From contig OZ251457.1 in assembly GCA_965242565.1 (NCBI GenBank), positions 2,904,653 to 2,968,652 on the forward strand: a stretch of DNA of 64,000 nt. Reading direction: 5' to 3'. Source of the DNA: Dehalococcoidia bacterium (GTDB lineage Bacteria > Chloroflexota > Dehalococcoidia > Bin125). The notes beneath the pieces were generated by a model. It made no database searches. It saw only the letters and a list, made by a program, of their open reading frames with translations, and had not been told where the DNA came from. Below, one piece after another: positions 1-64,000 of the stretch (positions within the stretch are counted from its first letter, which is position 1; each line of letters starts with the position of its first letter). A program made the position numbers and the translations under genes.

Positions 1-1093
1 AAACGACCGCAAATCCAACGATACCGACGCCCAAACCGCCGCCCGCGACTGGCACGCCGCTCTCGCCGAGCGACGCTGGGTCGCCCCCCACTGGCCCGCC
101 GAATACGGCGGCGGCGGACTCGGCCCCATGGAGCAGTTCATCCTCAACCACGAACTCGCCGAATCCGGCGCACCCGGCGTCGGCGGCTCCGGCGTCCAGA
201 TGCTCGGTCCCACCCTGATCATGCACGGCTCCGACGAGCAGAAAGCCCAATACCTGCCGCCCATCCTCAACGCCGAAGTCACCTGGGCCCAGGGCTACTC
301 CGAACCCGGTTCCGGCTCCGATCTCGCCTCACTCACCACCCGCGCCGTCCGCGACGGCGACGAATTCATCCTCAACGGACAGAAAATCTGGACCTCCGCC
401 GCCCACACTGCCGACGCCATGTTCGCACTCGTCCGCACCGACCCCGACGCCCCCAAACACCGCGGCATCTCCTTCGTCATGATCGACGACATCCACACCC
501 CCGGCATCACCGTCCGACCACTCATCAACGTCAACGGCGACCACTACTTCAACGAAGTCTTCTTCGAAGACGTCCGCATCCCCGCCCGCAACCTCGTCGG
601 CGAACTCAACCGCGGCTGGTACGTCGGCATGACCCTGCTCGATTTCGAGCGCTCCAACATCGCCGGCGCAGTCGCCGCCCGCCGCCAACTCCGCCAACTC
701 ATCGACCACATCCGCGAAAACGCCCAGGGCGCCGCCGAGCGCGTCCGCGGCCCGCTCCGCAACGAAATCGCCGAGCGCTGGATCGAAACCGAAACCCTCT
801 TCCAGTTTTCCTTCCGCATCATCTCCATGCAGACCGCCGGCCTCGTCCCCAACTACGAAGCCTCCACCGCCAAACTCTTCGCCAGCGAACTCAACCAGCG
901 CCTCGCCCTCACCGCTACCCGCGTCTTCGGCCTGCACGCCAACCACTGGGCCCCAACCGCCCAACTCGGCCCGCCCGCCTCCACCTTCACCCGCAACTAC
1001 ATCGCCATGGTCCCCGCCACCATCCGCGGCGGCACCAGCGAAGTTCAGCGCAACGTCATCGCCACCCGCGGCCTCGGCCTCCCGCGAGGATAA
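1..1093 (+). CDS. acyl-CoA dehydrogenase, 5'-partial (reading frame open to the window start; upstream translation ...DWHAALAERRWVAPHWPAEYGGGGLGPMEQ continues the domain)
   Basis: ORF-track protein carries acyl-CoA dehydrogenase middle and C-terminal hallmarks (QGYSEPGSGSD, GQKIWTSAAH, C-terminal IRGGTSEVQRNVIATRGLGLPRG). Clear paralogue of the gene at 31865..33058, which shares the C-terminal ATRGLGLPRG. Confidence 0.85.
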   Translation, partial: NDRKSNDTDAQTAARDWHAALAERRWVAPHWPAEYGGGGLGPMEQFILNHELAESGAPGVGGSGVQMLGPTLIMHGSDEQKAQYLPPILNAEVTWAQGYSEPGSGSDLASLTTRAVRDGDEFILNGQKIWTSAAHTADAMFALVRTDPDAPKHRGISFVMIDDIHTPGITVRPLINVNGDHYFNEVFFEDVRIPARNLVGELNRGWYVGMTLLDFERSNIAGAVAARRQLRQLIDHIRENAQGAAERVRGPLRNEIAERWIETETLFQFSFRIISMQTAGLVPNYEASTAKLFASELNQRLALTATRVFGLHANHWAPTAQLGPPASTFTRNYIAMVPATIRGGTSEVQRNVIATRGLGLPRG

Positions 1094-1095
1094 TC

Positions 1096-4000
1096 ATGAC
1101 CGAACGAGAACCCAATCTGCCGCCGACTCCCCCGGCGCAAGGCGACCAGGAGTTGCGCGACCGCGTCATCGCCGCGGCGATCGACCGCTGGGTGCGCGAC
1201 CTGACAGATCTGGGCGGGCGCAACAGCCTCATTTATCCCCCGCAGATCCGCGACGCCGCTCTCAACCTCACCCCATCCGCCGGTGCGGACGCCGACGCCG
1301 TCCAGCGAATCCTCAGCGGACAGCGCGTTGCGCTCTCCGAGTGCTTCCAGGCCAAACGACTTGCCGACGCTGCGCGCCGCGGTCGCACAATCGCGCGCCG
1401 CGCCGGCTGGCAAGCGGAAGAGACGGGCCTCCAGACGCTCTATCTCGGTCTGGGCGTCGTTTCGTGGAATGTCGAAGACGGCCCGCGCCCCGCCGCGCCG
1501 CTTCTACTCGCAGCCGTAGAGCTCACGCCGCGCGGACGCCTCAGCGAGGACTTCCGCATCGAGATCGTCGGTGACTGGCAGATCAATCTCGTCCTGATTC
1601 AGCTTCTCAAGAACGGCTTCGGCGTTGATCTCTCCGAGGGCGAATTCGAAGACATCCTGAAGGAGTTCGAGTCGCCCGCGCAGATCGATGATTTGTTTCA
1701 GGCCATCGCTGCTGTTCTGGATCGCGCGTGCGTCTCCATCCCCGGTTTTCGCATCGAAAAGACGGCGCTGCTGAGTAACTTTTCGTACGCGAAGCTTCCG
1801 ATGGTCCGCGATCTCGAGGAGTCCGCAGACTCTATCCGCAAACATCTGCTCGTTTCGGCGCTTGCCGGGGTCCCCGGCGCCCGGGAGCGGCTGCGCGACA
1901 GCGTCTTACCGGATGGCCGCGCTGATTTCGCCGCCGAGCTCCCGCCGCAAGATGAGTTCCTCGTCCTCGATGCGGATGCTTCCCAGTCCGCAGCGATCAA
2001 CGCCGCGCTCGCCGGACGCAACCTCGTCATCATCGGGCCGCCGGGCACCGGCAAGTCACAGACTATCGCCAACCTGATCGCCGCGCTTGTCGCGAATGAA
2101 AAGTCCATCCTGTTCGTCGCCGAGAAGCGTGCCGCCATCGAAACCGTGGCGGCGCGCCTCAAAAGCGTCGGCTTGGGTGATTTGCTCCTCGACGTCCACG
2201 GCGGCGTCCGCGACCATCGCCGTACGCTTGAGCAAATCGCGCAGGCGCTCGAAACGGCGCGCAGCGGGACTGTCGCTAACGATCCGTCGGACATTGGCCG
2301 CAGATTAATCCACAGCCGTAAGCGGCTCGCTGCCGCTGTGGAGGTGCTGCACCGGCCCGTAGAACCCTGGGGCCTTTCGGCATACGACGTCCAGGGCGAG
2401 TTGCTGGCGGTGGACGATCGCGATCGCCTGGACCGACGTCTCCGTGTGGAGTCGCTGAAACGCCTGGTCGGCGAAACGCTCGAATCCGTTCGGATAGACC
2501 TGCGCGCCTACGTCAATCTCCATCGACGTTTTGTCGATCCACAGAGTCCATGGTACGGCGCTTTTCGACGCGGGACGCTCGGGGTGCCTGCGCAAAGCGC
2601 GCAGGCCGTCGAAGAAATAGGCCAGCTCACCACCGTTACCCTGCCTCGCCTCCGGCGAGAGCTTGTCTCCCTGTCTGCAAAACTTGGCCTCGACCCGCCC
2701 GCGCGACTTGATGAAGTCGCCGGCTTAATCGATCGTGCCCGCCGGATCGTCGAGGCCTCCCGCACACTCAACGACGCCGCATCGCATTGGCGCAGCCAGT
2801 TTCAGACGGAAGCGGACCTCGCCGAATTACGCGATGCCCTCCAGCCGGTCCGCGGCGGCCCGGTCGCCAGGTTCGCCGCCGCTCTGTTGAGCAGTCGTTA
2901 CCGACAAGCGCGTGCGTCGGTTCGCGCAGCGCTGGTGCGTCAGACCGATGACGCCCGCGAAACGCTCCGCCTCCTCGATTGGCTGATCGACGCTCGATTC
3001 GCGCTCAACGACGCGGCGACGCCGAACCTGGCTCCGGAGTACGTTAATCCGCACAGGCTCGCCGAGATCGACCCCGAACCTGCCGCCAATGCGCTTCAGA
3101 CGGTTGAGCACTCTCTCAGCATCGTCGCCGATGTGGTCATGACCAAAGGATCCATGGCGAGCGACTTGGACCAGATCGAATCGATGCTCCGCGCCCTTGA
3201 CGCCGATCGCGACAGCATGCGCAATCTCATTCGTCTGCCCGAGCTTCACGACAGACTTGCCGAAGCCGGTCTCGGTGCGTTCACAGGTGTCGAGGCCGAT
3301 GTCGAACGCGATCCCGATTGGGACGGCGATGCGGCGGTTCGAGCTTTCGAGTACGCCAGGCTGCAAGGTATTCAGCAGTATCTGCTGGATCAATCCCCCG
3401 AGATCGCCGCCTTCGACGCCGCCAGTCACAACGCCGCGCTGAGCGAGTTCAACGAAGCGGACCGCGCACACGTCAGGACCAACCGGGATCGCATCCTTCG
3501 GCAGTGGGCGGAGAGAGTGATCGACGCGCGTGAACGTTTCCAGGCGGAAGGAGCTGAGCTGCTCTTCGAATCAAAGCGGAAACGTCGTCACATCCCGCTG
3601 CGGCAACTTTTCCACCGGGTTCCCAACATACTGACCCGGCTGAAGCCTTGTTGGGCGATGTCGCCGCTCGTCGTCTCCCAACTGCTGCCCAACGACGGAC
3701 CGCTATTCGATGTCGTCATTTTCGACGAGGCCTCGCAGGTGCGCCCGGCCGACGCTATCCCCGCGCTGCTGCGCGGCCGACAGGCCGTGATCGCAGGCGA
3801 TCCCAAGCAGCTGCCGCCGAACACCTTCTTCCTGTTCACCGCGTCCGATTCGGAAGACGAAAACGACGCTGCGGCGAGCGGACCGCCCACGGTCGATCTC
3901 GAGTCCATCCTCGATGCGGTCGCGGCGCTGCTGCCCGCTCCGTACGGCAGCCGGATGCTCAGCTGGCACTACCGCTCCCGCGACGAGCGGCTGATCGCGT

Positions 4001-5259
4001 TCTCCAATCGCCATGTCTACGGCCGACAGCTGACGACGTTCCCCGGCGCGCTGCGCGACGACTGCATTACGCACGTCGAGATTCCACGGTCGCCCGATTC
4101 CGTGTACCGCAACGCCTCGAACCCGGCTGAGGTTCGCAAAGTCGTCCAGCTCATTCTCGATCACGCCGAGCAGCGGCCGCACGAGTCGCTCGGCGTCATC
4201 GCGCTCGGTCTCCCCCACGCGAGTCAGATTGAAGAGATGCTGCGTCGTGCTCGACGCACTCGGCGCGACCTTGACGAATTCTTCAGCGAGGGAGGACATG
4301 AACCGTTTTTCGTCAAGAACCTGGAGCGCGTTCAGGGCGACGAGCGGGACGCGATCATCTTCACGGTCGGCTACGGGCGCGATCGTGACGGGCGGGTCCC
4401 CAACCGCTTCGGGCCGGTTGCCGGAGCCGGCGGCTACCGACGACTGAATGTCGCCATTACACGGGCAAAGCGTCGTATGACGGTAGTGTCGGCGTTCAGC
4501 GCCGACGATATCGATCCTGATCGCTTTCACAGCGAAGGCGTGCGCATGCTCGGGGAGTACATCGCCTACGCGGCCAGTGGAGGCCGGAACCTGAGTTTCG
4601 TCGACGCGGATACACAGCTGCTCAATCCGTTCGAAGCCGATGTAGAGCGCCGACTCGCCGCGGCCGGCATTCCGCTCAAGGCGCAATACGGCGCATCGGG
4701 CTATCGAATCGACTTTGCGGCGTTCCACCCGCAGCGCTCGAATCAGCCTGTCCTCGCCATTGAGGCCGACGGCGCTACCTACCATTCCGGTAAGAGCACT
4801 CGAGATCGCGATCGCCTCCGCCAGGATCACCTCGAGCGGCTCGGCTGGCGCTTCTACCGCATCTGGTCCACCGAGTGGTTCCGCAACCCGGAGCGGGAAG
4901 TTGAGCGATGCGTGGCAGCCTGGCGCGACGCCGTCGAGTCCTTGGAGAGCGGTGCAGAGCCCACATCGGTCGAACGCGCCGCCGAGCCGCTTGCCGCCGC
5001 TGCGCGACAGACACCGCAGCGCAGTCTCAGACCCAACATCGGTCCACCACGCGCGACCATCTCCGAGTACAGCGAAGCCGAACTTGCGGACCTTGTCCGC
5101 TGGATTCGGTCCGACGAAAAACTCCGCACGATGCAGGAACTGATTCAGGACACCATCAAGGAGTTGGGTTACCGTAAACGCAGCGGCGGAATCGAGGCCG
5201 CCGTCCGACGCGCGATCGCTGTCGCGAATCGGACAGGAGCCGACCATGACGACCAGTAA
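1096..5259 (+). CDS. large SF1 helicase-nuclease, 1387 aa. Domains: DUF4011-like N-terminus; Upf1/DNA2-like AAA_11-AAA_12 helicase (Walker A IIGPPGTGKSQT, motif II DVVIFDEASQ); Vsr/DUF559-like REase domain; C-terminal DUF3320-like tail. Resembles the 'Hhe' single-gene defence architecture
   Basis: Motifs read directly from the ORF translation. ATG sits 2 nt after the upstream stop. Domain-family names come from recall of Pfam architectures, not from a search. Confidence 0.8.
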   Translation: MTEREPNLPPTPPAQGDQELRDRVIAAAIDRWVRDLTDLGGRNSLIYPPQIRDAALNLTPSAGADADAVQRILSGQRVALSECFQAKRLADAARRGRTIARRAGWQAEETGLQTLYLGLGVVSWNVEDGPRPAAPLLLAAVELTPRGRLSEDFRIEIVGDWQINLVLIQLLKNGFGVDLSEGEFEDILKEFESPAQIDDLFQAIAAVLDRACVSIPGFRIEKTALLSNFSYAKLPMVRDLEESADSIRKHLLVSALAGVPGARERLRDSVLPDGRADFAAELPPQDEFLVLDADASQSAAINAALAGRNLVIIGPPGTGKSQTIANLIAALVANEKSILFVAEKRAAIETVAARLKSVGLGDLLLDVHGGVRDHRRTLEQIAQALETARSGTVANDPSDIGRRLIHSRKRLAAAVEVLHRPVEPWGLSAYDVQGELLAVDDRDRLDRRLRVESLKRLVGETLESVRIDLRAYVNLHRRFVDPQSPWYGAFRRGTLGVPAQSAQAVEEIGQLTTVTLPRLRRELVSLSAKLGLDPPARLDEVAGLIDRARRIVEASRTLNDAASHWRSQFQTEADLAELRDALQPVRGGPVARFAAALLSSRYRQARASVRAALVRQTDDARETLRLLDWLIDARFALNDAATPNLAPEYVNPHRLAEIDPEPAANALQTVEHSLSIVADVVMTKGSMASDLDQIESMLRALDADRDSMRNLIRLPELHDRLAEAGLGAFTGVEADVERDPDWDGDAAVRAFEYARLQGIQQYLLDQSPEIAAFDAASHNAALSEFNEADRAHVRTNRDRILRQWAERVIDARERFQAEGAELLFESKRKRRHIPLRQLFHRVPNILTRLKPCWAMSPLVVSQLLPNDGPLFDVVIFDEASQVRPADAIPALLRGRQAVIAGDPKQLPPNTFFLFTASDSEDENDAAASGPPTVDLESILDAVAALLPAPYGSRMLSWHYRSRDERLIAFSNRHVYGRQLTTFPGALRDDCITHVEIPRSPDSVYRNASNPAEVRKVVQLILDHAEQRPHESLGVIALGLPHASQIEEMLRRARRTRRDLDEFFSEGGHEPFFVKNLERVQGDERDAIIFTVGYGRDRDGRVPNRFGPVAGAGGYRRLNVAITRAKRRMTVVSAFSADDIDPDRFHSEGVRMLGEYIAYAASGGRNLSFVDADTQLLNPFEADVERRLAAAGIPLKAQYGASGYRIDFAAFHPQRSNQPVLAIEADGATYHSGKSTRDRDRLRQDHLERLGWRFYRIWSTEWFRNPEREVERCVAAWRDAVESLESGAEPTSVERAAEPLAAAARQTPQRSLRPNIGPPRATISEYSEAELADLVRWIRSDEKLRTMQELIQDTIKELGYRKRSGGIEAAVRRAIAVANRTGADHDDQ

Positions 5260-5300
5260 CCGAACTGACGCACTCCCCGGTCTCCCGCGAGGCTGACGCC

Positions 5301-8300
5301 ATGGCCCGCCGAACGCCCGCCAACGACCCCGACGCCGTCCGCCGCGCCCTGCGCAGCTGGACCAACCAGCTGATCGACACCGGCGGACGCAACCGTCTGC
5401 TCTACTTCAAACACCTCAAGCGCGGCACCCTCGACCTCGGCCCCGACTCCGGCGCAGACTCCGCCGTCGCCGTCGCCCTCCGGCGCGGGCGCAGCATCAA
5501 ACTCTCCGACTGCTTCCCCGACGACAGCGGCGCCGCCGCCTCCCAGCGCGCTCGCTGGATCCTCCGCAAAGCCCGCGAGCACGAAGAAGAACAGGGCATC
5601 CGCACCCTCTACCTCGGCTGGCGCTTCGCAACCTGGCAGCAGTCCGGCCCCGGCCCCGCTACCCCCAACGCCCCGCTCCTGCTCGCCGCCGCCGAACTCA
5701 CCCCCCAGGGCCGCATGGGCGACGACTTCACGCTCAGCATCGCCGACGACTGGGAGGTCAACCCCAGTATGGCCCAGCTGCTCAAGCGCGAATTCGGCGC
5801 GGAACTCGACGAAGCCGCTCTCGAAGACCTGCTTCAGGCCGACCCGCTCGACGACGCGGCCATCCTCAATCAGCTCCGCCGCGCCTACGACACCATCCCC
5901 GGCTTCAACATCCACGACGGCCTCGTTCTCGGCACCTTTTCCTACGCCAAGCTCCCCATGGTCCGCGACCTTGAAGCCGCCGAAGCCGCCGTCGCCCAGC
6001 ATCCGCTCGTCGCCGCCATCGCCGGCGATCCCCAGGCCCAGGAGCAGCTGCGCGACACTCAGCGCAACGGCGCGCGCGGCCAATCCGTCCCCGGCGGCGA
6101 CGACCTCCCCCCGCGCGACGAGTTCCTCGTGCTCGACGCCGACGGCACCCAAAGCGAAGTGATCAACGCCGCCGTCGCCGGCGCAAACCTCGTCGTCGTC
6201 GGACCGCCCGGCACCGGCAAAAGCCAAACCATCGCCAACCTGCTCGCCACTCTCACCGCCCACGGGCGCTCAACCCTCTTCGTCGCCGAAAAGCGCGCCG
6301 CCATCGACGCCGTCGTCAAACGCCTCAACAGCGTCGGCCTCGGCGACCTCGTGCTCGACCTCCACGAAGGTATGCGCAGCCGTCGCCAAACCGCCGAACA
6401 ACTCGCCGCCGCCCTCGAAACCGCCCACACCGCCCGCGCCCCCAACGTCGAAACCCTCCAGCGCACCCTCAATCAAAGCCGCAAGAGGTTGAGCGACGCA
6501 GAACGCGAACTGCACCAGCCGCACGAACCCTGGGGCCTGTCGATCTATCAGCTCCAGTCCCGCATTCTCGGGATGGGTGATTCGAAGGACATCGGACTGC
6601 GAACAAGCGGTCGCGCCCTCAACGCGCTTCATGGCGAAGCCCTTGAAGCAGCAAAAGATGAGCTCGCCGAGTACATCAATCTCAACGGCGCAGTTCTGGA
6701 TGCGTCCCCCGATGCCCCCTGGGGCGCAGCCCATCGCGCCTCAACGCTGTCGACAAGTGAGCGGGCAGCCGAAGCAGTCCGGCTGCTGGATGACCTGAGC
6801 GGTCGGCTGCTGCCGGAAGTCGAACACGAGCTGGCGGAGATGGCCCAACATCTGGGCATCGACCCGCCCGCGACAGAGTCGATGACGCAAGCGCTGCTTG
6901 AGGCGCTCGCGCGCTTCGAGCCGCTGCACGGGCGGTTTGCCCCCGCAGCGTTCCAAGCCGGCGATGTGGAGAGCCTGCTCTCAGCGCTTGAGCCCGCCGA
7001 GCGCGGTCCTCTTGCCGAACTCAGCGAGACCGACCTGACGCCGTGGGGAGTGACGGTCGAAGAACTCGATCTACGCATTCAGGCGCTTGGCCCTGCTCCT
7101 GAGACCAGCCTCCGCTTACGCGGCGATCGCCTCAAGCGGCTCCGCGGCGACATGCTGGCGCAAGCGATGGCCGATCTGGAGGAGTACATCGATCGTGGCG
7201 GCGCGGAGCTTGACGTATCCGATGCTGCTCCGTGGAGCGCCGCTCACCGAACGTCATCTCTAAGGTCGGAAGCCGCAATCGATGAGGCCGGGCGCCTCCT
7301 TGATCGGCTCAGCGGCGAATTGCTGCCGGCGCTGGAGCGTGAAATCGCCCCGATCGCACAGCAGTTGGGCATCGCTCCGCCCGCGACAGTGCCGATGACG
7401 CGAGCGTTGCTTGAGGCGCTCACGCGCTTTGGGCCGTTGCACGGACGGTTCACGCCCGCAGTGTTCCAGGCCGACGATGTGGAGAGCCTGCTCTCAGCGC
7501 TTGACCCCGCCGAGCGCGGTCCTCTTGCCGGACTGAGCGCGACCGATTCAACGCCGTGGGGCGTAACGGTCGATGAGCTTGACTCACGCATTCAGGTACT
7601 AGGCCAGGCTCCCGAGACTAATTTGCGCTTGCGTGGCGACGCACTCAAGCGGCTCGGCGGCGACTTGCTGGCGCCGATCATGGCTGATCTTGAGGAGTAC
7701 GTCGATCGCGGCGGCGCGGAGCTTGAGGCATCCGATGCTGCTCCGTGGAGCGCCGCTCACCGAGCGTCAACCCTAAGGTCGGAAGCCGCAACCGATGAGG
7801 CAAATCGTCTCCTTGATCGGCTCAGCGGCGAATTACTGCCGGCGCTAGAGCGAGAAAATACGTCAATCGCACAGCATCTGGGCATCGCCCCGCCGCCTAC
7901 GCCAGAGACGATGCGAATACTGTTCGAGGCTCTGGATCGCTTTGCGCCATTGCAGGCGCGCTTTACGCCTGCCGTGTTCGCAGCAGACAACCTGGATAAC
8001 GTTGTCGCGCAACTCGAAGTCGCGAGCCAAGGCCCTCTTGCCGGCGTTGGCGGCGACCAGCGCACTCCTTGGGGCGTGACAGCTGGCGAACTCGATCTGC
8101 GCATCCAGGCCTTGGGTGATGCTCCGCTGTGCGACTTGCGGCTGCGGGGGGACACGCTGAGTGCGCTGGCTGGCGACTCGTTGCAGCGTATGATTGGGCA
8201 CCTCGCCGAGTACATGAATCGCGGCGGTGCCGATCTTGATGCGTCCTTTGGTGCGTGGAGCCCTGTGCATCAGGCGGCGGCCATCGACTCGAACGAACGG

Positions 8301-11300
8301 GTCGCGACTGCAGCTGACTTGCTCGATGAACTGTCGTCAAAGCTGCTGCCTGGCGTCGAACACGAACTGCGCGGAATCGCCGAACGACTGAGCATCGATG
8401 TACCCGCCACGATCGATGAAGCCCACGCGGCGCTTGCGGCAATTCGGCAAATGCAGGGACAACGGGAATGGTTCGCATCAGCAGTGTTCGACGCGAACGT
8501 CGAAACACTGCTCAGCGATCTGGAGGCCAGCCAGGGAGGTGCATTTGGACAGATCATGGCCCGGCTGTTCAATGCGCGATATCGCAGGGCCGTGCGAGAC
8601 TCACGCGAGTTGCTGCTCGATGAACAATCTTCACCAGGGGAGGCGTACGCTCGCTTGGTCGCGTTCTCCAAGGCGTGCGAAGCGTGGCGTGGCATAGCGC
8701 CGGACGATCCGACCGCCGCCGTCTGGGAGATCGACATTGCGCCGTGCGAGGCTGCCCTGGATCTGTTCTCGGACACGCTCGCGACGTTCCACAACGTAGT
8801 CGGGTTTGGCGACGCTGGCCTCGACTGGGCTGCGCAGCGCGAATGGCTCGACGCGCTGGAGCGCGAACGCGCAGTCTTGCTCCAGCTGCCGCACTTGGGG
8901 TCGCTGCGGAACCTGCTCGAGGACGCATCTGTCGCAGAATTCGCCCGGGAAGCTGAGCGACGAGGGTGGAGTGGGAACGAAGCAGCGCAAGCGCTGGATG
9001 AAGCTTGGACCCACTCCGCCCTTGCCGAGCTGACGGAGAGCGAACCGACTTGGCGTGCGCCGTACCGCGCGGCGCGCGCGAACGCGGACGAATGGCTCGT
9101 CCACCCTGACATGCCAACCGCGTGGGTACATCGGTGGCTGCGCGAGTTCACGGATGCTCGCGACCTGTGGCAACGAGCAACTGCCGCGTCTCCGATACCT
9201 GCGGTCTGGACGATCGCTCCTGACGAGGGCGCTGATGCGCTGGAGCGATTCTCCGAGGCGCTCACTGCATTCTGTGCGCTCGCGGCGCTGGATGATGTCG
9301 ATCTCGACTGGCCAACACAACGAGCACAGCTGAATACACTCCAGAGCCATCGTGCGGTCCTGTTCCAGCTTCAACGCTTGGCTTTCCTGCGCGAGCGTCT
9401 CCAGGACACGGCGGTCCTGGGCTTCGCGCGTGAAGCGCAACGACGTGGTTGGACCGGTGGTAATGCGGCGCAGGCTCTCAGCGATGCTTGGACCCGCTCG
9501 GTGCTTGACGAGGTGCAAGAAAGCGAGCCGACATCACACGCGCCATACCGGGCAGCGCGTGCGCGTGTCGACGAATTGCTGGCTCATGCAGCCATGCCAA
9601 CCGCGTGGGCAACTCAATGGCTGCGCGAGTTCGTGGATGCTCGCGACCTGTGGCAACGAGCCACCACCGCGTCTCCGACACCGGCAGCTTGGACGATTGC
9701 GCCTGACCAAGCCGCCAATGCGCTGGAGCGATTCTCGGAAACGCTCGCTGCGCTTTGTGCGCTCGCCGCGCTGGATGACGCTCACCTCGACTGGTCAGCA
9801 CAGCGAATGCGATTGGAGGCGCTCCAGAACCACCGCGCGGTACTGTCCCAACTCCCACGCTTGGCCTCCCTACGCGAGCGCCTGCAGGACGCCGCGATCC
9901 TGGACTTCGCGCGCGAAGCGCAACAACACGGCTGGACTGGCGATCGCGCCGCGCGGGCCCTCAACGACGCCTGGACTCGCTCGGTGCTTGACGAGGTGCA
10001 AGAAAGCGAGCCGACATCACACGCGCCGTACCGGACAGCGCGTGCGCGGGTCGACGAACTGTTGACTCATACGGCCATGCCGACCGCGTGGGTGGTTCAA
10101 TGGCTGCGCGAGTTCGTCGAAGCTCAGCGCATCTGGCAGCGCGCCGTGGCGTCCACTCCCACCGCTGCCGTCTGGACTGCCTCGCCCGCAAACTGCGCCA
10201 CTGCGCTGGCGCAGTTTGCGGAAGCGGCTGACGCCTTCTCTAATCTCGCGGCGCTCGATGATGCCGCTCTCGATTGGGCGGCGCGGCGGGCGCAGATCGA
10301 CTCGCTGCAACGCGACCGTACAGTCGCGCATCGTCTCCCCCGGTTGCACGACCTGCGGGCAAGCCTGAAACGTCGTGGCATGACGCGACTCGTGGCGGCG
10401 GTCCATCGACGCGGACTCGACGGGCGCGGCGCGGTAGAGGCGTTTGAGGACGCTTGGGCTCGTTCCGTGCTGAATGCGGTGAGCGCGGATGCGCCGATCT
10501 TCGCCTCGTTCAACGCTGACGGGCATAACAAGGCCGTCGCGGAATTCTGCGACGCCGACCGCGAGCACATCGCTCAAAGCCCCCGGCGCGTCGTCCGCGC
10601 CTGGGCCGAAGCCGCCGTCGCCGCACGCGACGAACATCCCGAACAGTCCCAACTGATCATGCGCGAGGCCAACCGCAAGCGGCGCCACCTGCCCACCCGC
10701 GACCTCTTCCAGCAGGCGCCCGACGTGCTTACCGCGCTCAAACCCTGCTGGGTCATGAGCCCGCTCGTCGTCGCCCAGCTGCTTCCGCTCGACGGCGATC
10801 CTCCTTTCGACGTTGTCGTCTTCGACGAAGCCAGCCAAATCCCGCCCGCCGACGCCGTTTCCTCCCTGCTGCGCGGACGCCAGGCCATCGTCGCCGGCGA
10901 CCCCAAACAGCTACCGCCCACCTCCTTCTTCACCAGCAGCACCGACCCTGACGACGACGACGACCTAGTCCCCCTGCTCACCCAGGATGTCGAATCAATC
11001 CTCGACGCCATGAGCACCCTGCTGCCCATGCCCTGGGGCTCCCGCACCCTCGGCTGGCACTACCGCAGCAAGGACGAGCGCCTGATCGCATTTTCCAACC
11101 ACCATGTCTACGACCGCCGCCTCACCACCTTCCCCGGCGCGTTGCCCGACGACTGCCTCGAACATGTCGAAGTTCCCTTCGAGCCGGACGCCTCCTGGGT
11201 CAGCGGCTCCTACTCCCCCGAGGTACAGCGCGTCGTCGAGCTGATCCTGCGGCACGCCGCCGAGCGCCCCGACGAGACGCTCGGCGTGATCGCCCTCGGC

Positions 11301-12320
11301 GCGGCCCACGCCAACCGCATCGCCGAAACCCTGCGCCTCGCCCGACGCGACCGCCCCGAACTCGACGACTTCTTCAGCGAAGCCAACGCCGAACCGTTCT
11401 TCGTCAAAAACCTCGAGCGCGTGCAGGGCGACGAGCGCGACGCCATCATCCTCACCGTCGGCTACGGGCGCACCGAGCACGGCCGCATGCGCTACAACTT
11501 CGGCCCCATCAACCAGGAGGGCGGCTTCCGACGCCTCAATGTCGCCGTCACCCGCGCCAAGCGCCGTATGACCGTCGTCAGCTGCTTTTCCCACAAACAC
11601 ATGGACCCCGGTCGGCTCAACAACGAGGGCGTGCGGATGCTGCGCGACTACATCGAATACGCCGCCGGCGGCGGCCGCAAACTCGGCGCCGGCGCGATCG
11701 ACGCCCCGCCGCTCAACTCGTTCGAGATCGATATCAAAAACCGCCTCGAACGGCGCGGCCTCAAGCTCCAGCCGCAGTACGGCGTCTCCGGCTACCGCAT
11801 CGACTTCGCCGCAATGCACCCCGATGAACCGGGACGCCCCATCCTCGCCATCGAAGCCGACGGCGCGCAATACCACTCCGCCCAGGCCGCGCGCGACCGC
11901 GACCGTCTCCGCCAGGAAAACCTCGAGCGACTCGGCTGGCGCTTCCACCGCATCTGGTCCACCGAGTGGTTCCGCAACCCCGAGCTCGAAGCCGACCGTG
12001 CTCTGGACGCCTACCAAGAAGCGCTCGCCGACGACCGCAAAGCCCCCTCATCCGCGCCGCCGGAAGAACCCCCTGCTGAGCCGCCGGAAGAACCGCCTCC
12101 CCCACCGTCGCGCGACCCGCGACCACCGGTGCAGCCCGGCCAAAAGATCGACGACTACAGCCCCCGCCAGCTGACCAGCATCATCGAGTGGATCGAATCC
12201 GACGGCCGCCTCCGCACCGAAGACGAACTGCTCGCCGAAGCAATGCAAGAACTCGGCTTCAAACGCCGCGGAACCAAAATCGTTGCCGCCCTCACCGAGG
12301 CCATCCGCCGCGCCCGCTGA
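5301..12320 (+). CDS. giant paralogue (2339 aa) of the upstream helicase-nuclease, with the same N-terminal, Walker A (VVVGPPGTGKSQT), motif II (DVVVFDEASQ), REase and DUF3320-like regions. About 1000 extra residues lie between the Walker A and Walker B motifs as tandem repeats
   Basis: Collinear similarity with 1096..5259 at both ends. Starts 41 bp after the upstream stop, on the same strand. Confidence 0.8.
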   Translation: MARRTPANDPDAVRRALRSWTNQLIDTGGRNRLLYFKHLKRGTLDLGPDSGADSAVAVALRRGRSIKLSDCFPDDSGAAASQRARWILRKAREHEEEQGIRTLYLGWRFATWQQSGPGPATPNAPLLLAAAELTPQGRMGDDFTLSIADDWEVNPSMAQLLKREFGAELDEAALEDLLQADPLDDAAILNQLRRAYDTIPGFNIHDGLVLGTFSYAKLPMVRDLEAAEAAVAQHPLVAAIAGDPQAQEQLRDTQRNGARGQSVPGGDDLPPRDEFLVLDADGTQSEVINAAVAGANLVVVGPPGTGKSQTIANLLATLTAHGRSTLFVAEKRAAIDAVVKRLNSVGLGDLVLDLHEGMRSRRQTAEQLAAALETAHTARAPNVETLQRTLNQSRKRLSDAERELHQPHEPWGLSIYQLQSRILGMGDSKDIGLRTSGRALNALHGEALEAAKDELAEYINLNGAVLDASPDAPWGAAHRASTLSTSERAAEAVRLLDDLSGRLLPEVEHELAEMAQHLGIDPPATESMTQALLEALARFEPLHGRFAPAAFQAGDVESLLSALEPAERGPLAELSETDLTPWGVTVEELDLRIQALGPAPETSLRLRGDRLKRLRGDMLAQAMADLEEYIDRGGAELDVSDAAPWSAAHRTSSLRSEAAIDEAGRLLDRLSGELLPALEREIAPIAQQLGIAPPATVPMTRALLEALTRFGPLHGRFTPAVFQADDVESLLSALDPAERGPLAGLSATDSTPWGVTVDELDSRIQVLGQAPETNLRLRGDALKRLGGDLLAPIMADLEEYVDRGGAELEASDAAPWSAAHRASTLRSEAATDEANRLLDRLSGELLPALERENTSIAQHLGIAPPPTPETMRILFEALDRFAPLQARFTPAVFAADNLDNVVAQLEVASQGPLAGVGGDQRTPWGVTAGELDLRIQALGDAPLCDLRLRGDTLSALAGDSLQRMIGHLAEYMNRGGADLDASFGAWSPVHQAAAIDSNERVATAADLLDELSSKLLPGVEHELRGIAERLSIDVPATIDEAHAALAAIRQMQGQREWFASAVFDANVETLLSDLEASQGGAFGQIMARLFNARYRRAVRDSRELLLDEQSSPGEAYARLVAFSKACEAWRGIAPDDPTAAVWEIDIAPCEAALDLFSDTLATFHNVVGFGDAGLDWAAQREWLDALERERAVLLQLPHLGSLRNLLEDASVAEFAREAERRGWSGNEAAQALDEAWTHSALAELTESEPTWRAPYRAARANADEWLVHPDMPTAWVHRWLREFTDARDLWQRATAASPIPAVWTIAPDEGADALERFSEALTAFCALAALDDVDLDWPTQRAQLNTLQSHRAVLFQLQRLAFLRERLQDTAVLGFAREAQRRGWTGGNAAQALSDAWTRSVLDEVQESEPTSHAPYRAARARVDELLAHAAMPTAWATQWLREFVDARDLWQRATTASPTPAAWTIAPDQAANALERFSETLAALCALAALDDAHLDWSAQRMRLEALQNHRAVLSQLPRLASLRERLQDAAILDFAREAQQHGWTGDRAARALNDAWTRSVLDEVQESEPTSHAPYRTARARVDELLTHTAMPTAWVVQWLREFVEAQRIWQRAVASTPTAAVWTASPANCATALAQFAEAADAFSNLAALDDAALDWAARRAQIDSLQRDRTVAHRLPRLHDLRASLKRRGMTRLVAAVHRRGLDGRGAVEAFEDAWARSVLNAVSADAPIFASFNADGHNKAVAEFCDADREHIAQSPRRVVRAWAEAAVAARDEHPEQSQLIMREANRKRRHLPTRDLFQQAPDVLTALKPCWVMSPLVVAQLLPLDGDPPFDVVVFDEASQIPPADAVSSLLRGRQAIVAGDPKQLPPTSFFTSSTDPDDDDDLVPLLTQDVESILDAMSTLLPMPWGSRTLGWHYRSKDERLIAFSNHHVYDRRLTTFPGALPDDCLEHVEVPFEPDASWVSGSYSPEVQRVVELILRHAAERPDETLGVIALGAAHANRIAETLRLARRDRPELDDFFSEANAEPFFVKNLERVQGDERDAIILTVGYGRTEHGRMRYNFGPINQEGGFRRLNVAVTRAKRRMTVVSCFSHKHMDPGRLNNEGVRMLRDYIEYAAGGGRKLGAGAIDAPPLNSFEIDIKNRLERRGLKLQPQYGVSGYRIDFAAMHPDEPGRPILAIEADGAQYHSAQAARDRDRLRQENLERLGWRFHRIWSTEWFRNPELEADRALDAYQEALADDRKAPSSAPPEEPPAEPPEEPPPPPSRDPRPPVQPGQKIDDYSPRQLTSIIEWIESDGRLRTEDELLAEAMQELGFKRRGTKIVAALTEAIRRAR
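6670..8700. repeat. intragenic tandem repeat family A: 4 units of ~510 nt (~170 aa). Unit boundaries fall at about 6670, 7177, 7691 and 8205. The 4th unit is diverged
   Basis: Near-identical nucleotide stretches are visible, e.g. ...gaggagtacatcgatcgtggcggcgcggagcttga... recurs with ~510-nt period. Protein blocks DLEEYIDRGGAELD...APWSAAHR...LGIAPPAT...PLHGRFTPAVFQ are repeated. Confidence 0.8.
8700..10560. repeat. intragenic tandem repeat family B: ~4 units of ~480 nt (~160 aa)
   Basis: Protein blocks FAREAQRRGWTGxxAAQAL(S/N)DAWTRSVLDEVQESEPTSHAPYRxARARVDELLxHxAMPTAWxxQWLREFV recur with ~160-aa period. The corresponding nucleotide stretches are nearly identical. Confidence 0.75.
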
Positions 12321-12365
12321 GCTCGCCCCATCCGGCCGAGCAGCACGCGACCGGACGCTGCACCC

Positions 12366-12914
12366 TTAACAGTCGGCGATGCCGAGCGCATAATGTATCG
12401 CCCACCTCTCCGGCTCCTCCGCATTCGCCGCCCTACGGACGATCTCAACGAGCTCTGCGTATACGCGCATGTCGTCGTCGTTTTCGACAAATCGAGGGTC
12501 AGCCGGCCGAGTGGTTCGCGACACGAACGTTACGTACTGTCCGTTGATCACTCGCAATTCGTAATCCTCAACCCGCGACCCGTTCTGCTCGATGAGCGCC
12601 GCGAGCTCCTTTGGCAGCTCGGAATCAGCCGTGAGTCCGTGATCGATGATTGAGTCGAAATATGTTTCTTCATATCCCGACTCACTATCCTGTATGCACA
12701 CATCCTCATCTGGTATCCCCAGGTACTCCCCGCGGTCGTTCGTGTAGTCAGCCAACGCAAGGCCAAGCTGGCGCCCCGACCCACCCCCAATAGGCCACGG
12801 ATCGGGCGTTGGCGGCAGCGACGGGCTGGACGAAGGCCCCAATTGCCAAACGAGCACGGCAATGATCGCCGCCGCAACCGCCACGCCAACGCCGGCGAGA
12901 GTGAACGTCCTCAT
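12366..12914 (-). CDS. hypothetical membrane-anchored/secreted protein. Start taken at MRTFTLAGVGVAVAAAIIAVLV, an N-terminal TM helix or signal anchor
   Basis: ORF with a hydrophobic N-terminus. Gene body is clearly lower in GC than its surroundings. I recognise no domain. Confidence 0.45.
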   Translation of the reverse strand: MRTFTLAGVGVAVAAAIIAVLVWQLGPSSSPSLPPTPDPWPIGGGSGRQLGLALADYTNDRGEYLGIPDEDVCIQDSESGYEETYFDSIIDHGLTADSELPKELAALIEQNGSRVEDYELRVINGQYVTFVSRTTRPADPRFVENDDDMRVYAELVEIVRRAANAEEPERWAIHYALGIADC

Positions 12915-13242
12915 GGCCGTCTCGCTTCCCGATCCGCCGCTCCTCCGCCGCCGGGTGGGACCGCAGCGCGTCAAGGCGCATTATCGCACTGCGCACGCCA
13001 GGCTACCGCGCGCGTCGCACCCGGCCCCGCCGCGCTCGACTTGATCGGAGCCTGCCCTGACCTGAACAGAGGCGCTCAAGCCTGACGTCGTTCGCAGGCC
13101 GAAGCGACGATGAGGCCGCTGTCGCGGCGAACCGCGGCTGCCGGTGCGCAGCCCACATCGCCTGTGCGCATTTGCCGCTTGATAGTTGGCTTACCCCAAC
13201 ATACGCTCAGATCGTTGCCAAATACGCACGACAGGGCCGTGA

Positions 13243-14340
13243 ATGCCACGCTCGATCACCCTCCTCTGCGACATCGACGACGACCTGCGCGCCCGGATCG
13301 AGCAGGCGCAGCGCGCCGCCAACGCCGCCCAGGCCGCCGTCCCCGACGGCTACGAGCGCTTCCTGCGGCGGCGCGGCGGATACCTCAGCGGGCGCGCCTC
13401 CACCGTGATCGAGGGCAACCCGCTCGACGAGCGCGCCTCGCAGCTCGCAGCCTTTGACGGCGAGGGCGACTCGCCGGCTCACATCGACCTGCGCAACTCG
13501 ATCGAAGCCTGCGCGCTCGCGCTCGACTGGGCGCAGGACCTCTCTTTCCACCTCGACCAGGGCGCAATTCGCGCTTTCAATTCCGTGCTCCTGCGCGGCC
13601 TGCCCGGGCGCGCCGCCGACAACCGCGGCCGCTACCGCCTCGGCGGCAGCCTGGTTATGAACACCGCGACCCGCAGCATCGTCTACACCACCCCGCCGCC
13701 CGCCTGGCTGCCCGAACTGATGGACTCGCTGGAAGCGCGCATCGCCGAGTGGCAGCGCGACGACCCGCCCGCCGTCGTCGCCGCCAAAGCCCACTTCAGC
13801 CTCGTCTCCGTGCATCCCTTCGAGGACGGCAACGGCCGCACGGCGCGGCTGCTCGCCGACCTCATCCTGCACCGCGCGGGCCTCACCGCGGACGGAATGG
13901 CCGCGCTGAGCGGCGCCATCCTCAGCCGCCGCGCCGAGTACTACGAAACCCTCGCCGCCGTGCAGGGCGCGGAGTTCCAGTGCGTCGTCGACGTTGCGCC
14001 CTTTGTCCACTTCCACACCTCCGCGCTGCGCGACGCAATCGAAACGCTGCGCAGCTACGTGGACGCGCTGAACCGCCGCCGCCAGACGCTCCAGGCGCTC
14101 CAGGCGCTGCAAGCCGCCGACGCGCTCTCCGAGCGCCGCATCCTCGGCCTCCTTGCAATGCTTCAATTCAGCCCGCTCTCCGCTTCCACCTGGGGCGAGC
14201 TCGCCGAGTGCTCGCCGCAGACCGCCCGAACCGACCTCGCCGCACTGACCGCCGACGGCTTCGTCGAACGCATCGGGCGCGGCAAGGCGACCCGCTACGA
14301 CCTCTCGGCGTACACCCGCGACCTGCTCGGCGCGGCCTAA
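13243..14340 (+). CDS. Fic family protein (Fic/DOC fold)
   Basis: Canonical Fic active-site motif HPFEDGNGRTAR is present in the translation. The C-terminal region is consistent with a winged-helix tail. Confidence 0.85.
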   Translation: MPRSITLLCDIDDDLRARIEQAQRAANAAQAAVPDGYERFLRRRGGYLSGRASTVIEGNPLDERASQLAAFDGEGDSPAHIDLRNSIEACALALDWAQDLSFHLDQGAIRAFNSVLLRGLPGRAADNRGRYRLGGSLVMNTATRSIVYTTPPPAWLPELMDSLEARIAEWQRDDPPAVVAAKAHFSLVSVHPFEDGNGRTARLLADLILHRAGLTADGMAALSGAILSRRAEYYETLAAVQGAEFQCVVDVAPFVHFHTSALRDAIETLRSYVDALNRRRQTLQALQALQAADALSERRILGLLAMLQFSPLSASTWGELAECSPQTARTDLAALTADGFVERIGRGKATRYDLSAYTRDLLGAA

Positions 14341-14390
14341 ACCGCCCTCTACCCTGTGCCCGACCATCACTCCCGCCGAAGGAGGCGCAC

Positions 14391-17003
14391 GTGTCCGACA
14401 ACGAATCCGAACCCACCGAGGCGCTGCTCGACGGCGTCCGGGTGATCGAAATCGGCGAGGAAAACGTCGCCTACTCCGGACGCCTCTTCGCCGGCCTCGG
14501 CGCCGACGTGATCAAAATCGAGCCGCCCGAAGGCTGCCCGACCCGCGCCATCGGCCCGTTCTACGAGGATCAGCCCGGCCCCGAACGCTCGCTCTTCTGG
14601 TGGCACTACGGACTGGGCAAGCGCTCAGTCGCGCTCGATCTCGCATCAAGCGGCGACCTGCGCGATTTCGAGCGCCTGCTCGGCAGCGCCGACATCCTGC
14701 TCGATGGCACCCCGAACGGCATGTGGGAAGGAATCGGCCTGCCGCTCGAAACCATCCGCGATCGCTTCGGTTCGCTGATCGTCGCGCGCATGACCCCGTT
14801 CGGCGACGACGGCCCCTGGGCCGATTACAAGGCCTCCGACCTCGTCCACCTCGCGCTGGGCGGACCGATGATGAATTGCGGCTACGATCCGCAGCCCGAC
14901 GGTACCTACGACCTGCCGCCGATCGCTCCGCAGATGTGGCACGCCTACCACATCGCCGGCGAGCAACTCTGCATGAACGCGATCGCCGCATTAATAGATC
15001 GCCGCCGCTCCGGCCGCGCCCAACTACTCACCTGCGCCGTTCACGACGCCGTCTCCAAAAACACCGAACTGGACCTGATGTCCTGGGTCTACCGCGCCGC
15101 CACGTTCTACCGCCAAACCTGCCGTCACGCAGCCGAACAGATCACGCTTGTACCGTCAATCGGCCCGACCAAAGACGGCCGCTGGGTGATGGCGCTCGGA
15201 CGCGCCCGCTCCACACAACTGATCGACTTCCTCAAACAGTACGACATGGTCGCCGACCTCGAGCAGGATCCGCCGGAGAGCGGCGGCGCGAACCGCCGCC
15301 CGCGCGGCGAAGCAGCCGCGCACCTCGGCGAGGTCGTTCAGCGGCTCGTCCGCAAGTTCCGCTTCGGCGACGTTCCCTGGCGCGAGGCGCAGGAGCACGG
15401 CCAACTCTGGGCGCCTCTGCGCAAGCCTCACGAAAACGCCGAAGACCCGCACTGGTGGGAGCGCGGCAGCTTCGCCCGCGTCGCCCACCCCGAGCACGAC
15501 GCCGAATTCGTCTACACCACCAGCAAATGGGTATCGAGCGAAACTGCCTGGCGCGTCGGTCCTCGCGCCCCGCTGCTTGGCGAACATACCGAAGCAGTGC
15601 TCGCCGACCTGCCCGACGCGCCATTGCCAAACGACATGACCGCATCTCCGCCGTCGCACGCGACGAGCGACGGCGCGCTCTCGCGCTGGGGAACCCCATT
15701 CCCGCTCGACGGCGTGCGCATCCTCGATTTCACTTGGTGGCTGGCCTCCGGCGGCGCGCCTCGCTACCTCTCCGCGCTCGGCGCGGAAGATATCAAGGTC
15801 GAGTGGCACCAAAACCTCGATCTCCGCGTCGGTATGGCCCAGTACGGCGTCGGCGGACACGAAGCGCGCGCCGCCGCAACCGCGCCGCTGCCCGCCGACA
15901 TCAGCACCATCAACCGCTCCGGCCAGTTCAACGACTTCCACGCCGGCCATCGCGGTCTCTCGCTCAACCTGCGCCGTCCGGAAGGGCTGGAAATCGCCAA
16001 GCGCCTCGTCGCCGTCTCCGACATCGTCGCCGAAGGTTTCTCCCCCGGTGTGATGGAGCGCTGGGGGCTCGGTTACGACGTGATGCGCGAGATCAAGCCA
16101 GACATCATCTACCTCTCCCAATCCGGCATGGGTCAGGTCGGCGTCTACGGGCGCTACCGCACCGTCGGCCCGATCGCCGCGTCAATGGCCGGTATCTCGG
16201 AAATGTCCGGATTGCCCGAACCCTACGCGCCCGCCGGTTGGGGCTACTCCTATCTCGACTGGTTCGGCGCGTACAACCTCGCCACCGCGATGATGGCCGC
16301 TCTCTGGTACCGCGAGCGCACCGGCAAAGGCCAGTGGATCGACTCCTCGCAAGTCGACGCCGGCATCTACCTCAACGGTACCGCCGTGCTCGACTGGTCC
16401 GCCAACGGCCGCGTCTGGCGCCGCTACGGCAACCGCTCGCCCTACAAGCCCGCCGCGCCGCACGGCGCGTACCGCTGCCGCGCCGACGATCAGTCCGCCG
16501 ACCGCTGGATCGCCATCGCCTGCTTCACCGACGCGGAGTGGCAAGCACTGCGCAAGGTTATGGGCAGCCCCGACTGGACATCGCAGCCTCAGTTTGCCTC
16601 ACTCGCCGACCGCCTCGCTCACCAGGACCAGCTCGACGCGCACCTCGAAGCGTGGACCCAAACGCAAGAACGCTGGGACCTGATGGAACGCCTACAGGCC
16701 GCCGGCGTCCCCGCCGGCGTCTGCCAGGATGCCCAGGACCGCTACGAGCGCGACACCCAACTCCAACACCTGCGCTGGCTCACCGAGGTCGAGCACAGCG
16801 AAATGGGCGCCTGGCCCGTTCGCGAAGTCCCCGTCAAATGGGACCAAACCCCGCCCTTCATGGGCGGCCAAATCGACAGGGGCGCCCCCTGCTACGGCGA
16901 AGACAACCACTACGTCCTCGGCGAGCTGCTCGGCCTCAGCTCCAGCGAAATCGCCCGTCTCGCCTCAGACGGCATCATCGCCGAAGGCCTGACGAGCGTC
17001 TAA
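14391..17003 (+). CDS. tandem-fused family III CoA-transferase (two CaiB/BaiF-like domains in one ~870-aa chain)
   Basis: GTG at 14391 is preceded by the RBS gaaggagg and lies in frame with the long ORF. The N-terminal domain motif GVRVIEIG...SGRLFAGLGADVIKIEPPEG is typical of CaiB/BaiF. A second CaiB-like domain starts at LDGVRILDFTWWLASGGAPRYLSALGAEDIKVE. The Arg-rich extension 13749..14390 in the ORF track is rejected as an artefact. Confidence 0.8.
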   Translation: MSDNESEPTEALLDGVRVIEIGEENVAYSGRLFAGLGADVIKIEPPEGCPTRAIGPFYEDQPGPERSLFWWHYGLGKRSVALDLASSGDLRDFERLLGSADILLDGTPNGMWEGIGLPLETIRDRFGSLIVARMTPFGDDGPWADYKASDLVHLALGGPMMNCGYDPQPDGTYDLPPIAPQMWHAYHIAGEQLCMNAIAALIDRRRSGRAQLLTCAVHDAVSKNTELDLMSWVYRAATFYRQTCRHAAEQITLVPSIGPTKDGRWVMALGRARSTQLIDFLKQYDMVADLEQDPPESGGANRRPRGEAAAHLGEVVQRLVRKFRFGDVPWREAQEHGQLWAPLRKPHENAEDPHWWERGSFARVAHPEHDAEFVYTTSKWVSSETAWRVGPRAPLLGEHTEAVLADLPDAPLPNDMTASPPSHATSDGALSRWGTPFPLDGVRILDFTWWLASGGAPRYLSALGAEDIKVEWHQNLDLRVGMAQYGVGGHEARAAATAPLPADISTINRSGQFNDFHAGHRGLSLNLRRPEGLEIAKRLVAVSDIVAEGFSPGVMERWGLGYDVMREIKPDIIYLSQSGMGQVGVYGRYRTVGPIAASMAGISEMSGLPEPYAPAGWGYSYLDWFGAYNLATAMMAALWYRERTGKGQWIDSSQVDAGIYLNGTAVLDWSANGRVWRRYGNRSPYKPAAPHGAYRCRADDQSADRWIAIACFTDAEWQALRKVMGSPDWTSQPQFASLADRLAHQDQLDAHLEAWTQTQERWDLMERLQAAGVPAGVCQDAQDRYERDTQLQHLRWLTEVEHSEMGAWPVREVPVKWDQTPPFMGGQIDRGAPCYGEDNHYVLGELLGLSSSEIARLASDGIIAEGLTSV

Positions 17004-17019
17004 ATGAGAGCGGGCCTGC

Positions 17020-18864
17020 GTGAAGGTGCTAAACTGGGTACTTGGAGGACATCGCAGCGTGGTGAACGCATCGTGGCTTGTCAGGCAAGCAGTCAAATGG
17101 GCGACGATGCTTGTTCGGGCATCGAGGCGCGCCTGGCGTGCCACATGCAGGCTGTGGGCCAGATCGAAAGGCTGGCTCGTCCCGCTTCTGAGCTCGCTGG
17201 TGTTCACATTGGTTGTGTTCGGTTCGCTGTACTGCATTCTTCGAACGGTTGAAGAGTCCGTAGGCAGCGCGGACGCGGGCAATCTCGGGGCCATCCTCGG
17301 GGCGCAAGCCGCGATGACGGCCATCTTCCTCGCGGCGATGATCTTTATCGTGGAAGCGGTCCACCGACGCGAGGACCTCGATGATCCGCTCTACGAGTTG
17401 TTCTTGCGGAAGTCATGGGCGCGGTGGGTCTTCTGCGCCGCCGTCTGGCTTTTCGTCGGCACAGCGGGCGTGTATCTCGTCGGGTCGGTGACTCAGTGGT
17501 CGGCGAGTGTCGGTGGGAGTCGCGGCGACATCTTAGGTTTGGCGTCGCTCGTGACCGCTGCGTTGATCGTCTTGGCGTTCCTGCTCAGAGCGCTCCACAT
17601 CCTTCGTCCGACGACCTACCGAGAGGGCAAGCGAGAGGTGACCGTTGCCCAAGCGCGTGCAGCGGTGCGAGCCCGTGGGCAAGGTTCGGATTTGCAGCGA
17701 CTGCTGGCTCGGATCGGTCGCACGACGTTCGGCAAGTTCACCGAAACCGAAGACCAAGCTAACCGCGTGGTCGAACGCGTAGTTGACGATGCCCATAGGG
17801 CCATTGCCAACGCACGCCTGACGGATGTGCTCGACGCGATCGCGACGCTAGAGAGCGTGGCAGCAGCAGTCGCCGGCGAGATGGAGGTTGTTACGGAGAA
17901 GACGCCGGATGCGTTGCCTGATCAGCGCTCCGATTGGCCGACGTACGGCCCGATGAATGCCGGAGTGCATCGGCTGATCCACGCAGCGTACTCTCAAGGT
18001 AATCCTGACGTCACCACTTCTGCGTCCGAAGCGATACGAAATCGGCTCGCGCCGAGCGTGGAGGGAGGCAGCGAGCTGTTCGTGGCCGTCATCCTAAACG
18101 TGATGCACGACGAGCAGGACATGCCGGACAGGCGCGTCTACCGAAGAGGATCACACCACAACGTGCTCGAGCTCTACGGGATCTTCTCCGATGCTCTGCG
18201 TGCAGCACTGTCCACGACTGACGTTGGTGTAGATGCCGCGCGAAAGGATCGCATCGCGCAGAACGTGATTGCCGGAATTCATACATACGGAGTCAGGGCC
18301 CTGCTGCGTGCCGACCGGCGCGGTTTCGAAGATGTTGCGCAAGTGTTGTTCAGGCAAGTCGAAGTATGGCTCGGAGGGCCTACCACTGGCGCCGTGGATA
18401 ACGACGATACTCACGCGTTGCTGCGTCGAGTTGGGTTGGCGATGGTCGGGCTTGCCTTGGCCAAAGGTGTAAACACCGTTGTGCAAGCTGCGCAGGACCG
18501 ACCGGTTCCTAAGCCCTCGGACTTGTACGACGCTCTTCGCGAAGACGCGCTTGCGAAGTACGGCGTTGTTTCAGAACTCTCAATTGAGTGGTTCCGCGCA
18601 ACTGGACATACCCTGCGCGACGACGAGGACATCGCTTTCATCGAAGAGCGGTCTCTCGACTTCGTGCGACTAGGATACATGTGGTTGATCGTCGCGACGG
18701 AACACGATGACAGTGAGCACTGGGCGTCACACCGAACGCTGATTCGCCAAGAACTGTCGGAAGTCTGGCTCCGCCGTCGGTGGTCCCTGCTACGTGCATT
18801 CGCCGAACCGCGATCCGATGAGTACGCGGCGATCGAGCGGTGGTGCGACCGGGTATTCTCATAG
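17020..18864 (+). CDS. hypothetical integral membrane protein: ~4 N-terminal TM helices followed by a large soluble domain
   Basis: Long ORF with hydrophobic segments (LVPLLSSLVFTLVVFGSLYCIL, AAMTAIFLAAMIFIV, VFCAAVWLFVGTAGVYLV, LASLVTAALIVLAFLL). GC is lower than neighbours. Start codon is uncertain. Confidence 0.5.
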   Translation: MKVLNWVLGGHRSVVNASWLVRQAVKWATMLVRASRRAWRATCRLWARSKGWLVPLLSSLVFTLVVFGSLYCILRTVEESVGSADAGNLGAILGAQAAMTAIFLAAMIFIVEAVHRREDLDDPLYELFLRKSWARWVFCAAVWLFVGTAGVYLVGSVTQWSASVGGSRGDILGLASLVTAALIVLAFLLRALHILRPTTYREGKREVTVAQARAAVRARGQGSDLQRLLARIGRTTFGKFTETEDQANRVVERVVDDAHRAIANARLTDVLDAIATLESVAAAVAGEMEVVTEKTPDALPDQRSDWPTYGPMNAGVHRLIHAAYSQGNPDVTTSASEAIRNRLAPSVEGGSELFVAVILNVMHDEQDMPDRRVYRRGSHHNVLELYGIFSDALRAALSTTDVGVDAARKDRIAQNVIAGIHTYGVRALLRADRRGFEDVAQVLFRQVEVWLGGPTTGAVDNDDTHALLRRVGLAMVGLALAKGVNTVVQAAQDRPVPKPSDLYDALREDALAKYGVVSELSIEWFRATGHTLRDDEDIAFIEERSLDFVRLGYMWLIVATEHDDSEHWASHRTLIRQELSEVWLRRRWSLLRAFAEPRSDEYAAIERWCDRVFS

Positions 18865-18907
18865 AGAACGCACCCTAGTATCGCACCACGACATCCGCGA
18901 TCGCTCG

Positions 18908-20071
18908 CTACAGCGCCGCGTAGAGCGCGTCGATCAACCCGTTCACACGCGGGTCGCCGCTCAGGTTGTTCTGCATCTGGTTCATCGTGTAGCCGAAGCC
19001 GATACCCGCATCCAGATCCGCGTAGCCCAGCGAGCCGCCCGCGCCCGGATGCCCGAACGCGCGCGGATTCGGCCCCAGCGGCATGAAATCCGCCGTCAGC
19101 ATCCAGCCCAGACCGAAGCGCGTCGCCAGTTGCAAACAGGCGTCGGGGCCGTGCGACTGCTCGACGATCGCATTCTCGATCGTCGCCGGCTCCAGCACGT
19201 GAATCCCGTCGATTGCCCCGCCGTTCGCCGCGCCGCCGTAGACTCGCGCCAGCGCGCGCGCCGTCGCGTGCCCGTTGGCCGCCGGAATTTCCGCGCCACG
19301 CCAGCCGCGGCTCGCTGTGATGTTCTCCTCGTCCGGCCCCGCGATCGGCGGATTGGAAAACGCCGCCGCCCCTACTGTGTCCGGCCCGCCGAACATCTCG
19401 ATCAGATCAGGCACGTTGGGATCCGGCGGCGCATCGAGCAGCGTCGAAATCCGCCCGTCGAACTCCGGCCCCGTGCCGATGTGCGCGTCCAGGCCCAGCG
19501 GCGCGGCGAACTCCTCGCGCCAGTACGTGCCCAGCGAGCGCCCGTCGATCCGCCGCACCACCTCGCCCACCAGCCAGCCGTAGGTCAGTGCGTGATAGCC
19601 GTGCTGCTCGCCCGGCGTCCACCACGGCTCCTGCTCCGCCAGCGCCTCGCACATTGTGCCCCAGTCGAACAGGTCCTCCATCGTCAGCGGACGCCGCACC
19701 GCGGCCATCCCGGCCTGATGGTTGAGCAGCATCCGCACCGGGATGTCCTCTTTGCCCGCTGCCGCGAACTCCGGCCAGTACTGCGCCACCGGCGCGTCCA
19801 CATCGAGCAGCCCCTGCTCCACCAGCCGATGCGCGCAGAACGCCGCCAGCCCCTTGGTCGTCGAGAACACGTTGACCAGCGTGTTGCGATCCCACGCCCG
19901 CTCCCGCTCCGGCGAATACCAGCCGCCCCACAGGTCCACCACCGGCTCGCCGTTGAGGTACACGGCGACGGCCGCGCCCACATCGCCGTGTTCGCCGAAG
20001 TTGCGCGCAAACGCCTCGCGCACCCCTTCAAACTGCGGCTCGGTCCAGCCAGCGATCGGTGCGTCTGTCAT
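18908..20071 (-). CDS. serine hydrolase, beta-lactamase/esterase (class C-like) family
   Basis: The SxxK motif FSTTKGLAAF lies near the N-terminus. Overall length and composition fit EstB/AmpC-like hydrolases. Confidence 0.8.
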   Translation of the reverse strand: MTDAPIAGWTEPQFEGVREAFARNFGEHGDVGAAVAVYLNGEPVVDLWGGWYSPERERAWDRNTLVNVFSTTKGLAAFCAHRLVEQGLLDVDAPVAQYWPEFAAAGKEDIPVRMLLNHQAGMAAVRRPLTMEDLFDWGTMCEALAEQEPWWTPGEQHGYHALTYGWLVGEVVRRIDGRSLGTYWREEFAAPLGLDAHIGTGPEFDGRISTLLDAPPDPNVPDLIEMFGGPDTVGAAAFSNPPIAGPDEENITASRGWRGAEIPAANGHATARALARVYGGAANGGAIDGIHVLEPATIENAIVEQSHGPDACLQLATRFGLGWMLTADFMPLGPNPRAFGHPGAGGSLGYADLDAGIGFGYTMNQMQNNLSGDPRVNGLIDALYAAL

Positions 20072-20137
20072 GGTCTTCCGCCTCTCATCCGACGCTTGTT
20101 TGCCACAGTCTAAGGCGAGCGACGTGAGGGCGTGCGT

Positions 20138-20881
20138 CTAGAGAAGGCGTGCCGCTTGTAGGGTGGGCGCCTGTAGGAGCGCGTCTTCAATGGCGCTCGC
20201 CAGCTCGTCGGCGGTTTTGACGCAGATCGTCAGCTCGTGGCGCCGCAGCCGGGCGACTGCCGGGCTGTCGGTGTCGGAGTGATCGCGGCGCAGCACCAGG
20301 ACGAGCGGCTGGGGCTGCTTGCGCCCGTCGCGGCTGGTGCGCAGCGCCTCGCGCGCCGCGGCGATCGTGCCGCCCGACTCGCGCGGCTCCACGACAACGA
20401 TCACCGCCGAGAGCGCGCAGATCAGCGCATTGCGGGCCATTGCGCGGTGGACGGACCAGCCTGCGCCCGGCGGGAACTGCGACACGACGGTCAATTTGTT
20501 GTCGAGCTCGGTGTCAAAGCCTCGGTACTCTTCTCGCAGTCGGAATCGCTCGATTCCTTCGGCGAGCACCGCGATGGTTGAGCCTCCCGCCGACAGGGCG
20601 GCGACATGGCCGGCCGTGTCCACGCCGCGGGCGTAGCCGCTGATCAGCGGCATGTCGAGATTTGCCGCCGTCGCTCCCGCCGCCTGCGCCATCGCAATCC
20701 CTTGCTCCGACGCATCGCGCGAGCCGCACAAGCCGACGCCGGCTGTTCGCAGCAGCTCCGCCCTGCCATGCAGATCGAGCGATGCTGCGCCCGTGCCGGA
20801 TTCGCCGAAGACGCGAAGCCACTCCGGCAGCTCGTCCGCGGTGAGATCGAACCTTTCGACATCGTGAATGGTCACGGTCAC
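20138..20881 (-). CDS. DprA/Smf-like Rossmann (SLOG superfamily) protein
   Basis: Translation shows the DprA-type motif series GSRDASEQG...SGYARGVDTAGHVAALSAGGSTIAVLAEGIE...NALICALSAVIVVVEPRESGGT. The start is called at the GTG whose GTGA overlaps the stop of the upstream PRTase gene (4-nt start/stop coupling). The ORF-track start at 20926 would instead give a 49-nt overlap. Confidence 0.75.
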   Translation of the reverse strand: MTVTIHDVERFDLTADELPEWLRVFGESGTGAASLDLHGRAELLRTAGVGLCGSRDASEQGIAMAQAAGATAANLDMPLISGYARGVDTAGHVAALSAGGSTIAVLAEGIERFRLREEYRGFDTELDNKLTVVSQFPPGAGWSVHRAMARNALICALSAVIVVVEPRESGGTIAAAREALRTSRDGRKQPQPLVLVLRRDHSDTDSPAVARLRRHELTICVKTADELASAIEDALLQAPTLQAARLL

Positions 20882-21732
20882 GCCTCCATCGGCCAGTTGT
20901 CGGTGCTGGCCGTGAGGCCGTGGCAACCCCTGGCCGCTTTCGTCGCCGTCAGCGACAGAACTTCTCGAGCTCCGGCGGAGCGCAGGGCCAGCGTCATCGC
21001 CCCAACCGTGGCGCCCGACTCGTAGATGTCGTCAATGACCAGGACGCTCTTGCCCGCCGCATCGCCGATCACATCATAGTGCCGCGCGAGGCTTTCAGCG
21101 GATGCCTTTTCCTTCTCCGCCAGACCCTTTTGAGGCACCGTGTTCGATGACCGGATCGTCGCGATCGTTTTAGAGGTGAGCGACGACAGGTGCTCTGCGA
21201 TCATCGCTGGAAGGTCATATGCCTTGTCCGGATTGGTCGACGGTGCGGGAACGATCAGATCGGCATCGCAATAGAGCGGCATCACCGTGATCCACTGGAG
21301 CATCTCGTCGGCGAGCCGTTTTGCGGCCTGCTGATCGCCGCAGTTCCGTTCCCGGTCGTAGGATTTCGCTCGGCGTACCAGCTTGCCGATATCGGAGCGC
21401 ACCCAGCCGCTCGTCTCCTCATCCTTCGCATCATGGATGCGCAGCGCATGCGACGCATCGGCGGAATCGTTGATGGTCACGCTCGTCTCGAGCAGATACA
21501 GAACGGTCTCGGCCTGGGCGTGCAGGCTGTTCGCGCTGTTCGCGCCGCAACGGGCCTCGCCCTGAATGCAGCCGTTCGGGAGCGTCGCGATCTCCCAGTC
21601 CGGCAAGAGCCGCTGCACGATGGGGCCAAAGTCGACGGCCGGCCTGGCGTTTCGAGGCGACGCAACCAGGAAACGCCGGCCGGAACCAACGGCTGCGAAG
21701 GACACGCGCTCCAGGCGACCGCAGACAGGCAT
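20878..21732 (-). CDS. phosphoribosyltransferase-domain protein (ComF/type I PRTase-like)
   Basis: PRPP-binding motif VLVIDDIYESGATV lies near the C-terminus. Start is called at the internal ATG (MPVCGRLERV...); the ORF-track 5' extension is unsupported. The gene is directly coupled to the downstream DprA-like gene. Confidence 0.7.
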   Translation of the reverse strand: MPVCGRLERVSFAAVGSGRRFLVASPRNARPAVDFGPIVQRLLPDWEIATLPNGCIQGEARCGANSANSLHAQAETVLYLLETSVTINDSADASHALRIHDAKDEETSGWVRSDIGKLVRRAKSYDRERNCGDQQAAKRLADEMLQWITVMPLYCDADLIVPAPSTNPDKAYDLPAMIAEHLSSLTSKTIATIRSSNTVPQKGLAEKEKASAESLARHYDVIGDAAGKSVLVIDDIYESGATVGAMTLALRSAGAREVLSLTATKAARGCHGLTASTDNWPMEA

Positions 21733-21986
21733 GGCATGCTCTCCTTCCACCGCTCCGCTGTCGGCCCGCATGATAGTACACAAGTTCGGTTGCTGTACAG
21801 CCGTCGCCGCTCGCCAGCGCCTCTCTCCCAACTCGTCATAAACGTCGGTGCAGCCCGCGCGGGAGCGACGGCCATCCTGTCGCGTGCTCGTGCGGTTAGC
21901 CTTGGGGCATCGCACAGGCGCAGTTGACACGCAGTTGGCATGCAGTTGACAAGGGCGTGCTGCGCACGACTGGAGAGGAGTTCGAG

Positions 21987-22934
21987 ATGCAAGAGGTTCC
22001 GAGCGAAGCGCAGGTCATCGACTGGATGGACGAACTCTCCAACTGGGGCCGCTGGGGCGACGACGACCAGCTCGGCACGCTCAACCTCGTCACCCCCGAG
22101 GTGCGCCGCGCCGCCGCCGCGCTCGTCTCCGAGGGCGTGCCCGTCTCCTGCGCCTGGGATATCGAGAACACCCACCAGCCCGACCACGCCATGGGCACCC
22201 CGCAGCGCTTCATGGTCGCCACCGGCGAGAGCGCCGCCGCCCAGGCCGAACGCGGCGCGCGCATGGGCGGCTGCCTCGAATTCTTCGGCCTCGTCTACCA
22301 CGGCTACGCCATCACCCACCTCGACGGCCTCTGCCACATCTTCTGGGACGGCAAGATGTACAACGGCCGCCCCGCGCACCTGGTCAACGCCGCCGGCGGC
22401 GCGACCAACCTGCCGATCACCGAACTGCGCGACGGCGTCGTCACCCGCGGCGTCATGCTCGACATCGCCGCGCTCAAGGGCGTCGACTGGCTGGAGCCGG
22501 GCGAAGGCGTCTTCCCCGAAGACCTGGAGGCCGCCGAGCAGCGCCAGGGCGTGCGCGTGCAATCCGGCGACGCCGTGCTGCTGCGCACCGGCTACGGACG
22601 CCGCAAGCGCGAGGTGGGCCGCGAGCCGCTGCTCGAAACCGGCTTCCCCGGCTGGCATGTCGCCTGCGCGCCCTGGCTGCGCGAGCGCGGCGTCTCCGTA
22701 ATCGGCGCCGACACCGCGACCGACGTCAACCCCTCCGGCTACAACGAGCTGCGCATCCCGCTCCACGCCGTCGGCATCGTCGCCATGGGCCTCTGGCTGA
22801 TCGACAACATGCAGCTCGAGGACCTGGCCGCCGCCTGCAACCGCTACAACCGCCACGAATTCCAGTTCGTGCTTAGCCCGCTCCGCATCATCGGCGGCAC
22901 CGGCAGCCCCGCCAACCCCCTCGCCATCTTCTGA
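21987..22934 (+). CDS. putative cyclase / kynurenine-formamidase-like family protein
   Basis: ATG at 21987 is preceded by ggagaggag. The translation resembles cyclase-family proteins. Confidence 0.7.
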   Translation: MQEVPSEAQVIDWMDELSNWGRWGDDDQLGTLNLVTPEVRRAAAALVSEGVPVSCAWDIENTHQPDHAMGTPQRFMVATGESAAAQAERGARMGGCLEFFGLVYHGYAITHLDGLCHIFWDGKMYNGRPAHLVNAAGGATNLPITELRDGVVTRGVMLDIAALKGVDWLEPGEGVFPEDLEAAEQRQGVRVQSGDAVLLRTGYGRRKREVGREPLLETGFPGWHVACAPWLRERGVSVIGADTATDVNPSGYNELRIPLHAVGIVAMGLWLIDNMQLEDLAAACNRYNRHEFQFVLSPLRIIGGTGSPANPLAIF

Positions 22935-22937
22935 GCC

Positions 22938-23106
22938 TCCCACTCCGTCATACCCGCCCCTACTCCTCCGTCATACCCGCGCTTGCCGCGGGTATCTCGA
23001 CGCCAACGCGCCAAACGCAACGCAACACTTCCCGTCATTCCCGCCCACAAATTCCGTCATTCCAGCGCACGCTGAGCCTGCCCCCGGCTCGAACGGGGGA
23101 ATCCAT
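22938..23106. repeat. member of a dispersed intergenic palindromic repeat family (CCGTCAYWCCCGC sub-repeats around a hairpin ACCCGCG-CTTGC-CGCGGGT)
   Basis: The motif block ccgtcatacccgcgcttgccgcgggtatctcg plus ccgtcattcccgc copies recurs at 24995, 29801, 33926, 44370 and 47580. Confidence 0.8.
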
Positions 23107-23521
23107 ACGGCGGTCGTTGGCCCAACAAAGTACCGAGCTGCCCCGCGAACGGGCGTCGGCGAGCCGCTCGGACCCTCGGCACTGCGAACAGGCTTGGGTT
23201 TGGGTTCCCGCTTTCGCGGGAACGACGGAGGGGTCAACCACCACAATCGCGGCCAAGCGCAGTGTGGCGGCCTGCGACGCGCAGCTGCGCTCGTAGGCGG
23301 CATTGTAACTCGCGGCCAGCTCCGCGAGCTCCTGCATTGCGGTTAACAGCCGCATCCGCGCCCACTCACTCCGGTGGGCCGAGACCTGGGTCGTGCTCAG
23401 CGGGTGCTCTCGGGCCGTTTCGGAGTTGAGAGAGCTTCCGCGGGATACGGAGGTGTGGTCTTTGTGCTGTGACGTTTCTCCTGCGCGGGCACTACAACGA
23501 GCAGGGCCGGTCCGGTCGGTG

Positions 23522-24853
23522 CTAGGGGGTAGGGGCTTCCGTTTGACCCTCGTGATTGCGTCCCCAGCACGCAATTTCCCCGTTGTGCGTAACCCCGCAG
23601 GTGTGATGGTCTCCAGCGCTAACAGCTGTCCACCGACCATCCGGAACCTCGGTTTGCCCATAGTCGTTGGCTCCCCAACACACGATCTCGCCAGTAGTGC
23701 GTAGACCGCACTTGTGGGCAGGGCCCAAACCTACACCAGCACTGACAGTAGTGAAGCTCCCAGCAGGAGTGCCGGTTTGCAAGATGTCCGCAGCCACCCA
23801 GCACACGAGCTCACCAGTGCCACGCACTGCACAATCGCCGCCGCCGGTACCGATCGCGGTGAAGGTCCCTATCCGCGTCCTGTTGCCTGCCCGTCCCCAA
23901 CACTCGATCTCTCCCGTTGTGCGCAGGCCGCAGGTGTCCGCCCACCCTGCACTGATTGCGGTGAAACTGCCCACTGGCGTGTCGACTTGTCCGAAGTCGG
24001 CATTGGCTCCTGCCCATCCGCCTCCCCAACACTCAATTCCGCCTGTCGCATGCAGACCGCAGGTGTGTGTATAGCCGCTCGTGACGGCCGTGAAAACACT
24101 CCCTGCTGGCGGGTTACTTTGCCCGAAGATATTGCCGCCCCAGCACACGATCCTGCCCGTATCGCGCACTCCGCAGGTGTGGAGTTGACTGGCACTGACG
24201 GCAGTGAAGATCCCGGTGGGGGCATTTGCTTGGCCCCAGTCAACGGTGAGCTCGTCTTCGATCGTGGTGTCCGTATTAGCACCCCAGCACGTGACCTCGC
24301 CTGTTCTGCGAAGGCCACAAGTGTGCCAGCGCCCAGCACTGACCGCTATGAAGCGCTGAGGCTGCGCTACGATCGTGATCTCCGTGCTGCGCAACCAGCG
24401 GCCTACGCGGGCGCCAACTGGGAAGTAGCGCGACGGCGGGGCGATGCGCTCGCCATCTGTCGGCGTGAATGCGAATTCGATCCGGCCGTCGTCCCTCAGT
24501 CGCGCGTTGATCCGGCCAATCTCCACGCCGTCTACCTCTACCGGGCTGCTGTTCAGCCAACGGTCTACCTCTGCGTCGGCGGGGAAGTAGCGGGCGCGCG
24601 GCAAGACTCGCTCTCCGCCGGCGGGCTGCCAGCCGAACTCCGTTCGGCCGTCGTCGAGTCGCTGCGCGACGATGCGGCCTGTCTGCTCGTCGTCGCTCTG
24701 CGCGTGCGCGATCCCTGCCGCCCAAGCCGCCGTCAATGCCAGCAGCGCCGCCAATCCCAGCAGCAGCGCTTTAGTTGAGGGTTTTACCCCCCCCCCCCCC
24801 GAGATCCGTCCAAACGCGCAGACGCATGACCAGTTTCCCCTCCTGCCGGCCAC
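23522..24853 (-). CDS. secreted RCC1-repeat (beta-propeller) protein with two N-terminal ~50-aa modules
   Basis: Repeated HTCG(L/V)...GxxxCWG blocks (~8 copies). A signal-peptide-like KPSTKALLLGLAALLALTAAWAAGIAHA is present. The annotated start is GTG at 24853; see the homopolymer finding. Confidence 0.8.
   Translation of the reverse strand: MAGRRGNWSCVCAFGRISGGGGVKPSTKALLLGLAALLALTAAWAAGIAHAQSDDEQTGRIVAQRLDDGRTEFGWQPAGGERVLPRARYFPADAEVDRWLNSSPVEVDGVEIGRINARLRDDGRIEFAFTPTDGERIAPPSRYFPVGARVGRWLRSTEITIVAQPQRFIAVSAGRWHTCGLRRTGEVTCWGANTDTTIEDELTVDWGQANAPTGIFTAVSASQLHTCGVRDTGRIVCWGGNIFGQSNPPAGSVFTAVTSGYTHTCGLHATGGIECWGGGWAGANADFGQVDTPVGSFTAISAGWADTCGLRTTGEIECWGRAGNRTRIGTFTAIGTGGGDCAVRGTGELVCWVAADILQTGTPAGSFTTVSAGVGLGPAHKCGLRTTGEIVCWGANDYGQTEVPDGRWTAVSAGDHHTCGVTHNGEIACWGRNHEGQTEAPTP
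24787..24800. repeat. C14 (G14 on the coding strand) homopolymeric tract inside the 5' end of the RCC1 gene
   Basis: Plus strand reads ttttaCCCCCCCCCCCCCCgagat. On the coding strand it encodes SGGGGV immediately before the signal peptide. Confidence 0.9.
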
Positions 24854-24994
24854 TCGGTCCGGCGCATGAGCGACAGGCTACGCACGCCCGAACCGTTCGG
24901 TCAAACGACTGGAGGATGTGCGCTGCCACGCCGGCTGAAGCGACGGGAGAGTGGTTGGCGCGGGATGGGGTACGGCGTTGGGTGCTGCTCGCGT

Positions 24995-25107
24995 CGAGAT
25001 ACCCGCGGCAAGCGCGGGTATGACGGAGAGGGGGGCGGACATGACGGAGAGAAGGGGTGGGGGTGGCGGAGAGGCAGGGGGCGGGAATGGCGGGGTGCGA
25101 GCGCGCT
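24995..25107. repeat. dispersed palindromic repeat family member (reverse orientation)
   Basis: Contains gagatacccgcggcaagcgcgggtatgacgg plus the gggaatgg/gacggag sub-repeats. It ends in gcgcgctctag, as does the copy at 29801. Confidence 0.75.
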
Positions 25108-26148
25108 CTAGGCATTTGGCGTCAGATGCACCTTCACCGACAGGCTGCTCTTGTCCAGCGCCGTATCGAACGCCTCGTTCACGGCGTCCAGGCCGAAGCG
25201 GTGCGTGATTAGCGAGCGAGCCTCCTCGCGGCAGCCCGTCAGCATCTCCAGCGCCTTCTGATAGTCGGGTACCCGCCCGCCCGGCGCGGCGTAGGTCACC
25301 GCGCCGACCATCGTGATCTCCCGCCCCAACAGCGTCAGCGGATTCAGCCCCGCGTTGTCGATCGCGAACACGCCCAGAATCACCACCCGCCCCAGCCGCC
25401 GCACTGCGTCGACCGAGGTGCGAATCGTGTCCGCGTGGCCGCCCACGCACTCCGCGACCACATCGATCGCGTCGTCCGCGGCCAGCTCCGCCAGCCGCTG
25501 CTTGCCCGCCTCGTCGTCGCCGATGATCTCCGCGGCGCCCAGCCGCCGCGCCGCCTCCTGCTGATGCGGATAGCGCGCCAGCATGAGCACCCGCGCGCCG
25601 TAGGCCTGCGCCGCCAGCTGCGCCGTCAGCCCGATGCTGCCTCCGCCGATCACCAGCACCGTCTCCCCGTCGCCGAGGTTGATCTCCTCGAAACCATGCA
25701 CCGAGCAGGCCAGCGGCTCCGCGATCGCGGCCAGCTCGCCGTCCACGCCCGGCGGCGCGGCAAACACCGCCTCGCGCGGCGCGAACACCTGCTGCGCCAT
25801 CCCGCCGTCCACCGCGATCCCGATCAGCCCGCCCGCCACTTGACACTGGTTGTAGCGCCCCGCGACGCAATGCCCGCAGTTGCCGCAGCGCAGCAGCGGC
25901 TCCACGCCCACCACATCGCCCTCGCTCAGCCCCGCAACGCCCGCGCCGACCGCCGCGACCACGCCGCCGATCTCGTGCCCCGGTGTGCGCGACGCCTGCG
26001 GCGGGAAATCGCCGCGGTACCAGTGCAGGTCCGAGCCGCAGATGCCGGCGTTCACCACCTCCACCAGCACCTCGCCCTCGCCGGGCGCGCGATCTCCCTC
26101 GTCCAGCACGCTCAGCGTTCGGTCCGCATTCCAGGCCGCTCGACGCAT
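25108..26148 (-). CDS. zinc-dependent alcohol dehydrogenase (MDR family)
   Basis: GHEIGGVV and structural-zinc CGNCGHC motifs, followed by the Rossmann VLVIGGGSIGL. Confidence 0.85.
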   Translation of the reverse strand: MRRAAWNADRTLSVLDEGDRAPGEGEVLVEVVNAGICGSDLHWYRGDFPPQASRTPGHEIGGVVAAVGAGVAGLSEGDVVGVEPLLRCGNCGHCVAGRYNQCQVAGGLIGIAVDGGMAQQVFAPREAVFAAPPGVDGELAAIAEPLACSVHGFEEINLGDGETVLVIGGGSIGLTAQLAAQAYGARVLMLARYPHQQEAARRLGAAEIIGDDEAGKQRLAELAADDAIDVVAECVGGHADTIRTSVDAVRRLGRVVILGVFAIDNAGLNPLTLLGREITMVGAVTYAAPGGRVPDYQKALEMLTGCREEARSLITHRFGLDAVNEAFDTALDKSSLSVKVHLTPNA

Positions 26149-26230
26149 CGCTCACCCTCCCTCGCTCAGACTGGCGCGGCGCAAGGCTAGCACCTGCGCC
26201 GCCCGCCTGACTCACTTGTAGTCTGGCTGC

Positions 26231-27157
26231 ATGCTCGCCGCCTCGCGTCCGATCCTGCTCGCCGCGCCGCTCGTCGCGCTGCTGCTGATCATCGTGCTCT
26301 TCTTCGGCATCCCCGACGATCCCGACGCGCGCAAAGTCGCCGCGCGCATGAGCGACACCCACATCGTCCATCTGATCGGCGACGCCGAGCGCCCGGCGGT
26401 GCTCGCGCTGCCCCCGACCTTCGACGCCGAGCGCCCCTATCTGTTACTGATTGGCCTGCACGCATACGACAGCAACGCTTGGGACTACGACCAGTACCTG
26501 CGGCTCTCCGCGCTGACCGGCAGCGAACACCTGGCACTGCTGCTCCCCCACGGCCTGGAGGACGCCGACGGTTCGCGCTTCTGGAACGCGACGCCTTGGT
26601 GCTGCGCGCCGGAGGGCGGCGGCGTAGACGACACGGCGTACATCGCGTCGCTGCTTGAGGATGCCGCCGAGCTCATGCGGATCGAGCAGGTCGTCGCCGT
26701 CGGCTATTCCAACGGCGGCTTCATGGCCCACCGGCTCGCCTGCGACGGCTTGGACGGGCTGACCGCCGTCGTCAGTCTGGCGGGCTCGTCGTTCGCCGAT
26801 GAGGAGCGCTGCGCCGACGCCGCGCCCATCTCCGTCCTCCAGATCCACGGCGACGCCGACGATGAAGTGCTCTACGCCGGCGAGCTGGGGGTCGGCTACC
26901 CGGGCGCGCTCGCCGTCGCCCACCGCTGGGCGCGCCGCGCCGGATGCGACATCGGGCCGCCCGCCAACGTGCCCCGGCTGGACCTTGACCCCGGCATCGA
27001 CGGCGCGGAGACCGCCGTCCAGCGCTGGTCCGACGGCTGCGCGGACGATGTGGTCGTCGAGTTGTGGACCATCCACGGCGGCGGCCACGAACCGGACATC
27101 GAAGAGACGCTCGCAGCTCAAATCGTGGCTTGGCTGCGCGAGGTGTCGCCGCGCTGA
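26231..27157 (+). CDS. secreted alpha/beta hydrolase, PHB-depolymerase/esterase (LpqC-like) family, single domain
   Basis: N-terminal TM/signal segment. Nucleophile elbow GYSNGGFM and conserved RFWNATPWCC. Confidence 0.75.
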   Translation: MLAASRPILLAAPLVALLLIIVLFFGIPDDPDARKVAARMSDTHIVHLIGDAERPAVLALPPTFDAERPYLLLIGLHAYDSNAWDYDQYLRLSALTGSEHLALLLPHGLEDADGSRFWNATPWCCAPEGGGVDDTAYIASLLEDAAELMRIEQVVAVGYSNGGFMAHRLACDGLDGLTAVVSLAGSSFADEERCADAAPISVLQIHGDADDEVLYAGELGVGYPGALAVAHRWARRAGCDIGPPANVPRLDLDPGIDGAETAVQRWSDGCADDVVVELWTIHGGGHEPDIEETLAAQIVAWLREVSPR

Positions 27158-27182
27158 GCGGCGGCGCGTGTACGCTCAGTCC

Positions 27183-29141
27183 ATGCGCGCGCTGCTGTTC
27201 GTCCCTTTCCTGGTCGCGGCCTTGCTGCTCGCCCTTGCCTGCGGCGGCGACGATCAGCAGCAGCAGGAGACCGTCTCGCCTCCGCCGCCCCCGCAGCAGC
27301 AGGTAGAGCAACAGCAGACGGAGCAGCCGCAGGCCGCGCAGACCGAGAGCGCCGCCGCGCAACAGGCCGATCAGACGGTCGCTGCGCAGGATCAAACGCA
27401 GGATCAGGCGCAGGCCAACACGCAGGCCAAAGCGCAGGCCAAAGCGCAAGAAGGGGCGCAGGACCAGAAGAAGCCCGCCGCAGACGTCAAGAAGCTGACC
27501 ATCGGCGGCGAGCGCCCCGCAGCGCTGTTGCTGCCCGCGAACTACGACGACAGCGAGCCGCTCCCGCTGGTGCTGATGCTGCACGGCTACGGCGGCAGCG
27601 CAGCCGAGAACGACGCCTGGCTGGGGGCGTCGCAACTCGTCGCCGAGGGCGGCTTCGGACTCATTCTGCCCGACGGCACGCTCGATCAGGATGGCAACCG
27701 CTTTTGGAATGCGACCGATGCCTGCTGCAACTTCTACGGTTCCGAGGTCGATGACGCCGCCTACCTCGCGGCGCTGGTCGCGGAGGCGCAGACCTACGGC
27801 GGCGCAGGTCTGGTCGCCGCCGTGGGCGTCTCCAACGGCGGCTTTATGGCCTACCGGCTGGCCTGCGAGGGGCTGCCCGGCCTGATCGCTGTGGTCAGCG
27901 TGATGGGCTCCTCCTTCAACGATCCGGCCGATTGCGCCGCGCCCGCGCCGGTCTCCGTGTTGCAGATTCACGGCGACGCGGACGCGATCGTGCGCTACGA
28001 CGGCGGCCTGGCCGACGGCGAAGGCCGCCAATTCGCCGATACGCCCGGCGCGAGCGAAGTGACGCGGCGCTGGGCGGAGCGCGCCGGCTGCGACCTCGAC
28101 GCGCGCGAAGACCTCAAGCCGATCGAGATCGACTACAGCGCAGACGGCGCGGAAACGACGGTGCAGCGCATCCGACAGGGCTGCGCCGACGGCATCACTG
28201 TCGAGCTGTGGACGATGCAGGGCGTCGGCCACTTCCCCGCCTTCCAGCCGCACGCCATCGGCGCCGTCCTCTTCACCTGGCTCGGGGCGGCTGCGAGCGC
28301 GACCGCGGGCGAACAGCCGTCCGCGGCCGCAAGCGGCCTACAGACCTTCATCATCGGCGGCGACCGCCCCGCCGCGTTCCTGCTGCCCGAAACCCGTCTG
28401 CTCGGACCGCTGCCGTTGGTCGTCCTGCTGCACGGTTTCGGTATGAACGCCCCGCAGATTGACGGTTACTTCGGCCTCTCCCAACTCGCCGAAGACGGTC
28501 TGATCGCCCTGATCCTGCCCGACGGCACGCAGAACCCCGACGGCGATCGTTTCTGGAACGCCACCCCCGAATGCTGCAAATTCGAGGGCCAGGATGTCGA
28601 CGATGTCGGCTATCTCAACGGCCTCGTCGCCGAAGCCCGCCAATACGCCTCGTTCGACCGCCTCTACCTCGTCGGCTACTCCAACGGCGGCTTCATGTCC
28701 TACCGCATGGCCTGCGAAAACATGCCCGGCCTCACCGCGCTGGTCAGCGTCGCCGGCTCCTCCTACATTGACCCCGCCGACTGTCCGAATCCCACCCCCG
28801 TCTCGGTACTGCAAATTCACGGCACCGCCGACGTACTGGTGCCCTACGACGACGATCCGCGCGGCGTGCCCGGCGCAGAGACGCTCACCCGCCGCTGGGC
28901 GGAGCGCGCCGGCTGCGATCTCGCCGCCGCCGAAACGCTCGACCCCATCGAACTCGATCACAGCGTTTCCGACACCGAAACGACGGTCCGCCGCCTCCGC
29001 GAAGGCTGCGCCGACGGCGTTACCGTCGAACTGTGGACGCTGCATGGCATCGGCCACGGCCCGGCCTTTTCGCCATCCGTCATCGCCGGCCGGATCATCG
29101 GCTGGCTGCTCATTGAGTCGCGCGCCGAAGCCGCGTCATGA
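27183..29141 (+). CDS. lipoprotein with two tandem PHB-depolymerase/esterase-like domains, joined to the N-terminus by a Q/A-rich linker
   Basis: ATG at 27183, in frame. Lipobox-like LALACGG. Two nucleophile elbows (GVSNGGFMAY and GYSNGGFMSY) and two RFWNAT(D/P)xCC motifs. Confidence 0.75.
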   Translation: MRALLFVPFLVAALLLALACGGDDQQQQETVSPPPPPQQQVEQQQTEQPQAAQTESAAAQQADQTVAAQDQTQDQAQANTQAKAQAKAQEGAQDQKKPAADVKKLTIGGERPAALLLPANYDDSEPLPLVLMLHGYGGSAAENDAWLGASQLVAEGGFGLILPDGTLDQDGNRFWNATDACCNFYGSEVDDAAYLAALVAEAQTYGGAGLVAAVGVSNGGFMAYRLACEGLPGLIAVVSVMGSSFNDPADCAAPAPVSVLQIHGDADAIVRYDGGLADGEGRQFADTPGASEVTRRWAERAGCDLDAREDLKPIEIDYSADGAETTVQRIRQGCADGITVELWTMQGVGHFPAFQPHAIGAVLFTWLGAAASATAGEQPSAAASGLQTFIIGGDRPAAFLLPETRLLGPLPLVVLLHGFGMNAPQIDGYFGLSQLAEDGLIALILPDGTQNPDGDRFWNATPECCKFEGQDVDDVGYLNGLVAEARQYASFDRLYLVGYSNGGFMSYRMACENMPGLTALVSVAGSSYIDPADCPNPTPVSVLQIHGTADVLVPYDDDPRGVPGAETLTRRWAERAGCDLAAAETLDPIELDHSVSDTETTVRRLREGCADGVTVELWTLHGIGHGPAFSPSVIAGRIIGWLLIESRAEAAS

Positions 29142-29626
29142 CCGACGAACCCGGCGCGGAACATCTGCTGGCAATGCTCGAGATCGCCCGCCACGATCGC
29201 ATAGCGATTGCCGTTGCGCCAGGCATTGCACCCGGCCGAGCCGCCGACCTCGCTGAAACAATCACCGCCCGCCTCAATCAGGCGGGCGTCCCCCCAAGCT
29301 GCCGCGCCTGGATCGTCGCCCAGCCCGCCCAGGCCGACTCCCCCAACGCCGACGTACAGACCGCCGCCGTACTCGCCGCGCTCTCCGACGCCATCGGCGC
29401 GTCTCCGCTCACCATCCACAACCCGCGCGACGTCGACGACCTCATCTTCCGCCGCCGCCCGCCTAACCAGAAGCGCGGCGGCGTTTACCTCAACGCCCAA
29501 TGGATGCAGGCCGCCATCCGCATCGCCTGCGGCCCGCCCGACGAGCTCGCCGCCGGCCTCTCCGCCTGGTTCAACGACCCGGCTTCGCTCGTCCCAGAGG
29601 ACCTATCGGCGACGCTCGTCCTCTAG
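29138..29626 (+). CDS. hypothetical protein
   Basis: ORF with coding-like composition and an ATGA overlap with the upstream gene. No domain recognised. Confidence 0.4.
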   Translation: MTDEPGAEHLLAMLEIARHDRIAIAVAPGIAPGRAADLAETITARLNQAGVPPSCRAWIVAQPAQADSPNADVQTAAVLAALSDAIGASPLTIHNPRDVDDLIFRRRPPNQKRGGVYLNAQWMQAAIRIACGPPDELAAGLSAWFNDPASLVPEDLSATLVL

Positions 29627-29800
29627 AGTGTGTTCACACAAGCCCGCCTGCTGCCAGTGGTACACACCCAAGTTCCGTCGCCCCCGACTTGATCGGGGGC
29701 CCAAACCCAACTCTGTTCACGGCACGAGGGGGCGGTTTGCCTGCCAATGTCCGTTCACAGGTCATCCCGATACGTCGCGCCGCCGACAGCCCGTCGTAGG

Positions 29801-29892
29801 CGGTTCCCCCGTTCGGGCTGGGGGCCGATTCCCGCTCGGGGGCGGGAATGACGGAGAGATGGGCGCGGGAGTGGCGGGAGGTGTGAACGCGC
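29801..29892. repeat. dispersed palindromic repeat family member
   Basis: Reads gttcgggctgggggccgattcccgctcgggggcgggaatgacggagag...gcgctctag. Confidence 0.7.
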
Positions 29893-29893
29893 T

Positions 29894-30032
29894 CTAGCCC
29901 CGCGGCAGGCCCAGGCCCCGCGTCGCGATGATGTTCCGCTGGATCTCGCTCGTGCCGCCCTCGATCGTGTTCGCGATCGAGCGCAGGAAGCTGTAGGCGT
30001 AGCGGCCCCGCTTCGGCGCGTGCGGGTCCCGC
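29894..30032 (-). pseudogene. 3' remnant of an acyl-CoA dehydrogenase gene: a duplicate of the last ~45 codons of the gene at 31865..33058
   Basis: About 103 bp are identical to 31900..32003 (gcgatgatgttccgctggatctcgctcgtgccgccctcgatcgtgttcgcgatcgagcgcaggaagctgtaggcgtagcggccccgcttcggcgcgtgcgg). The fragment would encode ...GRYAYSFLRSIANTIEGGTSEIQRNIIATRGLGLPRG*. No upstream coding continuation exists. Confidence 0.7.
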
Positions 30033-30045
30033 CCTGCCGACGCCC

Positions 30046-31836
30046 CTATTCCTCAATCGGGCGCAGCACCATGTACTTCTCCAGCCATTCGACGATCTCG
30101 GGCGTGAGGTAGCGCTCCATGTTCGGGACTGCCGGATCTGGCACGCCCGCATGATTGAGAATGTAAAACGAGCAGAGCTCGGCGCTCAGCTCTCTGGGAC
30201 TGATGGAGTAGATGTTGCGGAAGATGCTGCCCCTTGGCAACACCCAGCTCCAGCCATTCGAGTGCCGCCGGAAGCCGACGAGCTTGATGAACTCCTGCGC
30301 CGCATCGGGCATGTGCTCGATCGCACGCGCGTAGATCCAACCTCTTTCCACCCACCCCAAAGACGGATGGTCAAACACGACCGGCCGGCCGGGCCTGTCT
30401 TGCTGAACGTCATAGTAGTTTTGCTGCCCATGGCACAGTTCGTGCGCGTCGAGGCTGGGACTTAGCAAGTGTTCCCCGCGCTGCTGGTAGACTCGATGTG
30501 CCGGTGATCCTTCCTCGGCATTGTGAGTGATGACAGGAAGTACTTGTAGGAGCAGGCCGCTGTCGCCGGTCGAATGGTATAGACCCCCCCCAAAGCCGCG
30601 GCCTCCGGGGACTATCTGTCTGACGATGCACAGGTGAGGCAGTACAGGAAGCAGCTGAGTTACCGCATGCTGCACATCCGGATGGTATGTCTGGGCGCAT
30701 GGCGCGTCGTCATCGAATATCCGGAATTCTGGGTTGAAGCGACGTCGATCTCGTGTTTCCGCCCAGGACAGGCACTGCCGGCCGGCGTCGATTGTTCCTG
30801 TGAGCTGGTCGTAGGTGCAAATGTTGATGCAGTCCGCCCAGAGTGTGCCGGCCGGAACAAACTCCGCGTAGTCGTCGGCGAACTGCTGAATCAGCACGGC
30901 TCCCACATTGTATTGGTTGTAAGCGCGCCAGCCGTCATCATGGAGGATGATCGTGTTCGCCATACAGCCCATGGTGGCCAGTCGTGCTTTCAGGTGATAG
31001 AGCGAGCCGCCGCCGTATTGGACCGGGAAGAGTCGGTCGTATTCGTCGGGGATCTCGGCGATGACCTGAGTTGGTTGGAGTGCGGCCCCGATCGTCGGGT
31101 CGGTTGCGGTCGGGTCGTTGAGAACCTCTCGCAGGTCAACGCAGTCGGCCCAAAGCGCGCCGGCGGGCGCGGAGCGTGCGTAGGTCTCGACGAATTGCCG
31201 ATTCTGAGCCGCCGGAACGCTAAATCGACTGTACGCGCTCCGCCGGTCATCGTTTACCACGATGATGTCGGCGATGCAGCCCGCGATGGCCAGGCGGAGA
31301 TACAGGTCGTACAGAGAGCCGCCGGTCCACCGGAATGGAAAGAACTGGTCGTGCTCGCCCGGAATGTCGGCGATGATGGGGCGGTTCTCCGGCTCGAGTC
31401 CATGGCTGGCGGGCGGCGGGTCGCCAAGCCGGCTGGTCAGGTCCGCGCAGTTTACCCAGAGTGGTCCCGACGGCACGAAACTCCCGTAGGTTTCGATGAA
31501 CGGTGAGTTTATCGCAGCGGGAACGTCGAAGTGGTTGTAGCCGTGCCACCGGCCGCCGTCGTAGAGCCAGATCGTGTTGGCGATGCAGCCGCGCACGGCG
31601 AGCTGCGCGCGGAGCTGCCGGAGAGAGCCGCCGCTCCATTGAACCGCAAAGAAATGCCCGTAGTCGTCGGGAATGGCGGCGACAAGCTCGATCGGTTGTC
31701 CCGATCTGTTGTGTGCTTCGTCGCCGGACTCTGCCTGTTCGCCGTCGTCCGCGGCCGCTGAACCAACGCCGATCAACAGCGCCGCCAGCAAGGACGCGGC
31801 CAGGATCAGCGCACGAGTCACACTCTGCACACACAT
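30046..31836 (-). CDS. secreted protein with three tandem ~95-aa repeats and a C-terminal HExxH (HELCH) putative zinc-peptidase-like domain
   Basis: Signal peptide LILAASLLAALLIGVGSAAA. Three copies of IPDxY..F(F/P)..(W/Y)xGGSL..L...LA..GC(I/M)ANTI.L.D.GRW..YN.F.VPAA.N..F.ETY...VP.G.LW..C.DL. A C-terminal HELCHGQQNYYD is also present. Confidence 0.65.
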   Translation of the reverse strand: MCVQSVTRALILAASLLAALLIGVGSAAADDGEQAESGDEAHNRSGQPIELVAAIPDDYGHFFAVQWSGGSLRQLRAQLAVRGCIANTIWLYDGGRWHGYNHFDVPAAINSPFIETYGSFVPSGPLWVNCADLTSRLGDPPPASHGLEPENRPIIADIPGEHDQFFPFRWTGGSLYDLYLRLAIAGCIADIIVVNDDRRSAYSRFSVPAAQNRQFVETYARSAPAGALWADCVDLREVLNDPTATDPTIGAALQPTQVIAEIPDEYDRLFPVQYGGGSLYHLKARLATMGCMANTIILHDDGWRAYNQYNVGAVLIQQFADDYAEFVPAGTLWADCINICTYDQLTGTIDAGRQCLSWAETRDRRRFNPEFRIFDDDAPCAQTYHPDVQHAVTQLLPVLPHLCIVRQIVPGGRGFGGGLYHSTGDSGLLLQVLPVITHNAEEGSPAHRVYQQRGEHLLSPSLDAHELCHGQQNYYDVQQDRPGRPVVFDHPSLGWVERGWIYARAIEHMPDAAQEFIKLVGFRRHSNGWSWVLPRGSIFRNIYSISPRELSAELCSFYILNHAGVPDPAVPNMERYLTPEIVEWLEKYMVLRPIEE

Positions 31837-31864
31837 CTCCTGTCGTCGCGCTACAGGCGAGGCG

Positions 31865-33058
31865 TCAGCCGCGCGGCAGCCCCAGCCCTCGCGTTGCGAT
31901 GATGTTCCGCTGGATCTCGCTCGTGCCGCCCTCGATCGTGTTCGCGATCGAGCGCAGGAAGCTGTAGGCGTAGCGGCCCCGCTTCGGCGCGTGCGGATCC
32001 CCGCCCTGCAGCTGGCCGTAGAGACCCAGCACCTTCATCGCCGTGCCCTGAATCCGCTGGTTCAGCTCCATCGCGTAGAGCTTCGCCATCGACGCCTCGT
32101 GATTCGGGATCATCCCCTGGCTCTGCATGCTCACGATCCGGTAGGAGATCATCATCGCCGTCTGCGCCTCGATGTAGCGATCCGCCAGCGCGTTGCGCGT
32201 CTCCTCGTTGTCGCCCAGCGACGACATCCCGCTGCCCCGGTACTGCTTCGCCACGTCGATGATCGCCTCCACCCCCTGCCGCATCCCCACCGCCGAGCCG
32301 ATGCTGCTCCGCTCGAAATCGAGCGTCGTCACCGCGCCGTACCAGCCGCGGTTCACCTCGCCCAGAATGTGTCGGCTGGGAATCCGCACATCCTCGAAGA
32401 AGACCTCGTTGAACTCGTGCGTGTTGGTCATGTTCACCAGCGGCCGCACTTCCACGCCCGGCGAGTGCATGTCCAGCATGAAGTAGGTGATCCCCTTGTG
32501 CTTGGGCGCGTCGGGGTCCGTCCGCGCCAGCAGGATCATCCAGTCCGCCCGGTGTGCGCCCGAGGTCCAGATCTTCTGCCCGTTCACCACCCAGTCGTCG
32601 CCGTCCTTCACCGCCCGCGTCTGGAGCGACGCCAGGTCCGAGCCGCTGCCCGGCTCCGAGTAGCCCTGGCACCAGATCGCCTCGCCGCTCAGGATCGGCG
32701 GCAGATGCTCCGCCTGCTGCTGCTCCGTGCCGATCGTGATGATCGTCGGCCCCGCCATCCCGATCGCGATCCCGCCCGGGCGCGGCGCGCGCGCCTCCGC
32801 CATCTCCTCGTTGAAGATGAACTGCTGCATCACGCTCAGTCCTGCGCCGCCGTATTGCTCCGGCCAGGCCGGCGCGATCCAGCCCCGCTGCGCCAGCTCG
32901 CCCTCCCAGGCCCGCATCGAGGGCGTGCGGTCGAACATCGCCGCACTCCGCGACTCCTCGCGCATCCGCTGCCGGCGCGGCTCAAACTCGCTGCCGATGA
33001 ACTCCCGCACCGTCGTGCGGAACGCCGCTTCCTCGCCCGTGTCCCTGAAGTCGACCAT
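31865..33058 (-). CDS. acyl-CoA dehydrogenase
   Basis: Start taken at MVDFRDTGEEAAFR (cat at 33056..33058). Full ACAD domain series with QGYSEPGSGSD and GQKIWTSGAH. Paralogue of the partial gene at 1..1093. Confidence 0.85.
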   Translation of the reverse strand: MVDFRDTGEEAAFRTTVREFIGSEFEPRRQRMREESRSAAMFDRTPSMRAWEGELAQRGWIAPAWPEQYGGAGLSVMQQFIFNEEMAEARAPRPGGIAIGMAGPTIITIGTEQQQAEHLPPILSGEAIWCQGYSEPGSGSDLASLQTRAVKDGDDWVVNGQKIWTSGAHRADWMILLARTDPDAPKHKGITYFMLDMHSPGVEVRPLVNMTNTHEFNEVFFEDVRIPSRHILGEVNRGWYGAVTTLDFERSSIGSAVGMRQGVEAIIDVAKQYRGSGMSSLGDNEETRNALADRYIEAQTAMMISYRIVSMQSQGMIPNHEASMAKLYAMELNQRIQGTAMKVLGLYGQLQGGDPHAPKRGRYAYSFLRSIANTIEGGTSEIQRNIIATRGLGLPRG

Positions 33059-33187
33059 CGTTCCAGCCTTCCCCGTCGACGCCCGCCGTCGGGCGCCCAA
33101 TGACCGCAGCCTATCGCATCGGTACCATTGCCTCACAGCCCCTCTACGGTCCCAGCGCGGACGCAGCGCGAAGGAGCAGGGAGCAGA

Positions 33188-33925
33188 ATGGTGCGCCGAT
33201 CACTGGTCGAAGACGACGCCCGCCGGCTGCTCGGCGGCGCGCCCGTGCTGATCGTCACCACCCAGTGGCGCGCCGTCTCCAACGCCGCCCCCATCGCCTG
33301 GGCGATGCCCGTCAGCATCAACCCCCCGCTGCTCGCCATCGCCGTCCACCCCTCCCGCCGCAGCCACGACATGATCAAGTACGGCGAAGAATTCGTCGTC
33401 AACATCCCCTCCCGCGTGCTGCTCAACCACACCCAGTGGCTCGGCATGGTCAGCAACTCCGTCGGCGACAAGCTCGAGGCCTCCCGCATCCCCTCCTTCC
33501 GCGCCCGCGAGGTCGACGCCCCCCTGCTCGAAGGCTGCGTCGGCTGGATCGAATGCACCCTGCACGACTGGTACACGATGGGCGACCACACCCTCTTCAT
33601 CGGCAAGGTCGTCTCCGCCCAGGCCGACACCGACGCCTTCGACTTCAACACCGGCATGTGGACGCTCGACGACGACGAATACAAGCCCCTCATGTACCTC
33701 GGCGGCCGCAGCTACGCCGTGCTCAACGACGCCTTCGACGCCACCGTCGAGCAGCGCAGCGTCGAGCAGATGCAGGAGGAGGGCCTCGGCCAGGAGCTCG
33801 AAGCAGCCGAAGAAGAGCGCCGCATCAAGCGCGAAGAAGAAGCCGAGCGCCGCGAAGCTGAAGAACGCCGCGGCGAGCACGAACCCGACACCTCCAGCCT
33901 CCCCCGCCAGCTCCCCGACGCCTGA
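33188..33925 (+). CDS. flavin reductase-like (FMN-binding split-barrel) protein with a charged E/R/K-rich C-terminal tail
   Basis: Start at MVRRSLVEDDARRLLGGAPVLIVTT. Similarity to the flavin reductase / HpaC family is recalled, not searched. Confidence 0.65.
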   Translation: MVRRSLVEDDARRLLGGAPVLIVTTQWRAVSNAAPIAWAMPVSINPPLLAIAVHPSRRSHDMIKYGEEFVVNIPSRVLLNHTQWLGMVSNSVGDKLEASRIPSFRAREVDAPLLEGCVGWIECTLHDWYTMGDHTLFIGKVVSAQADTDAFDFNTGMWTLDDDEYKPLMYLGGRSYAVLNDAFDATVEQRSVEQMQEEGLGQELEAAEEERRIKREEEAERREAEERRGEHEPDTSSLPRQLPDA

Positions 33926-34060
33926 CCGCTTCCCACCCGCCCCCACCGCCATCCCCGGCTCTCCATCACTGCCACACCCGCGCCCACCCACCACCGTCAT
34001 CCCCGCGCTTGCCGTGGAGCCTGCCCCCGGCCCGAACGGGGTATCTCGCCGTGAGCAGCG
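33926..34060. repeat. dispersed palindromic repeat family member
   Basis: Contains ccgtcatccccgcgcttgccgtgg and cccggcccgaacggggtatctcgccgtg. Confidence 0.7.
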
Positions 34061-34099
34061 CCGAAGTCGCAATCCCCTAAGCTGGCGCAGGAGGCCCCA

Positions 34100-36160
34100 A
34101 TGCTCGCTCGCCTCGGACTGACAGCTCTCATCGTGGCCACCGCCGCGCTCGCGCTGCTGCTGGTGAATGCCGGTACCGGGCGAGCCGAAATAATCGACGA
34201 GGGCGTCATCTCGATCGTCGCACGCTTGGCTCCCGACGATCGCATTGAGTTCGCCACGGTCATCTTTCCCGAGGAACGGGTTCTCCCCGAGCGGCGCTTC
34301 GTCGACGCCTCTGTCCGGCACGGCCGTTGGTTGCAGAGCTCGTTGATCGACTTTCGATGGGGACGCTCCGGGCGGATCGTCGCGCGGCGCCTGGCCGACG
34401 GCCGATTCACCGCGGGGTTGCGCTTGACTGGCTCTGAGGAAGTGCTCGTGCCCTACGGTTACGGCGGACGTTTCCACATGGATAACTTGGCTGGCGAGTG
34501 GCGGATCGTTGGCGTGATCGTCAGTTCCGCTATGCAGCATGCCTTTGTCGTGCGGCGTGGCGATGCAGCGATCAGCGCCGGCTACGACCACTCTTGCGCC
34601 GTCCTTGCCGACCGCGCGATCCAGTGTTGGGGCTCCAACGAGTTCGGTCAGAGCGCCGCGCCCGACGGCCAGTTTTTCTACGTCAGCGCGGGCCGCCGGC
34701 ACACCTGCGCGCTCAACATGACGCAAGAGGTTCTTTGCTGGGGATCCAACGAAGGGGGGCGCAGCGATCCGCCGGCGGGACGCTTCAACTCAATCAGCGT
34801 TGGCTATGACCACGCCTGCGGAGTGGCCTTTGGCGGCGGCCCTGTTCACTGCTGGGGCCGCAATGTCTACGGGCAGACCGACGCCCCAGCCGGGCGATTC
34901 ACCGCCGTATCCGCCGGGCATCGCCACACCTGCGCAATTGATGAAGCCAGCGCGCTGCACTGCTGGGGCGACAACCGCTGGGGCCAGTCCGACCCACCCT
35001 CCGGACGCTTCGCCGCCGTCAGCGTCGGCAACTCTCACTCCTGCGCGCTCAGCATCGATGGCATCCTCGACTGCTGGGGCTACACCGACGAGGCCCACCC
35101 CATCGAAGACCTCGACGGCAACCGCTACGAATTCCTCAGCGCCGGCGGCTGGCATGTCTGTGGCATCGCCCAGGGCGGACGCATGGATTGCGTCGGCTGG
35201 AACGGCTACGGGCACGCCGTCTCCCCGCCCGGCCGCTACGCGCTCGTCAGCGGCGCCGAAGAGCACACCTGCGCCGTCACCCTTAAAGGTGCGGTGACCT
35301 GCTGGGGACGCAACGGCTTCGGCCAGACCGACTCGCCCGGCGGCGCGTTCGCCTCGCTTGCCTCCGGCTACGACCACACCTGCGCTATTGACGAAAGCGG
35401 CGCGCTGTCCTGCTGGGGCGCCAACGGCGACGGCCAGATCGAAGCGCCCGATGGCGAATACATCGCTGTCGCCCCCGGCGACTGGCACACCTGCGCCGTC
35501 CGCGCCTCAGGCGAAATCGCCTGCTGGGGCTTCGACGGCTACGGCCAGATCGCCGACGCGCCCGCCGGCGGCGGTTACACCGACATCGTCGCCGGGCGTT
35601 CCTCCGCCTGCGCCCTGCACCAATCCGGCCGCGTCGACTGCTGGGGACGCAACGACCACGGCCAGGCCGAGCCACCCGACGCGCAGTTCACCGCAATCAG
35701 CGCGTCCTCCCTGCACGTTTGCGGCGTCGCAGCCGACGCGCAAATCCACTGCTGGGGCCGCAACCTCGAAGACCAGTCCGACGCCCCGCCCGGCCGCTAC
35801 ACCGCCGTCGCCGCTGCCGACTTCCACACCTGCGCCCTGCGCGAATCCGGCGAGATCGCCTGCTGGGGCCAACCAGACGACGACCGCACCAGTGCCCCCA
35901 CCGGGCGCTACACCGCCATCGGCGCCGGCCTCGCCCACACCTGCGCCGTGAGCGAATCCGGCCAACTCTCCTGCTGGGGCATCAACTTCTGGGCCCAGGC
36001 GGATCCGCCCGAGGGCGAGTACGCCGCAGTGGTAGCCGGCAACTCCCACAGCTGCGCCCTGCGCGCCAACGGCGAAATCACCTGCTGGGGCATCACCGTC
36101 TACGGCCAAACCGATGTGCCGGAGCGTTGGCGGGACGACGGGTCGATTAGCTGGGAGTGA
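34100..36160 (+). CDS. secreted RCC1-repeat (beta-propeller) protein
   Basis: N-terminal signal/TM segment LTALIVATAALALLLVNA. More than ten HTC(A/G)...CWG repeat blocks. The N-terminal duplicated module resembles that of the 23522..24853 protein. Confidence 0.8.
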   Translation: MLARLGLTALIVATAALALLLVNAGTGRAEIIDEGVISIVARLAPDDRIEFATVIFPEERVLPERRFVDASVRHGRWLQSSLIDFRWGRSGRIVARRLADGRFTAGLRLTGSEEVLVPYGYGGRFHMDNLAGEWRIVGVIVSSAMQHAFVVRRGDAAISAGYDHSCAVLADRAIQCWGSNEFGQSAAPDGQFFYVSAGRRHTCALNMTQEVLCWGSNEGGRSDPPAGRFNSISVGYDHACGVAFGGGPVHCWGRNVYGQTDAPAGRFTAVSAGHRHTCAIDEASALHCWGDNRWGQSDPPSGRFAAVSVGNSHSCALSIDGILDCWGYTDEAHPIEDLDGNRYEFLSAGGWHVCGIAQGGRMDCVGWNGYGHAVSPPGRYALVSGAEEHTCAVTLKGAVTCWGRNGFGQTDSPGGAFASLASGYDHTCAIDESGALSCWGANGDGQIEAPDGEYIAVAPGDWHTCAVRASGEIACWGFDGYGQIADAPAGGGYTDIVAGRSSACALHQSGRVDCWGRNDHGQAEPPDAQFTAISASSLHVCGVAADAQIHCWGRNLEDQSDAPPGRYTAVAAADFHTCALRESGEIACWGQPDDDRTSAPTGRYTAIGAGLAHTCAVSESGQLSCWGINFWAQADPPEGEYAAVVAGNSHSCALRANGEITCWGITVYGQTDVPERWRDDGSISWE

Positions 36161-36215
36161 CGACTTCTGACCCCTGAAGCGCTGGCGCCGCCTCGGTGTG
36201 GTAGGTGCGAGTGGG

Positions 36216-38675
36216 TCACTCCGCGTGGACTCCGTTTGCCCTGCCCTCGGACCCTTCCGGCATCGCGCCCGATGCCGGGATTTCCCAACCGACAAGGAGC
36301 ATGCGGTGCCAGCGCAGTACCGAACCGTCGCGCACCTCAAATGCCAGATAGGTTGCGTTTGAGGAACCTTCGAGCGGCTGGGGGCAGATCGCTGTGAACG
36401 AGTTCGCAGACAACGAACTGCGCGACGGAGACTCCAAATCGCGCGCCGTATATGGCGGTAGACCGCCGAGCGCACTCCAGAGCACTTCGACTTCCTCCCC
36501 GGGCGTGCAATTGGACGCTGCGGTTGCCGCGGAGGCGAGGAATGTATTCGGAAATGGAGGATCTTCGGTGATGGTGAGAAGCACCGGAACAGCGGCCGAG
36601 CGCCGAGGATCGCCGCTATCGGCTGCTAGAACCCAGACGGTCTGCTGCCCTGCCTCTGGCTGACACGTTACCCAAGCCGCGCCTTTGCGCGGCAGCAGGC
36701 CGTCGACTCCTTGCACTGCAACGAGATAAGGCGCTGTCGCGTCTTCTTGGATGCCCCAGGCGATCATCGCTCGCCCTCCCGGTTTGCAGAAACCCGACGG
36801 TTGTGGCACTGCCCACAGGTCGAGGCGCTCTTCGCCGCCGAATGCAGAAAGCACAGCAAAAGAAACATCTCCGCTGGCCTCTTGAGGCGGATCACTGTTG
36901 TCCTGGGCGCTGAGGTGGATGGTCCTGTCCCCAACCTCGTCGTCGCCGCACTCTACTGGGAACAGGCGATCCTCTGCCTCCATGCGTCCGTAACTCCGCG
37001 GCCCGTGGAGCCCTCCCATCCAGTGCCATCCGTCGCCGTAGAGGTTGGTGCCATCAGCAGTCACAGTATTTGGCGCCCAGAAACCGCCGCTGATGCTCAG
37101 GCGCAAGTTGACCGCACCGCCTGCCATAGTGCCGAGCAGCCTGCCGTCGTACAAGTCCATCGTGTTGTGAACGACTGGCGAACCAGCAACACAGCTTGGA
37201 GGATCTGCGTAGCCCGCGATTGTCAAAGGCGCGAGCTGATCGCGATGCTCCGGCGGCAGTTCAGGAGGACGCCCGATGGAAGCAAGGAGCGCGTCGATTT
37301 GGGCGTGAATTGGATGTGACGGCGGCAGGTCCTCTGTGCAGTCGGACTCGTATACCTTCGCACAGTCGAGGCCGCCGGTGCGACGCCAGCCCTCAGTGCC
37401 GGTTTCGATCCCGATCGAGACAAATGCTCCCGCCACACCTTCCCTGAGGCTGAAGTGCTGTTGATCTTCGCAGTGCCCGCTGCCATCGCAGGCGATACCT
37501 CCCAGTCCCTCATCCCGCACAGCCGCAGTGGGTGGAATGGTAATCAGAAGACCTGCTGAGTCGTAGAGGTAGAGGCGATAGGTCTCGCCGTTCGTAAGTT
37601 GGCGGGCTGCGTGTGCGTCTGCGATGGAGTAGATGTACGCCATGTCCGACGCGACATTGCCCTCAGCGTCGATTACTGTGCCATGGACGATTTGCAGGCC
37701 TGAGTCCGCGTATCGGCCTGTCAGCTCGCCGCATTGCACGTCGACACTACCGTTTGTGGCCTCGAACTCGCGACCGTTGATGATAACGCGATACGGCCCT
37801 GAAGCGCCCGATATCAACCATGCCACCGGAACGTCGCGAGTGGCAGCGCCACCCTGAGGCTCTGGATCTGTAGGTTGATCGCAGATCGCCGGCGCAACCA
37901 GTTTGAGTGTCAACTTTGGATCGTCGGTGTTGGCGATTCCGGGCGGCAAGGCGGCCAGTTCGGGCAGGCGACCAACGGACGCGACCAAGTCGTCAAGCGC
38001 GGCGTTGTATAGTGTCGCAATGCTGTGCGGGAGATGTTTGGCGACCTGCCGTCGCGCCTCGCGGCCGTCTGCCCGAGAGAACCAGATCACCGTTCCACCA
38101 CTGATGGCTTGGTCTGTCCAAGATCCGGTGTGCAAGACAGTCGCTACGTTATCGGGCCCGGTAGGGCTGGAGAGGTGCCGTCGCCGGTCGCCCAGGTACA
38201 GCTCTGGATCGTCGGGCATCGTCATGAGGACGCCGTAAACGCGATATGTGCGCCCTCTAGTCAAGCGTTGGTCGCGACGATTGTGAAATCGCTCAGCTGT
38301 CACAACGCGCACAGCGTACACAGGCTTGATTGCCGTCGCAGTACGCCCTTGCGCGTCAATCACACGCGCTTGAATCGTCATTACGCCAGAATCGACTTCA
38401 TCGCCCCACCAGACGCCGCAGAGCAGATCGGCTACCCCTTCGGCCTCGTCCGAGAGCGTGTTGCCGACAGCGACGCGGTAAGGCGGAGTTCCGCCAGTGA
38501 CTTCCCACGCCACATCAAGCGTCGGCATCACTTCACCGTCGTCGAAATCAGCCTCGCACATCATGGGCGCGGTGAGCTCGATGCGAAGCGGCGCCGCCGC
38601 GCTCGCGGTGGCCCAGCCCACCACCGCCGCCAAACCGAGGACGCACAGCAGAGCAGCGATCACCGCGCGCTTCAT
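36216..38675 (-). CDS. large secreted protein with He_PIG-type putative Ig-like domains
   Basis: Signal peptide MKRAVIAALLCVLGLAAVVGWATASAAA. Recurring GG(T/S)xPY motifs (TGGTPPYRV, SGASGPYRV, LGGLPPYTA). Lower GC than neighbours. Confidence 0.6.
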   Translation of the reverse strand: MKRAVIAALLCVLGLAAVVGWATASAAAPLRIELTAPMMCEADFDDGEVMPTLDVAWEVTGGTPPYRVAVGNTLSDEAEGVADLLCGVWWGDEVDSGVMTIQARVIDAQGRTATAIKPVYAVRVVTAERFHNRRDQRLTRGRTYRVYGVLMTMPDDPELYLGDRRRHLSSPTGPDNVATVLHTGSWTDQAISGGTVIWFSRADGREARRQVAKHLPHSIATLYNAALDDLVASVGRLPELAALPPGIANTDDPKLTLKLVAPAICDQPTDPEPQGGAATRDVPVAWLISGASGPYRVIINGREFEATNGSVDVQCGELTGRYADSGLQIVHGTVIDAEGNVASDMAYIYSIADAHAARQLTNGETYRLYLYDSAGLLITIPPTAAVRDEGLGGIACDGSGHCEDQQHFSLREGVAGAFVSIGIETGTEGWRRTGGLDCAKVYESDCTEDLPPSHPIHAQIDALLASIGRPPELPPEHRDQLAPLTIAGYADPPSCVAGSPVVHNTMDLYDGRLLGTMAGGAVNLRLSISGGFWAPNTVTADGTNLYGDGWHWMGGLHGPRSYGRMEAEDRLFPVECGDDEVGDRTIHLSAQDNSDPPQEASGDVSFAVLSAFGGEERLDLWAVPQPSGFCKPGGRAMIAWGIQEDATAPYLVAVQGVDGLLPRKGAAWVTCQPEAGQQTVWVLAADSGDPRRSAAVPVLLTITEDPPFPNTFLASAATAASNCTPGEEVEVLWSALGGLPPYTARDLESPSRSSLSANSFTAICPQPLEGSSNATYLAFEVRDGSVLRWHRMLLVGWEIPASGAMPEGSEGRANGVHAE

Positions 38676-38711
38676 TCCGCACCTCCCCGCCTTTCTGCGA
38701 TGACCGGCAGT

Positions 38712-39785
38712 CTACTGATTGAGCGCCGGCGCCACCCGCTCCATTAGCAGCCGCATCGAGCGCAGCACCTGCTCGTGCGGAATCATCCCCCCCGCGTTGC
38801 ACCACGTCAGAAAATGCCCCACCCCGTAGCGCTCCCGCAGCGACGCCAGCTTCGCCGCCACCTCCTCCGCGCTCCCGATCGCGCACACCTCCTCCACCAA
38901 CTCCTCGTAGCTCATCGACCGGTTGCGCTCCAACAGCGGCGGCAGATCGTTCGGATCGCCGCCCCGCGCCACGATGCTTCGCAGCCCCGTCGCCGTCACC
39001 ACGCCCATGTAGCTCATCAGGCTCGCCCGCGCCTCCTCGCGCGCCTGCTCGCCCGTCTCCGCCACATGCACCGGCAGCAGCAGCCCCGCGTCCGTCGCCG
39101 GCGGACGCGCCCCCTCGCCCGCCGTCCGCGCCCGCCAGTACTCCGCGTAGCGCCGGTCCAGATCTTCCAGGAACGCCGTGATCGGCGAGGCGAACACCCG
39201 CCAGCCCTCGCGCGCCGCCCGCTCGAACGACTCGTCGCTGTTCGCCGCCATCCGCAGCGGCGGATGCGGACGCTGCAACGGCTTGGGCACCACCTGCACA
39301 TCCGCGTAATCGAAAAAGCGCCCGTGGAAGTTGACCGGCTCGTCCGACCACGCCTGCGCAATCACTGCGAGCGCCTCGTCGAAGCGCTCCGCCCGCTCCC
39401 GCACCGGCACCCCGAAGCCCGCGAAATGCTCCGCAATCGAGCCGCGCCCCACCCCGTACTCCAGCCGCCCGCCGGAGATGATGTCCAGCGTCGCCGCATC
39501 CTCCGCCGCCCGAATCGGCTCGACCAGCGGCAGCAGCGCCACCCCCGTGCCCAGCCGAATGCGCGAAGTCCGCGCCGCCGCCGCCGCCATCGCCACCATC
39601 GGCGAGGGCAGCACCGAAAACTCCCGCACAAAGTGCATCTCCGCCAGCCACGCCGCGTCGAACCCCAACCGGTCCGCCTCCACAATCTGCGCGATCGTGT
39701 CGCGGTAGCGCGAGGCCGCATCCTGCCCCTCCGCCTGAGGCAGCTGAAAGAACAGCCCAAACTCCAGCGCCCCTGCGTCGCTCAT
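38712..39785 (-). CDS. LLM-class flavin-dependent oxidoreductase (luciferase-like monooxygenase family)
   Basis: The TIM-barrel LLM sequence pattern (FGLFFQLP..., ...GRLEYGVGRGS...) is recognised from recall. Confidence 0.75.
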   Translation of the reverse strand: MSDAGALEFGLFFQLPQAEGQDAASRYRDTIAQIVEADRLGFDAAWLAEMHFVREFSVLPSPMVAMAAAAARTSRIRLGTGVALLPLVEPIRAAEDAATLDIISGGRLEYGVGRGSIAEHFAGFGVPVRERAERFDEALAVIAQAWSDEPVNFHGRFFDYADVQVVPKPLQRPHPPLRMAANSDESFERAAREGWRVFASPITAFLEDLDRRYAEYWRARTAGEGARPPATDAGLLLPVHVAETGEQAREEARASLMSYMGVVTATGLRSIVARGGDPNDLPPLLERNRSMSYEELVEEVCAIGSAEEVAAKLASLRERYGVGHFLTWCNAGGMIPHEQVLRSMRLLMERVAPALNQ

Positions 39786-39892
39786 GGCCGCATCCCTCCC
39801 GCCCCCGCAGGCTACCCGACAGCCGCCGCCCGGCGCAGGGGTAGAATGGCGGGACGCGGCGCGGCAAGGCTGCGGGACGGGTTCTGAGGGCG

Positions 39893-42800
39893 ATGGCCAT
39901 CAACCACCAGGCGATCAGCGAGGACAACACGGGCCGATACGGGACCGACATCGCGGACTACGGCCCGGTGCTGCTCACGAATCCCTACGCTAAGCGAACT
40001 CACTTCGTCTTTGAGCTGATGCAGAACACGGAAGACGCCCTCCGCCGCTGCGCGAACCCCAAGTCGCGCGCCGTGAGGTTCGAGATCGGCGAATCCTCGC
40101 TGGTCGTGCGGCATTTTGGCGAGCCGTTCACAGAGGACGATGTGCGGAGCATCTGCGCGCTCGCCAAGAGCACCAAAAAGACGACGGACATCGGCCGCTT
40201 CGGCATCGGCTTCAAATCCGTCTATGCCTGGACCAACCGCCCCGAGATCCACTCCGGCGGCGAGCACTTCGCCATCGAGAACTATGTTCACCCGACACCG
40301 ACAGCCGAGATCGTCAGCGAACCTGACGAGACGGTGATCGTCATCCCCTTCAAGGACAAGATGGCCGGCTCCCGCGGTGAGATCGTCAAAGCCTTGCTAA
40401 GCGACAGCGGCAGCGCCCTGCTGTTTCTCCGCGAGATCGAGGAGATCGAGTGGGGCACCGACGGCGAGTCATCGGGCCACTATCTGCGCGAGCGAAAGCC
40501 GCTCGACAACGATGTGCATGTCGTGACAATCGTCGGCAAGGACGGCTCGGCGGAAACGGAGTCATCGTGGCTCGTGTTTTCCGAGCCGGTGGAGCACGAC
40601 GGAACGCGCGTAGGGCATGTGGAGATCGCGTTCAACCATGTCGCCGCGTCCGGCGACGATCCGGCCCGCATCAAGCCGGTGCCCTCGTCGCCCTTGAGCG
40701 CCTACTTCCCTACCGCGCTGGAAACCCATTTGGGCTTCCTCATGCAAGGCCCCTACCGCACAACGCCCGCCAGGAACTACGTGCTGCCCAATGACGAGTG
40801 GAACATTGACCTCGTGACGCAGACCGCAGCGCTGCTCAAGCGGACGCTGCCGTGGCTGCGCGACCACGGCTATCTCACCCCAGCCGGGCTCGAGTGCCTG
40901 CCGTTCGACCCGATCAGGTTCGACGACGCGAACATGTTCGCGCCATTGTTCAATGCGACGAAGGAAGCTCTCACGTCGGAGCCGTTGCTGCCGGCAGCCC
41001 TGCCTACCCATATCTCCGCGCGAGAAAGCGTGCTTGGTGGAACTACCACCCTGCGCGAGTTGTTCAGCGCCGAGCAGGTCACCGAGCTGCTGGGGTCGAC
41101 GGAAAGACTCGCATGGCTCGACGCACAGATCACGCGAGCTCGGACTCCGAACCTGCACAACTATCTTCATGGCGTACTTGACGTGCATGAGGTTGATGGC
41201 GTCGGCACGATCGTGCGGAGGCTGGACCGATCATTTCTGGAGCAGCAAACGGACGAGTGGATGCGTGCGCTGTACACGGCGCTCAAGGACCAAACGACGA
41301 TGCAGAGGCAGGAGTGGTTCGCCGCAATTCCGGTCGTTCGCTTGGAGGACGGGACCCATGTCCGGGCGCACGCAGGAGAAGCACCCGCAGCATACCTGCC
41401 CACATCGGCGGAAACAGGCTATCCCACAGTGCGGCGGGCAGTTTGCGACACGGATGACGCTCGCGGGTTCTTGGAGGAGATCGGCCTCCGCGAGCCCGAT
41501 CCAATCGACGACGTGATCGACAATGTCTTGCCAGCCTATGCGGACGGAACGGCGCCCGTCGATGACGAAGGACGATACGCTAATGACCTCCAGCGCCTCG
41601 TGGCTGCTTATCAGGCAGGGTCGACAAATCGGCGGCAGGACCTGGCGAGAAAATTGCGTCGCACGCCGTTCGTGAAGGCTACTGACGCTGAGACTGGTGG
41701 GGTCGCATACGTCAGGCCGACAACGGCGTATGCCCCAACCAGGGAGTTGCGAGCACTGTTCAACGGTGTTCTCGGCGTGTCGTTTCTCGATCCTTCGATG
41801 CGGTATTTCGACGATGCCGACGTCAAGGCAATGCTCGAAGCGTGCGGCGTATCGGCGAGGCTGCGAGCCAGGCGCGTCGTCTACGATAACAATACGCCGC
41901 CTGATCAATGGAAGAAGCTGGCGAACGACGTGCAACTACCGTACTCGACTCGAGAACGTCGAGTAGAAGATCGGGACCTTCGGGGGCTTTCAGCACTGCT
42001 TAAGACGCTCCCGAATCTCAACCAAGAGCGTCAAAACGAAATTGCACCAACGCTATGGGCATGCCTCGGCGATCTCGCCGCACACACCAACAACGCATCA
42101 TTCGACGGTATAGACCGCTACTTCTACCGTACAGCACAAGTCAAGCGGTTCCCTGCACAGTTCATCAGGGCATTGAATGCCGAGCATTGGGTGCCGACTG
42201 ATGACGGCCGACTGGCAAAGCCTGAAGAGGTCGTGTTCGAGTCGCTCGGATGGGTACCCAATCCATTCCTGGAAGAGCGGATTCAGTTCAAGGAGATCGC
42301 TGCACCTCCGATCGTTACACTGGCCGAACAGGCCGATGTCGATGTGGGGGCGCTCGCGTTGCTCAAGGAACATGGGGTTACCCAGGACGACCTGAAAGAG
42401 ATGCTGGACCGAAGGCGAGATGTCGAGCGAGAAGCTCAGACGGAGCCGGAGCGTCAGACGCCCGCTCGCACTGGCGGCTCACGCAGGGAATTCCGTTCCT
42501 ACGTGGCTGCTGAGCGCACGCGCGAGATCGCCGACGGGAGCGTCGAACAGGAGAGGCGGCTGCAGCTCGAGGAGCTTGCCATCCAGCACATTGAGGCTCA
42601 CGAGTCGGAGTGGACTCGAACGGAGCAGAACAACCCCGGCTTTGACCTCTACCAAACCAACGCCGACGGGGGGACCGTGAAGTGGTGCGAGGTCAAGTCG
42701 CTCAGCGGCGCGTGGGGAGATCGTCCCGTCACGATGTCGCACACACAGTTCGAGCTCGCACAAGACAAGGGCGACGCCTATTGGCTCTACGTCGTGGAGC

Positions 42801-42916
42801 ATGCGGGCGACCCGGAACGGATCCGGCTCCTGCGCATCCAGGACCCCGCCGGGCAGGCGCGAACGTTCACCTTCGATCAGGGCTGGGCGGAAGTCGCGGT
42901 CGGTGAGGCCGAGTGA
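39893..42916 (+). CDS. 1007-aa fusion of an N-terminal GHKL-type (sacsin/MORC-like) ATPase with a C-terminal DUF3883-like (predicted REase-fold) domain
   Basis: The Bergerat N-box-like FVFELMQNTEDA lies at the N-terminus and the G-box-like RFGIGFKSVY follows it. The C-terminal ~100 aa (GFDLYQTNADGGTVKWCEVKSL...YWLYVVEHAG) resembles DUF3883. Lower GC than flanks. Confidence 0.7.
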   Translation: MAINHQAISEDNTGRYGTDIADYGPVLLTNPYAKRTHFVFELMQNTEDALRRCANPKSRAVRFEIGESSLVVRHFGEPFTEDDVRSICALAKSTKKTTDIGRFGIGFKSVYAWTNRPEIHSGGEHFAIENYVHPTPTAEIVSEPDETVIVIPFKDKMAGSRGEIVKALLSDSGSALLFLREIEEIEWGTDGESSGHYLRERKPLDNDVHVVTIVGKDGSAETESSWLVFSEPVEHDGTRVGHVEIAFNHVAASGDDPARIKPVPSSPLSAYFPTALETHLGFLMQGPYRTTPARNYVLPNDEWNIDLVTQTAALLKRTLPWLRDHGYLTPAGLECLPFDPIRFDDANMFAPLFNATKEALTSEPLLPAALPTHISARESVLGGTTTLRELFSAEQVTELLGSTERLAWLDAQITRARTPNLHNYLHGVLDVHEVDGVGTIVRRLDRSFLEQQTDEWMRALYTALKDQTTMQRQEWFAAIPVVRLEDGTHVRAHAGEAPAAYLPTSAETGYPTVRRAVCDTDDARGFLEEIGLREPDPIDDVIDNVLPAYADGTAPVDDEGRYANDLQRLVAAYQAGSTNRRQDLARKLRRTPFVKATDAETGGVAYVRPTTAYAPTRELRALFNGVLGVSFLDPSMRYFDDADVKAMLEACGVSARLRARRVVYDNNTPPDQWKKLANDVQLPYSTRERRVEDRDLRGLSALLKTLPNLNQERQNEIAPTLWACLGDLAAHTNNASFDGIDRYFYRTAQVKRFPAQFIRALNAEHWVPTDDGRLAKPEEVVFESLGWVPNPFLEERIQFKEIAAPPIVTLAEQADVDVGALALLKEHGVTQDDLKEMLDRRRDVEREAQTEPERQTPARTGGSRREFRSYVAAERTREIADGSVEQERRLQLEELAIQHIEAHESEWTRTEQNNPGFDLYQTNADGGTVKWCEVKSLSGAWGDRPVTMSHTQFELAQDKGDAYWLYVVEHAGDPERIRLLRIQDPAGQARTFTFDQGWAEVAVGEAE

Positions 42917-42983
42917 GGGCGGCCGCGCTGACCTATAATGAGCGCGACGGCACGGACGCGGGCACGCGGGACGGAGGGCTGCC

Positions 42984-43538
42984 ATGACCTACACGCTGAT
43001 GGACTTTGCGCAGGAGGCGCAGCGCATCGTCGATCGCGGCGACGGCGCGGAGCGCACGATCGCCGCCATCGCCGGGCCGCTCGAGCGGATCATCTCGCGC
43101 CCCGACTGCCTCACCGACCTGCCCGACCGCGACGATCCCAGCCTCGACGAGGGCTTCATGATCCACCGCTCCGACAACCTCACGATTAACGCCGTCGTCT
43201 GGGCGCCCGACAGCGGCGCGCCGATCCACAATCACAACGGCTGGGCCATGGAAGGCGTCATCTCCGGCGTCGAACTCAACCGCAACTTCGACCGCACCGA
43301 CGACGGCTCGCAGCCCTGGTTCGCCACGCTTGAAGAGCGCGACCCCACCCGCGTTGAGGCCGGCCAGACCACCTACCTGCCCGAGCCGCCCTCCGACATC
43401 CACGCCGTCGAAATCGCGCACGGCAAGACCGTCGCCATCCATGTCTACGGACTCGACCTGTTCAAGCAGTGGCGCTACCGCTTCGACCTGGAGACGGGCA
43501 AGGTGACGCCGTTCGGCATGCGCACCCGCGCCCGGTAG
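42984..43538 (+). CDS. cupin-fold protein, possibly a thiol-dioxygenase-like metal-dependent enzyme
   Basis: Small ORF containing His-rich IHNHNGWAMEG and HAVEIAHG motifs typical of cupin metal sites. Confidence 0.55.
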   Translation: MTYTLMDFAQEAQRIVDRGDGAERTIAAIAGPLERIISRPDCLTDLPDRDDPSLDEGFMIHRSDNLTINAVVWAPDSGAPIHNHNGWAMEGVISGVELNRNFDRTDDGSQPWFATLEERDPTRVEAGQTTYLPEPPSDIHAVEIAHGKTVAIHVYGLDLFKQWRYRFDLETGKVTPFGMRTRAR

Positions 43539-43589
43539 CGGACAGCAGCGGGCGCGGAACCTCAGACGACAACACGGAAGGAACGGATC

Positions 43590-44366
43590 ATGGGCAAGCT
43601 CGATGGCAAAGTGGCGCTGATCTCCGGCGGTTCGCGCGGGCAAGGCGAGTCGCAGGCGCGGCTCTTCGCGCAGGAGGGTGCCTCCGTCGCCCTCGCCGAT
43701 GTGCTCGACGCCGAGGGCCAGCTGGTCGCCGCCAGCATCAACGACACCGGCGGCGACGCCGTCTACCACCACCTCGACGTCTCCGAGCAGAGCCAGTGGG
43801 CCGAGGTCGTCGACGCCGTGGTCGAGCAGTACGGACGGCTCGACATCCTGATCAACAACGCCGGCATCGCCCGCATGAAGCTGATCGAGGACTCCTCGCT
43901 GCAGGAATACCTGGAGGTGATCCGCATCAACCAGGTCGGCGTCTGGCTCGGCATGCGCGCCGCGATCAAGGCGATGAAGGACGCCGGCGGCGGCTGCATC
44001 ATCAACACCTCGTCAACCGCGGGGTTGGAGGGCTACCCCGGCCTCTCCGCCTACGTCTCCTCCAAGTTCGCGGTGCGCGGCATGACCAAAGTCGCCGCGC
44101 TCGAGCTGGGCCGCCACAACATCCGCGTCAACTCCGTACACCCCGGCCCGATCGACACGCCGATGATCCGCGACCCGCAGCTGGCGGCGCAGGCGCAGGG
44201 CGGCGAGATCGGCATCACCGCGCCGATCCCGCGCGTCGGCGAGGCCGACGAGGTCGCCAAGATGATGCTCTTCATCGCCGCCGATGCCACCTACAGCACC
44301 GGCGCCGAATTCGTCATCGACGGCGGCATCACCGCCGGCACGGCCCTCACCGCGCCGCCCGAATAG
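43590..44366 (+). CDS. SDR-family NAD(P)-dependent oxidoreductase
   Basis: Cofactor motif GKVALISGGSRGQG, NNAG, and the catalytic S...YxxxK (YVSSK). Confidence 0.85.
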   Translation: MGKLDGKVALISGGSRGQGESQARLFAQEGASVALADVLDAEGQLVAASINDTGGDAVYHHLDVSEQSQWAEVVDAVVEQYGRLDILINNAGIARMKLIEDSSLQEYLEVIRINQVGVWLGMRAAIKAMKDAGGGCIINTSSTAGLEGYPGLSAYVSSKFAVRGMTKVAALELGRHNIRVNSVHPGPIDTPMIRDPQLAAQAQGGEIGITAPIPRVGEADEVAKMMLFIAADATYSTGAEFVIDGGITAGTALTAPPE

Positions 44367-44369
44367 CCG

Positions 44370-44470
44370 CCTAACCCCCCGTCACACCCGAGCCCCCCCC
44401 CGTCAGCCCGCGCCCGCCACCGTCATACCCGCGCTTGCCGCGGGTATCTCGCCGTGTTCAGCAACCAACG
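44370..44470. repeat. dispersed palindromic repeat family member
   Basis: Reads ccgtcacacccg...ccgtcagcccgcg...ccgtcatacccgcgcttgccgcgggtatctcgccgtg. Confidence 0.75.
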
Positions 44471-44472
44471 CC

Positions 44473-45240
44473 CTACCCGTTGACATCGCAGCCCAGAAAA
44501 ACCCGCCCGCGCCGTCGGCACGCCTCCAGCACCGAAAACGTGCCGGCCGCCGGGTCCACCACCAGGTCGCCCGGATTGGTCACCGCCTCGATCAGCGCCG
44601 CCTGTAGCTCCACCGGCTTCGGGTGGACTCCCCCCTGCTTCGGGACCCGCTCGGTCCACACATCCGGGATCGTGTGAACCTTCCAGACGCCCTTGGCCTT
44701 GCGGGGCGATTTCTGTAGGACCACAAGGTGCTCCGACTTGCGGCGCGAGCGATAGCCCATGCCGATCTTGTCCTTGTCCCACGTGATCATGTCCACGGTT
44801 TCCAGCGAGGTGCCGCTGAGCCAGTCCCGGAAGCCGGTACAGAGGTGAAATTTGTCCATCCAGAGGAAGAGGTGGCCGCTGGGGATCAGGATGCGATCCA
44901 GCTCGCCGATGAACTCCGCGATGGTGTCGTCATTCATCTGCGGCAGCCCGGCGCGACCCTGCCCTCGGTTCTCGCCCTCGTTGCCGTACGCCAGGTGATC
45001 GAGCACACCGCGGTATTGCGGGTCGAAGAACGCCGCCGCGACCGCGCTCTCCGGCAATTGCGCGAGCAAATCGCGCCCATCCATCTGCAGCCGCGTATTG
45101 GGCGCCAGCTCCGCCGGCAGCGCCAACGCCGGCTGCTCAAGCGCGCGCTCACTGGAGAAGACGGATGCGGAATTCGCCTCAGCGTCGTCGAACAGCGGAG
45201 CCGAAGCTTCGCCGAGCGCGACTGTTGAACGGCGTGCCAT
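44473..45240 (-). CDS. DNA methyltransferase (N4-cytosine or N6-adenine, beta-class: motif IV before motif I), apparently orphan
   Basis: Motif IV FFDPQYR is followed later by the SAM motif I VVDPAAGTFSV. No adjacent restriction endonuclease candidate is visible. Confidence 0.7.
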   Translation of the reverse strand: MARRSTVALGEASAPLFDDAEANSASVFSSERALEQPALALPAELAPNTRLQMDGRDLLAQLPESAVAAAFFDPQYRGVLDHLAYGNEGENRGQGRAGLPQMNDDTIAEFIGELDRILIPSGHLFLWMDKFHLCTGFRDWLSGTSLETVDMITWDKDKIGMGYRSRRKSEHLVVLQKSPRKAKGVWKVHTIPDVWTERVPKQGGVHPKPVELQAALIEAVTNPGDLVVDPAAGTFSVLEACRRRGRVFLGCDVNG

Positions 45241-45301
45241 CGGCAGATCCTCTCTGGCTGAGCCAACATATCAGAAGCGCTGACCAAACGTTCTAGACCG
45301 A

Positions 45302-45658
45302 TTATTGAGCCAGCGGCTTGGCGAATGAGAGCTCGTGCCCGTCGGGATCGAGGATGTGGAAATACCGCTCGCGCCACGGCGCATCGCGCGGGGCGAACTC
45401 CGGACACAGGCCGGCCGCCAGCGCCGAGGCGTGGAATTCATCCACGTCCTCCACATAAAAGATCGCCCGTCCCCAGAAGCCCGGCGCGCCCTCCGCCGCG
45501 ATCAGGTTCAGGTAGCTCTCGCCCGCCCGATACGACGTAAAGCCCGCCTCGGGCCCGCCGTAGATCCGCTCAAAGCCCAGCGCCTCGTAGAACGCGACGC
45601 TGCGCCCCATCTCGCTTACCGCCAGCGTGACCGCGCTCAGCGCCGTGACCCTGCTCAT
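45302..45658 (-). CDS. VOC-family (glyoxalase/bleomycin-resistance fold) protein
   Basis: Small ORF, ~118 aa, with a typical VOC sequence pattern. Confidence 0.65.
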   Translation of the reverse strand: MSRVTALSAVTLAVSEMGRSVAFYEALGFERIYGGPEAGFTSYRAGESYLNLIAAEGAPGFWGRAIFYVEDVDEFHASALAAGLCPEFAPRDAPWRERYFHILDPDGHELSFAKPLAQ

Positions 45659-45665
45659 GCTCCGC

Positions 45666-46070
45666 TCACGTCAGATCGGTGAACGGGTTGTGCGCGACCT
45701 CCCACATGTAGCCGTCGGGATCGCTGAAATAGCCCGAATAGCCGCCCCAGAACGTTGACTCGGCCGCCTTGACGATCTCCGCGCCCGCTCGCTCCGCCTC
45801 TGCCAGCGTCGCGTCCACCTCGGCCGGCGAGCCGACGTTGCGCGCCAGCGTGATCGTCTGCGTCCCGCCGCCGCTCCAGGCGACCTCCGCCTCCTCGCGC
45901 AGCTTCTCCAGCGGGTAGAGCGCCAGCCAGGTCCCCTCCAGTTCGAAGAAGACGATGTTCGCGCCGTCCTCGTAGTCATGCGTGGGCAGACCGAGACCGT
46001 CGCGGTAGAAACGCAGCGACGCCGCCAGGTCCGCAACGCCGAGCGTGATGATGCTGATCTTGGGTTTCAT
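45666..46070 (-). CDS. VOC-family (glyoxalase-like) protein
   Basis: 134-aa ORF with a typical glyoxalase-fold pattern (GYFSDPDGYMWEV). Confidence 0.65.
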   Translation of the reverse strand: MKPKISIITLGVADLAASLRFYRDGLGLPTHDYEDGANIVFFELEGTWLALYPLEKLREEAEVAWSGGGTQTITLARNVGSPAEVDATLAEAERAGAEIVKAAESTFWGGYSGYFSDPDGYMWEVAHNPFTDLT

Positions 46071-46161
46071 GACGGCTCGTTGGGGCTGGCGTCGGACACA
46101 GCGACGGGGACGGAGCGTGCGGCTCCGTCCCTGTCGATTGGGCTTGGGCTGTCGACCTGAG

Positions 46162-47454
46162 CTAGAAGGCCAGCGGCGCCGGCTCGGCCTGGCCGCCCTC
46201 CAGACCCTGCGGCCACCAGTGGTCCTCCCAGCCTTCCTCGTCCCAGATGTGCTTGAGGTTGGGCAGCACCTCGCGGGCCGTCAGCTGGATGTTCGGGATC
46301 GCCAGTTCCTTGGGGATCGAGCCGAACTGGTTGAGGATCATCAGGTGCCCCACATGGAGCGTCTTGATCACTTCCTCGAGCTGCTCGGTGACCTGCTTGG
46401 GCGTGCCGGCGACGATGTTGCCCTCGCGGATCAGGTCGGCCCAGGTGATCTCCGAGTTGGCCTTGGAGGCCAGCATCTTCTCCTGGGTCTTCTCGCCCTT
46501 GAACTTGTCGGTGTCGCCGAAGACGGGCTTGAGGCCCTGGCTGCGGGTGAAGCCCTGCTCGATGGTGCGCACCGTGCGGTAGCCGGGCGGATCCGCGTAG
46601 CGCGGGTCGATGTGGAGCATCTTGTTGTAGAAGTACTCCGCGTGCGGCCCGAACTTGTCGGCCACTTCCTGCTCGCTCTCGCCGGTGGCGACCAGCTGGA
46701 GGAAGCCGGCCTGGTAGGGGTTCAGCGGCTTCTCGCGCTGCTGCATCGTCCGCCAGAACCCGTCCACGTTCTTCTGCCCGGCCTTGTAGCCCCCGTAGGA
46801 GAGGTAGCAGTAGACGTAGTTGTGCTCCGCGCACCACTCCCACGTCTCGACCGAGCCGCCGCCGGGGATCCAGACGGGTGGGTGCGGCTGCTGGATCGGG
46901 CGCGGCCAGATGTTGATGTAGCGCAGCTGGTTGTAGCGCCCGTTGTAGGAGAACATCTCGGGCCGCGTCCAGGCCTGCGTGATCACGTCGGCGGCTTCGT
47001 AGTACTTGTCGCGCAGGTGCGACGGGTTCGCGCCGTAGCAGAAGCAGTCGTCCATCGGCGTGCCGACCGGGAAGCCGGCGACCAGCCGCCCGCCCGAGAT
47101 GCAGTCGAGCATGGCGAACTCTTCGGCCACCCGCGTCGGCGGGTTGTAGAGCGCGATCGAGTTGCCCAGCACCACGATCGCCACATCCTTGGTGCGGCGG
47201 CAGAGGTTGGCCGCCATCAGGTTGGGCGAGGGCATCAGCCCGTAGGCGTTCTGGTGGTGCTCGTTGATGCAGATGCCGTCGTAGCCCGCCTCGGCGGCGG
47301 CCTCAAGCTCGTCCAGCCCGTCGTTGTACATCTGGTGCGCCTTGGCCGGATCGAACAGATCCGAGGGCACATCCACCCAGACCGAGTTGTGCTGCTCGGC
47401 GAAGTCGGGGGGCAGGTCCCGGTAGGGCATCAGGTGAAAGAATTCGAACTTCAC
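46162..47454 (-). CDS. LLM-class flavin-dependent oxidoreductase
   Basis: 430-aa ORF resembling luciferase-like monooxygenases. Confidence 0.7.
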   Translation of the reverse strand: MKFEFFHLMPYRDLPPDFAEQHNSVWVDVPSDLFDPAKAHQMYNDGLDELEAAAEAGYDGICINEHHQNAYGLMPSPNLMAANLCRRTKDVAIVVLGNSIALYNPPTRVAEEFAMLDCISGGRLVAGFPVGTPMDDCFCYGANPSHLRDKYYEAADVITQAWTRPEMFSYNGRYNQLRYINIWPRPIQQPHPPVWIPGGGSVETWEWCAEHNYVYCYLSYGGYKAGQKNVDGFWRTMQQREKPLNPYQAGFLQLVATGESEQEVADKFGPHAEYFYNKMLHIDPRYADPPGYRTVRTIEQGFTRSQGLKPVFGDTDKFKGEKTQEKMLASKANSEITWADLIREGNIVAGTPKQVTEQLEEVIKTLHVGHLMILNQFGSIPKELAIPNIQLTAREVLPNLKHIWDEEGWEDHWWPQGLEGGQAEPAPLAF

Positions 47455-47579
47455 AGGGGTCCTCCGCTCAGTCAGAGCCGTGTGCGGCCGCCGTCAGACA
47501 GCCGGCGCGTTGCGCGCAAGCTAGCGCCTGCAACCCCAGCCTGTCAAACAGCCCCGGTGGACGCAGCTCGCGCCCACCT

Positions 47580-47880
47580 CCGCCATCCCCGTCCCGCTCC
47601 ATCACTCCTGCCTCGTTCCGTCACTCCCGCCCCGCGCCGTCACTCCCGCCCTACTCCGTCATACCCGCGCTTGCCGCGGGTATCTCGCCGCCAACGCCAG
47701 GGGCCCCATTCCTCCGTCACTCCCGCCCTACTCCGTCATACCCGCGCTTGCCGCGGGTATCTCGCCGCCAACGCCAGGGGCCCCATTCCTCCGTCATTCC
47801 CGCCCCCTCCTCCCGTCATTCCCGCCCCCGAGCGGGAATCAGCCCCATCCCACCGCAGCCCTCCCCCAACCCCCTTCCGT
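47580..47880. repeat. ~300-bp array of the dispersed repeat family: two tandem ~66-bp units (each ccctactccgtcatacccgcgcttgccgcgggtatctcgccgccaacgccaggggccccattcctccgtcactcccg) flanked by further CCGTCAYTCCCGC sub-repeats
   Basis: A direct tandem duplication is visible at 47640..47770. No unique spacers are present, so this is not a CRISPR array. Confidence 0.8.
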
Positions 47881-48427
47881 CGCCCCCGACTTGATCCAGC
47901 GATAGCCCCGTCAGCCGCAGGTAGAGCGAATCCGGGCACAGCTCCAGGTCGTCCGACCATCCGACTGCGCCGTTTTCCGTGAGCCGCACCCGCTCGAAGA
48001 GCGAGCGCTCCCGCAACGCTGTGAACATGCCCAGCTCAAACAGATGCGAAACGTCGACCTCGCCGCTCGCGCCGTCGTCGTATTCGAGCCAGATGCGGCA
48101 GCCATCGCGGGCTTCAACCCTGACCGGCTTGGGCATGAACTGCGGCGCCGGTTCGGCGGCGTCCCAGATCGCCTCCTGCTCTGCGAGCGTTCGCCCCATT
48201 AGCTGGGCGTACAGCTCTTCGGCGACCAGGCGGATGCCCTCGCTCCAGACGACATCGCCATAGCCGTCGATCCGCACATCGCGGAAGAATGCGGCGTCGC
48301 TCCATGCGGCGTACTCGGCTCGACTCGCAAGCGGCGAGAGATCCACTTCGCCGCTCATCCCGTCGTCGAACTCAAGCCAGAGACGACAGCCGTCGTGCGC
48401 TTCCACCTTGGCCGGAATCGGATGCAT
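47816..48427 (-). CDS. protein with two tandem DUF2442-like domains; the C-terminal tail runs into the repeat array
   Basis: Two similar halves (VEAHDGCRLWLEFDDGMSGEVDLSPL... and VEARDGCRIWLEYDDGASGEVDVSHL...). The position of the true stop within the repeat array is uncertain. Confidence 0.55.
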   Translation of the reverse strand: MHPIPAKVEAHDGCRLWLEFDDGMSGEVDLSPLASRAEYAAWSDAAFFRDVRIDGYGDVVWSEGIRLVAEELYAQLMGRTLAEQEAIWDAAEPAPQFMPKPVRVEARDGCRIWLEYDDGASGEVDVSHLFELGMFTALRERSLFERVRLTENGAVGWSDDLELCPDSLYLRLTGLSLDQVGGDGRGLGEGCGGMGLIPARGRE

Positions 48428-48454
48428 GCCCCCAGCCTACCCGCCGCTCCCTCG

Positions 48455-50440
48455 TCAGGCGTAGTCCGGGTGCGTCGTGTCCAGCCAGCTGTCGTCGTAG
48501 CGGTGGCTCGCGTGGGCGAACTGGTAGACATCCGGCGAGTTGTTCACGTAAGGCCACTCCACCTGCGGCGAGATCGCGTTCATCACCGAGGGCTGGCCGG
48601 TCATCCCCTCCACGCCGTGGTCGGGATGCACGCCGAGGAAGATGCGCAGCAGCTCGCTCGCCGTCTCCTTGCGCTTCTCCACATCCAGCTCGCTCTTCAT
48701 GCCGACGATCAGCTCTTCCGCCGGCGGGTAGTTGTACTGCGAGAAGTTCGAGCTGCCGCCCACCACGTGCGTGATGTTCCACTCGCCGGTCGGATCCAGA
48801 TCCTGCGGCGGGTTCGTCCAGGCCGGCGTCTGCCCCGGATGCGTGCCCTCCAGCAGCCGCTGGAGGATCACCGTGTAGGGCTGGATGTCCATCGACAGCT
48901 CAACGTCGAGCGCCTGCTCGTACATCGCCTTCACCGTCTCGGTGATGCCGGGGTAGGTCTGTTCCCAGACATCGGGCGTGATCCAGAAGAACGTGCGGCT
49001 GCCCGGCTCCACGCCCGCCGCGCTCATCAGATCGCGCGCCATCTTGATGTCCGCGTCCCGATCCACCCGGTAGCCCGGCCAGGTCGCCAGCTCGTCCTCC
49101 GGCACGGTCCAGGCCTGGTTGAACCACGGCGCCTGGGCGATCGCCGAGATTTTCGCCGAGCCGAGGTAGACCGTGTCGATCAGCGCGTACCGATCGGTCG
49201 CCACGTGGAAGGCGTAGGCCAGCCGCCGATCGGCCCAGGGGTTGCCCAGGCCGTCTTCGCCCTCCCACTCGGCGTTGAAGTTGTAGCGAATCTGGATCGT
49301 GAAGCCGAACGGCACATCGAACGACTGGTGATCCGGGAAGTCGGCCAGGATGCCTTCGACCTGGAGGCTGGAAAGCGGGAAGCCGCCGATGTCGATCCCG
49401 CGCCCCCGGTAGGCGGCGTCGACCGTCGTCGCGTCGAGCAGGTTGGTGAACTCCACCCGATCCATGTAGGGCAGCGGCCCGCCGTCGTCGCCCAGCTTCC
49501 AGTAGTTCGGGTTGACGTTGAGGTGTATCCCGATGTCGGGGTCGTAGATCTCCGGGATGTACGGGCCGGTGCCCGACGAGAGCTCGACGTTGGTCTGCTC
49601 GTCGCGCCAGCGGTTGCCGAACTCATCGATCGCCTCGGGCGACGTCATCCACGAGAACGGTCCCAGATGCACGCCCAGATACGTCGCGTCGGCCTGCGCG
49701 GTGGTGAACTTGATCGTGACGTCGTCGAGCACCTCGATCGTGTCCGTCTGCTGGTACTTGCTGGCCGAGAGGAACGAGGTGTCCTCCACGCCGTCCGCGT
49801 CGACCGAGTCGATCTGGCGCTGCGCGTTGTAGCGGATGTCCTCGGCGGTGACCGCGCGCCCGCCCTCGGTGGGGAACTGGTCCCAGAAGCGCGCGCCCTG
49901 ATCGACGCTGAAGATGTAGGTGGTGTCGTCGGGAATCTCCGGCAGCGAGGCGATGTCCGGTTCCATCACTCCCTGCTCCTTGTTGCGCCAGCGGATCAGG
50001 TAGTTCATGTAGAACCCCATCCAGAACTGGGTGGGGCCGAAGACGCCGCGGTGCGGGTCGAAGTAGTCGTGCGTCGCCGCCGGGGTGGAAAACCGCAGCG
50101 TGCCCCCGCGCACGATGTTCGAGGTTTCGGCGACGGTCTGTTCCTGCTGCTGTTGATCGTCGGCCGGAGCGTCCTGTCGGTCCGCCTGCTGCGCCTGCCG
50201 ATCGGCGGCCGCTTGCTGTTCCTGCTGCATCGCCTGCTGCTGCGCCGCGGGCTGCGCCTGCTGCTGTTGCCGCGCGCCCGTCTGGGCGGCGGCCTGTTGG
50301 TCGTCGTCGTCATCGTCGCCGCAGCCGACCAGCGCCAGCCCCGCTGCTCCCACGCCGGCCCGCCCCGAGGCGTGCAGCAGCGCGCGCCTGCTCATCCGCG
50401 ACCTGCGCATCCGCTGCCAGTAGTTCGGTCGTTCGTTCAT
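48455..50440 (-). CDS. ABC transporter substrate-binding protein, family 5 (peptide/nickel type), with an N-terminal Tat-like signal (RRALLH) and a Q/A-rich low-complexity linker
   Basis: Length and sequence pattern fit SBP_bac_5. No permease or ATPase genes are nearby in the window. Confidence 0.7.
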   Translation of the reverse strand: MNERPNYWQRMRRSRMSRRALLHASGRAGVGAAGLALVGCGDDDDDDQQAAAQTGARQQQQAQPAAQQQAMQQEQQAAADRQAQQADRQDAPADDQQQQEQTVAETSNIVRGGTLRFSTPAATHDYFDPHRGVFGPTQFWMGFYMNYLIRWRNKEQGVMEPDIASLPEIPDDTTYIFSVDQGARFWDQFPTEGGRAVTAEDIRYNAQRQIDSVDADGVEDTSFLSASKYQQTDTIEVLDDVTIKFTTAQADATYLGVHLGPFSWMTSPEAIDEFGNRWRDEQTNVELSSGTGPYIPEIYDPDIGIHLNVNPNYWKLGDDGGPLPYMDRVEFTNLLDATTVDAAYRGRGIDIGGFPLSSLQVEGILADFPDHQSFDVPFGFTIQIRYNFNAEWEGEDGLGNPWADRRLAYAFHVATDRYALIDTVYLGSAKISAIAQAPWFNQAWTVPEDELATWPGYRVDRDADIKMARDLMSAAGVEPGSRTFFWITPDVWEQTYPGITETVKAMYEQALDVELSMDIQPYTVILQRLLEGTHPGQTPAWTNPPQDLDPTGEWNITHVVGGSSNFSQYNYPPAEELIVGMKSELDVEKRKETASELLRIFLGVHPDHGVEGMTGQPSVMNAISPQVEWPYVNNSPDVYQFAHASHRYDDSWLDTTHPDYA

Positions 50441-50518
50441 GATCGTCTCCTCCGCGCCGCCGCCCGCAGCGGCATTTCACCGCGCAGCGTAATGATTTCC
50501 GAGCGGCCTCGTCGGGCG

Positions 50519-51013
50519 TCAGAGCGAATGGATGCTCAGCTCCGCATCGCCTACTGCACCGAAACGCTCGCGCAGACGCCGCGCGCGGAAGCGGAAGATC
50601 TCGTGCAGGCGCGGCACGACGAGATAGTGGGCGACGGGCGTGCTGAGCGGTTCCAGCGGCAGCGCCCAATGCACGATGTCGCTCGCCTCCACGCCGCGCT
50701 CCACCTCGCGGAAGAGGTGCTCGTGATGCCACAGCGCATAGGGGCCGAGCCGCTGCTCGTCGGCGAAGTACTCGCGCTCGCGCACCTGCGTGATCTCCGT
50801 CGCCCAGGGCACCTCCAGCCCCAGCAGAGGCGTCAGGCGGTAGGTGATCATCATCCCCGCATACGCCGCCCGTGCCGGCTCGCAGGTCAGCCGGAAGCGC
50901 ATGTCAGGCGGCGTGATCTCGACCAGATTGCGCGGATCGGAGAAGAACGACCACGCGGTGTCCAGCTCCGTCGTCAGCGTCTGGCGAGCTTCAAGGCGAA
51001 ACGGCATGCTCAC
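50519..51013 (-). CDS. SRPBCC-superfamily (polyketide cyclase/dehydrase-like) protein
   Basis: 164-aa ORF. Assignment is by recall of the fold family. It overlaps the menA start by 4 nt. Confidence 0.55.
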   Translation of the reverse strand: MSMPFRLEARQTLTTELDTAWSFFSDPRNLVEITPPDMRFRLTCEPARAAYAGMMITYRLTPLLGLEVPWATEITQVREREYFADEQRLGPYALWHHEHLFREVERGVEASDIVHWALPLEPLSTPVAHYLVVPRLHEIFRFRARRLRERFGAVGDAELSIHSL

Positions 51014-51921
51014 GCTCCTCCGATCAGCGCGCCCAGCGCCAGCAGCGCGCCCGCGATCAGGTGCAGCATCGCAGTTCGCTTCAGCACCGTGATCAGCGCC
51101 GCGCCGGTTGCGCCTCCCGCCACGGCGCGGCAGAGCGGGACCGCCAGCGGCGCGGCCGCCAGCCCCAGCGCCGTCCAGGCCGGCAGCACGCCTGTCGCCG
51201 CGAAGATCAGGATCGTTGCAAACGCCGCGCCCACCAGCAGCAGATACTCGGCGCGCGTGCCCCGCTCGCCCAGCATCACCGCCAGCGTGCGCTTGCCCGC
51301 AATCCGATCGGTCTCAATGTCGCGCAGGTTGTTGGCGACGAGTATCGCCGTCACGAGGCAGCCCACGGGAACGGAGGCCGCCGCCAACTCCCAGGTCAGC
51401 TCGCCGCTCTGCACGTAGCCGCTGCCCATCACCGCGACCACGCCGAAGAAGGCGAAGCAGATCACGTCGCCCAGCCCGTGGTACCCATACGGCCAGGGAC
51501 CGCCCGTGTAGGCCACCGCCGCGACACAGGAGGCCGCGCCCGCCGCCAGAATCGGCCAGCCCGCGGCGATCGTCAGAAAGACGCCGATCGCAATCGCGCC
51601 GCCGAAGACGGTGATCGCGCCCGCCAGCATCTCCCGCTCCGACAGCCAGCCCATCGCCACCGCGCGCGGCGGACCGAGCCGCTCCGGCGTGTCTGCGCCG
51701 CGCCGAAAGTCCGACAGATCGTTGGCGAAGTTGACGCCGATCTGGATCAGAATCGCCGCTGCCAGCACCTGGAAAAACAGCGCCGCGTCGAACGGCCCCT
51801 CGATCGTCGCCACCGCCGTCCCGACCAGCACCGGCGCCACTGCCGCCGGCAGCGTCGGCGGCCGCGCCGCCAACAGCCAAATTCGCCACAACGGCGGAGC
51901 GGGCGCGATCTGCGAGCTCAT
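51010..51921 (-). CDS. menA: 1,4-dihydroxy-2-naphthoate octaprenyltransferase (UbiA prenyltransferase family)
   Basis: Multi-TM protein with the UbiA-family Asp-rich motif NDLSDFRRGAD and a second motif DIETDRIAGKRT. Genomic context includes menB and ubiE/menG. Confidence 0.75.
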   Translation of the reverse strand: MSSQIAPAPPLWRIWLLAARPPTLPAAVAPVLVGTAVATIEGPFDAALFFQVLAAAILIQIGVNFANDLSDFRRGADTPERLGPPRAVAMGWLSEREMLAGAITVFGGAIAIGVFLTIAAGWPILAAGAASCVAAVAYTGGPWPYGYHGLGDVICFAFFGVVAVMGSGYVQSGELTWELAAASVPVGCLVTAILVANNLRDIETDRIAGKRTLAVMLGERGTRAEYLLLVGAAFATILIFAATGVLPAWTALGLAAAPLAVPLCRAVAGGATGAALITVLKRTAMLHLIAGALLALGALIGGA

Positions 51922-51947
51922 CCGATCTCCGTTGCGTGCACGCCGGC

Positions 51948-52148
51948 CTAGACCGTCTCGAATTGCAGCGACGAGAGGTCGAGCCGGTCCGAGCGCTTCG
52001 AGAGGTGCAGAATCTCAACACCGACGACTTGCCGCGCCTCGTTGAAGTCGAGCACCACGCCCGACGAGACCTCCTCCGACTCCACGATGGCGGAGTCGTC
52101 AAGGCGCAGATAGAGCGCGTCTGCTTCCCGGTCCACCCGCAGTTTCAT
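51948..52148 (-). CDS. small DUF2283-like protein
   Basis: 66-aa ORF with the pattern ADALYLRL...EVSSGVVLDFNEARQVVGVEIL. Confidence 0.45.
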   Translation of the reverse strand: MKLRVDREADALYLRLDDSAIVESEEVSSGVVLDFNEARQVVGVEILHLSKRSDRLDLSSLQFETV

Positions 52149-52194
52149 CGTTCCCCTCGCATCGCGCGATCCCCGCGTGCGCCTGCTTGCTGGC

Positions 52195-53046
52195 CTAGGG
52201 GAAGCGCTCGTAGCGGCTGAAGTCGGGCCGGCGCTTCTCCAGGAACGCGTTCTTTCCCTCCTTGGCCTCCTCGGACAGGTAGTAGAGCAGCGTCGAATCG
52301 CCCGCGAACATCTGCATTCCCGCCAGACCGTCCGTGTCCGCCACCAGCGCGCGCTTGATGAAGCGCAGCGCGGTCGGCGACATGCACAGGATCTCGCGGC
52401 AGTAGTTGACCGTCTCCTCCTCCAGACGCTCGACCGGGAAGACGGCGTTGGCCAGCCCCATCTCCCGCGCCTCCTCCGCGTCGTACTGACGGCACATGAA
52501 CCAGATCTCGCCGGCCTTTTTGTGCCCCACGATCCGCGCCAGCAGCATCGTGCCGTAGCCCGCGTCGAACGAGCCCACCTTGGGCCCCGTCTGGCCGAAG
52601 CGCGCGTTGTCGCCCGCGATCGTCATGTCGCAGACCGTCGCCAGCACGTTGCCGCCGCCGATCGCGTAGCCCGCCACCATCGCGATTACCGGCTTCGGAA
52701 TCGCCCGAATCTGCCGATGCAGATCCAGCACGTTCAGCCGCGGCACGCCGTCGTCGCCCACATACCCGCCGTCGCCGCGGATGCGCTGATCGCCGCCCGA
52801 GCAGAAGGCTTCCTTGCCCTCGCCGGTCAGGATGATTACCCCCACCGACTGATCCTCGTGTGCGGCGTGGAAGGCGTGCTGCAGCTCGAACAGCGTCTGC
52901 GGGCGAAAGGCGTTGCGCACCTCGGGGCGGGCGATCGTGATCTTGGCGATCCCCTCCGCCACGTCGTAGCGGATATCGCCGTAGTCCCCGCGCCGCTCCC
53001 AGGCGGGCAACCCGCTGCGTTCCACCGTCACCGTCGGATACGACAT
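52195..53046 (-). CDS. menB: 1,4-dihydroxy-2-naphthoyl-CoA synthase (crotonase fold)
   Basis: Strong MenB-like sequence throughout (FCSGGDQ, the GYAIGGGN oxyanion region, C-terminal tail). Confidence 0.85.
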
Positions 53047-53720
53047 CAGCTCTGCTCCTCTGCGTGCTCCGGCTCTGTGCGTTCTATGTTCAGCTCGATT
53101 CCGTCCTCAACGCCCGCGCCGCGCAGCGCCAGGCGTCGAATCTCCGCTTGCATGCGCTGGGGCTGCGTCCGAATCCGGCCGTCGGCCCACGCGCCGATCA
53201 TGCCCTGCGCCATCGCCACCCAGGCCCGCGCCGCCAACTCCGGATCGAGCGGCGCGATCCGACCCAGCGCCAGCGCGCGCTCCAGCTCGGGGCGCAGCAG
53301 CGCGGCGAACTCATCCTCGATCTGCGCCGCCTGCGCGCGAATCTCCGGCCCCGCTGCGAGCGCCTCGTTCAGCACCCGCGCCAGCGCGCGCCGGCCCGAG
53401 AGCCCCGCGAACAGCGCCGAAAGCGCCGCGTCGGCGCGCGCCAGCGGATCGTCGCCCGCCTGCTCCATCGCCGCCCGCACCCGCCGCTGCAGCAGCGCGC
53501 CCGCGCGCGACACCACCGCCGCCAACAGCGCCTGCTTCGTGGGGAAGTGGAAATACAGCCCGCCCTTCGAGGTCTCCGCCGCCCGCGCCACATCGTCCAT
53601 CCCGGCCCGCCCGAAGCCGCGCTCGGCGAACACCCGCGTCGCCGCGCGCAGCAGCAGCTCGCGCCGCTCCACGGCACGCGCCTGCTGCGGCGCTCGCGCC
53701 TCCGACTCCGCAACGACCAC
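53046..53720 (-). CDS. TetR/AcrR-family transcriptional regulator
   Basis: N-terminal HTH pattern [37 protein letters not shown]. Confidence 0.8.
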
Positions 53721-53773
53721 GACCGAACCTCCGCAAAACCGACTCCCGCGTCGGTTTCCCTATCCTATCACCC

Positions 53774-54475
53774 GTGATCTCTCCCGCCGACCAACGCGCC
53801 CGCACCATCCAATCCATGTTCGGGCGGCTCGTGCCCCAATACGACCGCATGAACCGCGTGATGACGGCCGGTCTCGACGGACGCTGGCGGCGCCTCGCCG
53901 TGCGGGCCGCCAAGCCGCGCGGCGAGGCGGTGCTCGACCTCGGCGCGGGCACCGGCGACCTCTCGCGCGAGTTCCGCCGCGCCGGCGCGGCTCGCGTCGT
54001 CGGCGCGGACTTTTCCGCGCAGATGCTCCACCGCGCCCACCGCAAATTCGGCCCACAAACCGCCGACTGGCTCCAGGCCGACGCGCTGCGGCTGCCCTTT
54101 CCCGATGCCGCGTTCGACATCGCGGCCAGCGCTTTCGTTCTGCGCAACCTGGTCGACCTGCCGCGCGCCTTTGAGGAGATGCTGCGCGTCCTGCGCCCCG
54201 GCGGGCGGCTCGTCGCGCTCGACATCACCCACCCGCCCGACGACCTGCGCGGCCGCGTTCTGCGCCTCGGCTTCGAGCGGATCGTCACGCCCGCCGCCGG
54301 TCTGCTCAGCGGCGACCGCGACGCCTACCGCTATCTTCCCAACTCGCTTGCCGGCTACCCGACGGCGGATGACTTGGCCGAAATGCTGCGCGCCGCCGGC
54401 GCAGAGCAAGTCTCATACCAACGCCTCGCCGCCGGCGCCGTCGCCCTCCACACCGCCCACAAACCCTCTCGCTGA
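53774..54475 (+). CDS. ubiE: demethylmenaquinone / ubiquinone-menaquinone biosynthesis C-methyltransferase (UbiE/MenG family)
   Basis: SAM motif VLDLGAGTGD is present, and the sequence is UbiE-like N-terminal to it. Sits in the men cluster. Confidence 0.8.
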   Translation: MISPADQRARTIQSMFGRLVPQYDRMNRVMTAGLDGRWRRLAVRAAKPRGEAVLDLGAGTGDLSREFRRAGAARVVGADFSAQMLHRAHRKFGPQTADWLQADALRLPFPDAAFDIAASAFVLRNLVDLPRAFEEMLRVLRPGGRLVALDITHPPDDLRGRVLRLGFERIVTPAAGLLSGDRDAYRYLPNSLAGYPTADDLAEMLRAAGAEQVSYQRLAAGAVALHTAHKPSR

Positions 54476-54622
54476 CGAGCGATTCCTATCGCTCTCTGGA
54501 TAACGGCTTCAGTGAGTGCTTTGAGACAGCATGAGCGAGGAGGGCAGTCAGCGACAGAAGTGAGACGATTAGCTGCAATGGCAATGTGCGTCGCCATCCG
54601 ATGGATTGACAACGAAATCTCC

Positions 54623-57226
54623 TCAGGCGAGTTCTTTGTCAGAGTACCTTCGCACGCGGTTATGCCATTCCCGCAGCGTCTGAAGCGCTTCGTCGAGCTC
54701 CCTCGGATCGGGTGAACCATAGTTGGTGGTGACGATCTTGTCATGTCGCCGTGCCCAGATCGACACCTTGCTGTAGGAGGTTTGGAGTACCCGATTGTCC
54801 TTTTCCGAAACGTGTACGAGTAGGCGGAACATTTTTGGGTGGACTGCCATATCCGTCGGAGAAACGACTTTCTCAACGACAAGCTCGCGAACAGCTCGCT
54901 CCCAGGCTTCCGACAGTCTGCCGGCCCATTCCGCAGCTCGTTGCTCATACTCTTCCCCAGTGAGGCGGCCTCGAGCATTTTTGAGCTGAGCAAGGTCTTG
55001 TTCCAGTTGCCCTAGCCGTGTTTTCGTGTCCTTGGTTGGCCACGGGTGCCCATCTGAACATGCACCGGGAGTCACGCCACCTTTACGTTCCACAGTCCGT
55101 TTCGTGATCTCAACTCCGCGTTGGCCGGCTTCTAGAGCGAGAGCGCTAACGAAGGTGTGATCGTGCGTGAAGATGATCACTTGGCGGTCGATGGCGAAAT
55201 CCGCGAGTCGTGCAGCAACGCGAGCCCTGCGGTGCTGATCGAGCGATGACACGGGATCATCCAACACGATCGCCGAGTACGACCTGTCGAGAGTCGTGTC
55301 CGTGAAGAAGCCGGCCAACCCCAACGCAGTCTGTTCGCCTTCGCTGAGCACATTGTCCATCTGGTACGAGCGCTTGGCACCGTCAAGCGCGGGCTTGTTG
55401 GTGAGCTGTCCCTTCTGGCCGCCTGTGTCTTCGAGAATGACTCGCTCCAGGAGCAGGTTGTCCGCTTCTTTCGCGAAGCAACTCTGCACCTCGGGGGTGA
55501 CATACTCACGGGTGAGTCGTGTTGCCTCGGACGTGATGGCATTCGTGCGCGTTTGCCCTTTAGCCTTCTCGAGGCGTTTGCGTTCGGCCCGGCGAGCGAC
55601 TTCGCTCCGAATTGCCGCGCGTGCGCCGGCCATGAGCCGACTGTCTTGATTCTCCTTGATCCGGGTCTCGATGCCGCGAAGCTGCCGCTCATACGCGGTC
55701 TTATCGAGCTGCGCTGCCGATGCGCGCACGCGATCGGCTTCCGCGCGGAGTCCGTTGGCTTGAGAATCGCTCGGAACGGCATCCAACGCTTCCGCCAAAT
55801 TGCCACGTTCGATCGCGCGGACAACGTTCTGAAACGCTGTGATTTGTTCGCGGGATTGGAGAGCGAGCCCCTGATCGATCCTTTGGACGTGATCGAGAGC
55901 GACGGCCACATCGGTTGGTTCGATTGCCGCGGATCGCACTTGGGTTTCGGCAGTGTTCGCATCGCTCTCGGCGGCTTGCGCCTGTCGCTCTGTGCGATCT
56001 TGTACGGCTGCCTCGAAGCGGCGCAGGCGCGCCTGGGCCTCGTCAGATAGATCTTGATGGCAGAGCACGCACTTCGAGTCTGCGCCGAGGCGCGGGAACG
56101 TATCGCCCGGATAAGCGTCCGTTTCCGAGAAGCTGCGAGCAGCTTCCCAGAGCGCGCGCCACGTTTCGGAGCCGACCCCGGTTACTGGCTGGTCGCCTGA
56201 GGATTCTTGCGCGGCGATCGTGGCAGCTGCTCGCAGCTGCTCTGCTTTCACCTTCTTTTCGGCGAGCGCGGTGATCGCGTCGCGGCTGAGGTCTTTGTCG
56301 AGAGACGTCAGGTGATTCGCGAGTACGTCGAGGGCGCTCGCAAAATCCTCCAGGCGTTCGCGTTCGCGCGCAGGGCCCGAAGCTTGCAGGGTGTGAGCTT
56401 GCCGTTCTAGCGCCTCGATCTCAGCGTCAACATCGGCGGCAACCCGACAAGCGCGTGCTATCTCGTCGTTCGTCGTCGACGGCGAAAGCTTGCCCAGAAA
56501 GCGGGCTGCTTGGCCGTCTGGTGAAACGCTTGGCAGCGTTGTTGCTCTGTTCTCGTTTTCGCCGAGCAGCCGATCGAGCTCGGCCCTGACTCCGTCGCAT
56601 GCGCGACTGAGGCCGTCGAACAAGTTGAGCTCTGCTGGTCGGTACGTGACCTCTGACTCCTTCGTCAAGAACGCTTCGCCGCAGCTCTCGTCAAAGAAGC
56701 CGATCCGGCTTGCTGCTGGCGGGACATCTGCCCACTGACACCGGATGGCCTCTTCACCATGAAGTGAAATGCCGACCTCAGCTCGAGGCGAAGAATCTGT
56801 GCTGGTCGCGAAGATGTCCGGCAGGACCGGTTCGGTGACTCGAGCCCGTGAGATCTGCTTGATCAATCGGGCATACCCGGATTTGCCACTTCCGTTGTCT
56901 CCGTAGACGACCGTCAGGCCCGTCGGCGCGAATGTGAGCGTCTCGCCAGCTGCGAGCGCGTTCACGTTGACCGTCTGGGCTATCTCGACCAAGCCAACGG
57001 CACCGCTGGTCTCGCGCCCTGCGGCAGCGGCGAGCGTGAACGTAGCTTGTGGGTCATCGTCGCCCGCAGCGAGCCGTTCAGCGATTGCTCGATGATCAGC
57101 CGCGCCGAGGGTTTCACCCTGCGCGAGTCTGCTCAGGACGCGACGCTGCCATCCCGGGCGGCCTTCAGCCCATTTGACGAGGTCCGACGCGATCGAAGAC
57201 ATGTGGGCAGAGTACCACACCGACAC
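54623..57226 (-). CDS. Rad50/RloC-like ABC-type ATPase with a ~500-aa coiled-coil insertion and a mid-coil CxxC zinc-hook-like motif, plus a C-terminal ~200-aa domain of unknown function (possible nuclease)
   Basis: Walker A GDNGSGKSG (aa ~110). The ABC signature-like LSEGEQ, Walker B/D-loop AIVLDDPVSSLD and H-loop IIFTHD are all near aa 620-680. CVLCH sits at aa 386-389, midway between Walker A and the signature motif. The 3' end of the gene is markedly lower in GC (~52%). Confidence 0.65.
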   Translation of the reverse strand: MSVWYSAHMSSIASDLVKWAEGRPGWQRRVLSRLAQGETLGAADHRAIAERLAAGDDDPQATFTLAAAAGRETSGAVGLVEIAQTVNVNALAAGETLTFAPTGLTVVYGDNGSGKSGYARLIKQISRARVTEPVLPDIFATSTDSSPRAEVGISLHGEEAIRCQWADVPPAASRIGFFDESCGEAFLTKESEVTYRPAELNLFDGLSRACDGVRAELDRLLGENENRATTLPSVSPDGQAARFLGKLSPSTTNDEIARACRVAADVDAEIEALERQAHTLQASGPARERERLEDFASALDVLANHLTSLDKDLSRDAITALAEKKVKAEQLRAAATIAAQESSGDQPVTGVGSETWRALWEAARSFSETDAYPGDTFPRLGADSKCVLCHQDLSDEAQARLRRFEAAVQDRTERQAQAAESDANTAETQVRSAAIEPTDVAVALDHVQRIDQGLALQSREQITAFQNVVRAIERGNLAEALDAVPSDSQANGLRAEADRVRASAAQLDKTAYERQLRGIETRIKENQDSRLMAGARAAIRSEVARRAERKRLEKAKGQTRTNAITSEATRLTREYVTPEVQSCFAKEADNLLLERVILEDTGGQKGQLTNKPALDGAKRSYQMDNVLSEGEQTALGLAGFFTDTTLDRSYSAIVLDDPVSSLDQHRRARVAARLADFAIDRQVIIFTHDHTFVSALALEAGQRGVEITKRTVERKGGVTPGACSDGHPWPTKDTKTRLGQLEQDLAQLKNARGRLTGEEYEQRAAEWAGRLSEAWERAVRELVVEKVVSPTDMAVHPKMFRLLVHVSEKDNRVLQTSYSKVSIWARRHDKIVTTNYGSPDPRELDEALQTLREWHNRVRRYSDKELA

Positions 57227-57311
57227 CGGATCGGATCACCCAGCCATCAACGTTTCGAGACTGGCCAAGGCGAGGAGCGATGGGAGGGAACGCTTTGGGC
57301 TGGCCCATGGG

Positions 57312-60149
57312 TTAGAGGCGCCGGTTGGAGACGACGGGTTCGGAGGCGAGCAGGCGACGCAGCGGCTCCAGGTTGGGGAGGTCGAGGATCTCAGCGAGAC
57401 CGTCGTCGAGCTTCGCTCGGGCGGGGTCGTCGGCCATTTGGGGGAGGGGCAGGAACTCGACCTCGGCCATTTCGTTGAAGAGGGCGTGGAGGGCGTCGAG
57501 CTGGTCCTGCGTGAGTTGTCGGACGTCGAGGATCGGCATTTGGGCGAGGTCGGCTTTCTTCAGCTTTACCCATGGTCCTCGAGTTGTGTTCCGCGTGGCG
57601 AGCAGGGATAGCAGTCCCAAGCTGCTGTTGAGCCAGAGCGCCAACGGTCGTTCGCGTCCCGTATCACCGACATTGACCGGCCAGAACACATTCGACAGCA
57701 CCTGCCGCTCCGTGCAGATTGCGATGGTGCGGCAAGTGTTCAACCACAGGCGCTCGCCGATCAGGAGTTTGCCCGCCTTCGGCCAGAGCAGGTCGAGCGG
57801 CTTGAGCTTTCGTCGCGGTCTGGGCGTCGTCAAGGGCGAGAGGTAGTTGTCCGGTTCGGCGAGCAGCCTGGTGCGTTTGTCGGTATCGTGGCCGTCGATC
57901 ATCTCGTAGGCGGTGACGCTTTGCGTTCGCTCGAAGCCGTCCCACACATCGCGCACATCGGGCCCGATCTGCCCGAGTTCGGTCAGGGTGGTGAGCGGTA
58001 TCGAACCGACCTCTCTCGCACCGGGCATTCGCACGCTTCCGTCGCGCAGTACTCGCGACGCGATGCGTGTCACGTCCGCTCGCGCGAACTGCACGCCCAG
58101 CCACCGCTCGCCCAGGATCTGGTCCGACGGCATCAGCAGCACTTCGCCCATGTGCCGATCATCGACCGACAGGAGCGATGTACCGTCTGCGTCGATGCGC
58201 GCCGGAGCGATCGTCTCAACGGCTTGCGCGATCTTCTGGGCGTCGATGACGCCTCGGGGATTGCGCCAGAGGCTGACGAAGCGCGTCTCGTAGTCGGGCG
58301 GGTCGCCGTTTTCGCGGCGGCGGGTGGCGATCAGCAGGGCCTCAGAGAGATCGGTGCTGTCGGAGAAGTTCCAACGTTCTGGGTCGTGGGACGCGATCAC
58401 GGTGTCAATCGTGAAATCGCGCTCGATCAGGGAGCGCGTTTGTTGCCATGAGGGGCCGGTGCAGACCGTGAGCGGCAGCACGAGGGCGAGCCGGCCTTCG
58501 CCGGGGCGCAGTTTCGGCGCGGCGGCGGCGACGAACGCGGAGCCGAGGCCGGCGGTGACAGCGCCGTTGCGGGTCTTGAGTCGGCGTTTGAGCTCGGCCT
58601 GGAGTTTGCTTCGTTCCGGCTGGGGGAGGCTGCCGAAGAGCAGGTTGCCGCCGACGGAGCGGGTGAACGGAGGGTTCATGATCACGAGGTCGAGGTCGGG
58701 CAGTCTGACGGTGACGCCTTCGGCGGCGCCCTTGAGGCCCTCGCCGCTGACGCGCCCGACGTCCTGAGGGACGATGGCGAGATCGCCGCCGCCGCCGAGC
58801 GACATTTGCACGGGGGCTTCGCGGCTGCCGAGGAATTCGAGCGAGCCGAGCCGGATGTTGTCGCTCTCAACGCCGAGCGGCATCGTGTAGAGGTTCATTT
58901 TGTCGAATTGGATGTCGGGGTTGAGCAGGGCCAGGCTGGTGGCGGCGAAGTGGATGGCGGAGAGTTGCACATCGAAGCCGATCAGCGCCTGTTCGACAAG
59001 GTGTTTGTGCAGCGAGGGGATGTCGCGTCCGCCGGCGTCGGCATGGCGGCGTTGCGTTTCGGAGGCGACGGCCATCAGCAGCGTGCCGGTGCCGCAGGCA
59101 AGGTCGGCCACGTTGAGCGAGGCGGGGAATTCGTGATCGCTCCAGTCGACATCCTTGGGCCAGCCGTCGAAGACGAGGTGGGCGAGCATCGCGGCGGCGG
59201 GTACCGAGGTGTAGTAGGCGCCACTGAATTTGGCGTCGGAGAGGAGTGTGTGGAAGAGGCGGCCGGAGAGGTCGTGGCCTTCGAGGTGGCGGGTTTTGTG
59301 GACCGCTTCAAGCAGCGGACGCAGGACGGGCTGTTGGTGTTCGGGATCGCCGTAGGCGAGCACGCGCAGGATTTCTCTGGCGACCTCGAAGACGGGCACG
59401 TAGTCGATGTCGGTGCAGATCTCCTCCCAAGCCGCTTGCAAGGGTTTGGCGCCCTCGGCGGCGACTTCCTCGACGGAGGGGATGTCGTCGCGCACGAGCG
59501 CGAGCCGGCGGTGGAACGCAAGCGCGTTGAACAGCACCAGGCAGCCGATTCGCTTGCCCGCTTCGCGTTCCTTTTCGTCGGCCGTTTCGGCGACGACTTC
59601 GGCGACGAGTCGGGCGACGCGGGCGTGGGTGTTGAGGCCGCGGACGGCCTCGGTGAGCGCGTAGCCGACTTCGAGCGTGGCGGCGTAGACGCGGTCGGTA
59701 CCCTCGATCTCGAGCGGGAGCAGGCGCAGCTGGGCGGCCAACGCCTGCACCTGGCCTTTGCGCAGGATCGGATCGTCGTAGATCTCGGCGCGGGAGCTGT
59801 GCAGGTACCACTCGAGATCGCTGAGCCAGCTGAGCACGTCGCCGACGTCGTCTTCGACTTTGAGGTAGTCGGGGTAGAGCACGCCGAGGCGAGCGATGGC
59901 GTCGGGGAAGTCGTCCACGCGCTCGGCGAGTTGGCGGTCCAGCTCGGTGCGGCTGCCCTCCCACTTGCACTCGATCAGGATCAGCTCGCCGGAGGGCAGC
60001 TCGAAGCGGAGGTCGGGTGCGTCGCCGTCGCTGCGGCGCTCGGCGCGGGCGGGGATGCCGCGCGCTCTGAGTAGCTCGCCGAGCAGCACGTTGACGGCTT
60101 CTTCGCGGACGGTTTCGCCGCTGTGGGCGCGTTTGGAATGGGATGGCAT
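57312..60149 (-). CDS. Type IIG (MmeI-like) restriction-modification enzyme: N-terminal PD-(D/E)xK nuclease motif, gamma-class N6-adenine MTase, C-terminal target-recognition region
   Basis: D46...E60-C-K62 in DLRFELPSGELILIECKWEG. MTase motif I DLACGTGTLL precedes motif IV VIMNPPFT (NPPF). Length is 945 aa. Confidence 0.7.
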   Translation of the reverse strand: MPSHSKRAHSGETVREEAVNVLLGELLRARGIPARAERRSDGDAPDLRFELPSGELILIECKWEGSRTELDRQLAERVDDFPDAIARLGVLYPDYLKVEDDVGDVLSWLSDLEWYLHSSRAEIYDDPILRKGQVQALAAQLRLLPLEIEGTDRVYAATLEVGYALTEAVRGLNTHARVARLVAEVVAETADEKEREAGKRIGCLVLFNALAFHRRLALVRDDIPSVEEVAAEGAKPLQAAWEEICTDIDYVPVFEVAREILRVLAYGDPEHQQPVLRPLLEAVHKTRHLEGHDLSGRLFHTLLSDAKFSGAYYTSVPAAAMLAHLVFDGWPKDVDWSDHEFPASLNVADLACGTGTLLMAVASETQRRHADAGGRDIPSLHKHLVEQALIGFDVQLSAIHFAATSLALLNPDIQFDKMNLYTMPLGVESDNIRLGSLEFLGSREAPVQMSLGGGGDLAIVPQDVGRVSGEGLKGAAEGVTVRLPDLDLVIMNPPFTRSVGGNLLFGSLPQPERSKLQAELKRRLKTRNGAVTAGLGSAFVAAAAPKLRPGEGRLALVLPLTVCTGPSWQQTRSLIERDFTIDTVIASHDPERWNFSDSTDLSEALLIATRRRENGDPPDYETRFVSLWRNPRGVIDAQKIAQAVETIAPARIDADGTSLLSVDDRHMGEVLLMPSDQILGERWLGVQFARADVTRIASRVLRDGSVRMPGAREVGSIPLTTLTELGQIGPDVRDVWDGFERTQSVTAYEMIDGHDTDKRTRLLAEPDNYLSPLTTPRPRRKLKPLDLLWPKAGKLLIGERLWLNTCRTIAICTERQVLSNVFWPVNVGDTGRERPLALWLNSSLGLLSLLATRNTTRGPWVKLKKADLAQMPILDVRQLTQDQLDALHALFNEMAEVEFLPLPQMADDPARAKLDDGLAEILDLPNLEPLRRLLASEPVVSNRRL

Positions 60150-60180
60150 GTGGGCGATTGTCGCATATGCGGGCGCGGCG

Positions 60181-60801
60181 TCAGCGCGACGCCGCCAGAA
60201 CTACCCCCGCCCGCCCGCTCCCTTTGACCAGTCGGCCCGCCCAGCGCGTCGACGGCGCGTCCGACGCCTCCAGCCAGCCGCAGGAGTCGATCGCAAACCC
60301 CGCCGCCGCCAGCGGCCCGCGCAGCCCTGCGTCCAATGATGTCGGCGTCGGCGGCGCGCAGCCCGGCGGGGCTGCTTCGGCATTCAGGATGAGCTCTACG
60401 TCAGCCTGATCTGCGCAGAGGTGGTCGGCGAGCGCGGCGAACGCTGCGGCGTCCTCCAGGATCAGCCGGAGCAGCGCCGCCCAGGGGAAGTGAACGGTGA
60501 GCCGCCGCGCCGCGCCCTCCAGCTCCGGCGGCGGGCGCTGGGCATCGGCGGCTGCGAAGATGGCATTCGGCGCGCCGCCGCGCTCCGGGCGGCGCGCAGC
60601 GCGTTGCGCCGCTCGCCGCAGCGCGTCGCGGTCCGTGTCCAAGCCTACCGCCAGCCAGTCGGGGTGCTCGCGCGCGAAGCGCCGCACGTGCCCGCCGTCG
60701 CCGCAGCCCAGGTCGAGCAGCAGCGCCTGGTACGGGGAGCGCAGCGCCGCCCACTCCGCCGCGTCGCAGCGCCGCCCCCCGGAGCGCGTCATCAGTTCCA
60801 C
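60181..60801 (-). CDS. small class I SAM-dependent methyltransferase. First gene of the three-gene minus-strand group, 31 bp upstream of the Type IIG gene
   Basis: Motif I LLDLGCGDGGHV. Size and FPW-containing pattern are reminiscent of small rRNA/tRNA methyltransferases, but the substrate is unknown. Confidence 0.55.
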   Translation of the reverse strand: MELMTRSGGRRCDAAEWAALRSPYQALLLDLGCGDGGHVRRFAREHPDWLAVGLDTDRDALRRAAQRAARRPERGGAPNAIFAAADAQRPPPELEGAARRLTVHFPWAALLRLILEDAAAFAALADHLCADQADVELILNAEAAPPGCAPPTPTSLDAGLRGPLAAAGFAIDSCGWLEASDAPSTRWAGRLVKGSGRAGVVLAASR

Positions 60802-60881
60802 GCCGCCAGCCTACGCGCGACGCTGCGGCGCCGGGCGATTAGACTTGGGCGGCGATTGCCGAACAGAGGAAGAGCCGCATC

Positions 60882-61994
60882 ATGCCTACGCCCGCCCGCG
60901 TCGTGTTTCTGCCCCAGGAAGACGCCCCGCTCGCCGTCGAACACGTCGAACTGCCCGACCCCGGGCCGCTTCAGGTCGTTGTGCGCCAGTTCGCCAGCGG
61001 TATCTGCCACTCGCAGCTGCACCAGATGCACAACCCGCGCCCCAGCGACCAGGTGCTCGGGCACGAGGCGACGGGCGAGGTGATCGCCGTGGGCTCCGAG
61101 GTGACCAACGTCGCCGTGGGCGACATCGTGTTCGTGACCTGGGTGCCGCGCGATCCGTCGGTCGCCGCCCGCGCGGTGGAGGAGATCAGCATCGAGCGCC
61201 CCAACGGACGCCGCGCCACCACGCGCAATGTGTTCACCTGGGCCGACCACACGATCGCCGACGAGAAGTACATCGTGAAGGTGCCGCAGGACACGCGGCG
61301 CGATGTGACCTCGATCATCGGCTGCGCGGTGCTGACCGGTTCGGGGGCGGTCTACAACACAGCGGCGGTCCGCGAGGGCGACTCGGTCGCGATCTTCGGC
61401 GTCGGCGGCGTCGGCCTCTCCGCCGTGGTCGCGGCTTCCGTGGTCAAGGCGGATCCGATCATCGCCGTCGACCTCGACAACGAGAAGCTGGAGTTCGCCA
61501 AGCGGTTCGGCGCGACGCACGGGGTGAACGCGGGCGGCGGCGATGCGATCGAGCAGGTCAAGGCGCTCACCGCGGGCGCGGAGGGCGTCACCACCAGCTT
61601 CGGCGAGCCCGTCTCCGGCGTCGACTTCGCCTTCGACTGCATCGGGCGCGAGGTCACGATGGGCCAAATTCTCCGCGCGGTGCGCCCCGGTGTGCTGGGC
61701 GACGAGGGCGGCGGCACCGCGGTGCTGGTCGGCGTGCCGCAGTCCGGTCTCCGGTTCAGCGAGGATGACATGCGGGGGCTGCTGATCAATGAGAAGCGCT
61801 ACATCGGCTCGATCGGCGGTTCGTGTCGGCCGGATCGGGATTTCCCGATGTTTCTGGCGTGGTCCGACGATGGGGCGCTGGATCTGGACGCGATGGTGAC
61901 GGAGCGCTTCACGATCGGGCAGATCAACGAGGCGACGACGGCGCTGGAGCACGGCGAGATCTTCGGCCGGGCGATCATGGAGTTTGACGACTAG
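60882..61994 (+). CDS. zinc-dependent alcohol dehydrogenase (MDR family)
   Basis: GHEATGEV, the Rossmann AIFGVGGVGLS, and ADH-like overall sequence. Confidence 0.8.
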   Translation: MPTPARVVFLPQEDAPLAVEHVELPDPGPLQVVVRQFASGICHSQLHQMHNPRPSDQVLGHEATGEVIAVGSEVTNVAVGDIVFVTWVPRDPSVAARAVEEISIERPNGRRATTRNVFTWADHTIADEKYIVKVPQDTRRDVTSIIGCAVLTGSGAVYNTAAVREGDSVAIFGVGGVGLSAVVAASVVKADPIIAVDLDNEKLEFAKRFGATHGVNAGGGDAIEQVKALTAGAEGVTTSFGEPVSGVDFAFDCIGREVTMGQILRAVRPGVLGDEGGGTAVLVGVPQSGLRFSEDDMRGLLINEKRYIGSIGGSCRPDRDFPMFLAWSDDGALDLDAMVTERFTIGQINEATTALEHGEIFGRAIMEFDD

Positions 61995-62449
61995 CCCTCA
62001 AGGCGGCTCAGCTCTGCGGCGACTTCGTCGGCGGTGACGGTGCGGGTGATCGCGCCGACGGCGTGGTTGAGGGTGATCTGTCGGATTTGCGAGTCCCGAG
62101 CGATGACGCGCTCGATTTCACGCTCGTGTTTGAGGATGAGTTGGAGTTGTTCGTCGGCGTCTCCAGAGCCGAGCTGTTCCTGGCGAAAGCGGAGTTGAAT
62201 GATCCGGAGGCCGTTTCGCATCGCGCGGAGAGCGGGCAGGCGCGCGCCGCGCTTAGCGTAGCGGTCTTTCGTGACGATCGCGTCGTAGTCGTGCGCCACT
62301 GCAAACGCCAGCACGACCGCGTCGGGCTGATTGTCGAGTCTGAGCGGCTTGGCGTGATCGGCCTGCCAGCCGCGCTCGCGCAGCGGGGCCGCCACCGCTT
62401 CAGCGATGTTCTCATCCAGCAGCAGGCGTATGGACCTGGGCAGCGTCAT
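61991..62449 (-). CDS. DUF5615-family (PIN-like) putative toxin
   Basis: N-terminal IRLLLDENI pattern. Paired with and overlapping the upstream DUF433 gene. Duplicate of 63086..63541. Confidence 0.65.
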   Translation of the reverse strand: MTLPRSIRLLLDENIAEAVAAPLRERGWQADHAKPLRLDNQPDAVVLAFAVAHDYDAIVTKDRYAKRGARLPALRAMRNGLRIIQLRFRQEQLGSGDADEQLQLILKHEREIERVIARDSQIRQITLNHAVGAITRTVTADEVAAELSRLEG

Positions 62450-63047
62450 ACAGCGCCTGTTCAAATTCGAGAATGCGGCGCGCCTGATAGACGGTCAGCC
62501 CGTATTCGTCGACCATCTGCTCGGTGTGCGACGCGGTGGGGTAGGTGTTCGCAAGCATCGCCGTGCGCAGCCGGCGGGCGCGGGCGGTCGGCTCGCCTGC
62601 GCAGTAGTTTGGGCGCATTTCCACGGCGTCGGCGAAGCGGAAGAGGCGTCCGAGGGGGCCTTCGTGGCGGCGTTCGCTCCAGAAGCGTTGGAGGTCGATC
62701 TCGGTGGGCAGCGCCGCCTCGAGCGCGCGCTGGGGGAGGGTTGCGGCCCACTGGGGGCAGGCGTCGTCGAGGCGGGCGAGCGCGTCGGGGAGGTGGGCCT
62801 CGGCGAGGCCGAGTTCGAGCAGCTTGGCGGCGGCGAGGACGCGGTGGTGGTCGTTCCAGCTGTAGTACCAGGGCGGGTCGCCGAACTCCTCGCGATCCGG
62901 GTCGTCGTTGATCACCGAGGCAGGCAGCAAACCTTCCGCGCGCCAACGCTCGAGCTGCTCGGGATCCAACCCCGAAAGCCCGGCGACGATGGCCGGCGAG
63001 ATCGCGCCTTCGTCGCGCAGCGGATCGGACTCTGCGTGACAGCTCAT
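62412..63047 (-). CDS. DUF433-domain putative antitoxin with a long N-terminal extension
   Basis: C-terminal DUF433-like HTEQMVDEYGLTVYQARRILEF. Overlaps the downstream DUF5615 gene. Near-identical nucleotide copy at 63800..64000. Confidence 0.6.
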   Translation of the reverse strand: MSCHAESDPLRDEGAISPAIVAGLSGLDPEQLERWRAEGLLPASVINDDPDREEFGDPPWYYSWNDHHRVLAAAKLLELGLAEAHLPDALARLDDACPQWAATLPQRALEAALPTEIDLQRFWSERRHEGPLGRLFRFADAVEMRPNYCAGEPTARARRLRTAMLANTYPTASHTEQMVDEYGLTVYQARRILEFEQALYDAAQVHTPAAG

Positions 63048-63085
63048 TGCATTCGTCTTTCGTCGTCGCTCTCAGCGTAGACGGC

Positions 63086-63541
63086 TCAGCCACCCGTATC
63101 ACGCGGCTCCAGGCGGTGCAGTGCAGCGGCCACCTCGTCGGAAGTGATGGTGCGGGTGATGCCGCCGACATCGTGGTTGATGATCAACAGGCGGATATCC
63201 GAGTTGGGGGTGATCGCTTGCTCAATTATGGGTAGGTGGTCGAGGATCAGCTGGAGCTGCGCCTCGGTCGATCCTGCGGCGGGCGCATTCTGTCGAAAGC
63301 GGAGTTGGATGATGCGCAAGCCGCCGTTCATGGCGCGAAGCGCCGCGAGGCGATCCTCACGTTGGCTGTAACGATCCTTGGTGATGATGGCGTCGTAGCC
63401 GCGAGCGACAGCGAACGCGAGGACGACAGGGTCAAGCGCGCTGGTCAGTTCCAAGCCATGCAGGTGGTCCACCTCGATCCCGCGTTGCCGCAGGGCCGCT
63501 TCGAGGCTGGGCGCCATGTTCTCATCCAGCAGCAGGCGCAT
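63086..63541 (-). CDS. DUF5615-family (PIN-like) putative toxin, second copy
   Basis: MRLLLDENMAPSLEAALRQRGIEVDHL...; paralogue of 61991..62449. Confidence 0.65.
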   Translation of the reverse strand: MRLLLDENMAPSLEAALRQRGIEVDHLHGLELTSALDPVVLAFAVARGYDAIITKDRYSQREDRLAALRAMNGGLRIIQLRFRQNAPAAGSTEAQLQLILDHLPIIEQAITPNSDIRLLIINHDVGGITRTITSDEVAAALHRLEPRDTGG

Positions 63542-64000
63542 CGGCTACCACCGCGGTGTACAGCGCTTGTTGGAATTCGACGGCGCGGCGCACTTGGAAC
63601 GGCGTCAGCCAGTACGTCTGCGCGATCTCATCAATGCTCATGCCGCCGACGTGATAGGCGGCCACCATGCCGGTCTCGATTCGGCGTCCGCCGACATTCG
63701 GGAGACCGCCCAGCTTGCCGCTCTCCATCTCCACCGCATCGGCGAAGCGGAAGAGGCACCCCAGCGCACCTTCGTGTCGGCGTTCGCTCCAGAAGCGGCG
63801 GAGGTCTACTTGCTCGGGCAGCACCGCCTCAAGCACGCGCTGAGGGAGCGTCACCGCCCACTGGGGGCAGGCGGCGTCGAGGCGGGCGAGCGCGTCGGGG
63901 AGGTGGGCCTCGGCGAGGCCGAGTTCGAGCAGCTTGGCGGCGGCGAGCACGCGGTGATGCTCATTCCAGCTGTAGTACCAGGGCGGGTCGCCGAACTCCT
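63522..64000 (-). CDS. DUF433-domain putative antitoxin, second copy. 5'-partial: runs off the window end
   Basis: C-terminal ...IDEIAQTYWLTPFQVRRAVEFQQALY is DUF433-like. The 5' portion (63800..64000) is nearly identical at nucleotide level to 62790..62900. Confidence 0.6.
   Translation of the reverse strand, partial: EFGDPPWYYSWNEHHRVLAAAKLLELGLAEAHLPDALARLDAACPQWAVTLPQRVLEAVLPEQVDLRRFWSERRHEGALGCLFRFADAVEMESGKLGGLPNVGGRRIETGMVAAYHVGGMSIDEIAQTYWLTPFQVRRAVEFQQALYTAVVADAPAAG

Follow-up and report, generated by a model that had tools for sequence, protein, structure and literature searches.

A position-conserved, length-variable poly-G tract as a probable phase switch in a multigene family of predicted secreted propeller proteins from Dehalococcoidia

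To our knowledge, contingency loci are known almost only from culturable, host-adapted pathogens and commensals. The pilC gene of Neisseria reportedly carries a poly-G tract in its signal-peptide coding region, as Jonsson et al. are said to have described in 1991, and in the opa genes each copy has its own repeat, a CTCTT pentamer, in the leader-peptide coding region. The poly-G tracts of Campylobacter and of meningococci are typically 8 to 13 nt long, and the phase-variable site in glpK of Mycobacterium tuberculosis is a short run of seven C in a GC-rich genome. Published accounts describe about 11 opa genes in Neisseria, each independently phase variable (PMC3745409), Campylobacter phasomes made of intragenic poly-G contingency loci whose state varies by isolate (PMC6321876), poly-G tracts within the open reading frames of meningococcal hmbR and hpuAB (PMC3786947), and phase variation of M. 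tuberculosis glpK that leads to rapidly reversible, heritable drug tolerance (bioRxiv 10.1101/717272). Searches of the literature on phase variation in Chloroflexi/Chloroflexota, in sponge symbionts or in the RCC1 propeller family found no report. Here, we describe a run of 14 G at the 5′ end of an RCC1/BLIP-II-like propeller gene in a 64-kb stretch of DNA (the whole stretch analysed, hereafter the window; 66.6% GC), and we consider it probable that this run is a slippage-driven phase switch of a multigene family of secreted propellers, with the copy in the window switched OFF.

The G14 tract lies on the minus (coding) strand, so that it appears as C14 on the plus strand, between an ATG primed by a Shine-Dalgarno (SD) motif (ATG 24827) and the signal-peptide core of the propeller gene, the order on the minus strand being ...AGGAGGGGAAACTGGTC ATG CGT CTG CGC GTT TGG ACG GAT CTC G14 TAAAACCCTCAACTAAAGCG... 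(Table 1). No other homopolymer in the window exceeds 9 nt, the next longest being C9, C8 and C7, and only about 0.02 runs of at least 14 nt would be expected from base composition, which bears out the remark of an earlier, first-pass annotation that such a run is rare. The glycine codons of the tract are all GGG, a codon that supplies only 16% of the glycine codons in the genes of the window, indicating that maintenance acts on the DNA homopolymer and not on a poly-glycine peptide. The RCC1 paralogue at 34100 has no tract, as had been noted before, and has an ordinary signal peptide. Other C runs in the window (C8 at 30584, C9 at 44393 and a run at 38787) were considered as candidates and set aside; none stands at the start of a gene of the RCC1 family.

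Table 1. Features of the propeller gene and its surroundings (positions within the window).
Feature	Position	Strand	Conservation or basis
REP-like element, upstream arm of perfect 38-nt inverted repeat	24991..25028	.	
Exchangeable 5′ cassette: promoter-like box, SD, ATG, tract, signal peptide	24705..24965	-	Replaced in L001
Putative promoter, TTGACC-N18-TAGCCT	24875..24904	-	TTGACCGAACGG and TAG[C/T]CT invariant in 8 loci
Upstream ATG, in frame at G12/G15, near expected transcription start, without SD	24865..24867	-	GTG instead in L002, L127, L129
GTG, sole upstream start in frame at G14, without SD, not conserved	24851..24853	-	Missing in L126, L004, L128
AGGAGGGG, Shine-Dalgarno-like, 9 nt before ATG 24827	24837..24844	-	Purine-rich GGAG-type motif kept in all type-1 loci
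ATG, probable true start; out of frame at G14, in frame at G10/G13/G16	24825..24827	-	Invariant in 10/10 type-1 loci
G14 homopolymer, proposed slippage site, probably read as GGG Gly codons	24787..24800	-	G11-G18 there in 14 homologous loci
TAA abutting tract, stop of the ATG frame at G12/G15	24784..24786	-	TAA after tract in all 15 loci
TAA at which, with G14, the ATG frame stops (18 sense codons read)	24771..24773	-	Sequence and translation; 15 nt beyond the first TAA
Rest of signal peptide: VKPSTK, core ALLLGLAALLALTAAWAA, GIAHA, cleavage before QS	24701..24786	-	By inspection
Mature protein: tandem N-terminal domain and RCC1/BLIP-II-like beta-propeller	23522..24700	-	Pfam, AlphaFold2, Foldseek
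REP-like element, downstream arm of the same 38-nt inverted repeat	22966..23003	.	

At the present length of 14 Gs, the only upstream start in frame with the signal peptide is GTG 24853, which opens an ORF of 443 aa (23522..24853) and has no SD, whereas ATG 24827, with AGGAGGGG at good spacing ahead of it, is out of frame and reads MRLRVWTDLGGGGGKTLN before it stops. With 13, 16 or 10 Gs, that ATG instead reads MRLRVWTDLGGGGVKPSTKALLLGLAALLALTAAWA... and enters the signal peptide. Frame translation confirmed what the first-pass annotation had said about both starts and about the tract lengths that bring the ATG into frame. Both off frames hit a TAA within 0 to 5 codons past the tract. Every reading frame of the window has a start of its own ahead of the tract (ATG 24867, GTG 24853 and ATG 24827) and no stop in between, which might permit some protein synthesis whatever the tract length.

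This arrangement allows another reading, namely that the leader is frame-proof and serves as a volume control, with any tract length yielding a secreted protein that differs in its N-terminal extension while the tract tunes the yield, and gene callers have given full-length proteins in all three upstream frames (P0021, P0022, P0024, P0046). However, a stop-free 80 nt is unremarkable in DNA of 67% GC, neither alternative start has an SD, and neither is constant in an alignment of eight leaders of the window type (type 1) and a table of ten type-1 loci: the GTG is missing from three loci, and the upstream ATG is a GTG in three others. Upstream of the SD-primed ATG, indels of 1-2 nt occur in three of the eight loci (+1 in L004, -1 in L128, +2 in L129), which argues that this region is non-coding and means that the frame of the upstream ATG and GTG differs by locus. 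By comparison, the SD-primed ATG is invariant and stands exactly 27 nt from the tract in all ten type-1 loci, the sole length change in the interval being a G-to-T substitution within the tract, and it is preceded by a GGAG-type purine motif and GAAACTG in every type-1 locus with upstream sequence, L131 lying too near a contig end. In a second type of leader (type 2), the ATG 22 nt before the tract is the only start nearby, and a usable start is lacking in the other two frames; L098 and L099 have no start codon whatever in the frame that stays open across the tract. Given these differences between the starts, we regard a frame-proof leader as unlikely.

Gene calls and codon-level variation point to the same ATG. 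It is the called start in homologues P0046, P0081, P0121 and P0122, and the predicted ON form, MRLRVHADLGGGGVKPSTK..., exists in P0121, P0122 and P0223. In the codons immediately past the tract, there are 11, 6 and 2 variable sites at codon positions 3, 1 and 2, respectively, so that the signal peptide downstream of the tract appears to be under purifying selection. The K/R residues ahead of the hydrophobic core are kept across subfamilies. No start codon was found between the tract and the hydrophobic core. Together, the codon bias that begins at the tract, the conserved K/R residues and the lack of a start before the core indicate that translation begins upstream and that the tract is read as glycines. 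ATG 24827 is by far the best start candidate, and we infer that it is the one used. We also considered TTG 24754, which lies beyond the tract and is the gene-caller choice for L002, and rejected it as the start: the codon is CTG in L004, the charged n-region would be deleted, and the codon-position bias already begins right after the tract.

The propeller gene belongs to a large family, with 771 matches in protein searches of ENA metagenome assemblies, and in many of its members the N-terminus passes through GGGG(G) before it enters the same signal peptide. Neither the GTG-start nor the TTG-start form of the window protein had an exact match in the protein records. A further protein search, limited to the first 156 aa, returned mostly short fragments, P0121 and P0122 being the useful matches. 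A run of G11-G18 occupies the homologous position in 14 further loci (15 with the window); these were taken from independent assemblies, which comprise Illumina-style scaffolds, contigs from long reads and finished MAG chromosomes. Behind type-1 leaders, the tracts are G14 in L002, G12 in L003, G14 in L004, G13 in L126, G13 in L127, GGT followed by G11 in L128, G16 in L129, G15 in L130 and G14 in L131; behind type-2 leaders, they are G15 in L098, G18 in L099, G16 in L100, G15 in L101 and G11 in L102, the five type-2 loci being paralogues on a single complete MAG chromosome, OZ241849.1. All 15 tracts have G on the coding strand and are followed by TAA, and in 255 kb of related Dehalococcoidia DNA there are 15 homopolymers of at least 11 nt, which are exactly these 15 tracts. 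Among 28 loci from GTDB genomes that were picked via the N-terminal protein domain, and so independently of the tract, five carry it; these GTDB relatives are labelled 'MAG: Dehalococcoidia bacterium' and have genomes of about 3.3 Mb. In the best 120 homologues, a poly-Gly N-terminus was called in 21 and a start inside the signal peptide in a further 18, as was also the case for the out-of-frame loci L002 and L130, and from these calls about one third of the family (39 of the best 120 homologues) probably carries the cassette. Two nucleotide scans added no loci: a promoter-plus-TAAAACC pattern, which does find the window, had 0 matches in the GTDB genomes, and G7TAAAACCCTC had 93 matches in JGI metagenomes, all unrelated or due to chance and none ahead of a gene of the family.

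The product is predicted to be a secreted protein-binding scaffold. Inspection of the N-terminus identified Sec-like features (a charged n-region, a hydrophobic core and a GIAHA cleavage site before QS), and in paralogues that lack the tract an ordinary signal peptide runs up to the same AQS junction. The mature protein begins with a tandem domain (GRIVA...RYFP...RWL), each copy about 50 aa long, for which no Pfam match was found, followed by a region that matches Pfam RCC1_2 in four stretches (E = 4e-38). An AlphaFold2 model built from a 40-sequence alignment reached a mean pLDDT of 86, and the top PDB matches of this model in Foldseek were BLIP-II, UVR8, the ACR4 CRINKLY ectodomain and RCC1 (E = 2e-14 to 5e-12), with a Foldseek probability of 1.00 to BLIP-II, UVR8 and RCC1. 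BLIP-II is a secreted bacterial protein-binding propeller. The window protein shares its fold with BLIP-II (PDB 1jtd_B, 3qi0), UVR8 and RCC1 (1a12), with RCC1_2 in common, and differs from BLIP-II/RCC1-like propellers in sequence, at 15-24% identity, and in its extra tandem N-terminal domain.

Homopolymers of this length are error-prone on every platform, and, judged from its best start, the window gene formally contains a frameshift, as would be seen if errors in sequencing or assembly had produced the tract or if it had expanded neutrally in a decaying pseudogene. The first-pass annotation had itself named such an error as something that would undo its reading. The tract, however, is found in the same place at 15 loci from independent samples and technologies, the ORF 3′ of it is intact over 421 codons and gives the confident propeller model described above, and the signal peptide that follows it shows the pattern of purifying selection. 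This explanation is already largely refuted, and we consider it very improbable; the tract is real and its position is conserved.

Its length varies among close relatives. The locus of the window, with an ADH gene upstream and a cyclase gene downstream, is syntenic with L002 and L003 (flank DNA identity of 94% and 90%, respectively), and there the tract is G14 in the window and L002 and G12 in L003, with the 40 nt on each side of the tract identical. A second mutually syntenic pair, L130 and L131, is 95% identical over 2.9 kb with identical tract flanks, and has G15, out of frame with the ATG, in L130 and G14, in frame, in L131, a 14-versus-15 difference that is soft, as are individual ON/OFF calls, since the consensus length of homopolymers of 12-18 nt can err by one base on any platform. 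Predicted proteins differ in a similar way: within one 90%-identity cluster, P0026 (MGGGV) and P0224 (MGGGGV) are one Gly, or +3 nt, apart, and a full MRLHIRADLGGGGGKTL... start in P0228 stands against a start inside the signal peptide in P0068. A tract of uniform length in deep sequencing and in all relatives, together with a conserved GTG, had been put forward beforehand as the pattern that would speak against switching; in the relatives, the tract length varies and the GTG is not conserved.

Relative to the conserved ATG, the phases of the copies are mixed. Across 14 loci (L102 was omitted as its start is ambiguous), the ATG is in frame in five (L126, L127, L129, L131, L100), the phase is +1 in five (the window, L002, L004, L128, L130) and -1 in four (L003, L098, L099, L101), which fits independent switching and not a fixed recoding signal, although the phases would be spread just as evenly if the frame had no effect. 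G/C runs are poorer slippage sites. Nevertheless, the run of 14-18 nt is long, and RNA polymerase slippage or ribosomal frameshifting on it might restore the frame in a fraction of messages, either as an added layer or in place of a DNA switch; in the latter case, genomic OFF copies would have a low constitutive expression and the tract length in the DNA would be of little consequence. Long homopolymers are known to make RNA polymerase slip, the usual motifs named being A/T runs (PMC3711429). Programmed recoding keeps one offset across orthologues, whereas here the offsets 0, +1 and -1 occur in 5, 5 and 4 loci, and the length of the tract varies in the DNA itself between near-identical strains. 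Folding of the leader RNA against shuffled sequences found no extra structure (z = -0.34) that might stimulate recoding. Correction at the RNA level in place of a DNA switch is in our judgement quite improbable.

The reading we favour is slipped-strand phase variation, which the first-pass annotation had proposed and which is supported by the positional conservation of the tract, its length polymorphism, the invariant SD-primed ATG and the homologues in the ON form. Under this model, translation would start at ATG 24827, 27 nt ahead of the tract, and the tract would supply GGG glycines to the n-region of a Sec signal peptide. Gains and losses of Gs are probably caused by slipped-strand mispairing at replication, and expression would follow the reading frame: G13 or G16 would give the full secreted protein, G14, as in the window, would run into the TAA after 18 sense codons, and G15 or G12 would meet the TAA right after the tract; the copy in the window would thus be OFF. 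The whole forms a module of promoter-like box, SD, ATG, 7-9 codons, G11-18, TAA(A)AC and signal-peptide core that heads many paralogues in related Dehalococcoidia genomes, such that each cell line may express a changing subset of the family. Compared to the general features of contingency loci, the repeats here (G14 in the window, G11-G18 in the relatives) exceed the poly-G/C length, about 8 nt or more, that makes a repeat hypermutable, the repeat is placed to alter expression if the ATG 27 nt before it is used as we infer, and its length is polymorphic between constant flanks, with the reservation that single-base differences may be consensus error.

The upstream part of the module would include a promoter. 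The TTGACC-N18-TAGCCT box of type-1 leaders has a counterpart in type-2 leaders, TTGAC[G/C]-N18-TAGCAT, and its position and conservation suggest a promoter; its -10 hexamer, TAGCCT, matches the consensus at 3 of 6 positions, and a consensus promoter scan of the leader gave no site at the threshold of the scanner. A riboswitch or attenuator in the leader was considered separately and dropped, given a fold no better than that of the shuffled sequences.

The module also appears to move as a unit. L001 occupies the same chromosomal locus as the window gene. Identity is 85% through the end of ADH and 92% over the stretch that runs from the signal-peptide cleavage region past the gene end; between the two, the cassette block is swapped for an unrelated 5′ end without a tract, which encodes MPNPIRRAVALA.... 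The reverse is seen in L002 and L003, where the cassette and N-domain are retained (84-95% aa identity) and the propeller body is unrelated to that of the window (41-43% aa identity). These swaps of cassette and of body indicate that the two recombine between paralogues or strains. The arms of the 38-nt inverted repeat bracket the RCC1 gene, and this REP-like element is abundant in the intergenic regions of the window. We tentatively propose, as a possibility we rate below even chances, that a portable cassette makes any attached RCC1-propeller body phase variable and that recombination, perhaps aided by the REP-like elements, exchanges cassettes and bodies, generating combinatorial variation of the surface or secretome in related, probably host-associated Dehalococcoidia.

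If the combinatorial proposal is true, Chloroflexota would have their first described contingency-locus 'phasome', and it would control a family of eukaryote-like, protein-binding secreted proteins. If switching itself takes place, a fluctuating and probably biotic selective pressure (host, grazer or phage) would act on these bacteria, and the propeller family would be their interface with it. The frameshifts and truncated starts called in this family, which affect about a third of the best 120 homologues, would then be phase states and not pseudogenes.

The mechanism proposed here is of a known kind; what would be new is the phylum, the protein family, the family-wide extent and the coupling to cassette shuffling. 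A close parallel is gonococcal pilC, where, as in the window gene, a G run lies within the signal-peptide coding region and a change of one G shifts the frame and switches the gene. There, one or two genes of a proteobacterial pathogen with low-to-medium GC are involved, whereas here the paralogues are many, in a Chloroflexota genome of 67% GC with tracts of up to 18 nt, and switching is proposed from sequence. The opa genes resemble the RCC1 family as a multigene family of surface proteins in which a mixed ON/OFF repertoire is normal and copies recombine, but they carry a pentamer and not a homopolymer, encode outer-membrane beta-barrels and not propellers, and their switching is experimentally proven. 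The glpK case concerns one metabolic gene whose run is short and which does not belong to a secreted family. The Campylobacter phasomes and meningococcal hmbR/hpuAB share with the window intragenic poly-G tracts that act as contingency loci, yet those systems belong to host-restricted pathogens, mostly concern surface-modification enzymes or receptors, and have no shared 5′ cassette such as the one that heads the propeller genes described here.

The locus that carries the RCC1-repeat gene in the window is a single chromosomal locus that is mosaic between strains, as seen by comparing the window with the corresponding locus in three relatives (L001, L002 and L003). In L001, the protein body is kept at 94% amino acid identity to that of the window, and its promoter and signal-peptide block lacks the tract and is unrelated to the window's (window 24705-24965 versus L001 361-599). 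In L002 and L003, the tract cassette is kept and the propeller body is just 41-43% identical to that of the window (window 23393-24361). The RCC1 gene and its leader are flanked on both sides by a perfect inverted repeat, CTCCGTCATACCCGCGCTTGCCGCGGGTATCTCGACGC, either arm of which also contains a separate hairpin. This repeat is a member of a REP-like intergenic family with tandem units of 21-23 nt, whose motif CCGTCATNCCCGC has 18 copies where 1.3 would be expected. Recombination that swaps the cassette and the propeller body may use the repeat as its substrate.

Features of the RCC1 locus, its relatives and other homopolymer or repeat sites (window coordinates unless a locus is named)
Feature	Location	Detail
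Inverted-repeat arms	22966-23003 and 24991-25028	38 nt each, perfect
REP-like motif copies in window	22945-23066, 25014-25093, 29842, 33994, 44420, 47618-47825	
Tandem N-terminal domain	24340-24700	~50 aa, GRIVARRLDDGRTEFGWQP...RYFP...RWLxSS; protein residues ~53-175
Gn-TAAAAC, window type	24781-24800	translated as G-VKPSTK
Gn-TAAAAC, other subfamilies	L130/L131 and type-2 genes (L098-L101)	translated as GG-KTLSR or GG-KTLLL
C8 run (G8 on minus strand)	30584-30591	within 596-aa ORF 30046..31836 (minus)
C9 run (G9 on minus strand)	44393-44401	within G-rich REP-like intergenic stretch
C8 and C9 runs	L126 962-969 and 1209-1217	inside or at end of shortened P0121 gene
Low-GC repeated element	L010, L011, L014, L025, L028, L030, L031 and others	WLWD01/WLWI01 contigs

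Other homopolymer runs occur in the window and among the homologues. The stretch bearing the C9 run is flanked by the 3' ends of a DNA methylase gene (44473..45240, minus strand, Pfam N6_N4_Mtase) and a convergent ORF, and as the run lies away from any gene start it is no obvious switch. The ORF that holds the C8 run has no match in Pfam and lies in a stretch of lower GC content (63%). The ON-phase homologue P0121, encoded at L126, is only 242 aa long, and the two runs there could be additional frameshift sites or else assembly errors. Separately, the metagenome scan returned chance matches to a low-GC, unrelated repeated element, TTAGTATTACAAATTAGTGCCAGAATTATT-G7-TAAAACCCTCATTTA-C(6-12)-ACTAAAAATATTGGGGGG, present in many copies among which the C tract differs in length.

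Downstream of the signal peptide, the tandem N-terminal domain has no match in Pfam and is strongly conserved, with 44 invariant columns in an alignment of 20 sequences (A2). Elsewhere, the same domain lies C-terminal to the RCC1 repeats in some proteins, or is fused to further modules, e.g., in P0185 (PF07510) and P0158/P0159. At the DNA level, a Gn-TAAAAC motif 3' of the tract is common to the window gene, the mutually syntenic pair L130/L131 and the type-2-leader paralogues, and two distinct reading frames are used among these subfamilies. Given that the motif is conserved yet translated in two frames, it has persisted through frame resets in the sequence downstream.

Follow-up and report, generated by a model that had tools for sequence, protein, structure and literature searches.

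A displaced acyl-CoA dehydrogenase 3' end beside a single inserted HExxH gene in a Dehalococcoidia genome: a recombination scar of probable homologous origin

How did a gene for a HExxH protein come to lie between two copies of the 3' end of an acyl-CoA dehydrogenase (ACAD) gene? The question arises from a 64,000-nt stretch of a Dehalococcoidia bacterium genome, referred to below as the window. The intact ACAD gene (31865..33061, minus strand) encodes 398 amino acids, with an ATG at 33061, which agrees with the MVDFRD start in relatives, and a TGA stop at 31867..31865. All three Pfam domains (Acyl-CoA_dh_N, M and 1) exceed their cut-offs, and dN/dS relative to strain L082 is 0.01. The best NCBIfam match, pimC_large, reaches 273 bits against a cut-off of 624 bits; thus, the protein is not a pimC_large equivalog. 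A 28-nt spacer containing AGGAG (31837..31864, minus strand) leads from the ACAD stop to the start of the HExxH gene (30046..31836, minus strand; 596 amino acids), a single long open reading frame and, as initially annotated, the only gene between the two copies. Beyond the second copy, a palindromic intergenic element (29627..29893) separates two convergent stop codons and is followed by orf162 (29138..29626, plus strand; 162 amino acids), the usual downstream neighbour of ACAD, which runs convergent to it and has no match in Pfam or NCBIfam.

The duplication itself, which had first been noticed by inspection, is confirmed by both an ungapped comparison and a repeat search. Copy B (31865..32020, minus strand) is the attached, in-frame tail of ACAD; it ends in TGA and leads without a break into the spacer and the HExxH gene. 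It recurs as copy A (29894..30045, minus strand), a displaced and silent tail that ends in TAG (29896..29894). At an offset of 1971 nt, the copies share an exact core of 101 nt (29925..30025 in copy A, 31896..31996 in copy B), a figure that replaces the ~103 bp given earlier, and the repeat as a whole extends over about 147-155 nt, slightly more than first stated. The repeat search matched the copies over 135 nt at 96% identity (repeat family D15), and overall DNA identity is 94-96%. The 31 nt running through the stop codons contain 7 differences, and on the 5' side of the core another ~20-24 nt match at roughly 75% identity, as far as the stop codon of the HExxH gene. On the minus strand, both copies encode the same 44 residues, DPHAPKRGRYAYSFLRSIANTIEGGTSEIQRNIIATRGLGLPRG, followed by the stop. 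The window holds no third near-identical ACAD tail; the next best matches are paralogues with at most 45% amino-acid identity. A tandem ACAD paralogue was considered as the source of the tail and ruled out, as paralogues share 45-60% identity at the protein level and copies A and B share 94-96% at the DNA level.

Copy A spans only the last ~45-50 codons of ACAD, the 5' part of the gene being absent, and it gives a weak match to the end of Pfam Acyl-CoA_dh_1 that lies below the cut-off (E = 0.0016). It has no start codon: an in-frame TGA (30055..30053) precedes it, no ATG, GTG or TTG occurs thereafter, and 1 nt has been deleted close to its 5' end. Its earlier description as a stranded 3' fragment holds, and the fragment is untranslatable. 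The two ends of the inserted segment differ in kind. One junction falls within the ACAD homology, and the other (30033..30048, minus strand) is non-homologous, with the 3' end of the HExxH gene, which has no homology to ACAD, joined through its stop codon (TAG, 30048..30046) to approximately codon -49 of ACAD. This stop abuts copy A. Homology to copy B fades across this junction, and three strains differ there by small indels; at this joint, variable as it is among the strains, TAG/TAC and GG(G/C) can be aligned as a candidate microhomology of a few nt. No inverted repeats bracket 30046..31864.

Two further assemblies show that the event is not confined to this genome. The same duplication is present in the independently assembled strains L082 (ERZ26050812) and L083 (SRR18249228), which are ~96% identical; it is therefore real and fixed in the species, and an assembly artefact is ruled out. 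Copy B is identical in L082 and L083, and it lies within a tract (30850..32200) where the window shows zero differences to L082. It runs from ~340 nt before the end of ACAD through copy B and the spacer into the HExxH gene, of which it includes the N-terminal two thirds. L083, whose sequence starts at 31943, likewise matches from that point on, with a single difference (in 30846-30945), and the DNA flanking the tract diverges by about 2-15% per 200 nt. In the core, copies A and B match at 101/101 nt in the window and at 98/101 nt in L082, where the three differences are synonymous. Which parts of copy A match copy B thus varies by strain, and this patchwork, together with the zero-difference tract, shows ongoing homologous exchange. 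A gene with a DprA-type domain lies near the locus in L082; such a domain is not diagnostic of DNA uptake.

The codon-level pattern indicates what the two tails once were. In the window, copies A and B differ at six sense codons, all six by synonymous third-position changes, and by TAG versus TGA; in L082 they differ at eight sense codons, again all synonymously. Together, the window and L082 provide nine distinct variable sense sites, every one synonymous, and since a random substitution would be synonymous with a probability of ~0.29, nine of nine has a probability of roughly 1e-5. With every sense difference silent and one stop codon in place of another, both tails must have diverged inside working genes. 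Judged by their codons, copies A and B are the tails of two once-functional ACAD alleles and not a gene end and its decayed in-situ duplicate. This also bears on the suggestion that the C-terminus of ACAD was repaired after the insertion, which is incorrect: the gene now ends in the tail of another allele, which runs on directly into the HExxH segment. Moreover, copy A carries no frame-destroying or non-synonymous change over its 44 codons, and its origin therefore cannot be as old as the split between this species and that represented by the metagenome contig L081 (sample ERZ23495733), since which orf162 has lost 30% amino-acid identity.

It is highly improbable that the insertion duplicated the ACAD tail in situ, whether in tandem or as a very long target-site duplication, and that the useless copy diverged afterwards. 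The exact 101-nt identity does look recent, and copy A has an indel at its head; however, a decaying copy fits poorly with nine synonymous sites out of nine, with the exchange of one stop codon for another, and with differences that are clustered toward the ends and not spread. Target-site duplications left by transposons and insertion sequences are short (about 2-15 bp) and exact, whereas the present repeat, at ~150 nt, is far longer than transposase-type duplications, is inexact outside its core and is accompanied by no transposase within ~21 kb of the L082 locus. The flank of copy B, in addition, agrees with the arrangement in L081. The same absence of damage in copy A could reflect selection on a functional element (a peptide, a regulatory sequence or a terminator) and not recency or gene conversion. 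In favour of such a function, no non-synonymous-type change is seen in two strains, and all five differences between the A copies of these strains are at third positions. Four of these five, however, are switches to the B state, as expected from gene conversion, and background divergence just downstream is also near zero. A peptide-coding role would further have to contend with the missing start codon, the in-frame stop immediately upstream, a frame relative to the HExxH gene that is different in L083, and a CCG>CTG change in that strain. The chance that copy A is kept for a function is thus considered slight in the extreme.

Related genomes reveal the state of the locus without the HExxH gene. 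A homologue of orf162 lies convergent to ACAD in 45 related loci, and in 22 of these 45 species-level genomes no more than 100 nt separate it from the ACAD stop. The initial annotation had predicted that in relatives lacking the HExxH gene, ACAD would be followed directly by orf162, and this is what was found; its reading of the site as a junction where a segment of gene size entered the 3' end of ACAD is likewise supported. In the rest of the 45, the place is taken by repeat arrays, a PIN-domain pair, an RCC1-repeat paralogue or esterases, which makes the ACAD/orf162 junction a variable slot. The HExxH gene itself was found at none of 80 related species-level ACAD loci, and the species closest by ACAD (L037, L002 and L048) do not carry it. 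A second ACAD tail was sought in the 48 closest loci, where only distant paralogues and one frameshifted match (in L044) were seen. A recombination breakpoint inside ACAD was also sought against L037 and L002 and set aside: divergence rises at the head of the repeat, where all relatives vary, and other dips are present.

The palindromic element belongs to the empty-site configuration. It includes one member of the dispersed CCGTCATWCCYGCGC repeat family (12 matches in the window versus 0.09 expected), has inverted arms at 29623-29639 and 29881-29897, and has a predicted RNA fold of -136.9 kcal/mol (z = -3.55). Members of the same family lie directly 3' of the ACAD stop in the insertion-free genomes L037, L002, L001, L003 and L044. 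It had been proposed that the palindromic repeat might have mediated the event; since it occurs in insertion-free relatives and is touched by neither junction, it is regarded as resident and is not implicated.

Taken together with L081, these comparisons place the two tails in different contexts. Beyond its TAG stop, copy A is followed by the repeat element and orf162, the order also seen in empty-site relatives. In L081, which comes from another species, ACAD ends in TGA and is followed by a spacer and the HExxH gene, with no stranded tail; the order 'TGA CGC', spacer, HExxH start is common to this contig and the context of copy B, and the 28-nt spacer is homologous to the 45-nt spacer of L081. 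A local alignment for an ACAD-tail remnant 3' of the HExxH gene in L081 scored no better than shuffled sequences.

The reading that probably applies is that the arrangement is a 3'-end displacement scar, left by recombination, through ACAD homology, between diverged haplotypes with and without the HExxH gene. The resident order would have been ACAD with TAG, the palindromic element and convergent orf162. The incoming DNA, from a related Dehalococcoidia lineage, would have consisted of the last ~50 codons of an ACAD ending in TGA, the spacer with its ribosome-binding site and the HExxH gene. Recombination through the ACAD homology could have proceeded either by a single crossover of a circularised fragment or by a one-sided anchor combined with a non-homologous join. 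The incoming tail would thereby have become the working end of ACAD, leaving the protein sequence unchanged, and the HExxH gene would have been placed 28 nt behind the ACAD stop; no terminator-like site was detected by a terminator scan in 31837..31864, and the two genes probably share one transcript. The resident tail would have been shifted downstream as a silent fragment, and later gene conversion or homologous exchange, both between A and B and among strains, may have homogenised the middle 101 nt seen here. The data show the structure, the synonymous-only divergence, the empty site in relatives, the clean ACAD-HExxH order in another species and the patchwork among strains; from these we infer that the HExxH gene was gained, what kind of intermediate was involved and that ACAD and the HExxH gene are co-transcribed. 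A purely resident A and a purely incoming B should differ more in their cores than they do (0-3 of 101 nt, as against 5 of 33 in the tail), and the scheme therefore needs either conversion or a crossover placed within the core.

The same final structure would result from the mirror polarity, in which the HExxH gene and tail B were resident, inherited from an ancestor common with the L081 lineage, and empty-site DNA (ACAD tail A, the palindromic element, orf162 and beyond) came in. Such DNA would have recombined through homology on the orf162/esterase side and been joined without homology immediately after the HExxH stop, a failed replacement with the incoming ACAD tail left stranded. The nucleotide affinities of the tails are statistically indistinguishable: over 71 shared sense nt, copy B has 6 and copy A 7 differences to L081, and the tails have 8 (B) and 6 (A) differences to L037, neither contrast being significant. 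These differences are too few for tail distances to decide the polarity. Homologous exchange is clearly frequent at the locus, and orf162 is roughly equidistant from its homologues in L081, L037 and L048 (70, 72 and 68% identity), so that the species tree is compatible with an ancestor common to L081. However, this polarity sits badly with the lack of the HExxH gene in L037, L002 and L048 and at all 80 loci. In addition, dS to L081 is 0.40 for the HExxH gene, about half that of the flanking orf162 (0.76), in a comparison of ~150 orf162 codons between genes that differ in codon bias, and the GC3 of the HExxH gene is atypical (0.75 versus 0.83-0.95 in its neighbours). The mirror polarity is therefore considered unlikely.

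Integrative islands target the 3' ends of tRNA, tmRNA and protein-coding genes, carry a replacement 3' end and are bounded by att repeats. A resemblance exists here, since the insert lies between direct repeats where a conserved gene ends and supplies a new 3' end that leaves ACAD intact. On this view, copies A and B would represent attL and attR, generated when a lost or distant integrase joined an ACAD-mimicking att site to the chromosomal ACAD 3' end; the 101-nt identity, bounded on both sides by diverged sequence, would be the crossover core, and the element-side copy would have restored ACAD. Nevertheless, the precomputed Pfam annotation of ~21 kb of the co-linear L082 locus contains no integrase or transposase domain, in line with the earlier remark that no recombinase or insertion sequence is nearby. 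Unlike an island, the 'element' is one gene without a Pfam, NCBIfam or PHROG-type signature, and L081 has it at the same place without a second repeat. The extent of A/B identity, moreover, varies among the window, L082 and L083, which fits homologous exchange and not a fixed crossover core. A site-specific island is accordingly regarded as very unlikely.

The ACAD tail, spacer and HExxH gene might also form a mobile cassette without a recombinase, moved by host homologous recombination, although this is held to be distinctly unlikely. If true, recombination between the direct repeats would excise a circle and leave ACAD intact, and the circle would re-insert by a single crossover in the ACAD 3' end of related genomes, each re-insertion displacing the recipient's own tail. 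Recent spread would then be what the zero-divergence tract in three strains and the strain-specific A copies reflect, and displacement of the Rhs type would extend to metabolic genes, by which these uncultured Dehalococcoidia would generally gain and lose genes. The cassette has one close relative, on a contig of 3 kb. DNA scans of JGI metagenomes with the copy A tail and its flank, and with a degenerate copy-B tail plus TGA CGC, matched nothing, and thus neither an excised or empty-site allele of this species nor a further carrier was found there.

The displacement scar favoured here has precedents. At Rhs (and CDI) loci, C-terminal displacement leaves an intact gene followed by its own dissociated 3' end; dissociated tips keep a 'core' identical to the attached gene and then a different tip, and the incoming tip brings a linked gene. 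The mechanism proposed needs no dedicated recombinase and consists of one homologous crossover that involves a circular intermediate (Jackson et al. 2009, PMC2935791). The present locus shares the intact gene (ACAD), the dissociated 3' end downstream, the retained identical core and the arrival of a linked gene. In contrast to Rhs, the host gene is a metabolic one with ACAD domains only and not a polymorphic toxin, there is a single displaced tip and not an array, and the passenger is a HExxH protein, secreted to judge by its signal as assessed by eye, and not an immunity gene. Furthermore, the attached and displaced tips are homologues of each other with an identical 44-residue product instead of alternative C-termini, and nothing was thus gained in the host gene.

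[quoted passage not shown] 2017, PMC5361080). Like these modules, the ACAD locus has a conserved upstream anchor, a non-homologous far end and old 3' material retained downstream; it differs in organism and gene class, and T6SS orphan immunity genes are functional, whereas copy A appears silent. This type of recombination is known from natural transformation and conjugation (refs 41, 42 and 47 of PMC5361080; PMC3240628); it pairs a homologous end with an illegitimate one and adds a few kb of foreign DNA beside the anchor, as here. The experimental events usually delete recipient DNA between the joints, whereas here ~150 nt of homology remain on both sides; the better fit is therefore a circular intermediate or a join made right where the anchor begins.

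The ACAD-tail arrangement is a clear but not unprecedented recombination scar. It reveals no new mechanism and presents a pattern of the Rhs/T6SS type in a metabolic gene, as a well-resolved natural case of an accessory gene that would have been added beside a conserved gene using only host homologous recombination. The scar is datable, and synonymous-only divergence of the tails marks separate alleles. The example lies in an uncultured lineage, probably sponge-associated to judge by the names of its metagenome-assembled genomes, where genetics is not possible.

The locus also draws attention to a fast-evolving family of HExxH proteins, presumed to be secreted on the strength of the same visually judged signal. 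The N-terminus of the protein encoded here is a hydrophobic, signal-like segment (a signal peptide was judged by eye only). Three Cys-containing repeats of ~103 amino acids, spaced by 309-312 nt (repeat family D18), and a C-terminal domain of ~250 amino acids bearing the motif HELCH (30430..30444, minus strand; H465, E466 and H469) are also present. Searches in Pfam, NCBIfam and PDB and with Foldseek linked the protein to no known peptidase at a significant level, by family or by fold. In particular, a PDB sequence search returned no match, and the best PDB match of the C-terminal model (pLDDT 78) in Foldseek was BepA (M48), at E = 0.19 and a probability of 0.30, with the other zincins thimet oligopeptidase, anthrax lethal factor and BlaR1 at E > 1. 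Exact-sequence look-ups of the HExxH and ACAD products gave no database record. None of the 97 homologues has a Pfam domain, and almost all are ~380 amino acids long with one repeat. Among 55 family members, H465, E466, C468, H469, Q472 and E549 are invariant, and E549 is a candidate third zinc ligand.

The acyl-CoA dehydrogenase (ACAD) gene lies on the minus strand at 33061..31865 and encodes all three Pfam ACAD domains. A 596-aa open reading frame, the HExxH gene (31836..30046, minus strand, stop TAG), begins 28 nt past the ACAD TGA stop, and directly behind its TAG the last ~45-50 ACAD codons are repeated (30045..29894, minus strand). This displaced tail is referred to as copy A and the attached one as copy B. 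The sole relevant gene off the minus strand is the convergent 162-aa gene orf162 (29138..29626, plus strand). Upon self-comparison of the window, copies A and B align at an offset of 1971 and share an exact core of 101 nt (29925-30025 and 31896-31996). Beyond the core, homology extends for 31 nt up to the stop codons, with 7 differences. A further ~20-24 nt on the 5' side are homologous as well (roughly 75% identical), and here copy A carries a 1-nt deletion. Both copies encode the same 44 residues, and no other tail-like sequence above 45% protein identity was found in the window. Thus, the tail duplication described in the initial annotation is correct in substance; of the ~103 identical nucleotides claimed, 101 were found, and the repeat itself is real and a little longer than claimed.

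Within the 44 shared sense codons, copies A and B differ at six sites in the window and at eight in L082, a contig from a related strain that has the same duplication. All nine distinct variable sense sites are synonymous and in the third position; the chance of synonymy for a random substitution in the tail is ~0.29, so that the probability of all nine being synonymous is roughly 1e-5. The stop codons also differ (TAG in copy A, TGA in copy B). As the final 23 ACAD residues are invariant across all relatives examined, such a pattern is expected between the tails of two working orthologues, and A and B are thus separate alleles rather than an original and its decaying duplicate. Copy A, previously described as a stranded 3' pseudo-fragment, is indeed untranslatable, because an in-frame TGA (30055..30053) precedes it with no start codon after and because its frame relative to the HExxH gene varies between strains.

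A search of 5.8 billion proteins yielded only two clusters closely related to the HExxH product. The first, P0001, is the window protein's own cluster and contains two members from other assemblies, both with the duplicated arrangement: the 44-kb contig L082, whose DNA is 94-97% identical to the window over about 21 kb, and the 1.95-kb contig L083. The arrangement is therefore real and fixed in the species-level group. The second, P0002, comprises a product 68% identical to the window protein, encoded on the 3-kb contig L081, which is from a different species; its orf162 homologue is 70% identical to that of the window (72% in the related locus L037 and 68% in L048). In L081, a 45-nt spacer separates the ACAD tail (TGA) from the HExxH gene, and repeats of about 400 nt lie between the latter and the convergent orf162 homologue; there is no trace of a stranded ACAD tail.

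The same junction was scanned in Dehalococcoidia MAGs, with one genome per species (80 loci). The HExxH gene is missing from all of them, and no second ACAD tail is present in the 48 closest. In 45 loci, ACAD and an orf162 homologue are both on the contig. In 22 of these, ACAD directly precedes the orf162 homologue, as proposed for relatives lacking the HExxH gene, with an empty stop-to-stop gap of 100 nt or less (often 2 nt). Gaps of 101-500 nt (6 loci) contain dispersed palindromic repeat arrays where inspected (L001, L044), and those of about 660-745 nt (13 loci) contain, where inspected, a small ORF and a PIN-domain ORF (12 of 13; 26.4 bits against a 23.6-bit cut-off), repeat arrays taking the place of this pair in L003 (660 nt). 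Four gaps exceed 1 kb and hold an RCC1-repeat paralogue in the two closest species (L002, L037) or esterase genes (L005, L010). The ACAD/orf162 junction is thus a variable slot across species. Examples of the slot are L017:11189-11903, L002:11434-13488 and L001:11195-11638; the small-ORF and PIN-domain content spans about 715 nt in 12 loci. In L044 (11015..11190), ACAD matches in two frames near codon 356, owing to a sequencing error or to a frameshift that would make the gene a pseudogene.

The core of the earlier reading, a gene-sized insertion at the ACAD 3' end, is supported with corrections. The sequence running from copy B through 'TGA CGC' and the spacer into the start of the HExxH gene is co-linear with L081, and copy A, with its TAG followed by a repeat element, matches empty-site relatives. 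In the proposed event, an incoming ACAD tail B together with the HExxH gene would have displaced the resident tail, pushing it downstream as copy A; the ACAD protein sequence would be left unchanged. The locus shares its topology with Rhs 'C-terminal displacement', in which an intact gene receives an incoming tip and a passenger gene and the old tip, with an identical core, lies downstream. Two mechanisms have been put forward for loci of this kind: for Rhs, one homologous crossover through a circular intermediate (Jackson et al., PMC2935791), and for type VI secretion effector-immunity arrays, homology-facilitated illegitimate recombination (PMC5361080). Either fits the present locus. An integrase-type mechanism acting at the ACAD 3' end is unlikely, as L081 has no second repeat, the extent of A/B identity varies by strain and, as noted earlier for the vicinity, no recombinase was found, here in about 21 kb. 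Transposase-type target duplication is excluded by the repeat length and the synonymous-only pattern. The feature is a further case of a known type of recombination scar, its host gene and lineage being unusual. A more novel reading, in which tail and gene together move repeatedly as a cassette without a recombinase, seems rather improbable.

Copy A shows no non-synonymous-type change across 44 codons in either strain and must therefore be younger than the split from the L081 lineage; orf162 has lost 30% amino-acid identity since that split. Regarding polarity, the tail distances over 71 nt do not separate copies A and B (6 vs 7 to L081, 8 vs 6 to L037). A less likely alternative is the mirror polarity, in which empty-site DNA would have arrived from the orf162 side and been joined non-homologously behind the HExxH stop. 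Gain of tail B and the HExxH gene by a genome with ACAD(TAG) beside orf162 is favoured, because the dS between the HExxH gene and its L081 counterpart (0.40) is about half the value for the flanking orf162 (0.76; both values rest on few codons), the GC3 of the HExxH gene is 0.75 compared with 0.83-0.95 in neighbouring genes, and none of the other species sampled carries the gene.

Which parts of copy A match copy B depends on the strain: the window has an entirely B-like core, L082 deviates at three synonymous core sites, and L083 has a B-like head without the 1-nt deletion. Between about 32200 and about 30850, a stretch that runs from the ACAD end through copy B and the spacer to two thirds of the way into the HExxH gene, the window and L082 show zero differences, and L083 (which begins at 31943) is identical bar one difference near 30900. 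The flanks show normal divergence (2-15% per 200 nt; ACAD dS between the window and L082, 0.086), and 30850..32200 is a recently shared recombination tract. For the remaining C-terminal domain (30850..30050), this one species (window, L082, L083) has two haplotypes that diverge by about 10%. Of the codon differences between them, 41 are non-synonymous and 13 synonymous (whole-gene dN/dS about 0.9); the HELCH block is conserved, and L083 changes from one haplotype to the other at 30149-30248. These data point to diversifying selection or relaxed constraint, plus intragenic recombination. Homologous recombination is evidently frequent at this locus, and gene conversion between copies A and B most simply accounts for the 101 identical core nucleotides. 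The direct repeats would permit precise loss of the HExxH gene by homologous recombination.

The HExxH product consists of ~103-aa repeats followed by a ~250-aa C-terminal domain; its hydrophobic N-terminus looks, by eye, like a signal peptide. Repeat number is three in the window species (30820..31700), four in L081 (240..1440) and one in most of the 97 family matches, which are mainly about 380 aa long and come in many cases from Dehalococcoidia assemblies. No family member has a Pfam or NCBIfam match, and H465, E466, C468, H469, Q472 and E549 are invariant in 55 members. The best PDB matches of the AlphaFold model (C-terminal domain, pLDDT 78) are zincins, namely BepA (E = 0.19), then thimet oligopeptidase, anthrax lethal factor and BlaR1. 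As none is significant, 'metallopeptidase' is a reasonable guess, not a finding. The 28-nt spacer behind ACAD contains AGGAG, a terminator scan found no terminator-like site between the two genes, and the HExxH gene is probably co-transcribed with ACAD.

The palindromic repeat beside copy A had been put forward as a possible mediator of the insertion. Matches to its dispersed family (core CCGTCATWCCYGCGC) number 12 in the window, compared with an expectation of 0.09, and often lie in tandem (22945..23068, 25012, 29840, 33994, 44420, 47656..47827); related genomes also contain the family in abundance. Nothing implicates the repeat in the insertion, because neither junction touches it and the same family lies right behind the ACAD stop in relatives without the insertion. 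The 267-nt spacer between the convergent stops (29623..29897 including arms) forms one long imperfect palindrome (RNA fold z = -3.55). The inverted arms that bracket it (CTAGAGTGTGTTCACAC / GTGTGAACGCGCTCTAG) include both stop codons, and the whole resembles a small non-autonomous repeat element that was inserted at the CTAG meeting point of both genes.

An RCC1-like repeat protein of 686 aa (34100..36160, plus strand; 111-nt units, family D1) has orthologues in L002, L037 and L048 (68-70% identity), and the second RCC1-like paralogue in the slot of L002 and L037, 684 aa long, is 44-45% identical. In a 780-aa ORF (26799..29141, plus strand), a Q/A-rich low-complexity stretch precedes esterase-like modules (families D4, D8), of which there are two or three in tandem; the numbers of modules and of adjacent paralogues vary widely among relatives.

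Follow-up and report, generated by a model that had tools for sequence, protein, structure and literature searches.

Does a long, solitary gene lying between metabolic genes in a Dehalococcoidia bacterium encode an anti-phage protein that works on its own, a part left over from a larger restriction-like system, or a factor of the chromosome's own upkeep? The gene occupies positions 39893-42916 on the forward strand of the window, i. e. the whole 64,000-nucleotide stretch that was analysed; its reading frame is unbroken, its GC content lies below that of the adjoining genes, and 118 full-length homologues share 43-79% identity with its product. We favour the first answer with a probability of about 0.7: the protein would be a stand-alone, short-form Tiamat (TmtA) anti-phage protein, carried as cargo of a variable slot, acting by the mechanism proposed below and diversified into different alleles by an arms race. 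The gene and the parts of its predicted product are as follows.

39893..42916, forward strand: TmtA-like (Tiamat family) gene, 1007 aa, stop codon within the coordinates
39893..40432, forward strand: GHKL (Bergerat-fold) ATP-binding domain, residues 1-180
40001-40039, forward strand: N-box E41/N45/D48, inside the GHKL domain
40190-40219, forward strand: G-box G101/G104/G106/K108, inside the GHKL domain
40433..40792, forward strand: transducer-like domain, beta-rich, residues 181-300
40793..42424, forward strand: middle region, residues 301-844, alpha/beta with a confidently predicted fold
41816..42175, forward strand: hypervariable part at the heart of the middle region (residues 642-761), a candidate module for specificity
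42425..42535, forward strand: disordered linker, residues 845-881, pLDDT <50
42536..42901, forward strand: NOV_C / DUF3883 PD-(D/E)xK nuclease domain, residues 882-1003
42644-42646, forward strand: predicted catalytic D918 in the NOV_C domain
42689-42697, forward strand: predicted catalytic E933-x-K935 in the NOV_C domain

The first-pass annotation had described the product as a MORC/sacsin-like GHKL ATPase fused to a DUF3883-like nuclease, and the fusion itself was borne out by Pfam matches to SACS (PF25794), above the gathering threshold, and to NOV_C (E 4.4e-11). The MORC half of the label holds only at the level of the GHKL plus transducer fold: sequence profiles place the GHKL domain in the sacsin type and not with MORC, and the N-terminal domain matches sacsin SR1 in structure. 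In eukaryotes, sacsin is a neuronal, chaperone-like protein that combines DnaJ and HEPN domains with three sacsin repeat regions (SRRs), and plant NO VEIN is a nuclear protein of ~2700 aa. The N-box, the G-box and the D918/E933/K935 triad are all invariant across the 118 homologues, as is the G2 box (GxxGxG, residues 101-106). The G1-box position, canonically an adenine-binding Asp, is His74 here and Asn or His in sacsin-type relatives; because of this replacement, ATP binding by the protein cannot be taken for granted. The transducer-like domain ends in a strongly conserved loop, GFLxQGPYRTTPxRDN (residues 283-297), in which R294 is invariant. For the middle region, comparison with PDB and Pfam returned no recognisable relative. 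The linker is 64-77 residues longer in most homologues, more than 30% of which have insertions that follow positions 851 and 861.

What places this architecture among known defence systems is its match to the TmtA models of PADLOC. Nine of them match the window protein with E values between 1.3e-69 and 5.7e-13 (matches judged by E value alone), and the sole further match is PDC-S36 at E 0.019. The models align collinearly with residues 32-782 and 32-853, so that the middle region falls on the middle of the models, and PDLC03969 aligns with residues 843-1005. According to the tables of Millman et al. (2022), Tiamat is a single-gene system consisting of TmtA; the B. cereus FORC_005 protein (gene 2641244160; 1590 aa; 'Hsp90, DUF3684, DUF3883') is marked there as verified, and a second Tiamat tested, a 1429-aa protein from Enterobacter, carries an 'x' instead of the 'v' for verified. 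By hhalign, the window protein matches the clade that holds the verified B. cereus protein over residues 39-378 with 99.4% probability (E 4.7e-21); in the ATPase core, the direct identity is 25% over 87 residues, the B. cereus sequence compared being the first ~400 residues from that paper's supplement, and the end-to-end comparison runs through the PADLOC model coordinates. A database search with the same ~400 residues returned only fragments of at most 680 aa.

Both proteins have an N-terminal Hsp90/sacsin-type GHKL ATPase, a long middle region and a C-terminal DUF3883 nuclease, and the window gene is genetically solo, in the window as well as in its own clade. They differ in length (1007 aa vs 1590 aa). 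In the TmtA models, ~400-500 extra positions separate the middle region from the nuclease, where the window protein has the 37-residue disordered linker. DUF3684, which is annotated in the middle region of the verified TmtA, has no match in the window protein in a Pfam scan at E<=1. By sequence, the window protein is a short (~1000-1100 aa) and distant member of the TmtA family, which comprises 6,666 representative clusters. The gene is thus a member of a single-gene anti-phage family that has been catalogued before, and is a known system rather than a new one. The TmtA models and the verified single-gene Tiamat within the family support the earlier proposal of a plausible one-gene immunity protein; the accompanying claim that such a protein had not been characterised does not hold, since the architecture is that of Tiamat (Millman et al. 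2022), a NOV_C nickase is known in HmaA, and single-gene defence by a GHKL-nuclease protein is known from VcSduA. Every defence-system catalogue has Tiamat, though the literature searched describes no mechanism for it, and a 2026 review files it among the largely uncharacterised systems.

The chromosomal setting bears on the view that the gene is a domesticated housekeeping factor, e. g. a MutL/MORC-like ATPase-nuclease for repair or chromosome organisation at a fixed position. Six related Dehalococcoidia-like genomes, with flanks diverged to about 84%, have the gene order LLM / TmtA / 184-aa gene / SDR in common, and the gene is co-directional with two metabolic genes, 67 nt upstream of them and with no predicted terminator between; the promoter and terminator scan around it gave counts equal to the shuffle level. 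Around the gene we found no tRNA, Rfam match, bracketing direct or inverted repeats or flanking integrase, and a recognisable island or transposon insertion was therefore rejected. This constant position and the lack of mobility marks would suit a housekeeping role, as would the mostly housekeeping neighbours of solo relatives and the GHKL plus transducer fold, which MutL and topoisomerases have as well. However, three more distant relatives (L087, L088 and L089), whose flanks are orthologous at 68-76% identity, have either an empty slot with 97 nt between the flanks (L088) or other genes in its place (L087 and L089). In our reading TmtA is accessory cargo of an uncultured Dehalococcoidia-like bacterium, and its slot amid the conserved metabolic genes is a variable one. 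The first-pass annotation had regarded homologues that are consistently embedded in housekeeping operons as evidence against defence; in the six genomes the gene does have identical metabolic neighbours on either side, but on inspection the objection fails, because the slot is variable in the three relatives and the gene evolves unlike its neighbours. A search for plasmid or phage carriage gave only distant matches (<=29% identity), to one phage-like contig and to 23 plasmids out of 72,556, so that close relatives are undocumented on sequenced mobile replicons.

How differently the gene evolves is seen in three genome pairs whose flanks are 96-99.6% identical while their TmtA proteins share only 58-71%. 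The trees of TmtA and of the flanks are incongruent, and the alleles are intragenic mosaics that combine shared blocks (dS 0.05-0.18) with divergent ones (dS from about 1 to saturated); this was seen in metagenome assemblies, one of them at only 2x coverage, although one of the shared blocks extends over two separate samples. Synonymous sites near or at saturation indicate that the divergent blocks were imported by recombination, and with a flank dS of ~0.1 they are incompatible with rapid evolution in situ. Pooled dN/dS is 0.49 for TmtA vs 0.07 for the flanks, a seven-fold difference (Fisher p 6e-8). The low GC content noted from the window alone recurs in all six genomes, with GC3 values of 0.67-0.75 in TmtA vs 0.86-0.95 in the flanks. 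Residues 642-761 are among the most divergent stretches (20-51% identity in closely related allele pairs) and have the highest entropy family-wide once the linker is set aside, and the lowest GC3 in the gene (0.52) falls on residues 667-726. Three of the divergent alleles (L001, L003 and L084) come from one metagenome, ERZ26050812. The new finding here is that strains which are close relatives have recombined and strongly differing versions of TmtA in one variable chromosomal slot. Allele diversity produced by recombination among old versions is what would be expected in an arms race with phages. These mosaics, the elevated dN/dS, the persistently deviant GC3, the patchy phyletic distribution of TmtA-like relatives over many phyla and the fact that the PADLOC matches of note are to defence models only all speak against the housekeeping factor, which we regard as very improbable.

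The relatives in other phyla raise a second alternative, namely that the gene is an orphaned part from a restriction-like system of several genes, and either acts with partners encoded at a distance in the 3.2-Mb genome or is a remnant in decay. Among 80 species-level loci in other phyla, 32 have the TmtA-like gene beside type III R-M / UvrD-nuclease partners: at 26 loci at least two partners (a UvrD-helicase/PD-(D/E)xK nuclease, a type III-like Mod methyltransferase, a Res-like helicase-nuclease) adjoin it, and at six more there is one. Cultured carriers of the four-gene cluster include Rhodobacter capsulatus SP18 (L040) and Nitrosospira briensis Nsp8 (L066). The solo members in other phyla mostly lie among housekeeping genes and not in defence islands. 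Cluster-embedded genes are also among the closest species-representative relatives (44-45% identity), and the same possibility of an orphaned component has been raised for stand-alone paraMORC3 (Iyer et al. 2008, PMC2292703). However, tblastn of the partner clusters found no homologue of the UvrD-nuclease, Mod or Res partners in the 64-kb window, the sole match being between the Mod cluster and the orphan methyltransferase (26% identity over 120 residues). The nearby 255-aa DNA methyltransferase was rejected as cognate partner: it belongs to a separate variable slot, and of the six genomes with TmtA three lack it. Moreover, the gene is solo throughout the syntenic clade and in the members closest to it in the tree (L025, L049 and L070), the open reading frame is unbroken with all invariant residues kept in six of six syntenic genomes, and the verified B. 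cereus Tiamat is given as a single-gene system (Millman et al. 2022). An orphaned component is thus unlikely. A further group of relatives, linked to DrmD, keeps residues 1-853 and has NOV_C replaced by a Cys/His-rich tail without Pfam match; we read this tail as possibly HNH-like from its CxxC...NH...CxxH pattern. Two proteins of ~1550 aa (L055 and L072) were considered as long-form Tiamat and set aside, since the ~595 residues by which they are longer lie at the N-terminus and may reflect a naive choice of start codon.

For a mechanism, three known systems offer guidance. By analogy, the best working model on hand is VcSduA, a single protein of the GHKL-clamp-nuclease type whose defence needs the ATPase Glu and the nuclease Lys, and which protects at all MOIs, consistent with direct restriction (PMC12137116). 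VcSduA, paraMORC3 and Shedu type I-D resemble the window protein in uniting an N-terminal GHKL ATPase, a middle domain (clamp-like in VcSduA) and a C-terminal PD-(D/E)xK nuclease in one polypeptide. With K557 as its nuclease Lys, VcSduA appears to be considerably shorter, its GHKL domain is not of the sacsin type, and its nuclease belongs to DUF4263 (Shedu) instead of NOV_C; in the window protein, DUF4263 had no Pfam match and the Shedu models no PADLOC match. HmaA of the Hma system of Halomonas meridiana likewise ends in a NOV_C/DUF3883 PD-(D/E)xK domain whose D...ExK triad is conserved, and this domain nicks supercoiled DNA and is needed for anti-T4 defence (PMC11232893). HmaA is driven by an SF2 Snf2 helicase, whereas the window protein has a GHKL ATPase, and it is part of a proposed three-gene system. 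The prokaryotic MORC/paraMORC proteins, GHKL+S5 ATPases of restriction-modification operons (Iyer, Abhiman and Aravind 2008, PMC2292703), are comparable in that the GHKL domain goes with a second domain of transducer type and that relatives share operons with helicase-nucleases and type III-like Mod/Res; some members are fused to RE-fold nucleases and occur stand-alone. The window copy differs in having no R-M partners in the window, and the partners of its relatives include an SF1 UvrD-nuclease, whereas that study stresses SFII helicases; the word 'sacsin' occurs 0 times in it, and sacsin-type GHKLs are unmentioned.

We suggest that the stand-alone Tiamat protein works in four steps. The sacsin-type GHKL and transducer-like domains, whose fold and invariant residues are evident, would bind and hydrolyse ATP. 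ATP binding would lead to N-terminal dimerisation, as in Hsp90, MutL, GyrB and MORC, and the middle region of ~540 residues would thereby close around DNA as a clamp. To judge from the pattern of variation, residues ~642-761 may set the target, be it a feature of the invading DNA or a phage protein. Finally, the linker-tethered NOV_C nuclease would nick or cut the invader's DNA, as the activity of HmaA suggests. The DrmD-linked relatives, which keep the ATPase and middle part and have another tail in place of the nuclease, would fit such an effector logic and are counted in its favour. Since no methyltransferase travels with the gene, self would not be protected by modification, unlike in classical restriction-modification, and the diversity of alleles would be upheld through recombination among deeply diverged old versions.

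A variant of this mechanism, which concerns how the protein would tell self from non-self, is modification-dependent (type IV-like) restriction, in which the variable middle region would read modified phage bases and the nuclease would cut only such DNA. The PD-(D/E)xK fold match of the nuclease domain is generic, with similar scores for Hjc, PvuII and RecU, and the Pfam scan of the window protein detected no modified-base reader domain (SRA, YTH, DUF262 etc.). A methyltransferase is linked to many of the relatives, which argues against methylated DNA as the target in those cases. We consider this variant improbable.

The locus offers a natural experiment: six alleles with a common chassis and position differ by defined blocks, three of them occur in one metagenome, and the block differences point to where specificity may reside. 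It is tempting to speculate, though this is a tentative idea that we do not hold to be probable, that residues ~340-846, with their core at 642-761, are an exchangeable cassette that close relatives shuffle by homologous recombination so that strains living side by side in one community restrict different phages, on a chassis that is also used in R-M/UvrD or DrmD systems. If this is true, the cassette would play, without a methyltransferase, the part that swappable target-recognition domains play in type I restriction enzymes. The family occurs solo, in type III R-M/UvrD-nuclease clusters, and with another C-terminal tail beside DrmD-like helicases, and these varied contexts help to judge what the 'Tiamat' calls of automated tools actually mean.

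The gene encodes TmtA, the single protein of the Tiamat defence system (Millman et al. 2022), so it represents a known kind of system and is not countable as a new one.

39893-42916, forward strand: TmtA gene, an intact open reading frame of 1007 codons with an ATG start

Nine TmtA models of PADLOC match the protein with E-values from 1.3e-69 to 5.7e-13, and its sole non-TmtA match is PDC-S36 (E 0.019). The TmtA of B. cereus FORC_005, 1590 aa long and annotated as 'Hsp90, DUF3684, DUF3883', is marked as verified, and an Enterobacter homologue of 1429 aa carries an 'x' and not a 'v' (Millman et al. 2022, supplementary tables). Pairwise identity between the B. cereus protein and ours is low (25% over 87 residues); for residues 39-378, the profiles of the verified and the window clade match with E 4.7e-21 (probability 99.4%), and the published B. 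cereus fragment reaches no further. The PADLOC models are collinear with residues 32-853 and then jump to model positions of about 1340-1506 for residues 843-1005: about 400-500 positions that long-form TmtA proteins possess before the nuclease are thus absent here, and a short linker takes their place. The window protein is a new, rather distant short-form member of Tiamat. At E<=1e-3 the family comprises 6,666 representative clusters, of which 1,381 remain at E<=1e-30; most are 1000-1100 aa long, and they come from many bacterial phyla and some archaea. The first-pass annotation had regarded such a stand-alone protein as uncharacterised. This was mistaken for the phenotype and the parts, since Tiamat is verified (Millman et al. 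2022) and homologous parts have been tested in VcSduA and HmaA; it is correct for the mechanism, since a 2026 review still places Tiamat among 'largely uncharacterized' systems. A 2024 preprint merely groups it with single-gene PD-(D/E)xK systems.

The proposed architecture, a sacsin-type GHKL N-terminus and a DUF3883 C-terminus, was recovered by profile searches. In Pfam, SACS matches residues 65-123 (E 2.5e-12, exceeding the gathering score) and NOV_C, the present name of DUF3883, matches residues 893-977 (E 4.4e-11); the NCBIfam 'sacsin N-terminal ATP-binding-like domain' matches residues 37-120 (E 3.1e-22). The motifs quoted initially, FVFELMQNTEDA, RFGIGFKSVY and GFDLYQ...VVEHAG, correspond to residues 38-49, 102-111 and 916-972. 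From an alignment of 118 homologues, AlphaFold2 gave a confident model (mean pLDDT 87.9, pTM 0.65), in which residues 845-881 are disordered. Across 118 homologues of 43-79% identity, the N-box residues E41, Q44, N45, E47 and D48, the G-box residues G101, G104, G106 and K108, the nuclease residues E904, D918, E933, K935 and Q952 as well as G76 and R294 are invariant. Because the N-box, G-box and nuclease residues are so conserved, both the ATPase and the nuclease active site look intact. The canonical Asp of the DxGxG box is the one deviation: alignments show His74 in its place, and sacsin and the B. cereus TmtA both have Asn there.

GHKL-S5 'paraMORC' proteins have been described in restriction-modification (R-M) operons, and one of their families, often stand-alone, carries a restriction-endonuclease-fold nuclease at the C-terminus (Iyer, Abhiman and Aravind 2008). 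VcSduA of Vibrio cholerae, a single-protein defence system, has a clamp-like middle between its GHKL domain and its DUF4263 nuclease: the wild type protects at all MOIs, and the E27A and K557A mutants are inactive (PMC12137116). In HmaA, NOV_C is a nickase of supercoiled DNA, and neither nicking nor defence survives mutation of its conserved residues (D, K and two E; PMC11232893). As the most likely mechanism, we suggest that the GHKL ATPase of TmtA would work as an ATP-driven dimer, that the middle region may clamp or read DNA (or a phage factor), and that the tethered NOV_C nuclease would nick or cut the invader. The folds and the invariance of the catalytic residues are established, as are the activities that homologous parts have in other proteins; beyond these, we infer ATPase activity despite His74, dimerisation, a sensed target and the sparing of self DNA. 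As to discrimination, a modification-dependent enzyme is a sub-hypothesis that we consider quite improbable.

The neighbours of TmtA are metabolic: luciferase-like monooxygenases (LLM), an SDR, glyoxalases and, further upstream, an acyl-CoA dehydrogenase; no tRNA, Rfam element or bracketing repeat was found around the gene. For the dehydrogenase, those homologues that carry a name (64-66% identity) belong to Dehalococcoidia or Tepidiforma; the host is probably an uncultured member of the Chloroflexota, with a source contig of about 3.2 Mb. Such surroundings would suit a housekeeping repair factor, an explanation that we judge highly unlikely given the gene order in relatives. In L002, L003, L084, L085, L086 and the window (to which L001 is a near-identical counterpart), six related genomes in all, the LLM gene points away from TmtA, which is followed co-directionally by a 184-aa gene and, where the contig reaches, the SDR; the L084 contig stops within the 184-aa gene. 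In three more distant relatives, the LLM gene, a ~190-aa gene and the SDR are orthologous (68-76% identity) and TmtA is absent.

The TmtA slot in three relatives
L088, 7474-7570: empty, 97 nt
L087, 6301-7134: 277-aa protein with a weak DUF3800 match
L089, 5796-6610: two small overlapping genes (109 and 161 aa)

Since the slot is empty or otherwise filled despite the kept flanking genes, TmtA is accessory cargo of a variable slot, outside the metabolic operon; this also answers the concern that homologues might always reside in housekeeping operons. As the first-pass annotation had noticed, the GC content of the gene is lower than that of its three neighbours (0.618 versus 0.68-0.71; GC3 0.75 versus 0.91-0.95).

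Further variable genes and elements in the window
30046-31836, reverse strand: 596-aa ORF without a Pfam match, on a 1.8-kb segment absent from L001-L003
34100-36160, forward strand: RCC1-repeat protein, 686 aa, 13 RCC1_2 repeats, N-terminal hydrophobic stretch
36216-38675, reverse strand: 819-aa ORF of lower GC (0.61-0.64), predicted N-terminal hydrophobic segment
44473-45240, reverse strand: orphan type II-like N6/N4 DNA methyltransferase (PADLOC MTase_II, E 2.7e-82)
44401-44477, 47637-47713, 47714-47790, also 47579-47671: REP-like intergenic element

Genes similar in size to the 596-aa ORF occupy its position in L084 and L085. The RCC1-repeat protein is hypervariable (81% identity to its L001 and L003 counterparts versus 97-100% for adjacent genes), and more distant relatives have an N6/N4 DNA methyltransferase in its slot. 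The 819-aa ORF, without a match in Pfam or PADLOC, is limited to the window and L001 (absent from L002, L003, L084 and L085) and is therefore an insertion between the RCC1 and LLM genes. No nuclease partner was found near the methyltransferase, whose position is a third variable slot: L002 has a second SDR there, L085 two unknown genes, and L086 an IS481-type transposase with a 614-aa unknown. The REP-like element forms a perfect hairpin, ATACCCGCG-CTTG-CCGCGGGTAT, and also occurs in L002 and L003. One copy lies between the SDR and methyltransferase genes, an interval in which the window and L001 differ by about 50 nt, and a 77-nt tandem pair follows the second LLM gene, beside 19-nt periodic repeats.

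For other phyla, clustering of flank ORFs from 80 species-representative loci revealed three kinds of partner gene. One encodes a UvrD helicase fused to a PD-(D/E)xK nuclease, another a type III-like Mod methyltransferase that matches MTase_III of PADLOC (3.4e-124), and the last a helicase-endonuclease resembling Res; at least two of these genes are present at 26 loci and one at 6 further loci. The full four-gene cluster, in which the nuclease part of the fusion is Cas4-like, recurs in Proteobacteria, Acidobacteriota, Chloroflexota and others, in co-directional or divergent arrangement (L005:7140-17944, L010, L017, L019, L021, L040, L066 and others). Automated tools would probably split it into 'Tiamat' and 'type III R-M' calls. 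At 14 of the 80 loci, the TmtA-like protein is paired with a DrmD-like SNF2 helicase (PADLOC DrmD, 1.6e-116). DrmD-linked proteins (L034, L056, L057, L064, L068, L074-L080, L083; e.g. L074:9986-13219) match residues 1-853 only. Instead of NOV_C, their C-terminus is a conserved Cys/His tail, CQICG...NHFGNLLxLCGxH, in which a Pfam search recognised no domain and which looks HNH-like by eye, an apparent swap of the effector domain. The PADLOC matches of all context classes are to TmtA models only. A recurrent partner is absent at 34 loci, 9 of which have less than 8 kb on one side, so that it could be off-contig; around 25 of the solo loci, most neighbours have housekeeping roles and a few belong to R-M systems. 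These associations might suggest that the window gene is an orphaned R-M accessory. We regard this as unlikely: no homologues of the partner genes occur anywhere in the 64-kb window, and a rough NJ tree places the window clade, which is solo, beside solo Dehalococcoidia/Tepidiformaceae members, with R-M-linked and solo members intermingled elsewhere.

The alleles of TmtA have diverged far more than their flanks.

Identity of flanks and of TmtA in pairs of related genomes
Window and L003: flanks 96-99.6%, TmtA 58%
L003 and L084: flanks 97-99.5%, TmtA 61%
L085 and L086: flanks 98-99%, TmtA 71%

The allele nearest to that of the window (65%) belongs to L002, whose genome is the most distant among the six, and the TmtA and flank trees are therefore incongruent. 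The alleles are mosaics. Between the window and L084, residues 1-118 and 915-994 are 88-100% identical and residues 338-900 only 20-55%; between the window and L003, residues 99-337 (82-92%) and 855-934 (90-98%) are similar and residues 1-98 (52-65%) and 338-850 (12-60%) divergent. L003 and L085, from different samples and with flanks about 87% identical, share residues 41-197 at 87-95%. Between the window and L003, dS is 0.05-0.14 in the flanks and 0.05-0.18 in TmtA blocks 122-302 and 847-906, but ranges from about 1 to saturation in blocks 1-121 and 363-846; the divergent blocks were therefore imported by recombination from old alleles and do not reflect quick local change. Pooled dN/dS is 0.49 in co-ancestral TmtA blocks versus 0.07 in the flanks (Fisher p 6e-8). 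In all six genomes, the GC3 of TmtA (0.67-0.75) is below that of the flanks (0.86-0.95), with a minimum of 0.52 at residues 667-726, the most variable segment. Residues 642-761 are the most variable folded stretch family-wide and among the most divergent in allele pairs (20-51% identity, closely related pairs). A single metagenome, ERZ26050812, yields three divergent alleles. A caveat is that the sequences were assembled from metagenomes, in one case at 2x coverage; every ORF is nevertheless intact, and one shared block is common to two different samples. The variable cassette is a natural candidate for specificity, and the allelic mosaicism of TmtA offers a concrete handle on the unsolved mechanism of Tiamat.

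Follow-up and report, generated by a model that had tools for sequence, protein, structure and literature searches.

The window analysed here is the whole 64,000-nucleotide stretch of Dehalococcoidia DNA, in which three open reading frames of 867, 945 and 206 codons lie on the minus strand beside menG of a menaquinone gene cluster (Table 1). Their positions agree in every coordinate with those of the first-pass annotation, and the three co-oriented genes are separated by gaps of 85-110 bp (ATPase to 945-aa gene) and 31 bp (945-aa to 206-aa gene). The sharp fall in GC past menG that had been pointed out was also found, down to 0.55 at positions 54500-54999 against 0.70-0.77 in the flanks. The annotation had taken 54480-60801 as one inserted three-gene island. 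An insertion adjoining menG was confirmed by two relatives that lack the block, L174 and L176, but both its extent and its gene number had to be revised. Because these empty sites keep the order menG, small methyltransferase, alcohol dehydrogenase (ADH), the insert is 54476-60180 only, with two genes. Alignable DNA stops at 54475 and restarts at 60181, and the gap between menG and the npmA-like gene at the empty sites is 16 bp and 408 bp, respectively. The comparison of relatives between menG and the dehydrogenase that had been proposed thus upheld the insertion for the two-gene block and failed for the small methyltransferase, which stays in place. The insert has a GC content of 0.637, compared with 0.72-0.76 in the flanking genes. 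No repeats were found at its borders, and the TetR, MenB-like ECH and UbiA synteny around menG was present in every relative compared.

Table 1. Features of the locus, with positions counted from the first nucleotide of the window.
Feature	Position	Strand	Remarks
menG/ubiE demethylmenaquinone methyltransferase, flank	53774..54475	+	homologues bear Ubie_methyltran and that name
Inserted segment, 2 genes, ~5.7 kb	54476..60180		bounded by the stop codons of menG and the npmA-like gene
RloC-family ABC ATPase (PADLOC PDC-S06 / Pfam AAA_13), 867 aa	54623..57226	-	profile matches
C-terminal four-helix-bundle domain, residues 725-867	54626..55054	-	predicted HEPN-like anticodon-nuclease effector
Candidate triad R777, E781, H828	54896-54898, 54884-54886, 54743-54745	-
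ABC signature LSEGE, Walker B VLDDP, D-loop, H-loop FTH, residues 627-688	55163..55348	-	invariant columns
CxxC zinc-hook motif CVLC, residues 386-389	56060..56071	-	midway between Walker A and ABC signature
Walker A GDNGSGKS, residues 109-116	56879..56902	-	invariant across sets of 36 and 79 homologues
Solitary Type IIG-like restriction-modification fusion, 945 aa	57312..60149	-	unannotated Chloroflexota-centred family
C-terminal region, residues 621-945	57315..58289	-	presumed target-recognition domain and helical tail
Gamma-class N6-adenine DNA methyltransferase core, residues 290-620	58290..59282	-	motifs X, I, IV
N-terminal PD-(D/E)xK nuclease domain, residues 30-135	59745..60062	-	E37, P45-D46, E60-x-K62
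NpmA/KamB-family 16S rRNA (adenine1408-N1) methyltransferase homologue, 206 aa	60181..60801	-	resident flank outside the insert; Pfam NpmA

The 206-aa protein matched Pfam NpmA (PF24675) over residues 12-204 with an E-value of 7e-45 and 153 bits (cutoff 60). Since its NCBIfam KamB score (E 8e-35, 120 bits) is below the equivalog cutoff of 350 bits, it is a member of the NpmA/KamB family and not a named orthologue; it also fell under the equivalog cutoffs of NpmA, NpmB and WarA. It resembles the NpmA/KamB enzymes in size and in its full-length Pfam match. Unlike the NpmA/KamB resistance cassettes, however, it is encoded by a conserved chromosomal gene of uncultured Dehalococcoidia-like genomes, found beside ADH at the empty sites and likewise in L080, L089 and L091. 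Its composition is host-like (GC 0.76, GC3 0.87). The gene is an ordinary backbone resident, with a predicted role as an m1A1408 rRNA methyltransferase, and is unrelated to the two inserted defence genes. A tempting over-reading is thereby corrected: the locus holds a two-gene insertion beside a housekeeping-like rRNA methyltransferase, not a three-gene system.

The prototypes of RloC, a wobble-nucleotide-excising anticodon nuclease, are those of Geobacillus kaustophilus and Acinetobacter baylyi, and it is to this family that the inserted ATPase had been likened. The ATPase matched PADLOC PDC-S06 with an E-value of 1e-168 over residues 12-860 and Pfam AAA_13 with 42.7 bits (cutoff 36). B. cereus proteins named RloC by DefenseFinder are named PDC-S06, a set of 13 profiles, by PADLOC (PMC11811056, supplementary file 6). 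As described earlier, the ABC motifs are split, with about 510 aa between Walker A and the ABC signature (residues 627-631), followed by Walker B (652-657) and the H-loop histidine H688. The hook cysteines C386 and C389 are conserved in 78 and 79 of 79 homologues, and a CxxC zinc hook is a defining trait of RloC (PMC2610378). Like RloC, the ATPase has ABC motifs with a long helical insert bearing a central CxxC, a solitary gene without SbcD-like partner, a length inside the published 658-897 aa range, and a family linked now and then to Type I and III restriction-modification loci. A conserved N-terminal extension of about 90 aa (W19, W26, Q27) and a conserved GVGSxTWRxLWEAAR motif beside the hook set it apart from RloC. 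Its true start is probably M9 at 57202, giving 859 aa, because homologues (about 857 aa) begin there.

The C-terminal domain, put at about 200 aa in the first pass, is a discrete domain of about 143 aa. Its fold, an up-down bundle of four helices in which an insert separates helices 2 and 3, is compatible with HEPN. Its spacing R777-x3-E781-x46-H828 agrees with the catalytic triad of RloC, Arg-X3-Glu-X36-52-His (PMC2610378), and C291, R692, E696 and H737 of G. kaustophilus RloC correspond to C386, R777, E781 and H828 with a steady offset of about 90 residues. The domain is thus like that of RloC in size (about 140 aa) and in its collinear Arg-x3-Glu-x46-His; it is unlike it in having Arg instead of Ser before the triad His and in being unrecognised by the AAA_13 and PrrC profiles. 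The AAA_13 alignment stops at HMM position 577 of 713 (residue 696) and the PADLOC PrrC model aligns to residues 651-701 alone, both short of the domain. Among 79 homologues R777 is conserved in 72, H828 in 76 and the adjacent E776 in all. The triad Glu drifts even among close homologues, another difference from RloC, and occupies the E781 column in 47/79 and a neighbouring column in 49/79. This placement at +3, +4 or +5 depending on the homologue counts against the best explanation, as do the blank Pfam search of the isolated domain (nothing at E<=10) and the lack of a canonical HEPN Rx4-6H, the local sequence being RRHD (W-A-R-R-H828-D around the His). An Ex3R motif is present (E773-x3-R777). 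The identity check suggested for this domain therefore gave a fit to the RloC triad and a HEPN-compatible fold, and no Pfam family. The bundle is unlikely to be instead a sensor or oligomerisation domain without catalytic activity, in a protein that acts, for instance, through ATP depletion, DNA binding or a host nuclease recruited in trans. The charged and strictly conserved E776, R777, H828 and D829 are typically seen in the active site of a metal-independent RNase, they line up with the RloC triad that mutations have validated, and HEPN families with variant motifs are on record.

Homologues of the ATPase are solitary on chromosomes and in 290 plasmid records. Adjacency to an SbcD/Mre11-like gene, named earlier as the sign of SbcC/Rad50 repair machinery, was not seen; no such partner (Metallophos) adjoins the ATPase gene in the window or its homologues in the inspected loci, and the family is not among the 25 commonest of 128 immediate neighbours. 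Those neighbours are enriched in restriction-modification genes of Type I, II, III and ISP, with Eco57I-type (Type IIG) methylases among them, so the pairing of an RloC-type ATPase with a Type IIG enzyme, thought to be undescribed, has counterparts beside other homologues. A role in SbcC/Rad50-type DNA repair or chromosome maintenance in place of an immune effector would accord with the Rad50 and SMC heads being the best PDB sequence matches (Rad50 for residues 627-688) and with a zinc-hook-like CxxC within a long helical insert. It is nevertheless highly improbable, as apart from the missing partner the gene is accessory, with a foreign GC3, occurrence on plasmids and no copy at the empty sites, and as the protein carries an additional conserved C-terminal domain with invariant Glu, Arg and His not found in Rad50/SbcC. 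The RloC-like character proposed in the first pass is borne out by the ABC head, the hook, the triad in a HEPN-compatible domain and the lack of this partner.

The evidence on the 945-aa protein supports a single-chain Type IIG architecture of PD-ExK nuclease, gamma-class m6A methyltransferase and C-terminal region, and the PD-ExK and NPPF motifs reported before are indeed present. The methyltransferase motifs are X (HDLSGRLFHxLL...GAYYTS), I (DLACGTG) and IV (NPPF, residues 492-495, positions 58665-58676); they are retained in both clades of the family, including a paralogue clade of 30% identity, and the core, which gives weak profile matches to MTase_II and MAD2, is its best-conserved region (column conservation 0.85). 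E37, P45-D46 and E60-x-K62 (here E60-C-K62) do not vary among 70 sequences from the protein's own clade, and the nuclease domain has a structural match to an Hjc-like fold. Foldseek gave the Type IIG enzyme BpuSI (E 6e-9), the best full-length match, and DrdV (E 2e-5), and further fold matches were to Hjc and the m6A DNA methyltransferases M.BseCI, CamA, M.TaqI and HsdM. The C-terminal 325 aa, modelled with moderate confidence, align partly with the regions of M.BseCI, CamA and BpuSI that recognise the target. Two findings count against the best explanation: the methyltransferase core of the model is of low confidence (pLDDT 40-60), and the C-terminal region lacks the variability frequent in target-recognition domains.

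The label MmeI-like did not hold. Neither the whole protein nor its N- and C-terminal parts matched the Pfam models MmeI_N, MmeI_hel, MmeI_Mtase, MmeI_TRD or MmeI_C, and the PDB sequence search matched neither MmeI nor DrdV; the nearest structures are BpuSI and DrdV. Membership in the MmeI family was rejected. Pfam scans of the protein and its parts returned solely weak Methyltransf_25 and MTS matches, with Eco57I and N6_Mtase unmatched. Like BpuSI and MmeI/DrdV (Type IIG/IIL), the protein has the order nuclease, helical linker, NPPF/Y m6A methyltransferase and presumed target-recognition region, in one polypeptide in the range of about 900-1000 aa encoded by a solitary gene. Unlike them, its nuclease domain resembles Hjc resolvase, a long insert separates motifs I and IV, and its relatives are mainly Chloroflexota MAGs with about 60% identity along the entire length. 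The family, unannotated and mostly from Chloroflexota, comprises over 2,700 clusters, and in 79 loci of homologues there was no conserved neighbour gene. It is improbable that the protein is some other methyltransferase-centred defence or epigenetic protein, for example a BREX/MADS-like solitary methylase with a degenerate nuclease or a Type IV-like enzyme. The protein does give weak profile matches to MADS MAD2 and its fold matches BrxX/PglX, the C-terminal region is not hypervariable, and the paralogue clade carries D...EAE where ExK would stand; yet the catalytic residues are invariant in the protein's own clade, BREX or MADS partner genes occur in 0/79 loci, and BpuSI is the top full-length structural match.

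The Type IIG-like enzyme and the ATPase are most likely co-located and not a coupled system, because their co-occurrence is limited to one narrow syntenic lineage and their codon compositions differ. GC3 is 0.66 for the ATPase and 0.84 for the 945-aa gene, host genes having 0.87-0.92. The closest non-syntenic relative of the 945-aa protein is 80% identical and stands alone at another location, while that of the ATPase is at most 49% identical. The pair was absent from all 79 loci of 945-aa homologues and from all 80 metagenome loci of ATPase homologues, and was retained only in four syntenic close relatives (L080, L089, L091 and a genome 98-99% identical), so a back-up suicide layer specific to this pair, as first envisaged, found no support. 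The shared orientation and short gaps may reflect co-transcription and functional interplay, which counts against the best explanation.

A coupled system, in which the Type IIG-like enzyme silences the ATPase and a phage anti-restriction factor triggers it, has its precedent in PrrC/EcoprrI (PMC2610378; PMC3710099). Like that Type Ic-associated system, the locus has an ABC-type NTPase with a predicted C-terminal HEPN-class tRNA nuclease beside a restriction-modification enzyme, on the same strand 85-110 bp apart and kept so in the four relatives, and the ATPase family is often found beside restriction-modification genes, Eco57I-type included. PrrC, however, lacks a coiled-coil/zinc-hook insert and is always embedded in hsdMSR, whereas the linkage of the ATPase to its neighbour is not conserved. 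Coupling is improbable here, given a single insertion site in one narrow lineage, the unequal codon composition and phylogenetic depth of the two genes, and L091, in which the ATPase is intact despite a frameshift in the 945-aa homologue. In published RloC, moreover, control comes from the protein's own ATPase and hook, and linkage to restriction-modification genes is rare (PMC2610378). A little less probable still is a two-layer unit of this lineage in which the single-chain enzyme restrains an anticodon nuclease that restriction inhibition frees. If true, PrrC-style coupling would reach as far as a partner of Type IIG, and divergent effector alleles would then speak of an arms race against tRNA-repair or inhibitor proteins of phages.

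The preferred reading, to which we give a probability of roughly 0.68, is that the segment 54476-60180 forms a small defence islet between menG and the npmA-like gene, made up of two single-gene immune systems that were acquired independently. Each inserted gene is an independent defence of a known, single-gene type, and there is no new three-gene system. Their enzymatic activities, and any cross-talk between them, are predictions. The 945-aa enzyme would methylate host DNA at its own site and cut unmethylated incoming DNA. By analogy with RloC, the head and hook of the ATPase might sense DNA ends or damage, or the loss of restriction during infection; its nuclease would then be freed onto tRNA anticodon loops, and their cleavage would halt translation and abort the infection.

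The 945-aa family, single-chain nuclease-methyltransferases with thousands of members mostly in Chloroflexota/Dehalococcoidia MAGs and without Pfam or NCBIfam coverage, merits a profile of its own and a REBASE-style specificity survey. The PDC-S06 subfamily found here is readable as RloC-type, and its candidate triad R777/E781/H828 and hook C386/C389 make this directly testable. Between close strains, the alleles of the predicted C-terminal effector of the ATPase are strongly divergent.

Insertion beside menG is real. Orthologues of this neighbouring gene were used to seek empty sites, and examination of their contigs between menG and the alcohol dehydrogenase (ADH) gene, the comparison proposed in the first-pass annotation, showed that the block is missing in two related genomes, L174 and L176. 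In L174 (MenG 82% identical) 16 bp separate menG from a convergent NpmA-like methyltransferase gene, next to which comes the ADH gene, and L176 (MenG 76% identical) has the same gene order with a gap of 408 bp. In DNA alignments, homology to the empty site stops at 54475, the menG stop codon, and restarts exactly at 60181, the stop codon of the small methyltransferase gene, and the insert is therefore the 5.7 kb from 54476 to 60180, with the genes of the ATPase and the 945-aa protein only. The three-gene island proposed earlier is thus reduced to two inserted genes: the 206-aa gene is already there at both empty sites, and the new three-gene arrangement does not stand, this methyltransferase being an unrelated resident. 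No target-site duplications or inverted repeats were found around the insert, only chance GC-rich matches, and a promoter and terminator scan was uninformative, its counts not exceeding the shuffle expectation. The three minus-strand ORFs lie where they had been annotated, and the fall in GC beside menG is likewise seen, with 0.55 at 54500-54999 versus 0.70-0.77 in the flanks, 0.57-0.69 onward as far as about 60000 and a return to 0.72-0.76 in the 206-aa gene. The ATPase gene has a GC3 of 0.66 and the 945-aa gene one of 0.84, against 0.87-0.92 in host genes.

Coordinates of the genes, segments and related loci (L-numbers are loci in other genomes or plasmids)
Feature	Location	Strand	Remark
ATPase ORF	window 54623-57226	minus	867 aa
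945-aa protein ORF	window 57312-60149	minus	945 aa
Small methyltransferase ORF	window 60181-60801	minus	206 aa; NpmA/KamB-family homologue between menG and ADH
Same homologue in relatives	L174:9719-10345; L176:9444-10058; L080:9358-9969; L089:6403-7014		between menG and ADH
ATPase N-terminal segment	window 56957-57202		residues 9-90
ATPase motif upstream of CxxC	window 56075-56180		residues ~350-384
ATPase mosaic comparison	window 54626-54960; L080:15191-15511; L089:10001-12574		window residues ~755-867
ATPase frame loss	L080:15160-15200		
Plasmid ATPase genes	NZ_KX009059.1 102444-105056; NZ_CP132068.1 38588-41167		L172; L173
945-aa paralogue clade	L046-L079		for example L048:10001-12742
Same-genome pairs of 945-aa family	L008/L034; L045/L058; L027/L029		several Dehalococcoidia genomes with two
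Split 945-aa homologue	L091:6342-9175		
DUF433-like + PIN_10/DUF5615 pairs	window 61991-63171	minus	
Same pairs in a relative	L080:1-896, 5993-7064, 7103-8159		

The ATPase is, on its sequence, best placed in the RloC/PDC-S06 family, as a new member for which a candidate triad and a candidate hook can be named. It matches the PADLOC family PDC-S06 at full length, from residue 12 to 860 (E 1e-168), and Pfam AAA_13, the family containing PrrC and RloC, with 42.7 bits (threshold 36). PDC-S06 is a 'guilt-by-embedding' candidate in PADLOC, and in a survey of the B. cereus group (PMC11811056, supplementary file 6) the very same proteins carry the name RloC in DefenseFinder and PDC-S06 in PADLOC. By its published definition (PMC2610378), RloC combines the motifs of an ABC ATPase with a zinc hook, formed by a CxxC in the middle of a Rad50-like helical insert, and with a C-terminal triad of the form Arg-X3-Glu-X36-52-His. 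The motifs read by eye in both inserted proteins are all present, in the ATPase as Walker A GDNGSGKS (109-116), ABC signature LSEGE (627-631), Walker B VLDDP (653-657), H688 and the CxxC CVLC (386-389). The candidate hook is C386-x2-C389 and the candidate triad R777-x3-E781-x46-H828; compared with G. kaustophilus RloC, with triad R692/E696/H737 and hook cysteine C291 (PMC2610378), the landmarks all lie a constant 85-95 residues further along, a difference that corresponds to an additional conserved N-terminal segment. Among 79 homologues of 27-49% identity the hook cysteines are conserved in 78 (C386) and 79 (C389), and in the C-terminal predicted HEPN-like domain E776 is found in 79/79, R777 in 72/79, H828 in 76/79, D829 in 66/79, E780 in 49/79 and the triad residue E781 in 47/79. 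Since homologues start at M9, the true product is probably 859 aa.

The earlier RloC-like label is supported by AAA_13, PDC-S06, the CxxC and the candidate triad; no profile recognised the C-terminal domain. The AAA_13 and PrrC profile alignments end near residue 700, the domain alone has no Pfam match, and searching PDB by sequence and by profile turned up no solved relative of it, only noise. Canonical HEPN domains differ in having Rx4-6H where this domain has RRHD; the upstream E773-x3-R777 is present. An exhaustive profile search with the domain found 1,389 representatives, and in the best 150 of these it lies at or near the C-terminus, full-length proteins being about 835-890 aa with one of 1,022 aa and shorter matches appearing to be fragments. 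The pattern is that of a single fixed architecture, not of an effector module shuffled between proteins.

The conserved N-terminal segment of about 90 aa precedes Walker A, has nearly invariant W19, W26 and Q27 in the 79 homologues, and is without counterpart in the published description of RloC. Just upstream of the CxxC a strongly conserved GVGSxTWRxLWEAAR...FP is found (G352, W356, F377 and P378 nearly invariant), and its conservation at this place suggests that the 'hook', instead of being a bare zinc hook, may form a small domain at the apex. The ATPase is also mosaic among close strains, the N-terminal ~750 residues being 80-86% identical and the C-terminal effector domain only ~40-45% identical to the allele of the syntenic relatives L080 and L089, which suggests that the predicted nuclease domain has undergone recombination or diversifying selection. 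In L080, an 89%-identity relative, this domain is out of frame past '...KKNKG' and the gene call of 919 aa follows the wrong frame; the gene may truly be a pseudogene, or the 11x long-read assembly may carry an indel error there.

ATPase homologues were solitary in the loci inspected: one is flanked by metabolic genes (L084), one has an Mrr-like gene nearby (L085), one in a Modestobacter integrase island lies just downstream of a Type III mod/res pair (L087), and one adjoins a transposase (L088). The family occurs on 290 plasmid records, 111 from Klebsiella, 45 from Pseudomonas and 20 from Staphylococcus, and among the records listed the plasmid copies are a lone gene, mostly annotated just 'AAA family ATPase'. 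A census of 128 immediate neighbours, from 79 of 80 metagenome loci with a scorable neighbour, gave by Pfam N6_Mtase 6, N6_N4_Mtase 4, Eco57I 4, Methylase_S 3, ResIII 2, HsdM_N 2, DNA_methylase 1 and Type_ISP_C 1, plus integrases and resolvases, and by PADLOC methyltransferases and specificity subunits of Types I, II and III. DNA methyltransferases make up at least ~9% of these neighbours, in agreement with the 8 of 72 RloC genes located within Type I or III loci (PMC2610378). An SbcD/Mre11 gene next to homologues had been named as the sign of a repair ATPase; this partner was absent at all the homologue loci examined, so an SbcCD/repair-complex identity was rejected and the RloC-like reading survives.

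The 945-aa protein appears from its motifs and predicted fold to be a Type IIG-like enzyme, and its large family is covered by no profile. Its previous description as MmeI-like Type IIG holds for the architecture, nuclease and methyltransferase motifs with a predicted fold closest to BpuSI, and fails for the family: no MmeI, Eco57I or N6_Mtase model matched in Pfam or NCBIfam, a sequence search of PDB gave no relative, and membership of these three families was rejected. Matches were found to generic methyltransferase models in Pfam (weak), PADLOC MTase_II (1e-8) and MADS MAD2 (3e-5 to 3e-6). A conserved PD-(D/E)xK site (E37, P45-D46, E60-C-K62, conserved as E60-x-K62) is followed by motif X of gamma-class m6A DNA methyltransferases (HDLSGRLFHxLL...GAYYTS), motif I (DLACGTG) and motif IV (NPPF, 492-495), and these conserved residues fit a fused restriction-modification enzyme. 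The AF2 model is moderate overall (pLDDT 67), good for the N-terminal 290 residues and poor for the methyltransferase core; its top Foldseek match is the Type IIG enzyme BpuSI (E 6e-9, probability 1.0), followed by DrdV, BsaXI, M.BseCI, CamA and BrxX. A weak match of the family profile to the Hjc protein ST1444 brings the PD...ExK residues into register. Assignment of the C-terminal 325 aa as the specificity domain is only tentative, since they are no more variable than the remainder.

At 90% identity this family forms more than 2,716 clusters, almost all of ~941 aa, essentially without precomputed Pfam domains and, where named, 'hypothetical protein'. At least 458 places in the species-representative genome set encode relatives, among the matches listed overwhelmingly in Chloroflexota/Dehalococcoidia MAGs. 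It splits into one clade with ~60% identity to the query and a second, paralogous one with ~30%, some genomes having two copies; the second clade keeps motifs X, I and IV but reads D...E-A-E at the nuclease site where the first has E-x-K. No conserved neighbour or operon partner was found in 79 genome loci, and the neighbours that recur (SDR, luciferase-like oxidoreductases, CoA-transferase, ABC transporter) do so because they are abundant metabolic paralogues in those genomes. Motifs, fold and the lack of a fixed neighbour together form the signature expected of a single-polypeptide Type IIG-like enzyme.

Both inserted proteins are accordingly roughly as first read, and the claim of a three-gene system falls. 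The ATPase was found within 10 kb of 945-aa homologues at 0 of 79 loci and the 945-aa gene near ATPase homologues at 0 of 80, and outside the window the pair was seen only in L080, L089, L091 and a 98-99% identical genome, all close relatives that carry it at this menG/npmA site. The empty-site genome of L174 holds a lone 945-aa copy, 80% identical and ~50 kb distant, and the closest non-syntenic ATPase relative is at most 49% identical. Functional cross-talk of the PrrC-EcoprrI kind between the two is possible, as the three genes are co-oriented on the minus strand with gaps of 31 bp and 85-110 bp, but nothing besides this adjacency favours it. The most economical explanation is that the two genes were acquired separately and came to share a single permissive spot, making it a mini defence island. 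In L091 a frameshift in a G-run at about residue 230 splits the 945-aa homologue, which is called at 692 aa and is only 59-66% identical to the window protein, against 75-94% for the flanking genes; decay, allele replacement or an assembly error could each account for this.

The 206-aa gene is a backbone gene, unrelated to the inserted pair. Its product matches Pfam NpmA (16S rRNA m1A1408 methyltransferase) over its full length (E 7e-45) and the NCBIfam models KamB, WarA, NpmB and NpmA, all under the equivalog cutoffs; the gene has host-like composition (GC3 0.87) and adjoins ADH in all relatives examined. This homologue is kept as a chromosomal gene in several related uncultured Chloroflexota-like genomes and might make them intrinsically resistant to aminoglycosides or serve rRNA in some other way. 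Just past the ADH gene, DUF433-like genes (~211-236 aa) paired with PIN_10/DUF5615 genes, in up to three repeats in relatives, look like toxin-antitoxin modules.
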